Positions 1-54,399 of a stretch of 54,399 bases of DNA are shown in pieces (position 1 is the stretch's first letter; each line of letters opens with the position of its first letter). The stretch lies in the NCBI RefSeq assembly GCF_001194135.2, contig NC_068989.1, positions 31,503,597 to 31,557,995 on the forward strand. Direction: 5' to 3'. The notes under the pieces are model-generated. The model saw only the letters and a list, made by a program, of their open reading frames with translations, did not search any database and was not told the DNA's origin. A program made the position numbers and the translations under genes. Origin of the DNA: Octopus bimaculoides. Taxonomy: Eukaryota.

Positions 1-800
1 TATATATATATATATATATATATATCTCACACAACCCTCCACACAACCCACGCACACACGCATGCGCACACATACGCACGCACACGAATGCACACATACC
101 TAACACTCACAACCCCACGCATACATGTATATACACCCGCAAACGCACACACATTCACACGCACACATACACGCCCACACAACTACACGCACATATACAC
201 ACATGTACACACGCACATGTACACACTCACACGCACATACATATATACACACGCACACACATACACATCACGCACACGCAAATGAACCCATACATACCTC
301 CCATACACACACAGCACACACTCATACATACACGTATACAATTATACATACATGTACATACACACACACATACAAGCACACACACGCACACACACAGAGT
401 AACGTACAAGTACTCCACAGATACAACCTCACGCATACACACATACCCACACGTACATACACATACATACAAACACACGCACACTGGAAAAAAACTCACA
501 CACTACAAATACATATACGCACAATCACATACTTCAAACTACCAGTACCTTTCTACTGACCATTCTCCTAAGCACATGTGTAGGTACACACACAACAGGC
601 AGCCACTCCTACCAAAACTCTTACTATAAATTCTTCCTATGACCTTAAACGATACTAAGTCCAACCACACACATACATAAACAGCCACAACCACACGCAC
701 ACACACACACACGCACACACACACACACGCACATATATGGGCTATCATTACACACGCGCACACACTGACCTGTGCACACGCACATACCTACGCATACACA
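1..800. repeat. Degenerate (TA)n/(CA)n microsatellite field
   Basis: Near-continuous CA/TA dinucleotide runs; the overlapping His/Thr and Cys/Val ORFs are translations of the repeat. Confidence 0.9.
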
Positions 801-1057
801 CACATCCCTCCTTCTCTTGCACTCTCCTGTCTTTGAAAGAACTTTGTCTTCACCCATTCCCTTCCAGTCATTTCAATATGTGACCGCGTGTGTATCGTTG
901 GCGATTTTCTTTCTCCGTCTTCCCTTCTTTGGACCTTTTCTATATTTCTGATGAAGAGTTCCGCTCGAAACGTGAAATTCTCTTTCTTTCTTTTCCTTTC
1001 CTGTACTTATTCCACGTCCTCGCGCTGTTGTTTTTTCTTGCTTGTTCATGGTTGGAT
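800..1057 (+). mobile_element. Penelope-like pseudo-LTR (pLTR) fragment
   Basis: Pyrimidine-rich segment ending in a minimal hammerhead motif; same layout as 41880-42094; cut off by a gap. Confidence 0.55.
944..978 (+). ncRNA. Minimal type I hammerhead ribozyme motif, likely inactive (G17)
   Basis: attt-CTGATGA-a-GAG-ttccg-CTC-GAA-ACGT-g-aaat: 4-bp stem I, 3-bp stem II, palindromic ACGT stem III; the cleavage-site base is G. Confidence 0.65.
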
Positions 1058-2023
1058 NNNNNNNNNNNNNNNNNNNNNNNNNNNNNNNNNNNNNNNNNNN
1101 NNNNNNNNNNNNNNNNNNNNNNNNNNNNNNNNNNNNNNNNNNNNNNNNNNNNNNNNNNNNNNNNNNNNNNNNNNNNNNNNNNNNNNNNNNNNNNNNNNNN
1201 NNNNNNNNNNNNNNNNNNNNNNNNNNNNNNNNNNNNNNNNNNNNNNNNNNNNNNNNNNNNNNNNNNNNNNNNNNNNNNNNNNNNNNNNNNNNNNNNNNNN
1301 NNNNNNNNNNNNNNNNNNNNNNNNNNNNNNNNNNNNNNNNNNNNNNNNNNNNNNNNNNNNNNNNNNNNNNNNNNNNNNNNNNNNNNNNNNNNNNNNNNNN
1401 NNNNNNNNNNNNNNNNNNNNNNNNNNNNNNNNNNNNNNNNNNNNNNNNNNNNNNNNNNNNNNNNNNNNNNNNNNNNNNNNNNNNNNNNNNNNNNNNNNNN
1501 NNNNNNNNNNNNNNNNNNNNNNNNNNNNNNNNNNNNNNNNNNNNNNNNNNNNNNNNNNNNNNNNNNNNNNNNNNNNNNNNNNNNNNNNNNNNNNNNNNNN
1601 NNNNNNNNNNNNNNNNNNNNNNNNNNNNNNNNNNNNNNNNNNNNNNNNNNNNNNNNNNNNNNNNNNNNNNNNNNNNNNNNNNNNNNNNNNNNNNNNNNNN
1701 NNNNNNNNNNNNNNNNNNNNNNNNNNNNNNNNNNNNNNNNNNNNNNNNNNNNNNNNNNNNNNNNNNNNNNNNNNNNNNNNNNNNNNNNNNNNNNNNNNNN
1801 NNNNNNNNNNNNNNNNNNNNNNNNNNNNNNNNNNNNNNNNNNNNNNNNNNNNNNNNNNNNNNNNNNNNNNNNNNNNNNNNNNNNNNNNNNNNNNNNNNNN
1901 NNNNNNNNNNNNNNNNNNNNNNNNNNNNNNNNNNNNNNNNNNTTGCGATGTCTAAAAAAATCTCTGTGGATTCCTGCCGAGGGTGTGGCTTCAAAACATT
2001 TATTGAATGGGTTTTATGTCCAG

Positions 2024-2087
<64 letters not shown>

Positions 2088-2379
2088 GCGTGTGTGCGTG
2101 TGTATGTATTGTGGTGAACGTCCTTTCAACATGTTTGGTATGTGACCAACTGTATGGTAATGCGTGTGTATGTTGAGATGAATATCTTGTAAAGAAAGGT
2201 ATTAAGATTTTCGTTCTTTTTCGTGTGTGTGGGTTTGAACTGCGATGGTTTCTTTTGAGTGTCTCCAGCTGTATGTGTGTGTGCGATGTTTTCTTTTGGG
2301 TGTCTCTAGGTGGGTGTATGTGTGAGTATATGTGTGTGTGTATGTGCAGACGTGTGTGTGTGTTTCTTGCGATGTCTTG

Positions 2380-2414
<35 letters not shown>

Positions 2415-2423
2415 TGTGTGTGT

Positions 2424-2460
<37 letters not shown>

Positions 2461-2472
2461 TGTGTGTGTGCA
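2024..2472. repeat. (TG)n microsatellites
   Basis: Long perfect and degenerate GT runs. Confidence 0.9.
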
Positions 2473-2489
2473 GGCATACATATGTATTG

Positions 2490-4620
2490 GAAAAAAGATT
2501 TAAGAATGGATGGGAAGTATTTTCTAAATCAATAGTATGTATAAATTTTTTTAAGTGTCCGTCCTTATTTATTGGTTGGTCGTGGTCGGTTCTGTATTTA
2601 ATTGTGGTTTAACTTGTTAATAAATTGCCTTTATTTAGTCTTTGTTGTTGGTTGAATGAATCTGAGCACTTGTAGAGGGGAAATATTTTGAAATTGGGTG
2701 AGTTCATTCCTGCATAGATTGCAATATGACTGCTTAAAAGAATTTTCCTCGTGTTTTTGTCGCGGATCTGTTGGTGATGTGTCGTCATTCTGTTACGTAA
2801 CGATCCGTCCGTCTGACCTATGTAATTATGTTGGCAACCATTGCATGTAATTGCGTAGATCAGATTTCCTGTGTTGCAGGTGAGATTGGATTTAACCTTG
2901 AAGGTTTGGCCGTCATTAAATTTAAATTCTGGTCCCCCAATTAGGTAACGGCAAGTGCCGCACTTTGTTCTTCCGCATTTTGCGACAGTTGGGTTAGAGG
3001 TTTCTTTGTGCGTTTTTGCTCCGGTAAGAATGAGTTTTAGTATTTTGGACTGCCTTTTTTCTTTTGATGATTTGTTGTTTTTCTCTGATTTTTCTCAAAT
3101 TTTCACCTGTAAATAAAATGGGGAGGTTTTTGTGGATGTGATCAAATATCTCGGTATTTCTGAGATTGAAGGTTGACATAAATGGTAAAACGCTTTTCCT
3201 TCTTTTGTTTTTTTGTTTTCCTAAGTTCATTGATATCCATTTGCTTTGCCTTGTTTATTCCGTTGGTGATTATGACAGAAGGGAAGGCTCTTTGGATAAG
3301 TCCTTCAGTTCCTCTAGTCTTTGTTCACGTTTGAATGGTTCTGACACTATGGTACAAATTTGTTTTGCCAGGTTGAAGGGACTGTTGAATTTGCTGTGTT
3401 TCATGTGACATGATGTAAAAAGAAATACTGTTTGGAGTCAGCGGGTTTGTAGAATACCTTCGTTTCTATTTTCCCATCTTGGTTTGTGATTAGGATATCC
3501 AGAAAAGCGAGTTCTTTAGGGTTGAATTCCATTGTGAATTTGATGCTATTGCTGAGGTTGTTTAAAATGTTTTAAAATTCAGTTAGCTTGTCAATGTTAC
3601 CTGCCATAAGATAAAGCAATCATCCAGGTGTCTTTTCCAATTGTTTCTGAGTTGTGTATGGAAAGTGTCACCGAATATTAGAAGAGATTGGTTGTAGATC
3701 TTTTGTTCGTGGAATCCCATGACTAAGTTGGCGTATGTGGGGCCTACTTTCGTACTCATTGCCGTTCCCGATGTTTGGTAGTAACCCAAACCGTTGAAGA
3801 TAAAATAGTTGTTTTCAAGTATGAATCTGAGCCCATCAATGATAAATTATTTTTCTATGCGTGTTGGAAGTTCAGATTGGTGAGTGTCTAACCAGTATTG
3901 GATTACAGTTATTCCATTGTCATGGGCAATGTTGGTGTATAGGTTGACAACATCAAATGAAGTAAAAATTGCATGTTTATTTACCGTTTTTGGTAGATGA
4001 TTTAGCATGTTTAGGTCATCTCGTATGTAGCTCTATATGTTTTAGGAAAGGTTTTAGGAAAGGTTTTAGGAGGATGTTCAAAAATTTTCTGAATCTGTGT
4101 TTCACATTCCAGGCTTGCTATGATTGGTCTCAATTTAAAATCATCTGGAGGTGTTAACTGTATGTATTTGTTTGCTGAGGATTTACAGGCATCTCTTATC
4201 CTTTTGGCTTTATGGATTTTTGTTAAATCATAAAAAATACTCGTTTTGCATTTGAAGTGAAATATATAGTAAATTTCTTTACTGGTTAAGCCTTTGTTAT
4301 ATTTCTTTAAAAGAGTTGTGATGTTATCCAGTTTTCTTTATTGTTTGTAGGGAGTTGCTTTTTTGAAGTAGTTGTTGTCCCCTAGCATTGTAAGTGCTAG
4401 GTTTTCATAGCAGTTTCTGTCCATGATGACGACAGTGCTCCCTTTATCGGCTTCTTTGATAGTTATATTCGTATTTTCTTATAAGTCCAGTGGGTTTTTC
4501 CATTCATACTTTGTAAAGCTTGATTTAAGGTTTCTATGTTCAATTTTTTCAAAGGGGAAGTTCATAATGTATTCGCAGTAGGAATCTAGTGCTTTATATG
4601 CACGGGAGAAACATTACGTA
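2490..4620 (-). mobile_element. Penelope-like retroelement, degraded RT plus C-terminal GIY-YIG endonuclease
   Basis: Minus strand gives FDVVNLYTNI (RT motif A), YYQTSGTAM...GPTYANL (motif B), WKRHLDDCF (motif C), and CNGCQHNYIGQTDGSLRNRMTTHHQQIR (GIY-YIG with CxxC, about 2760-2850). Several stops and frameshifts. Confidence 0.9.
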
Positions 4621-4674
4621 ATTCAAGAGCTTAATCGTTAAACTCCAATATACTATAACTTTAATGCAATGAAC

Positions 4675-4701
4675 AAACTGAAAGAAGCCCGTCGTACATA
4701 T

Positions 4702-4736
<35 letters not shown>

Positions 4737-4950
4737 GATATGTTTGTGTATCTGTGTTTGTCCCCCAACATCCCTTGACAACCGATACTGGTGTGTTTAC
4801 GTCCCCGTAAATTAGCGGTTCGGCAAAAGGACCGATAGAATAAGTACTAGGCTTACAAAGAATAAATCCTGGGGTCGATTTGCTTGACTAAAGTCGGAGC
4901 TCCAGCATGGCCACAGTCAAATGACTGAAACAAGTAAAAGAACAAAAGAA
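4675..4950 (+). mobile_element. CORE-like SINE, 3' half (internal microsatellite plus tail)
   Basis: aaactgaaagaagcccgtcg matches the end of the SINE head at 31600-31750; then accgatagaataagtactagg (CORE-like) and tail ccagcatggccacagtcaaatgactgaaacaagtaaaaga, also at 32185-32232 and 40580-40735. Confidence 0.8.
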
Positions 4951-4980
4951 TATATACATGTATATAAAAACACACACACA

Positions 4981-5031
<51 letters not shown>

Positions 5032-5299
5032 NNNNNNNNNNNNNNNNNNNNNNNNNNNNNNNNNNNNNNNNNNNNNNNNNNNNNNNNNNNNNNNNNNNNN
5101 NNNNNNNNNNNNNNNNNNNNNNNNNNNNNNNNNNNNNNNNNNNNNNNNNNNNNNNNNNNNNNNNNNNNNNNNNNNNNNNNNNNNNNNNNNNNNNNNNNNN
5201 NNNNNNNNNNNNNNNNNNNNNNNNNNNNNNNNNNNNNNNNNNNNNNNNNNNNNNNNNNNNNNNNNNNNNNNNNNNNNNNNNNNNNNNNNATATATGTAT

Positions 5300-5468
5300 G
5301 TATATATAAACAGTATAGAGTAGAGTCGCATCAAGAAGGTTAAGATAAACTTATTTGGAAATGGATGTGTGGCGTTCAATTAAATAATGATATAAACGAT
5401 ATATATATACAAAAAACAGGACAGTGAAGACATACTGTTTTCTCCTCTAATTCCCTTTTGTCCATTTC

Positions 5469-5509
<41 letters not shown>

Positions 5510-6077
5510 GCTCAAACGTGACCATCGTCCATCTTTCTTTTCCTCACGTCACCAACTTTCTTTCCTGCATGGACATTCTAAGGACTGTACGTCTCCTATC
5601 GCTCTCTCTTCTATCTTTTCTCTTTTCAAAGAAAATATTTTACTCAGCTATTTTTCCCTCGTTCAGGTCTAACGACCTTCCATGTTTGTTTTCGTTCGGT
5701 TTCCTTGTATGGCTCCACTGTCCTGTTTTTGTTCCTAACTTTGACTCTCCATAAATCCAAATTTTTATTTTGGTATTTATGGGAGCAAATGTCTTCGAAG
5801 ACTCATATTGTCGTTGGTTGCTTGAAATGAGGAGTAGGTAGACAACCGACAACTGTCATTTGTTTTCGTATCTCATGTTGTTTACTGTTGGTGACGTCCC
5901 AAATATGCATATATATATATATATATNNNNNNNNNNTATATTATGATTTAATTGAACGCCACGCATCCATTTCCCAGTAAGTTTATCTTAACCTTTTTGA
6001 TGCGACTCCATTCTATACTGTTTTCTCCCCATCCTCACTAATTCCATTTTTCTCCCTTTTACCGTTCTATCTATCTG

Positions 6078-6128
<51 letters not shown>

Positions 6129-6635
6129 CTCTCTATTCCTCTTTCTCTTTTTCTCTCTCTCGTTGCTCACACGTGACCGTCGTGCGTCTTTCTTTTCCTT
6201 ACGTGACCGTCTTTCTTTCCTGCACGGACGTTCTAAGGACTGGACGTCTTCTATCTCTCTCTTCTATCTCTCTCTTCTATCTTTTCTCCTTTCAAAGAAA
6301 ATATTTCTCCCAGCGTTCACTATTTTCCCCACATTCAAGTCTAACGACCCTCCATGTTTGTTTTCGTTCGGTTGCCCTGTATGTTTCCACTGTCCTGTTT
6401 TTTGTTTCTAACTTTGATCCTTCATAAATCCAAAATTTTATTTTGGTATTGATGAGAGTAACTGTCTTCGTAGACTCATATTATCGTTGATTGCTCGAAA
6501 CGGGTAGTAGATAGACAGCCGACAACTGATGAAGAGTCATTCTTTGTATTACTTGTCCCTTTTTCTCTCGTTATTTGCGTATTGAACTCATTTGTTTTCG
6601 TATCTCATGTTGTTTACTGTTGGTGACGTCCTGTA
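5300..6635 (+). mobile_element. Array of Penelope-like pLTR pieces: two diverged direct copies (about 5500-5900 and 6160-6635) plus an inverted copy of a shared segment
   Basis: The two copies align by eye (cgttgctc...aaagaaaatatt...tggtgacgtcc). The segment ttaattgaacgccac...ctatactgttt occurs inverted at about 5305-5395, direct at about 5945-6025 and partially at about 7070-7110. Degenerate hammerhead tgatga-gag...ctc-gaaac at 6449-6506. Confidence 0.6.
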
Positions 6636-6690
6636 CCCATATATGCATAAATATGTATGTGTATATATATATATATATATATACATGAAA

Positions 6691-7023
6691 GCGCATGGTT
6701 CAGTGGTTACAGCGTCGAGCTTATGATCGTGAGTTTGTGAGTTCGAATCCCAGATCGGGCTGCGTGTAGTGTTCTTGAGCAAGACACTTTATTTCACGTT
6801 CCTCCAGTTCACTCAGCTGTAGAAATGAGTTGCGACGTCACAGGTGCCAAGCTGTATCGGCCTTTGCCTTTCCCTTGGATAACACTGGTGGCGTGGAGAG
6901 AGGAGGTCGGTATGTATAGACGACTGCTGGTCTTCCATAAACAACCTTGCCCGGACTTGTGCCTGGTAGGGTAACTTTCTCGGTGCAATCCCATGGTTAG
7001 TCATGACCGAAGGGAGTCTCAGC
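6691..7023 (+). mobile_element. tRNA-derived SINE, apparently full length
   Basis: A-box tggttcagtgg, B-box gttcgaatccc, central gtgttcttgagcaagacactt motif; flanked by (TA)n; homologous to 30156-30380. Confidence 0.85.
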
Positions 7024-7109
7024 ATATATATATATATGCATATATACATGTATATATATTATTTAAATTATTATTTAATTGAACGCCATGCATCCATTTC
7101 CAAGTAAGT

Positions 7110-7141
<32 letters not shown>

Positions 7142-7144
<3 letters not shown>

Positions 7145-7404
7145 CGAAAGGGTAACAGTGAATCGCCGTATGGAGCAGAATATCCAACGTTTCGGACTCA
7201 ATCCTTCGTTAGGGGACACAGAAAAAGAGAAGAGAGAGAGAAAGTCAAACAGAGTTTACATCCTCTCAGCTTGAAAAACTTGCTGCAACTCTGTTTGACT
7301 TACTTCTCTTTTTCTTCCGTTTTTCTCTGCCCCTGACGAAGAATTGAGTCCGAAACGTTGGATATTCCGCTCCTTCCGGCAGGTTCACTGTACCTCTTCC
7401 GCTT
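7142..7404. mobile_element. Small foldback element with a minimal hammerhead motif on each arm
   Basis: Arms 7142-7256 and 7287-7404 are imperfect reverse complements with a 30-nt spacer. Plus arm ccc-CTGACGA-agaattgagtcc-GAAACGTT-gg (7330-7362); minus arm has CTAACGA (G5A) at 7183-7215. Confidence 0.75.
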
Positions 7405-7454
7405 TTTCCTATATCTTTTCAAGTCTTGCCGACGCAGAGCTACTAGATTATTGC

Positions 7455-7560
<106 letters not shown>

Positions 7561-7566
7561 TTCTAT

Positions 7567-9124
7567 TATAGTGGGGTAGGCCGGTGTATGGGGTACTCTG
7601 GGTTTCTCGCTCGTAAGGGATATGCCTTACGGCGTATCTTCAGATCCAAACACTGCTGGCCTGAGACCTCTTTAACATATGGAGGGGGAAAAGCCTCGTT
7701 TTTAAGGGTAAGACCCTAGATGATTATCTCACTTTGCCACTATCCATTGATCTTCGGCCGCGCTGCCATCTTGCAGTCACCAAATCACCACGATGGTAAA
7801 CGATTGCTTCCCTTTGGCCTGGCTATTGGTTTCCGGCTGTGGTGCCACCATGCGGATTTCAATTGGACAGCAGGAATTTTCTAAAATGCAGGCATGGGCC
7901 GAAAATCTCCGTCCTGGAGTTCAGAATACCCCCTGGCATGAACGAGTTTTTAAAGATCTTCGCGCACTCGGCAATGCTTAACTTACCCCATGTCGTCGCG
8001 TTTGTGTAGAGGCCTGGGTTCTCGAGTATTTTCCATGCGATCAAGTATGTAATCTCCTCGTCTTGTAATTGCAAGATATGGCTGGCCAGTGATGTCACGT
8101 ATCTCCTTTCCGGGATTCTGAAGGGGGACAGATGATTGGAAATACGCTATTTGAGAGAGTTTCTAGTGCACCCACGTACTTCTGTGGGTGCGTGATGCCG
8201 TTGCGCCTGTTGCTGCTGTTGTTGTTGTTGGGTCCCGCTGGTGCCGTCATTGGTGTTATTGCTACTGGAGTTGGGGCTGCTGCTATTGGTGCTGGTGCTG
8301 GCGTTGGTGCTGGTGCTGGCGTTGGTGCTGGTGTTGACGATGGTGCTGGCGCTGGTGCTGATGTTGGCGTCGCTGGGGGTTGCATTGGTGCCGGTCATAT
8401 TCTCGTCCCTGCACTTGCTGCCTGTGTTACAGTCGTTGTTGCTGTTGCTGGTGCTGGCGTTGCTGTTGTTGTTGTTGTTGTTGTCGTCGCTGCTGCTGGC
8501 ACCGCCACCGGTGTTGGTGTTGTTGTTGATAGAGTCGGGGCTGCTGGTGATGGCGGAGGATGTGGTGGTGGCGACAGTGTTGCTATCGCCTCTGTCGGTT
8601 CTGCTGCTGTTGCCGTCATAGCCAGCGATGGAACTGGATCTGTTGCCTCTGCTATTACTACCATAGTGGCCAATATGCCAGGCATCGTGGACATCGGGAA
8701 GCTATTTGTGAGGCTGGTGATGATGGTGATGTCGCTGCTGTTAGTGATGCCGCTGCTGTTGTTAGCGATTCTGCCGTCCATGGTGGCGGTGGTGATGGCT
8801 GTGTTACCGGCTCTGTTCTCAGGTCCACATCCGTCATTGTTTCTGCCGGTGTTAAAGGCGTGTCGGGTTAGAACCTCGGTTTAATATACAACTCCTTTGG
8901 TTTCGCAGCGACCACAAGATGGCAGCGCGGCCGAAGATCGTTGGATAATGGCAAAGGGAGATAACCATCTAGGATCTTACTCTTTAAAAACGAGGCTTTC
9001 CCCCTCTATACGTTAAAGAGGTCTCAGGCCAGTAGTGTTTGGATCTGAAGATACGCCGCAAGGCGTATCTCCCTTATGAGAGAGAAACCCAAGGTAACCA
9101 CATACACCAGTCTACCCTACTATA
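7567..9124. mobile_element. Unclassified element with about 215-bp inverted terminal repeats around a GC-rich coding-like interior
   Basis: 7567-7780 and 8908-9124 are diverged reverse complements (e.g. cttcagatccaaacac vs gtgtttggatctgaag; gccgcgctgccatcttg vs caagatggcagcgcggc); the element sits between two microsatellites. Confidence 0.8.
7859..8837 (-). pseudogene. Decayed single ORF: Pro-rich N-terminus, cryptic CCHC knuckle, Pro/Ala/Thr linker, C-terminal non-repetitive domain
   Basis: MTDVDLRTEPVTQPSPPPPWT...RCPRCLAY, then after a 1-nt shift GHYGSNS; P/A/T-rich reading to about 8100 with one in-frame stop at 8395-8397; then TSLASHILQLQDEEITYLIAWKILENPG...FLLSN after a further shift. 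Confidence 0.45.
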
Positions 9125-9185
9125 TTTACTTTTATACATCTTTTAATGTGCCTCTCCTCCGGACATATGTATTTCTACAAACGAT

Positions 9186-9223
<38 letters not shown>

Positions 9224-9923
9224 NNNNNNNNNNNNNNNNNNNNNNNNNNNNNNNNNNNNNNNNNNNNNNNNNNNNNNNNNNNNNNNNNNNNNNNNNNNNN
9301 NNNNNNNNNNNNNNNNNNNNNNNNNNNNNNNNNNNNNNNNNNNNNNNNNNNNNNNNNNNNNNNNNNNNNNNNNNNNNNNNNNNNNNNNNNNNNNNNNNNN
9401 NNNNNNNNNNNNNNNNNNNNNNNNNNNNNNNNNNNNNNNNNNNNNNNNNNNNNNNNNNNNNNNNNNNNNNNNNNNNNNNNNNNNNNNNNNNNNNNNNNNN
9501 NNNNNNNNNNNNNNNNNNNNNNNNNNNNNNNNNNNNNNNNNNNNNNNNNNNNNNNNNNNNNNNNNNNNNNNNNNNNNNNNNNNNNNNNNNNNNNNNNNNN
9601 NNNNNNNNNNNNNNNNNNNNNNNNNNNNNNNNNNNNNNNNNNNNNNNNNNNNNNNNNNNNNNNNNNNNNNNNNNNNNNNNNNNNNNNNNNNNNNNNNNNN
9701 NNNNNNNNNNNNNNNNNNNNNNNNNNNNNNNNNNNNNNNNNNNNNNNNNNNNNNNNNNNNNNNNNNNNNNNNNNNNNNNNNNNNNNNNNNNNNNNNNNNN
9801 NNNNNNNNNNNNNNNNNNNNNNNNNNNNNNNNNNNNNNNNNNNNNNNNNNNNNNNNNNNNNNNNNNNNNNNNNNNNNNNNNNNNNNNNNNNNNNNNNNNN
9901 NNNNNNNNNNNNNNNNNNNNNNN

Positions 9924-9970
<47 letters not shown>

Positions 9971-10199
9971 TATATATGTATATACACTCATACCTAATAT
10001 ACGATTCTGTTATTGGTGGGTTCAACAAAAATGTACTCTATCAAGTGAGAGATGAACATTATTTTATTATGTACAGGACTTAAATTCGAGCTACTAAAAA
10101 TTTCAGGCAATCTTTCAAACTCAAATGTACAAAATGGCTGATCTATTTTGAAAAATCGAGAAACCAAAAGAAAGGGAGGAGAGGAAGGTAAAAGATAAA

Positions 10200-10500
10200 G
10201 TTCAGGGTTTATGAAACTGGAGTTATTACAGTGCTCCAAAATAGGGAAAATCAAAAGAAAAATATATGTATTGGAATATTTGAAAGTGATTTTTAAAATG
10301 ATACGTTAACCACTAGTCTCCTTTCCGACTTGTGACTAAGAAGAAACCTACGAAGTTAACAAGCTATATCTGGGATCTGACAGCCAAATATATACATATC
10401 ATCAAGTGGAACTATCCATACCATACGTTAATGGATCAGAGATGTAGGCTTCGATTAGCCGAAAGATTTTGTATTGTTTTTATATCTTAAGAACTTACTA
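10200..10500 (+). mobile_element. Penelope-like GIY-YIG endonuclease remnant
   Basis: Broken reading ICIGIFESDF..YVNH...TKLTSYIWDLTAKY..IIKWN...CRLRLAERFCI parallels the EN at 42737-43054 (YIG...LSKYIWEL...W...CKLCTNE). Confidence 0.55.
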
Positions 10501-11087
10501 ATCTACTAAATTCCAGATCTGAAAATTTTGTTAAATGTAAGTGTCTGGACAAATTACTTTTATTGAATTGGAATACACCCTTTTCTTTGGATTAAACATG
10601 CAATCTCAAAAATCTTTGATCTTTTTCCCATTCAGTTAATTTGTAGTCAACCATATTAATTCTAATTCGAACGGGCCAAAGAAACGCAACTCTTAATTTT
10701 CTTTTTTTTTTTCATTTCACATTTTTCTTAGAGGAACCAATAACTCGAATATTAATCCTGTAGATAGAAAATGATATACATAATACACACACACACACAC
10801 ATATGTGAGACGTGCCGCCTGATAGTCACATTTTCCTTTTATGGCAAAATATGCACCTAATTCAATAAAATTTTGAAGGTTACTATACATAACTATACAT
10901 ACTATAATGTAATACTACAATGTAATACTCTACATTACTATAAACAAAATGCAAAAATATTTTATTTTTTGTAGATTAGGTAGGCATAATTCGCCCCTGC
11001 CTTTCAATCTCAGTATTAAAACTAGACATAGTACTGCTGTAGTACACGAGCTGCGTACATTCCTACAATAACGTTTTCGTTACGCGC

Positions 11088-11206
11088 TATAAAGGCAGAA
11101 GTAATTCTGCCTCCAACTCAGTCGCACGCCTGTGTTTCGCTTATTATTTTGCGTGTTTTACTACATAAACGTTACCAATTACCCTGAGTAATTACTGACG
11201 GTACGT
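11088..11206 (+). promoter_or_regulatory. Candidate Pol II core promoter: TATA box, initiator-like motif and downstream donor-like site
   Basis: TATAAA at 11088, TCAGTC at 11118-11123 (A at 11120, 32 nt after the first T), G|GTACGT at 11200/11201; locally CpG-richer than the flanks. Confidence 0.3.
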
Positions 11207-11208
11207 AC

Positions 11209-11253
<45 letters not shown>

Positions 11254-11257
<4 letters not shown>

Positions 11258-35069: not shown

Positions 35070-38000
35070 ATTTATACAATAGTCAATTTCATGTTGCCAG
35101 CACATGTTTCAATTTCTCACCTTCATTCATATTTTACAATTAAAATTACATTATGAATTTAAAAGATAAAAATCTCTTCAGAGCAAAATTGACACATACT
35201 CATTTACATCCTAAAGGATGAAGAGTTCCTTACAGACTGAATAACAGCATGTGTGTCTTTGGATTCCATTCTAAAAATAGCTAGAGGTTAAACTACGACC
35301 ACAGTGGACAATGGCTAGTTGCAGTCCTGCATATCTAGGTCATATTACTATTCACCCTTAATGGAATTTAGATCTGTTATTTTTAGAGGCTGGCTGCCAC
35401 TCCTACCCCTACCCACTTGTCAAAAAAATGAAAAATAAATATATATATATTAGTAAGTATCCAAATTATATTTATATAACTTCTACTTATTTGAGAGAAT
35501 TTCAATTTTTATTACAATTTTTATTTATCTAGATGTATTAGACTTATTTGTTGATAGTTTGGGTTATTATATATTTAGTTAAACTAATTTTTATATTTTT
35601 TAATGGGGGTACAGTTCACTATGTATCACATGCATGGAGTTAGATTATTTTCAAATGGTGAGAGTAGTTTTCACTTTAAAATTTGTTCCTATGTTTATTT
35701 TAATTTTATCATTCAAGGAGTATTTATTTAAATATAATTTATTATTTAAAATTTATGAAATATATATATATTTCTTTTCCTTATGAATATAACAAGCTTT
35801 TTATCCCTCATTTATTTAATATAATTGTTAATTTATTTAGATACATCAGCTGATAGTAAGGGCTTCAATGTGTATTCCTCTATTTGATAAATATTAAATA
35901 ATCATTAGTTCTAAATATTGATTTATTCACATAATGCTTATTTAATTATATTTATTTGTATTTACAAGATGTATATCTATTCTTATAATATCTAATTAAT
36001 TTTATTTATTTGAATTTATTAAATGTATATTTAATCCTTTGTAGACAACAAAATCCTTTCTCTCTTATTGTTGATTAATTTATGCTTGGATGTAATGATC
36101 TGGAAAAATCTTCTCTATACATAAGTCACACCTTTTTCTTCCAGTGCTATAAGATTTTGCCCAGTTAATTACTTCCCACTTCAGCATATAGTCCTTATTT
36201 TTGTCCAAAAATTTTTTAACAGAGTGTGGACTATTATAACTTAGCACTAAGAAAAGCAGGATATATGCAAAAATTAAAATACTATGGACCAAAGGATAAC
36301 TCTAATAATAAGAACTATATGCATAAAGCAAGATACAAACAAAAATTAGAATACTAAGAACCAAACGTAAATTCTAATAATAAGAACTATACACAAAATG
36401 GAATCCATAATAATGAGATTAAAATATAGGAAAATAAACATGGATAAAATTATTACAGATGGAATTTGATATAAAATAGATAATACTATAAGAATAAATA
36501 CCAAGAAACAAATAGAAGGCATAAATAAAGCAAAAAACAAATAGCAAAGATAGAAACAGTGAGGAACTAATAAAATTTAAAGATAATAGAAGGCCAAAAA
36601 CAAAACACTATAATAATGAAAATTGTGACGACTTAAAAATAAAAACTTAAATAGGATAGGAAATAAAAAAAGGTAGAAATGGAAAACCTAAATGGTAATA
36701 TTTATAACAATTCTGTAAAACGTTGCACCCCATGTATAAATGTAATTAACCTCCAGAAAAATTACCGTAAAAAGAATTGCTATGAAAATATAGTATGGTT
36801 CATAATACCATTTGCAAAATAAATTAGAACCAGTATATTGAAATTATTTTACAAAGCTATCTCTAAATATTTTTCAAGGGAAAACAAATATCACAAAATA
36901 ATAAACTCACAAATTAAGGGCAGGTTTCTGCATTTCCAAAAACATTGCACAAATTATATCTGCACAAAATACTAAANNNNNNNNNNTAAAAAAAGGTAGA
37001 AATGGAAAACCTAAATGGTAATATTTATAACAATTCTGTAAAACGTTGCACCCCATGTATAAATGTAATTAACCTCCAGAAAAATTACCGTAAAAAGAAT
37101 TGCTATGAAAATATAGTATGGTTCATAATACCATTTGCAAAATAAATTAGAACCAGTATATTGAAATTATTTTACAAAGCTATCTCTAAATATTTTTCAA
37201 GGGAAAACAAATATCACAAAATAATAAACTCACAAATTAAGGGCAGGTTTCTGCATTTCCAAAAACATTGCACAAATTATATCTGCACAAAATACTAAAA
37301 AATTAAATGATTTCTAGAATGGCCAAAATGACGAAGGTCATAATGATAGTATGAAATACACAACAAGCAAAGGAAGGGAAGTAACCTTTAATGACTTCCC
37401 ACTAAGACTGAAAAATATAAACTTGCAACCAACACAAAGAAAAAATAAACATAATAATAATAACAAAAATGATAATAAAAACACTAATGCAAATGATTTA
37501 AATATATGTGCTGAGTCTTATAGTAGCAACAACAGATGTAAAATAAGTTACAATATAAATATTAAGGTAGATAAGAAAAAGAAAGAAGTTAATCATTAGT
37601 TAAGACCCATAACATAAGAAATAAACATAGCGAAAATAACCCTGAAAACAGGAAAAATAGGCACAGCATTATTAACAAGGAAACAGCGACAGGCATCAGC
37701 AACCTACCTGACCCGATCGTGATAACAAAACCTGTGATTGTGCAAATAAATATAAAGATAGATGTCCATTAAGAAATTTTTGTGGAGAAAAAAGTCTAAT
37801 ATATATGTGTAAAGTAATGTCTGAGGGGCAGGATTACTACTATATAGGTTCCATGGAAAATTATATAAAGAAAAGGATAGCCAACCATGAAAGCACTTTT
37901 AGAGATAAGAGAAAAGAAGCTAGGACTAGTTTAAGTAGATTAATTTGGGCAGTTAAGGATTAAAATAAAGACTATACACTGAAGTGGGAAGTAATTAGGC

Positions 38001-39095
38001 AAAATCTTTTAGCACTGGAAGAAAAAGGTATGACTTATGCGTAGAGGAAATTTTCCAGATCATTACATCCAAGCAGAAATTAATCAACAATAAGAGAGAA
38101 AGAGGATTTTGTTGTCCACACAGGATTAAATATACGTTTAATAAATTTAAATTAAATAAACATTATAAAAATAGATATACATCTAGTAAATTGAAATAAA
38201 TATAATTAAATAGGTATTATGTGAATAAATCAATATCTAGAACTAATGATTATATAATATTAACCAAATAGAATACACATTGAAACCCTTACTATCAGCT
38301 GATATATATAAATAAATCAATTAACAATTATATTAAATAAATGAGGGATAGAGTGCTTGTTATATTCACAAGGAAAAGATATATATATATTTAATAAATT
38401 TTAAATAATGAATTATATTTAAACAAACATTCTGTGAATGATAAAATTAAAATAAACAGGAACAAATCTTAAAATGAAATGTATTCTCACCATTTGAGAA
38501 TAATCTAACTCCATGCATGTGATACATAGTGAATCGTGCCCCCATTAAAATATATAAAAATTAGTTTAACTAAATATGTATATTAACCCAAACTATCAAC
38601 AAATAAGTTTAATAAATCTAAATAAATAAAGAATTGTAATAAAAATTAAAATTCTTTCAATTAAATAAATAGAAGCTAAATAAATGTATTAATTTGGATA
38701 TTTATTAATACGTATATTTTTACTTTGCATTCTTTTGAGTTGTAACCAGCCTTTGAAAAAAAACAGATCTAAATTCCATTAAGGGTGAATGGTAATATGA
38801 CCTAGATGTTCAGGACTGCAACTAGCCATTGTCCACTGTGGTCGTAGTTTAACTTCTAGCTATTTTTAGAATGGAATTCCAAAACACACATGCCGACACA
38901 CACACACACACATGCTACTATTCAGTCAGTGAGGAAATCTCCATCCTTTAGGATGTGAATGTATATATGTTGATTTTGCCCTGAAGAGATTTTTACCTTT
39001 TAAATTCATAATGCAATTTTAATTGTAAAATATGAATGAAAGTGAGAAATTGGATGTGTGTAGGTGATGTGAAATTGACTGTAATATAATTAAAT
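35070..39095 (+). mobile_element. 5'-truncated Penelope-like element (linker plus GIY-YIG plus pLTR) preceded by an inverted copy of its own 3' end
   Basis: About 35070-36200 is the diverged reverse complement of about 37965-39095. Plus strand IVWFIIPF linker, and CPLRNFCGEKSLIYMCKV...YYIGSME...NHESTF...YTLKWEVI. Hammerhead-like motifs at 35094-35186 (-) and 38976-39067 (+). Confidence 0.85.
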
Positions 39096-39599
39096 TGATT
39101 TTTTTGGTGTTCACACTCACGATTTTTTTTATATTGCATTATTAAAATTCTGTTCTCCTATATAAGATAGATGTAAGCATCTATAACGACAATTGGGACT
39201 TCATAAGTTTTGAGCACTGATGTCAAAGAAGAACCATCAATAAACGGTAATACCAACACAAATTAACAAATTCCAGGAAAATTAACTGATATGGAGATAA
39301 ACCAGTGTATGCTTGGATGAAATACATCCCCATTGAAGGAGCAACGTCTTTCCATTCTAAAGCTCGTTACACACACACACACACATATATATATTATATG
39401 TATTATATATATAAACATATTATATATATATACTATATATATATATATATATATATATNNNNNNNNNNNNNNNNNNNNNNNNNNNNNNNNNNNNNNNNNN
39501 NNNNNNNNNNNNNNNNNNNNNNNNNNNNNNNNNNNNNNNNNNNNNNNNNNNNNNNNNNNNNNNNNNNNNNNNNNNNNNNNNNNNNNNNNNNNNNNAAAA

Positions 39600-40575
39600 G
39601 AAAAAATTTTTTAAAGAATATTTGCATAGTATTCAAATACAAGGGGCATTTTCCTTGTTTCTGTCTCTCTTGTGGGTTTGAGGTCTTTGTGAATTCTTGG
39701 CAAGGAAGAAGGAGAAGGATGAGGAGGAGAAGAAGAATGCAGGAGTGACTTGTGGATGGTAGTAGTGATTGAATTCATGAGACATCTCTTTTGAATGAAG
39801 TATTTATAAAATTTGTGTAGGTGCAATAGTAGTAAAGTTAGGGACGAGGTGGTGGAGAGGAAGAAGAAGGAGAAAGAGAAGGGAGAATAATAAAGGAATG
39901 CAGGTGGTATGATAGTAGTAGGATTTTAAATGGTCAAGTGACCTAAAAGTGGTTTGTTATGGATTACAGCAGTGATTGGGACTATTTTTTAATGAATTCT
40001 TGGGAATCTCTTGAATGTATCATTTTTAATATTTGCGTGTGTGTTTATGTTATTCTAAGGCCATGGTGGATATATCATTTGTTGTAGATGCATTCAAAAG
40101 GGGTCTGTATTTTGTAATAAAGAGAGTCTCTTTACTTATTCGTTGGCTACAGGTTGTATCGTCCATGAGTTGGTAGAGAGGAAAAATTCTGAAGCTTGGA
40201 TTTTTGTTATTGGCGCAAATGTCAATGTGTTGGCTGAATGCTATTTCTCTGCTTTGAGGAATTTTGATCTAGGATCTGTGCAGAACCATCCTTTTATGTA
40301 GACTGTGTTTTGTTTGGCCTGTGCATTGTTCTTGACACCCAGAGCAGGTTAGGGTATATATCAGGATATGTACTATAGTTTCTAATGCAAACACCAGAGA
40401 CACAGGACTACATGAACTAAAGGATACCCTCATCACCAGGAACTACCCACCTTCACTAATTGACATAGGCTTTCAACGTGCCCTTCAACTCACAACAATC
40501 TTGAATCCACAAGAGTAAACAAGAGACAGAAACAGGCAGAAACAAGGAAAGTGCCCCTTGTATTTCAATACTTTC
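39600..40575 (-). mobile_element. Rearranged Penelope-like fragment (GIY-YIG on minus, thumb/linker piece inverted)
   Basis: Minus LIYTLTCSGCQEQCTGQTKHSLHKRMVLH...QHIDIC...KYRPLLN (about 40090-40375); plus RDTGLHELKDTLITRNYPPSLID (about 40395-40500); the linker TETRKxPLVF occurs inverted at about 39620-39680 and 40505-40570. Confidence 0.75.
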
Positions 40576-40579
40576 TTTA

Positions 40580-40735
40580 CTCTTTTACTTGTTTCAGTCA
40601 TTTGACTGTGGCCATGCTGGAGCACCACCTTTAGTTGAGCAAATCGACCCCAGGACTTATTCTTTGTAAGCCTAGTACTTATTCTATCAGTCTCTCTTGC
40701 TGAACCGCTAAGTGACGGGGACGTAAACACAGACA
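40580..40735 (-). mobile_element. CORE-like SINE, 3' half
   Basis: Reverse complement of the 4790-4940 sequence. Confidence 0.85.
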
Positions 40736-41502
40736 CACACACATATATACATATATATATATATATATANNNNNNNNNNNNNNNNNNNNNNNNNNNNNNN
40801 NNNNNNNNNNNNNNNNNNNNNNNNNNNNNNNNNNNNNNNNNNNNNNNNNNNNNNNNNNNNNNNNNNNNNNNNNNNNNNNNNNNNNNNNNNNNNNNNNNNN
40901 NNNNNNNNNNNNNNNNNNNNNNNNNNNNNNNNNNNNNNNNNNNNNNNNNNNNNNNNNNNNNNNNNNNNNNNNNNNNNNNNNNNNNNNNNNNNNNNNNNNN
41001 NNNNNNNNNNNNNNNNNNNNNNNNNNNNNNNNNNNNNNNNNNNNNNNNNNNNNNNNNNNNNNNNNNNNNNNNNNNNNNNNNNNNNNNNNNNNNNNNNNNN
41101 NNNNNNNNNNNNNNNNNNNNNNNNNNNNNNNNNNNNNNNNNNNNNNNNNNNNNNNNNNNNNNNNNNNNNNNNNNNNNNNNNNNNNNNNNNNNNNNNNNNN
41201 NNNNNNNNNNNNNNNNNNNNNNNNNNNNNNNNNNNNNNNNNNNNNNNNNNNNNNNNNNNNNNNNNNNNNNNNNNNNNNNNNNNNNNNNNNNNNNNNNNNN
41301 NNNNNNNNNNNNNNNNNNNNNNNNNNNNNNNNTATATATATATATATATATATATTATGGAGTTGTACTTGCATAGCAAGTGACTTGATCTGAGAGCGTG
41401 TACTGAAAGAAAAACAATTGCAGCATGGAAGGTGTTTATAAGCCATTTAAAAACACACACAAAAAACCCGTTAGATTCACTTCAACATTTAAATTTAACT
41501 TG

Positions 41503-41549
41503 TGTCAAAATATTTTTGTCTCTCTGAAACTGCGACCTATTCACTGACA
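41503..41549 (-). ncRNA. Hammerhead-shaped motif with non-canonical core (G3, U8, A12)
   Basis: tgtca-GTGAATA-g-GTCgC-agtttcaga-GaGAC-aAA-AATATT-t-tgaca: perfect 5-bp stem I, stem II, palindromic stem III and exact core spacing, but three core substitutions. Confidence 0.4.
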
Positions 41550-41559
41550 AAACTTTGTG

Positions 41560-42094
41560 CTGCATATAATATATGTATCATATATCTTATATTATATTTA
41601 CATCCCCCCTTCATCGTTAACCCTCCCTCATAATCCATCCCACCCCTACCCCACCTTCCCATCCCATCACTTACACCCACACTCCACCTATGCTTTCCCT
41701 ACTCTCGTATCCCCCACCTCCCAACACCCTCACATCACACCATATCATACAATATATCACTTCACAACACACCACAAGGCACACACTAGCACTGACCAAT
41801 TCCCATCCCCACATTTTCACACCTTCACACCTACATACACACATGCATACATTAAGATCACCAGCATTCTCTCACACACACGCACCTTCGTTTTGGGATC
41901 ACTACTTCTTGTTATCTTCCCTTCTTCTTAACTCTCCTGTGTGATCCTTCTGTCCGGCATTCGCCATGATAGATCGCTGACCACTACACATATTTTTTCT
42001 CTCCTTGTTTCTTTCTGTGTTCCTTTCTGTTGAAGAGCGTAGGCTCGAAACGTTAAAGATTTTCTCTATTCCCGAGCGTTATACTAATACATCC
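41560..42094 (+). mobile_element. Penelope-like pLTR with minimal hammerhead (42023-42058)
   Basis: C/A-rich leader, then cttt-CTGTTGA-a-GAGC-gtag-GCTC-GAA-ACGT-t-aaag (A6 mutated to T); same layout as 800-1057. Confidence 0.7.
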
Positions 42095-42736
42095 NNNNNN
42101 NNNNNNNNNNNNNNNNNNNNNNNNNNNNNNNNNNNNNNNNNNNNNNNNNNNNNNNNNNNNNNNNNNNNNNNNNNNNNNNNNNNNNNNNNNNNNNNNNNNN
42201 NNNNNNNNNNNNNNNNNNNNNNNNNNNNNNNNNNNNNNNNNNNNNNNNNNNNNNNNNNNNNNNNNNNNNNNNNNNNNNNNNNNNNNNNNNNNNNNNNNNN
42301 NNNNNNNNNNNNNNNNNNNNNNNNNNNNNNNNNNNNNNNNNNNNNNNNNNNNNNNNNNNNNNNNNNNNNNNNNNNNNNNNNNNNNNNNNNNNNNNNNNNN
42401 NNNNNNNNNNNNNNNNNNNNNNNNNNNNNNNNNNNNNNNNNNNNNNNNNNNNNNNNNNNNNNNNNNNNNNNNNNNNNNNNNNNNNNNNNNNNNNNNNNNN
42501 NNNNNNNNNNNNNNNNNNNNNNNNNNNNNNNNNNNNNNNNNNNNNNNNNNNNNNNNNNNNNNNNNNNNNNNNNNNNNNNNNNNNNNNNNNNNNNNNNNNN
42601 NNNNNNNNNNNNNNNNNNNNNNNNNNNNNNNNNNNNNNNNNNNNNNNNNNNNNNNNNNNNNNNNNNNNNNNNNNNNNNNNNNNNNNNNNNNNNNNNNNNN
42701 NNNNNNNNNNNNNNNNNNNNNNNNNNNNNNNNNNNN

Positions 42737-45235
42737 ATAATTAATTAATAATATCTCCTTAAATTCATTAGTACACAGCTTACAAAAATTATTACCTATA
42801 CGATAGGATTTCGCCTTACAAACTATCTCCCATTGTAAAATGTACTTAATATTTTTAGATTTAAGTTCCCAAATATATTTACTAAGGTCAGTAGAATTAA
42901 TCAAATTTCTATTCTTAAAGGAGTGCATATGTTGAGTCACCCGTAATTTAATTTTATTAGAAGTCGATCCTATATAAATCTTATTTAAATTATAACCATT
43001 ATGTTTATTCCCGTCTATTAAAGTCACTATGCATTTATACACGACATCCTTCAAATTGCATTTATTATTAAATTTACATTTAGTCTTATCTCTACCTGTA
43101 CAATTAATTATATTCTAGTCCTCATTATTATTATTATTAGAATAAGTATTTAATTTATCTACTTTAATAATAATTATAATGTTACTAATAATAATGATGT
43201 AGATAATTTAGATTATATTAATTCTAAATTTAAATCTTGAAAAGAATCCCCGTATAATAGGGATTTACAGATTTTAGAAGATAATATTTGGAAGGTAGTG
43301 AAAAATATTAAATTTCAAAATATCCAAATTGATATAATGATTATTTAAGAAATCTAGCTATTAAAATAAAATAATTTAGAAATATGGATGGAATTATAAG
43401 TACAATCAGATAAAACTAGGAACCTGTGTAACCTACATGTCAAATTATATGATTACCTATTAGAAAAAGAAGTTAATAAAAAATATAAAATTGCTCCGGA
43501 TAATACTTTATATTCTATAAATAAGGCTTCTAAATTAATAATGTTGAAATATGAATTAGATAATAAGACTGAACCTTATGTACCATAGAATTACTTTGAA
43601 AGACCATAGGGATAATTTTTATTCTGACCCTAAAGTTAGGCTTATTTGTCCTTGCAAATTTTGTCCTAGGTAAATTAAGTAAGATCATTTTAGATAAATA
43701 TATTTAATGATATTAATTACCTTAAATTATGGAATAGTAATGTAGATACTTTAAAATGGTTTAATAATATTAAAGATAAAAATAGATATAAATTTATTCA
43801 AATAGATATTGATAATTATTCTTCTATTAATGAGATTGTACTTAATAAGGCCCTAATTTATGCAATGAAGAAGGTAGGTATGACTTATGATGAAGTCAAT
43901 GTAGTTAAAATGGCTAGGAAATCGTTGATTAAATATAATAAGTTGTGGGCTAGGAAAGATACTAGGGACTATTTTGATATACCAATGGGGGTACCTGATT
44001 CAGCAGAGGTAACTGATTTAGTAGGTATATATTTATTATCAGAGCTTCAACTTGAAAGTCATCCCTACATAAATAGGGATGACCTTTTATTACTAAGAAT
44101 TGCACCAATAGAACACTAGAATTATATAAGAAGAGAATATATATATGTTTAAAAGAAATGGATTAAAGATTACTATTTATAATGAGAATTATAATATAAA
44201 TTATCTAGATGCTAATTTTAACTTATCTACAGGTAATATCCAACCTCTTATGGTAATTATACATTCATGCAAAAAGTAATCATCCACCCTCTATTAAAAA
44301 CTCGTTAACATTTACTATAGGTAAGAGAATATAATTACTTTCATCCAATTTAGAGATCTTCGAAAAACATGCACCTTATTACAATAAAGCCCTTCGCGAG
44401 GCGGGATATACTAATGATATTAAATTTTTTAATAATCCGAAGTATAATTATAATTTTATTAGTAATGATTATAATATTAATGATCTATTTAATAAACATA
44501 ACCTTTATAATTATAATTTCTATTTAGGTAATTATGGTAAGAATAATAAGTATTATGATAATAAATTACATAACCATAAACATAATTGTAATGGAGACAA
44601 TAATAGATTTAAATTTAATTCTTTTAATGATAATAATAAATTTAATAATATAAATAATAAATACAATAATNNNNNNNNNNNNNNNNNNNNNNNNNNNNNN
44701 NNNNNNNNNNNNNNNNNNNNNNNNNNNNNNNNNNNNNNNNNNNNNNNNNNNNNNNNNNNNNNNNNNNNNNNNNNNNNNNNNNNNNNNNNNNNNNNNNNNN
44801 NNNNNNNNNNNNNNNNNNNNNNNNNNNNNNNNNNNNNNNNNNNNNNNNNNNNNNNNNNNNNNNNNNNNNNNNNNNNNNNNNNNNNNNNNNNNNNNNNNNN
44901 NNNNNNNNNNNNNNNNNNNNNNNNNNNNNNNNNNNNNNNNNNNNNNNNNNNNNNNNNNNNNNNNNNNNNNNNNNNNNNNNNNNNNNNNNNNNNNNNNNNN
45001 NNNNNNNNNNNNNNNATTTGGGAACTTAAATCTAAAAATATTAAGTACATTTTACAATGGGAGATAGTTTGTAAGGCGAAATCCTATCGTATAGATAATA
45101 ATTTTTGTAAGTTGTGTACTAATGAATTTAAGGAAATATTATTAAATAATTATAATACTTTGAATAATTCTTTTGATGAATGAAAAATTAAATGTAGACA
45201 TAAATTACTTTATTTATATAATAAGTTTAGCTAAC

Positions 45236-45302
<67 letters not shown>

Positions 45303-45319
45303 TATGTATTTATATGTAT

Positions 45320-45377
<58 letters not shown>

Positions 45378-46551
45378 ATGTGTGTATATATATGTGTGTG
45401 TGTGTGTGTGTGACTATATATACTATTCTTTCTTTACTAAATGTAGTAGTTATAATTTATATTCATTAATTGTGTATTTATGTTAATATTTTTAGTGAGT
45501 TTAAGGATTTAATATTTTAATGACACAATAATTTTTATAAAATTAATAATATAAATATTTTAATTAATTAATTTAATTATAGTATTTTAGCTTATTTCAT
45601 ATATATTATTTAAGTTATGTTTCTTAGTCTTATTCTTTAGAATCTATAATTACTTAGATTTTAACGTTCAATAAAATATTTACAATATAGTTAATTTTTT
45701 TATTATGATTTAAGTTATATAAAGTTTAATTTTCTTTCATGATTTTATAAATAAAACTTTCAGTCATGTTTTTATATCTTACTCTATTCTTTTTCTTTAC
45801 ACAATATCTTCACGCGACTTCTTTCTAATAAACGCTTAGTTCTGACTTTAAAACTTTTTAGTATTGATTTTATCTTCATTAATATTGTTAAATGATTTTC
45901 TATCATTGTTTGGAAAAATATGTATTTTTATATTAATTCAATTGATATTTAATGTTAGCCGATACCTTATTTAACACTAAGTTAATAGTATTAAGTTTAT
46001 CATTTTAGTTTAAACCAAAATTTTGATTAGATTAGGGTTGCATTTTTTCCAATAATATTTTTTAATATTTGTTTTTTATTTATGGGATAAATGAGTAGTT
46101 TTTATATAATTTCTTTGATTATTAGTTAATATTCGAATTAAGGTTAAGTTAATAGTACAACATTTATAATTTTATTTAAACTAAAGATTCGATTAGATGA
46201 ATTTTGTATTTCTTTTCAATAATTTTGTTAAATGTATTTTCTTTTATTTAATGGTGATATAATTGTTTTTATATAAAATAATTTTTTGTTAGTTTATATT
46301 AAAATTAAAGTTATTTATATTTTCATAATTTTAGTTTAACCTAAAACTTCGTTTAAATTGTATTTTAAACGAAAGATTCGTTAAGATAAGATTTGCATTT
46401 AATATTTGTTAGTTTATGTCACGTTTATAATTTTCGATATGATTAGTATTAAATTTTCTTTTTAATAATATTGTTTAATATTTTTCTATCTTCATATAAT
46501 AAGTATTTTTATATACATTCATTTGTTATTTTTTGTTGGCTGATATATACA

Positions 46552-46589
<38 letters not shown>

Positions 46590-46800
46590 GTTGTTGAATT
46601 TTGACCTGAAGATTAGCTATATTTTTGAATAGAATTGATTTTCGATCGATTTGAATATATTTTATTTTCTATTTGAAAACTTGATTATGAAACACGTGTA
46701 GTCGTTTTATTATCATTATTTTATGATTTCTACTTTGTATTATATTATACTTATTTATCGTGCATTTACGTATTAATTTTTCTATATGTGACTGTGGATT
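42737..46800 (+). mobile_element. Very AT-rich Penelope-like element with an inverted endonuclease copy at its 5' side
   Basis: RT on plus (KFIQIDIDNY, FDIPMGVPDSAEVTDLVGIYLL, INRDD, HPPSI); EN tail on plus at 45017-45165; the same EN on minus at 42737-43054 (VVYKC...IYIGSTS...LSKYIWEL...CKLCTNE); hammerhead in the 3' pLTR. Confidence 0.85.
46602..46704 (+). ncRNA. Type I hammerhead motif, intact core, about 76-nt stem II region
   Basis: tgac-CTGAAGA-[76 nt incl. tttttgaatagaa/ttctatttgaaaa helix]-GAA-ACACGTGT-A-gtcg; the base of stem II pairs poorly. Confidence 0.55.
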
Positions 46801-46858
46801 TTCATGGATGAGTTCATGAACTTTGGTTCTTTTCTCTAAAACTATATATATATATATT

Positions 46859-47125
46859 CAGTGGTGGACTGGCCAGGTTGCCAGCTGGCCAGATGGCAAG
46901 TGACCTCCTGAACTATTAGAATCCATATATGGGGGCCCGTCCCCTCAAGTTTGAGAATTTTTTAATCACTCCTGGAAGAATGCATTAATTATTTCAGCCT
47001 GTGTTTGTAGACAGTTGAAAAGAATATTTATAACAAAAACAAAAAATTAAATGACAGCATTGTAGTTATAGGTGGGCCTCCTTAGTCTCCTGGCAACCAA
47101 TATTTTTAGACCCAGTCTGCCACTG
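46859..47125. mobile_element. hAT-like MITE
   Basis: TIRs cagtggtggactgg and ccagtctgccactg; inserted in (TA)n with a 7/8-matching flank (tatatatt vs tatatata). Confidence 0.75.
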
Positions 47126-47139
47126 TATATATATATATA

Positions 47140-47270
47140 TATATGTCTGCATTGCTGCCAGAAAACCCAACCTGATGCTTACAGGGAAGAGCCCAATACT
47201 TCTAAAGAAGTTTTATAGATGGTGTTTCTGAAGGATTTCCAAGATGACTCAATATCATCAGATACCTAGA
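47140..47270 (-). mobile_element. Probable RTE-clade LINE remnant (EN-RT linker)
   Basis: Minus strand SDDIESSWKSFRNTIYKTSLEVLG resembles the W..FR..IY..A.E.LG linker of RTE ORF2. Confidence 0.4.
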
Positions 47271-48512
47271 CTGAATCAAGAGAGGTTTCATTTGCTCAGA
47301 TAACTTTTGTTATTATGGCTGGATTCCAATGGCAAAACATCAACGCACTTTAGGATTGATGAGTTGGTTATATGTTGCTCTTGAGCAATGCCAAAGGAAG
47401 CTTTGCTCCACAAATGAGACAAGTTACTTAAGTTTTTGTCTGAAATAAAATCTCTAACAGACATGCTGAATTTAAAAGCACAATATATAGTGTGGGGAGA
47501 TGAAAAATTTTCTAGGCAACAGCTATTGAGAACACCAGATGCATTTGGGCATTGTCAATGACATATACTTGCAACCAGCCACTTGTCTAGATGAGATTTG
47601 TCACCTCTTATATAGGAAACAATGACTAATACATTCACTGCCATTGCAAATAGCCGCCGGGCTGAATAAAAATCCAGTGTATTCAATCAAAAGTAGTGTT
47701 AAATTACAATAGCCATCTTTGCATCATGGAATGTATACACACTCTTGATAAGCAAGTTACTGTGGTTTTCATCCAAGATAAAATCTCTAATAGACATGCT
47801 GTGCAACTGGTGAGAACACCAATTCCATTTCAGTCTTTTGGGGCCCTCGTCAATGATATGTGCTTGCAGCTAGACATATACCTAGAAGAGATTTGTCACC
47901 TCTGATATGGGGTCTCAGCAAGTTCACATAATTGACTAGGCCTAAATATACTGAAATATAGCTGGCATTCTCACTAGCTGTTGATGAGATAATTTTTTGA
48001 TTCCTTTTGATATATAATGCTTTTTAAACACAGCACATCCACATTTTTTTCAGACAAAAACTGCAGTAACTTTCCTGTACAAAGGAGTATAAACATTAAG
48101 TATGATATGTAGATGGCTATTTTAATGTAATATTGCCTCAATTCCATACATTGGATATTTTTCACCATGGCAGCTATTCATAATTTTAAAAATACATACA
48201 TACATAAATTGCATGTGTATTTCATCGTTTGTGTGTGTGTGAATGTTTGCAAGTATTTACTCAAATGTAACATAAACAAATATATTTCTGAACAACGATT
48301 TCATTTAATCAACTTGTTGGTTTCTTCTGTATACCAGCAGATTGAGAAGAAAAGTTACATTCTTTGTTTACTTTACGCATAGGCAAACATAGATCAGTCT
48401 CTATACACATCTAGTATATGTTGTTAGTGAGCACCGTTAGCAATTTCTATAAAAAAGAATAAGGCCATGCATATGTGTGTGTGTTTATATATATACATAT
48501 ATGTGTGTGTGT

Positions 48513-48557
<45 letters not shown>

Positions 48558-49033
48558 AATGAATACAGGAGTTACATATGAGCAACTTATTATGCTCAGG
48601 ATAGCATAGTAATATGAGCAACTTACTATGCTCAGGATAGCATAGTAAGCACACAGGCTTGTATAACACACAATGCATGATCCAGCAATTGTTCAGGCTC
48701 AAATGACATGGCTACACCATAAGAAAATGTGAGAAAAGAACCAAGAAAACATTACAAGACAAAACAAGAACAAAATATTAAAAGACATGAGGGAAATAAA
48801 GAATATCGTTAATCTTGTGTGTATACATCTAAATAGACTTATTATTTGAGTCTCAACAATTGTCAGATTGCACATTGTACACTATATAAGCCTGTCTAAT
48901 TTCTTCACTATCCAAGCATGAAACTTGAAGTAGCTTAAGTATAACTTCTGCATTCATTAAATGACATTCATCTCCCAGTGTAATGAGTATTTTTTTTACT
49001 GAATATATCAACAAGTGAACGATATACCATTTA

Positions 49034-49159
<126 letters not shown>

Positions 49160-49269
49160 CACATATACACATGCACATACACACACACATAAACATATAT
49201 ATATATAAAGAGAGAGGGAGAAACATAAGTATACAGATATGTCAACATCTTTTATAATATAAATATATA

Positions 49270-49300
<31 letters not shown>

Positions 49301-49617
49301 ACATGCACACACACACATATATACATACATGTGGTTTTTTAATGCATGAATAATTTCAGTATACATCCTTATTTACTTTCTTTATTGTCCTTCCTCTCTC
49401 TCTTTCTTGCTCTCTATGCACTGTACCCCGCTGCCCCAATCTTACAGCAACATGTCTGATACCAATCACTATATTCATATTAATCATTAACCCATAAACA
49501 GAAATCTCAATATATAAATACAGTAAAATGATCTCCCACACCCAATCACATATTCATACATTGATTGTTATAGAATATAAATAATGTTAAAAAATATTTT
49601 TAACAAACTGAAATTAC

Positions 49618-50393
49618 CCCAATTGTTTAAAAAATTAATTCCATGGACTGATGTTTTTGTAGATGAATAACAATGAATTATGGTGATGATAACAATAAAG
49701 ACAGACGATAATGATGACGTGATAGAAACAAAACATTGTTCAGATAACATGTGAGATGTGAATTCAAATGTTCTAAGCAGAGCCCTTCTTAGGGAAAACA
49801 ATGAGAAGCTAGTTGGAAGGCTATATTTAGCCCCTTTGCAGCAACACACATTAATGTCCCAAATGTTAGAATACACTTCTCATAGTACATATTCTTATTC
49901 AATTTTGTGAACTTGTTTAACTTTTTGCTGATGCCAACCATTACTAGTAATGTTCTCTTTTTCCAAGAACAAACAACATTACTCTTTAGTTTGCAAAATT
50001 GATAGCTAATCCCCTGCAACTGATGATTGATTAGGCATTAGTAGTTATGGCAACTACATGCCCATTGTTCTACAGAAATGCATTGTTGAAGAATGTAAGA
50101 AGAAATTCATATAACAGTCTTAAAAAACAACTAACAAAATAAAATAAAAGAAAAGAAACAACAGAGTCTGGGATATTTTAGGGCCTTCTTCATTATATCA
50201 TCTTTTATCTGGTGACGCAGATGCTAGTCTCCTGAACTTGATGCTGTTTCCTTTCCACCAGAAAACTCACAGAGAAGTGAATCTAGAAAGCAGAATTATC
50301 ATGTGAGAATGTGGGGAATACTGAAAGCCAAAAGTTTCTGGATTGGAATGTTTCAATTCTTGGAGATTTGTAGCCTCAAGGTGACAGCCAGGC
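49618..50393 (-). other. Candidate pair of spliced exons (50393-50271 and 49787-49618), product unknown
   Basis: Acceptors ctttcattacag| and ttgttttccctaag|, donors |gtgagt and |gtaatt; 123-nt and 170-nt exons join into one open frame. Confidence 0.25.
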
Positions 50394-50869
50394 CTGTAAT
50401 GAAAGATAAAATAAATTTGAAAATACATTATTCAAAATATTTATGACAAGCTGCACTAATTGTTACAAAATAAAGAAAAACAACATAAGCAATCAGCTCC
50501 AGAACTGTGGTTATCGACAATAGAATCTATTACATATATAATAAGGACGAAATTTGTCAGTCAGTCAATTTCTCATATTTATGCTCACATGTACAATAGT
50601 TATTCAAACATCAGGTAAAATCCCTTATGATAGTCATTCCAACTGTGATTAAACCTTGAGAGTGATGGGCTCTTCAAGACTTACATATCCCAAACTTTCT
50701 GTACATCATGACCATTTGTATCTTGAGGTGAGTGAATTGGGTGTTGTAGCACCAGGGCCCAGAAAGATTACAAGTCTTTTATCATATTTTAATTATACAT
50801 TGATGAGAGTAGGGCCCATATTATCAGTAAAGCAAATGGACTTGGAAACATGTATACAATATATATATT

Positions 50870-53100
50870 GCCCAGGTAACTGATCTAGTAGGAATTTATA
50901 TTTTATTCTGCATAAACAAAGAATTTCAAAAAATTGCGGGAGGCTTATACAGGGGTGACACACTATTCGCCTGGGAAATGGAAAGACAAAGGAAAACATT
51001 ATTCAAATTCTTCAAAGGCATGGGACTTTCCATTTCAATAGAGGAGGAGCATGACACAGTCAACTCCTTAGATGTTGCACTAGACCTAAGTACTAGCCTA
51101 TTCAAACCATACCATAAACCTAATAAAAACCTTAAATACATTCACTATAATAGCAATCACCCCAAGTGATTAACCCTATTTATAGTCTTAAACATTTCCA
51201 CCCACAAATCAAGACTGTCAGCTAATGAGGAGATATTTAAGCAAAATGAGAATTATTATAACAAAGTGTTGGAGGAGGTAGGATACAAAGAAAAATTAGT
51301 GTATAGCCTAGGAAACGAAATCAAAATAGATATATATATATATAATAAGGTTACCTGTCAGACACCAAAATACACAAAAATATAACCATAAAAACCTAGT
51401 AAAACCCTACAAGAAGATAGAGGAACCAAAAAAAAAAAAAAGACAGGAATGAATACATAGGATACAATCAAAGAATAAACAGCTTGAATGGTAATAAAAA
51501 AGATTCGAACACAGGTGAATCTCTTGTGAAACTACCAAGTGAAAATAACAGTAGAAACCATAGAATGCTCCGTATTAGAAATGTAGCAAACCACCCCAGA
51601 TGCACATATATACAAAACACAACAATGAAATACAATAATGCCCTACACACCCAAACAACCACCACAGAAATAAGAAAGGCCCTAACACTAACAACCACAT
51701 AATACTTAATAATATCAAAACTAATAGTAATTCCAGGACTACTCTGTGGTATAATGCTACATTTGGGAAACAAATACTGTCCAGTATTCTGAAGCAGTTT
51801 TGCACCATGATCGAGAAACACTTTCCCAAGAATATTCAATATGCACAATGTCCGACTCACTTTTCCACTAGTTATAACCCATCACACAATGCGAGAAGAC
51901 TTTTCCACTAGTCATAACCTATCACACAATGCGAGGACCAGTGAAAGTAGTAGACAACACAAGAAATATGAATCTATCAATGAAAATATTGATAATATGA
52001 ATCTGAATGAAAAGGTAGAAACAGTTAAGAACAAAAGGGATCAGAACAATAACACCAAAATAACACACACTGTAATGAGGGCGGGTAATAATCTAAGAAT
52101 CAGCAGTCAAAAGGAAACAACCCTAATACAAACTGATACCTCGACTAGACAGGGAGTGTGAACCACTAGAAATAACAGCACACAATCACCTATGCATAGA
52201 AAGCTTAGAAAAAATACTTCACCGATAGAAACAAGGATAGCACAGACATCTAGCAAGAGCCATGACACAATAAATAATAGAAACATGGAATTAGGTCACT
52301 GTAATTGTGCCAGAGATGCAGTATGCCCATTAGACTCAAGATGTTTGATGAAGAACTAAGTCTATAGATGCAGAATCAATTCTGAGGGAAGGACATAATA
52401 TATGGTTCAGCTTTTTTAATTCCAAGAGAAGGCTAGCCAATCACTTAAACTCATATAGGAATAGAAATAAGATGAATCATATGAGCCTAAGCAAACTAAT
52501 CTGCTCAACTACAGACAGGAACCATAGCTATAATATGGAGTGAGAAATAACCTGTACAGCTAAACTATACTGGGTAGGGAAAAATAGATGTGAGTCATGT
52601 ATAGAAGAATTATACCAAAATATTTGCATAAAAAGAAACAAATTTACTTAATACCAGATTTGAACAGGCCTTAAGATGCTTACGTAAACATAGCAAAACA
52701 TTGAAGAAATTTCAAAAAAAATTCTAGATAATCCAATGCTCCATCCACAGCTGAGTGTGAAAGGATGGATAGAAGAACATATCCTAAACTCAAAAAAATT
52801 CATGGCCTTCCTTAACAAATTTAGCATATATTCTATTCGAAGTATACTGCAAAACATAAACAGCACCAAACACTACACTTGAAAAGAAGGCTACAGCATA
52901 CCCAACTACTACAAAACACTGATCAGACAACAACTGGTGTGAATCTGAGGTCAACCGCGCAAGCCTACAAACAGATCAGATTTCAGTTTCAACCTCCACC
53001 CGAACCCTAACTAACAAATAACTCCATTTGTTTGAAACTAGCCAAATGGACAGACCCTGAAGAAGCTGCACCAAAACAAACTGTGCCAGGTTGCATCTGC
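50870..53100 (+). mobile_element. Degraded Penelope-like element (RT C-half, linker, GIY-YIG)
   Basis: VTDLVGIYIL...GGLYRGD, LDVALDL...FKPYHKPN...YIHYNSNHP, IWYNATF...KHFPK, CNCARDAVCPLDSRC...VYRC...NH. Confidence 0.8.
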
Positions 53101-53599
53101 AAGTGCCTGTAATCAGTGCAATGAAAACATGTGTAAGTCATAAAGTCCATAAAATTATGCTATATAAAATTGTAAAATAAGAGGAAATAAACTCTGAGGG
53201 TGAATAAGTCTCCATGTTCTATATCATTATAATTATTGCCATTATACACTCCAGACAATATTACTGTCCAGTGAAGTGAATAATTACCCACCAGAGGAAT
53301 TTACAGTGTGAATGACAACTAATAGTAATTATAGACATTAAATACTAATCAATGTGGTAAGCTGTAACCTGGAACATAACTGAGAGCCACCACGGTATTC
53401 ACCCAGATGATAATCCCTCCAAACTCACACATACACACAAACATAATAAAAAGTAATGTATATTTTACGTCCAATTTATAGAACTTTTTCTGTTATTTCA
53501 TACAGCTGACAAAGGGTTGGACTATATCCGAGTAAGTAATACTCATTGAAATTTATTTCTATTTTTCCAAATATAATGATGCATTTTAACTTGATACCT

Positions 53600-54399
53600 C
53601 CACTACCCACACAGCGATCATAAACACACGTGTTACCTCAACATCAGACCATCTCCGAACCCAAACAGCATGTACAAAAAAATTACAAACAGATTAAATA
53701 ACACCGGTATTATTCCACCCAAAAATAACAACCGAGAAGTGCTTGTTACACAAAAAGTACGAAGATCTGAACGTGCAAAACAATCTGACAACAGAAATGA
53801 ACGAACCGGTACCCTACGAAAACGACAACCATCAAAATAAAGGGCCGGACATTGTTCCTCATGTCCCGCAAACAAAACTAAAACAGCATAAATGGACACG
53901 TGAGGAATACATTTCGATCCTACACGCTTATTTCACAGCAGTGCTCTACCCAAAAAACGAAAACGCAACAACACATACATATAAAATATGGAAGAAAAAT
54001 AATGTAAACAAAGACCTCGATAAAACAATGAGCCCTAACAAACTAGCTAACATATGAAGATATATTCTAAAAGCAAAAAAAAATATCAGAAATATAAATA
54101 GAACAATTGAAAGGAAAAATACATCAGGAAAATCTAGATAGTAGTCACACAGCAATGCCAAATAATAATATAAACACTGAGATAGTAAAACACGAGGACA
54201 AACGTAAAATTTCCGGCAAAAACGAAGTAAACAAAAAACAACAAACCCAGACCGTAGAGATGTATAATAATGTACAAAAAGCACCAATCCAGAACACTAC
54301 AGACAAACATATGAATGAAAAGGAAGGCAAAACAATATAAAGCCTGGAAATAACGAAGGGAAACCTAATAATTACGATACTATGAAAATGAAAATAACC
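53600..54399 (+). mobile_element. 5' part of an R4/Dong-like LINE ORF (runs off the window)
   Basis: KWTREEYISILHAYFTAVLYP...TYKIW resembles the KWTxEE...YY N-terminal motif of R4/Dong ORFs; contains a stop. Confidence 0.55.

Follow-up and report, generated by a model that had tools for sequence, protein, structure and literature searches.

A decayed inverted-repeat insertion in Octopus bimaculoides that probably derives from a Hydra-clade Penelope-like element

The window, the whole 54,399-nt stretch of Octopus bimaculoides DNA that we analysed (NC_068989.1, positions 31,503,597 to 31,557,995), holds at 7567-9124 an element bounded by two arms in inverted orientation (7567-7773 against 8915-9124; 88% identity over 211 aligned nt, blastn E 4e-67; 87% over an ungapped core of 160 nt), and alignment by MAFFT carries the match to about 7779/8909. 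The arms, of about 215 nt, enclose 1.1 kb of DNA with a GC content of 53% and a maximum of 0.59, against 35.3% in the window as a whole, and the original prediction of inverted termini around a GC-rich interior of this size was thus borne out. The sequence that it had called YY1-like, CAAGATGGC, is likewise present at the inner edge of each arm (8915-8923 and, as the reverse complement, 7765-7773). The features of the locus are collected in Table 1.

Table 1. Features of the element at 7567-9124, in window coordinates
Feature	Position	Strand	Basis
Element 3'-terminal region (pLTR-like), source of the 5' inverted arm	7567..7779	-	Found 3' of the ORF in L001 and L006; begun in L002
Hammerhead-like motif, element sense (can be drawn)	7584..7653	-	Relaxed descriptor; pairing across 5 arms
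3' UTR, stop codon to repeated part	7780..7858	-	Contiguous homology to L001 4985-5062
Decayed ORF, ~326 codons	7859..8837	-	Full-length homology to XP_014771448.1 (P0001)
PLE-type (Hydra-clade) GIY-YIG endonuclease remnant	7862..8182	-	Homologues, alignment with RT-endonuclease proteins, Pfam
In-frame TAG stop, Gln in paralogue	8147..8149	-	tblastn against P0001
Degenerate (A-N-C)n trinucleotide low-complexity region	8190..8800	-	Composition, direct repeats, shared with L001
Alleged decayed CCHC knuckle, not a feature	8651..8693	-	Family frame reads DVHDAWHIGHYGSNS
1-nt frameshift against intact paralogue	8695..8698 (about 8696)	-	tblastn segments switch frame
Body 5' leader, shorter than in other copies	8838..8908	-	L001 homology resumes at GGTCGCTGCGAAACCAAAGGA just inside the arm
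5'-side inverted arm	8909..9124	+	88% identical to reverse complement of 7567-7779
Mirror copy of the hammerhead-like motif	9035..9107	+	CUGAAGA at 9045-9051, in inverted arm

The 5'-side arm repeats the ~215 nt at the element's own 3' terminus as an inverted, 5'-truncated copy; it reads in the element sense on the plus strand and stands head-to-head with the body. The window holds no second copy of the element, and neither a direct pLTR between the 5' and 3' regions nor a tandem arrangement was seen. A 22-mer of the arm, scanned in metagenome and viral contigs, gave no match. A pair of SINEs was considered and rejected, the arms being without poly-A or simple-repeat tails at their inner and outer ends.

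The minus strand of the interior had been described as one broken ORF of about 320 codons. This ORF is real, at about 326 codons, and its paralogue is an intact O. bimaculoides protein of 327 aa (XP_014771448.1, hereafter P0001), which tblastn aligned in two segments (E 5e-75), residues 37-82 to 8808-8695 and residues 82-327 to 8698-7895. The switch in codon-bias frame that had been noticed at 8651-8693 is also real, and is due to the 1-nt frameshift between these segments; the ORF is further interrupted by the TAG stop and, relative to P0001, by a 2-nt indel at about 8813. Exact look-ups of three window ORFs found none on record, neither the C-terminal 111 aa nor a chimeric arm translation had matches in a word-indexed protein search, and Pfam searches of all local ORFs and of every frame of 7567-9124 gave no match, including RT, transposase, zf-CCHC and tyrosine recombinase. 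P0001 itself was missed by the word-indexed search and found by an exhaustive one.

A large stretch of the ORF is a degenerate (A-N-C)n region, in which A occupies 62% of first and C 76% of third codon positions, families of direct repeats are spaced 9, 12 or 18 nt apart, and the family frame is rich in S, N and T. The region is common to the related locus L001 at 78-81% identity, and two further relatives, P0002 and P0003, translate it in another frame. Both the high GC content and the presence of open frames on both strands are explained by this region. The longest open stretch lies on the plus strand and spans 263 codons, compared with a 95th percentile of 254 and a maximum of 312 in triplet-block shuffles, and long open frames at this locus are by themselves no evidence of coding.

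A string at 8651-8693 that is close to CX2CX4HX4C, together with inverted termini like those of DIRS1, had led to the proposal of a novel class of retroelement with ribozyme termini and a gag-like CCHC protein, or of a deleted DIRS-like element. The letters of the near-knuckle are present, but the knuckle is not: since the true frame, that of P0001, reads DVHDAWHIGHYGSNS and not CPRCLAY, there is no CCHC knuckle, and the intact paralogue has NSFPNDHDARSVSHYSSSS at this place, without Cys or His ligands and in a frame other than that of CPRCLAY. Shuffling the interior yields 0.45-0.83 near-knuckles per shuffle when one indel and one substitution are allowed (at least one in 33-54% of shuffles), and composition alone is enough to give a perfect CX2CX4HX4C at 8482-8523 of the antisense strand. 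What looked like a zinc knuckle arises by chance when the wrong frame is read, and with the ligands missing from the paralogue, the pattern at chance level and no zf-CCHC in Pfam, the gag-like cargo has to be given up; nor is the cargo foreign, the ORF's C terminus being a remnant of the element's own GIY-YIG endonuclease. As for a DIRS-like element, Pfam found neither a tyrosine recombinase nor an RT/RNase H domain, and self-BLAST found no internal match to the termini, leaving no internal complementary region. The family alignment refutes the CCHC and DIRS readings, to which we assign virtually no probability.

The endonuclease, which occupies the C-terminal 95 codons of the ORF, had been overlooked in the earlier reading. 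With 7862-8146 (minus strand) as the query, a search of 1.84 billion representatives returned 253 homologues of these codons at E ≤ 1e-3, and Pfam GIY-YIG (PF01541) is recognised in homologues with up to 25.6 bits. The distant homologues have an RT-like N-terminal part, followed by VVY...YIG...R..H...CxxC..E...LNxRxE..CxH. The remnant has kept R..H..F, W.IL, E, LNSRTE and CLH (CxH), has VRG in place of YIG, and has lost the CxxC (GKLS, where P0001 retains CKLC) as well as the GIY strand. A Foldseek comparison had been suggested for the ORF C terminus; run against PDB with an AF2 model of the 95-aa remnant (pLDDT 70) it gave no fold match, an uninformative outcome, and it was the sequence homologues that identified the domain instead. 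A profile search of PDB sequences gave nothing but spurious uS14 CxxC matches. Between the remnant and L001, dN/dS is 0.45 over 84 codons, too few sites for a verdict on past selection.

Elements of the Hydra clade of Penelope-like elements (PLEs) are characterised by a CxCX5C linker, a CxxC before the conserved E, a CxH after the conserved N, and insertion at (TA)n (PMC8557442). The homologues have such a linker (CNCRVKANC in P0087, CNCQKKDEC in P0135, CNCRNPTNC in P0013), their CxxC and CxH flank the conserved E and N, and one of them, P0004, adjoins (TA)n. In the window element and in P0001 the linker region is deleted, and the remnant has the Hydra-type endonuclease layout without an internal CCHH, the CxH being kept here and the CxxC only in P0001. 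An element first put down as unclassified is placed by these endonuclease motifs with the Hydra clade of PLEs. That the interior might match the ORF of a known element, and the whole be a deletion derivative, had been named as an alternative to the original prediction; this holds in substance. The ORF would then join the S/N/T-rich trinucleotide region to a PLE GIY-YIG endonuclease of which the C-terminal two thirds are present.

Five to six loci, reached through protein look-ups, were compared. L001, which at the DNA level is 77-81% identical over body and 3' arm, shares with L005 an upstream leader of ~95 nt that is missing from the window copy. In L001 (5063-5308) and L006 (1277-1495) the ORF is followed by the 3' arm, and the L002/L003 contigs run as far as the inner edge of this arm before they end; in all copies with a readable 3' side the arm lies 3' of the endonuclease ORF. 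The inverted 5' arm, by contrast, is 215 nt long in the window copy and ~88-100 nt in L001, and L002 is 5'-truncated with no inverted arm upstream. Because the length and presence of the arm vary between copies and the 3' arm is always 3' of the ORF, the arms are not fixed TIRs. Longer copies with an RT were sought, but P0001-P0003 and P0006 contain none, and since the telomerase-related RT of endonuclease-bearing PLEs is absent from the element and from these relatives, the element is a derivative and not an autonomous PLE member. Among the retrieved relatives we found no autonomous PLE whose 3' end matches the arms.

At each of the two loci whose flanks could be read, TA or (TA)n forms the border: TA can be placed directly outside both ends of the window copy and of L001, and a (TA)n repeat abuts L001 and lies 60 nt from the window copy, in a TA-rich background. 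The 3' flank of L006 is without a TA repeat, and no target-site duplication beyond the possible TA was found. Such flanks, with long inverted termini of 88% identity, could also be read as those of a non-autonomous Tc1/mariner-like DNA transposon with long TIRs and a TA duplication, one that had captured a PLE endonuclease fragment and a microsatellite-like region, and the window does contain Tc1-like transposase fragments (HTH_SB, 56.5 bits, at 12180). However, flanking TA is expected by chance in TA-microsatellite-rich DNA of 35% GC, and TA/AT-rich DNA is the target of PLEs too; the element has no similarity to the window's Tc1-like element, and Pfam finds no transposase in any of its frames. 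Inverted termini, a possible TA flank and the lack of a transposase are shared with Tc1/mariner MITEs and long-TIR non-autonomous DNA transposons. The present family differs from them in the variable length of its termini (an arm of 215 nt against about 90 nt, and none upstream of L002), in 5'-truncated copies whose body starts at varying points, as in reverse-transcribed copies, and in a retroelement ORF of fixed orientation to one arm, the 3' arm keeping its distance from the endonuclease ORF in the manner of a 3' UTR. We therefore regard a Tc1/mariner origin as quite improbable.

The arms could instead record two independent insertions, that of a 5'-truncated body and, later, that of a separate 215-nt copy beside it in the opposite orientation; solo fragments with a hammerhead are frequent in genomes rich in PLEs, and a divergence of 12-14% does not establish that the two arms were the same when inserted. 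Against this, the arms of one locus are closest to each other, at 88% identity compared with ~78% to arms elsewhere, and have private termini in common (ACTATA in both window arms, ATTTTAA in both L001 arms, and GGAU before the core in the window arms). The head-to-head arrangement also recurs at the independent locus L001, and at neither locus does flanking DNA separate arm and body. Two insertions are thus an unlikely account. The locus has the layout published for PLE insertions, in which a 5'-truncated copy is joined by a second one, also 5'-truncated but inverted, next to it. At their outer ends five arms can be aligned as far as a common A-Y-T-W-T-R-A heptamer, with no extra tail discerned in these few copies.

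Each terminus was said to carry an outward-facing CTGAAGA...GAAACC...GTA, and both arms do (7643 to 7594 on the minus strand, 9045 to 9097 on the plus strand). The order of the motif is helix I, CUGAAGA (7643-7637), an 11-bp bulged helix II, GAAA, a short helix III and GUA, and it can be drawn as a PLE-style, non-canonical hammerhead at the element 3' end, with cleavage predicted after 7594, ~27 nt from that end. The mirror copy has two mismatches in helix II and a competing local hairpin, UACGCC-GCAA-GGCGUA. The catalytic boxes of a type I hammerhead, CUGANGA and GAAA with a U-H cleavage site, are matched by CUGAAGA...GAAA...GUA in both window arms and in the 3' arm of L001, and the first box is mutated to GUGAAGA in the L001 5' arm and to CUGUAGA in L006. 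A relaxed hammerhead descriptor, written after the motif had been seen, gave a single match in the window against 0.005 expected. Across the five arms 81.8% of helix cells pair, compared with 27-57% when the partners are slid; covariation amounts to three double changes, which is not significant (54 of 500 shuffles reach three). The five-arm consensus CCCAGGG is a 6-of-7 palindrome.

In min-HHRs a conserved G10.1-C11.1 pair closes helix II beside the core (PMC4209133). All five arms have U10.1-A11.1 followed by a bulged A, not the conserved G-C. Rfam searches of the whole window and of the locus, at the gathering score or at E ≤ 10 (131 nt), returned no hammerhead and no other credible family; this negative carries little weight, because the models also miss the hammerhead-like motif (box CUGAUAA) 3' of L007, a canonical relative. 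The motif may have served at one time to process the transcript, probably in dimeric form.

Given these features, the closest comparison is with the Hydra-clade PLEs with a C-terminal endonuclease (Craig et al. 2021, PMC8557442), which the element resembles in its endonuclease family motifs, its possible (TA)n or TA-rich insertion sites, a hammerhead-type motif in the 3' region and inverted 5'-truncated flanking copies, and whose hosts are aquatic invertebrates, including molluscs. It differs from them in having no RT, linker, GIY strand or CxxC, in the S/N/T-rich repeat region that stands in place of the N-terminal ~700 aa, and in its non-canonical motif, whereas canonical HHRs are "readily detected" in Hydra elements (PMC8557442). 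Variable 5' truncation, and an inverted partial 5' copy that produces terminal inverted repeats, are features also of Penelope of Drosophila virilis and of canonical PLEs, in whose min-HHRs, likewise, helix II is long and bulged and helix III minimal and near-palindromic (PMC4209133). Penelope of D. virilis, however, belongs to another clade, and the pair at 10.1-11.1 is U-A here, not the conserved G-C. Dual min-HHRs on opposite strands have been reported (PMC4209133). The 30-40-bp tail of PLEs was not identified in the five aligned arms.

The lack of an RT is shared with MRC1 and other non-autonomous Chlamys elements (PMC8557442) and with animal non-LTR retrozymes (bioRxiv 10.64898/2026.07.22.740005), PLE derivatives that have their 3' or pLTR region and hammerhead in common with autonomous PLEs and are presumed to be mobilised in trans. 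In retrozymes, short non-coding repeats stand in tandem, each unit with its hammerhead; the present family, in contrast, is dispersed, 1.1-1.5 kb long, inverted and not tandem in its repeats, and has an ORF remnant with a partial endonuclease.

We conclude, with a probability of about 80%, that an insertion both old and dead is present here, one of a non-autonomous family that lacks an RT and descends from a Hydra-clade PLE. That part of the original prediction which saw a non-autonomous retroelement related to PLEs is supported, now by the absence of RT and the endonuclease homology in the ORF, and its PLE-like termini are supported by inverted repeats of the PLE kind with a hammerhead-like motif where PLEs carry theirs. 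As to mechanism, the RT-endonuclease of an autonomous PLE would copy the family RNA in trans, presumably recognising the common 3' region, and insertion would take place into AT/TA-rich DNA. One PLE protein has been reported to cut both strands of AT-rich DNA and to extend them (PMC11167929), and because PLE proteins act on both strands, the inverted arm would have formed at or near the time of insertion. From the arm divergence (JC about 0.13-0.15) and an octopus TE rate (PMC13282606) we infer an insertion age of roughly 15-20 million years.

A bolder reading, which we consider unlikely, is that the family is more than debris, an RT-less PLE parasite that spread while keeping its ORF (the S/N/T-rich region and a GIY-less endonuclease), with a hammerhead variant (U10.1-A11.1, helix II of 11 bp with bulges) that cleaved as a dimer. 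The 327-aa ORF is still intact as an annotated O. bimaculoides gene. If the reading were true, the family would offer a tractable case of a non-autonomous PLE that retains a protein, and a hammerhead variant, new and active, from cephalopods.

The element is an ordinary transposon remnant and a known kind of system, and its value lies mainly in annotation: an unclassified inverted-repeat element of octopus is a Penelope-like derivative, and the RefSeq entries named "uncharacterized protein" include at least one, XP_014771448.1, that is a remnant of this PLE-derived family. The locus also illustrates that PLE insertions can mimic TIR transposons and that trinucleotide-repeat regions yield spurious ORFs and motifs. 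The variant hammerhead-like motif, poorly covered by Rfam models, is a modest lead for ribozyme surveys, and to the cephalopod examples the family adds an RT-less PLE derivative in which part of the endonuclease is kept.

Proteins related to the open reading frame (ORF) on the minus strand of the inverted-repeat insertion at 7567-9124 (hereafter the element) were recovered only by exhaustive search of representative sequences. A word-indexed protein search with the ORF C-terminus gave no match, and an HMMER search of 1.84 billion representatives with its last 95 codons (7862-8146, minus strand) matched 253 proteins at E ≤ 1e-3. The top match, P0001 (XP_014771448.1, 327 aa, an 'uncharacterized protein' on Octopus bimaculoides chromosome CM046605.1), is 68% identical over 84 residues at its own C-terminus, and was missed by the word-indexed search despite sharing exact words of 10-11 residues with the query. 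By tblastn, P0001 residues 37-82 align with 8808-8695 in one frame and residues 82-327 with 8698-7895 in the next (E 5e-75), bearing out the original prediction of a single broken ORF of about 320 codons that switches frame at a supposed zinc knuckle.

Features of the element ORF, its repeat region and the hammerhead-like motif
Feature	Position	Description
2-nt indel near ORF start	~8813	Relative to the intact paralogue
1-nt frameshift	~8696	Relative to the intact paralogue P0001; tblastn frame change
In-frame TAG	8149-8147	Gln at the same place in P0001
Natural stop codon of the ORF	7861-7859	
Degenerate trinucleotide repeat	8190-8800	Codon positions read on the minus strand
Helix I		GUGUUUGG / CCAUACAC, then CUGAAGA
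Helix II		11 bp with two single-base bulges: U-A, [A], CGC/GCG, [A], CGUAAGG/CCUUACG, then GAAA
Helix III		Short; five-arm consensus CCCAGGG, a 6-of-7 palindrome
GUA	after 7594	Predicted cleavage, 27 nt from the 3' end of the element

The RefSeq entry XP_014771448.1, also named 'uncharacterized protein DDB_G0287625-like', corresponds to the ORF in a paralogous copy of the family (locus L001, 4001-4984, CM046605.1). A TGA ends it prematurely at the point where other copies go on CLHF.KFLL, and it likely represents the remnant of a transposon and not a host gene.

The remoter homologues are short proteins and several proteins of 300-470 aa, in which a reverse transcriptase (RT)-like N-terminal part is followed by VVYxAxV...YIGxxxxFKxRxxNH...W.IL...CxLCxxE...LNxRxE...CRH. 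Pfam GIY-YIG scores were 25.6 bits for one homologue (P0155), 19.5 for another (P0135) and 18.0 for an ORF in the window at 42737-43054. The homologues have a CxCX5C linker (such as CNCRVKANC), with CxxC ahead of the conserved E and CxH behind the conserved N, and lack CCHH, all of which are features of the Hydra clade of Penelope-like elements (PLEs; Craig et al. 2021, PMC8557442), a clade of aquatic invertebrates, including molluscs, that inserts into (TA)n (PMC8557442). These motifs identify the 79-aa segment at the C-terminus as the last two thirds of a PLE endonuclease. In the element YIG has become VRG and CxxC has become GKLS, LNSRTE and CLH are retained, and the GIY strand is missing, as it is from P0001. 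Against L001 the dN/dS of the remnant is 0.45, on 84 codons only.

An N gap breaks the ORF at 42737-43054 (minus strand), whose product is a Hydra-type GIY-YIG endonuclease represented by its N-terminal half (VVYKCIV...IYIGST...CKLC). This product and the element remnant are members of one protein family (23% identity in a multiple alignment), and its locus has no DNA similarity to the element arms.

Upstream of the endonuclease remnant the ORF is a degenerate trinucleotide repeat, with A at 62% of first and C at 76% of third codon positions and with direct-repeat families in the interior at spacings of 9, 12 and 18 nt. The longest open stretch of the interior lies on the plus strand (263 codons, including an ATG-to-stop ORF of 250 aa at 8132-8884). 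Given that the repeat is nearly stop-free on both strands and that triplet-block shuffles reach 254 codons at the 95th percentile and 312 at most, openness alone is uninformative on coding. No local ORF of the element had a Pfam match, and in two relatives, P0002 and P0003, the repeat is translated in a frame other than that of P0001, which argues against a conserved protein in this part.

It had been proposed that 8651-8693 encodes a decayed CCHC zinc knuckle, and we reject this candidate. The family frame reads DVHDAWHIGHYGSNS there in the element and NDHDARSVSHYSSSS in P0001; CPRCLAY belongs to another frame, and the Cys/His ligands are absent at that place in the paralogue. Near-knuckles, allowing one indel and one substitution, are also common by chance, at 0.45-0.83 per shuffled interior and at least one in 33%-54% of shuffles, with three observed in the interior, and a perfect CX2CX4HX4C occurs antisense at 8482-8523, inside a Cys-rich artefactual frame. 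A DIRS or gag-knuckle element, as a rival reading, has little support.

The predicted inverted termini of about 215 bp around a GC-rich interior were confirmed. By blastn 7567-7773 matches 8915-9124 at 88% identity over 211 aligned nt (E 4e-67), with an ungapped core of 160 nt at 87%, and MAFFT lengthens the match by a few bases to about 7779/8909; interior GC is 53% (up to 0.59 in 200-nt windows) vs 35.3% for the whole window, which is rich in N gaps. Both arms also carry the outward-pointing CTGAAGA...GAAACC...GTA and, at the inner edge, CAAGATGGC, as had been described. We found no further copy of arms or interior elsewhere within the window.

DNA of relatives, the cephalopod DNA among it reached only through protein look-ups, shows which parts are fixed. 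L001 matches the body and 3' arm at 77-81%; its 3' arm is complete (5063-5308), and its inverted 5' arm consists of the outer ~88-100 nt only (3798-3886). The next ~95 nt are unrelated to the arms and homologous to the 5' end of locus L005 (z = 5), and homology with the window resumes only at GGCCGCTGCGAAAAC, just inside the window's arm; compared with L001 and L005, the element body is accordingly truncated at its 5' end. Loci L002 and L003 represent one copy, in which homology begins at the equivalent of ~8660 with no inverted arm upstream, and whose contig ends within the 3' arm. In L006 a complete 3' arm (nhmmer E 8e-50) follows the ORF remnant. Arm matches were absent from L004 and from L005, whose contig stops about 100 nt beyond its ORF. 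Thus, from the layouts of L001, L002/L003 and L006, all copies with a readable 3' side have the 3' arm in one orientation at a fixed place 3' of the endonuclease ORF, while the body 5' end and inverted-arm length vary. The inverted termini are accordingly not fixed terminal inverted repeats. A fixed 3' arm with a variable 5' end and inverted arm is the published architecture of PLEs, and a DNA transposon with long terminal inverted repeats and a captured PLE fragment, which the paired arms might bring to mind, has little support.

Cervera and de la Pena (PMC4209133) observed dual minimal hammerhead ribozymes (min-HHRs) in PLEs, separated by 100-700 bp and lying on opposite strands. In purified form, a PLE protein targets AT-rich DNA and both cleaves and extends the two DNA strands (PMC11167929), an activity that could generate head-to-head copies. 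Two independent insertions would also place arms head to head, and this explanation too has little support: the arms are 88% identical within the element and about 78% identical to those of other loci, and both arms of a locus share private terminal heptamers (ACTATA in the element, ATTTTAA in L001), which favours a single insertion event or source. The element has no direct pLTR. TA can be placed outside both ends of the element and of L001, and (TA)n adjoins L001; in a TA-rich genome this is compatible with, and no proof of, a (TA)n preference. Divergence between the arms (p = 0.12-0.14; JC 0.13-0.15), apportioned between them and set against an octopus copy-to-consensus calibration (JC 0.09 at about 25 My and 0.2 at about 56 My; PMC13282606), suggests insertion roughly 15-20 My ago.

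A (CTAT)n(CTGT)n microsatellite (7455-7562) adjoins the 3' end of the element, (TA)n runs (9186-9223 and 9924-9970) flank a 700-N assembly gap 60 nt from its other end, and TA-rich repeats also adjoin the L001 copy; such repeats are common in the genome and are compatible with the target bias reported for PLEs.

A type I hammerhead can be drawn from the family consensus, identical to the 3' arm in the window, when it is read in the element sense. A relaxed descriptor, drafted after the motif had been seen, matched only this site in the window, with 0.005 matches expected per simulated window. Across five arms 81.8% of cells pair, vs 27-57% with slid partners; three pairs are changed on both sides, a count also reached in 54 of 500 shuffles. 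In having a long, bulged helix II and a minimal helix III that is nearly palindromic, the motif resembles PLE min-HHRs; in place of their conserved G10.1-C11.1 pair it has U-A (PMC4209133). The core is mutated in two of the five arms, and helix II of the inverted arm faces competition from a local hairpin. Rfam hammerhead models gave no match at any cut-off, including E ≤ 10 on a stretch of 131 nt. As a partial control we considered L007 (a contig of JGI metagenome 3300042062 encoding a canonical relative, P0004), where a canonical Hydra-type endonuclease ORF begins within (TA)n and a hammerhead-like motif (1483-1545) lies 115 nt past the stop, with a 6-bp helix I, the box CUGAUAA, a 9-bp helix II closed by G-C, the palindrome CAAAUUUG as helix III, and GUC as the site. 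No Rfam model reports this motif at E ≤ 1 either, and the negative result for the element is therefore weak evidence. A decayed PLE-type hammerhead at the expected place is plausible, with predicted cleavage activity only.

Directly upstream of the element lies a near-palindrome of ~247 bp (7148-7394; 79.5% self-complementary, with arms 7165-7215 and 7330-7380 90% complementary), whose outer arm holds CTGACGAAGAATTGAGTCCGAAACGTT, in which the palindrome ACGT comes after hammerhead-like boxes. The near-palindrome scores 65 bits against the plant MIR8562 model, far under the gathering score, and may be either a foldback MITE or another pair of PLE 3' ends, extremely truncated and joined head to head. 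Another, larger PLE copy (32893-34610, plus strand) has weak RVT_1 matches with a YVDD motif and a GIY-YIG domain (25.5 bits, over the Pfam cut-off) of a type unlike the element's, and enters an N gap at its 3' end. A Tc1/Sleeping-Beauty-type transposase N-terminal HTH (12180-12387, plus strand; Pfam HTH_SB, 56.5 bits), ended by an N gap, is unrelated to the element arms, and an ORF at 15314-15799 (plus strand; RVT_1, 26.2 bits, just under the cut-off) is probably a LINE fragment.

We found no RT in the element, which is therefore not an autonomous PLE and is most appropriately classed as a non-autonomous element derived from a Hydra-clade PLE. Given that at least four diverged copies share the RT-less layout, with the repeat region joined directly to the remnant of the endonuclease, this layout has itself been propagated, presumably in trans.
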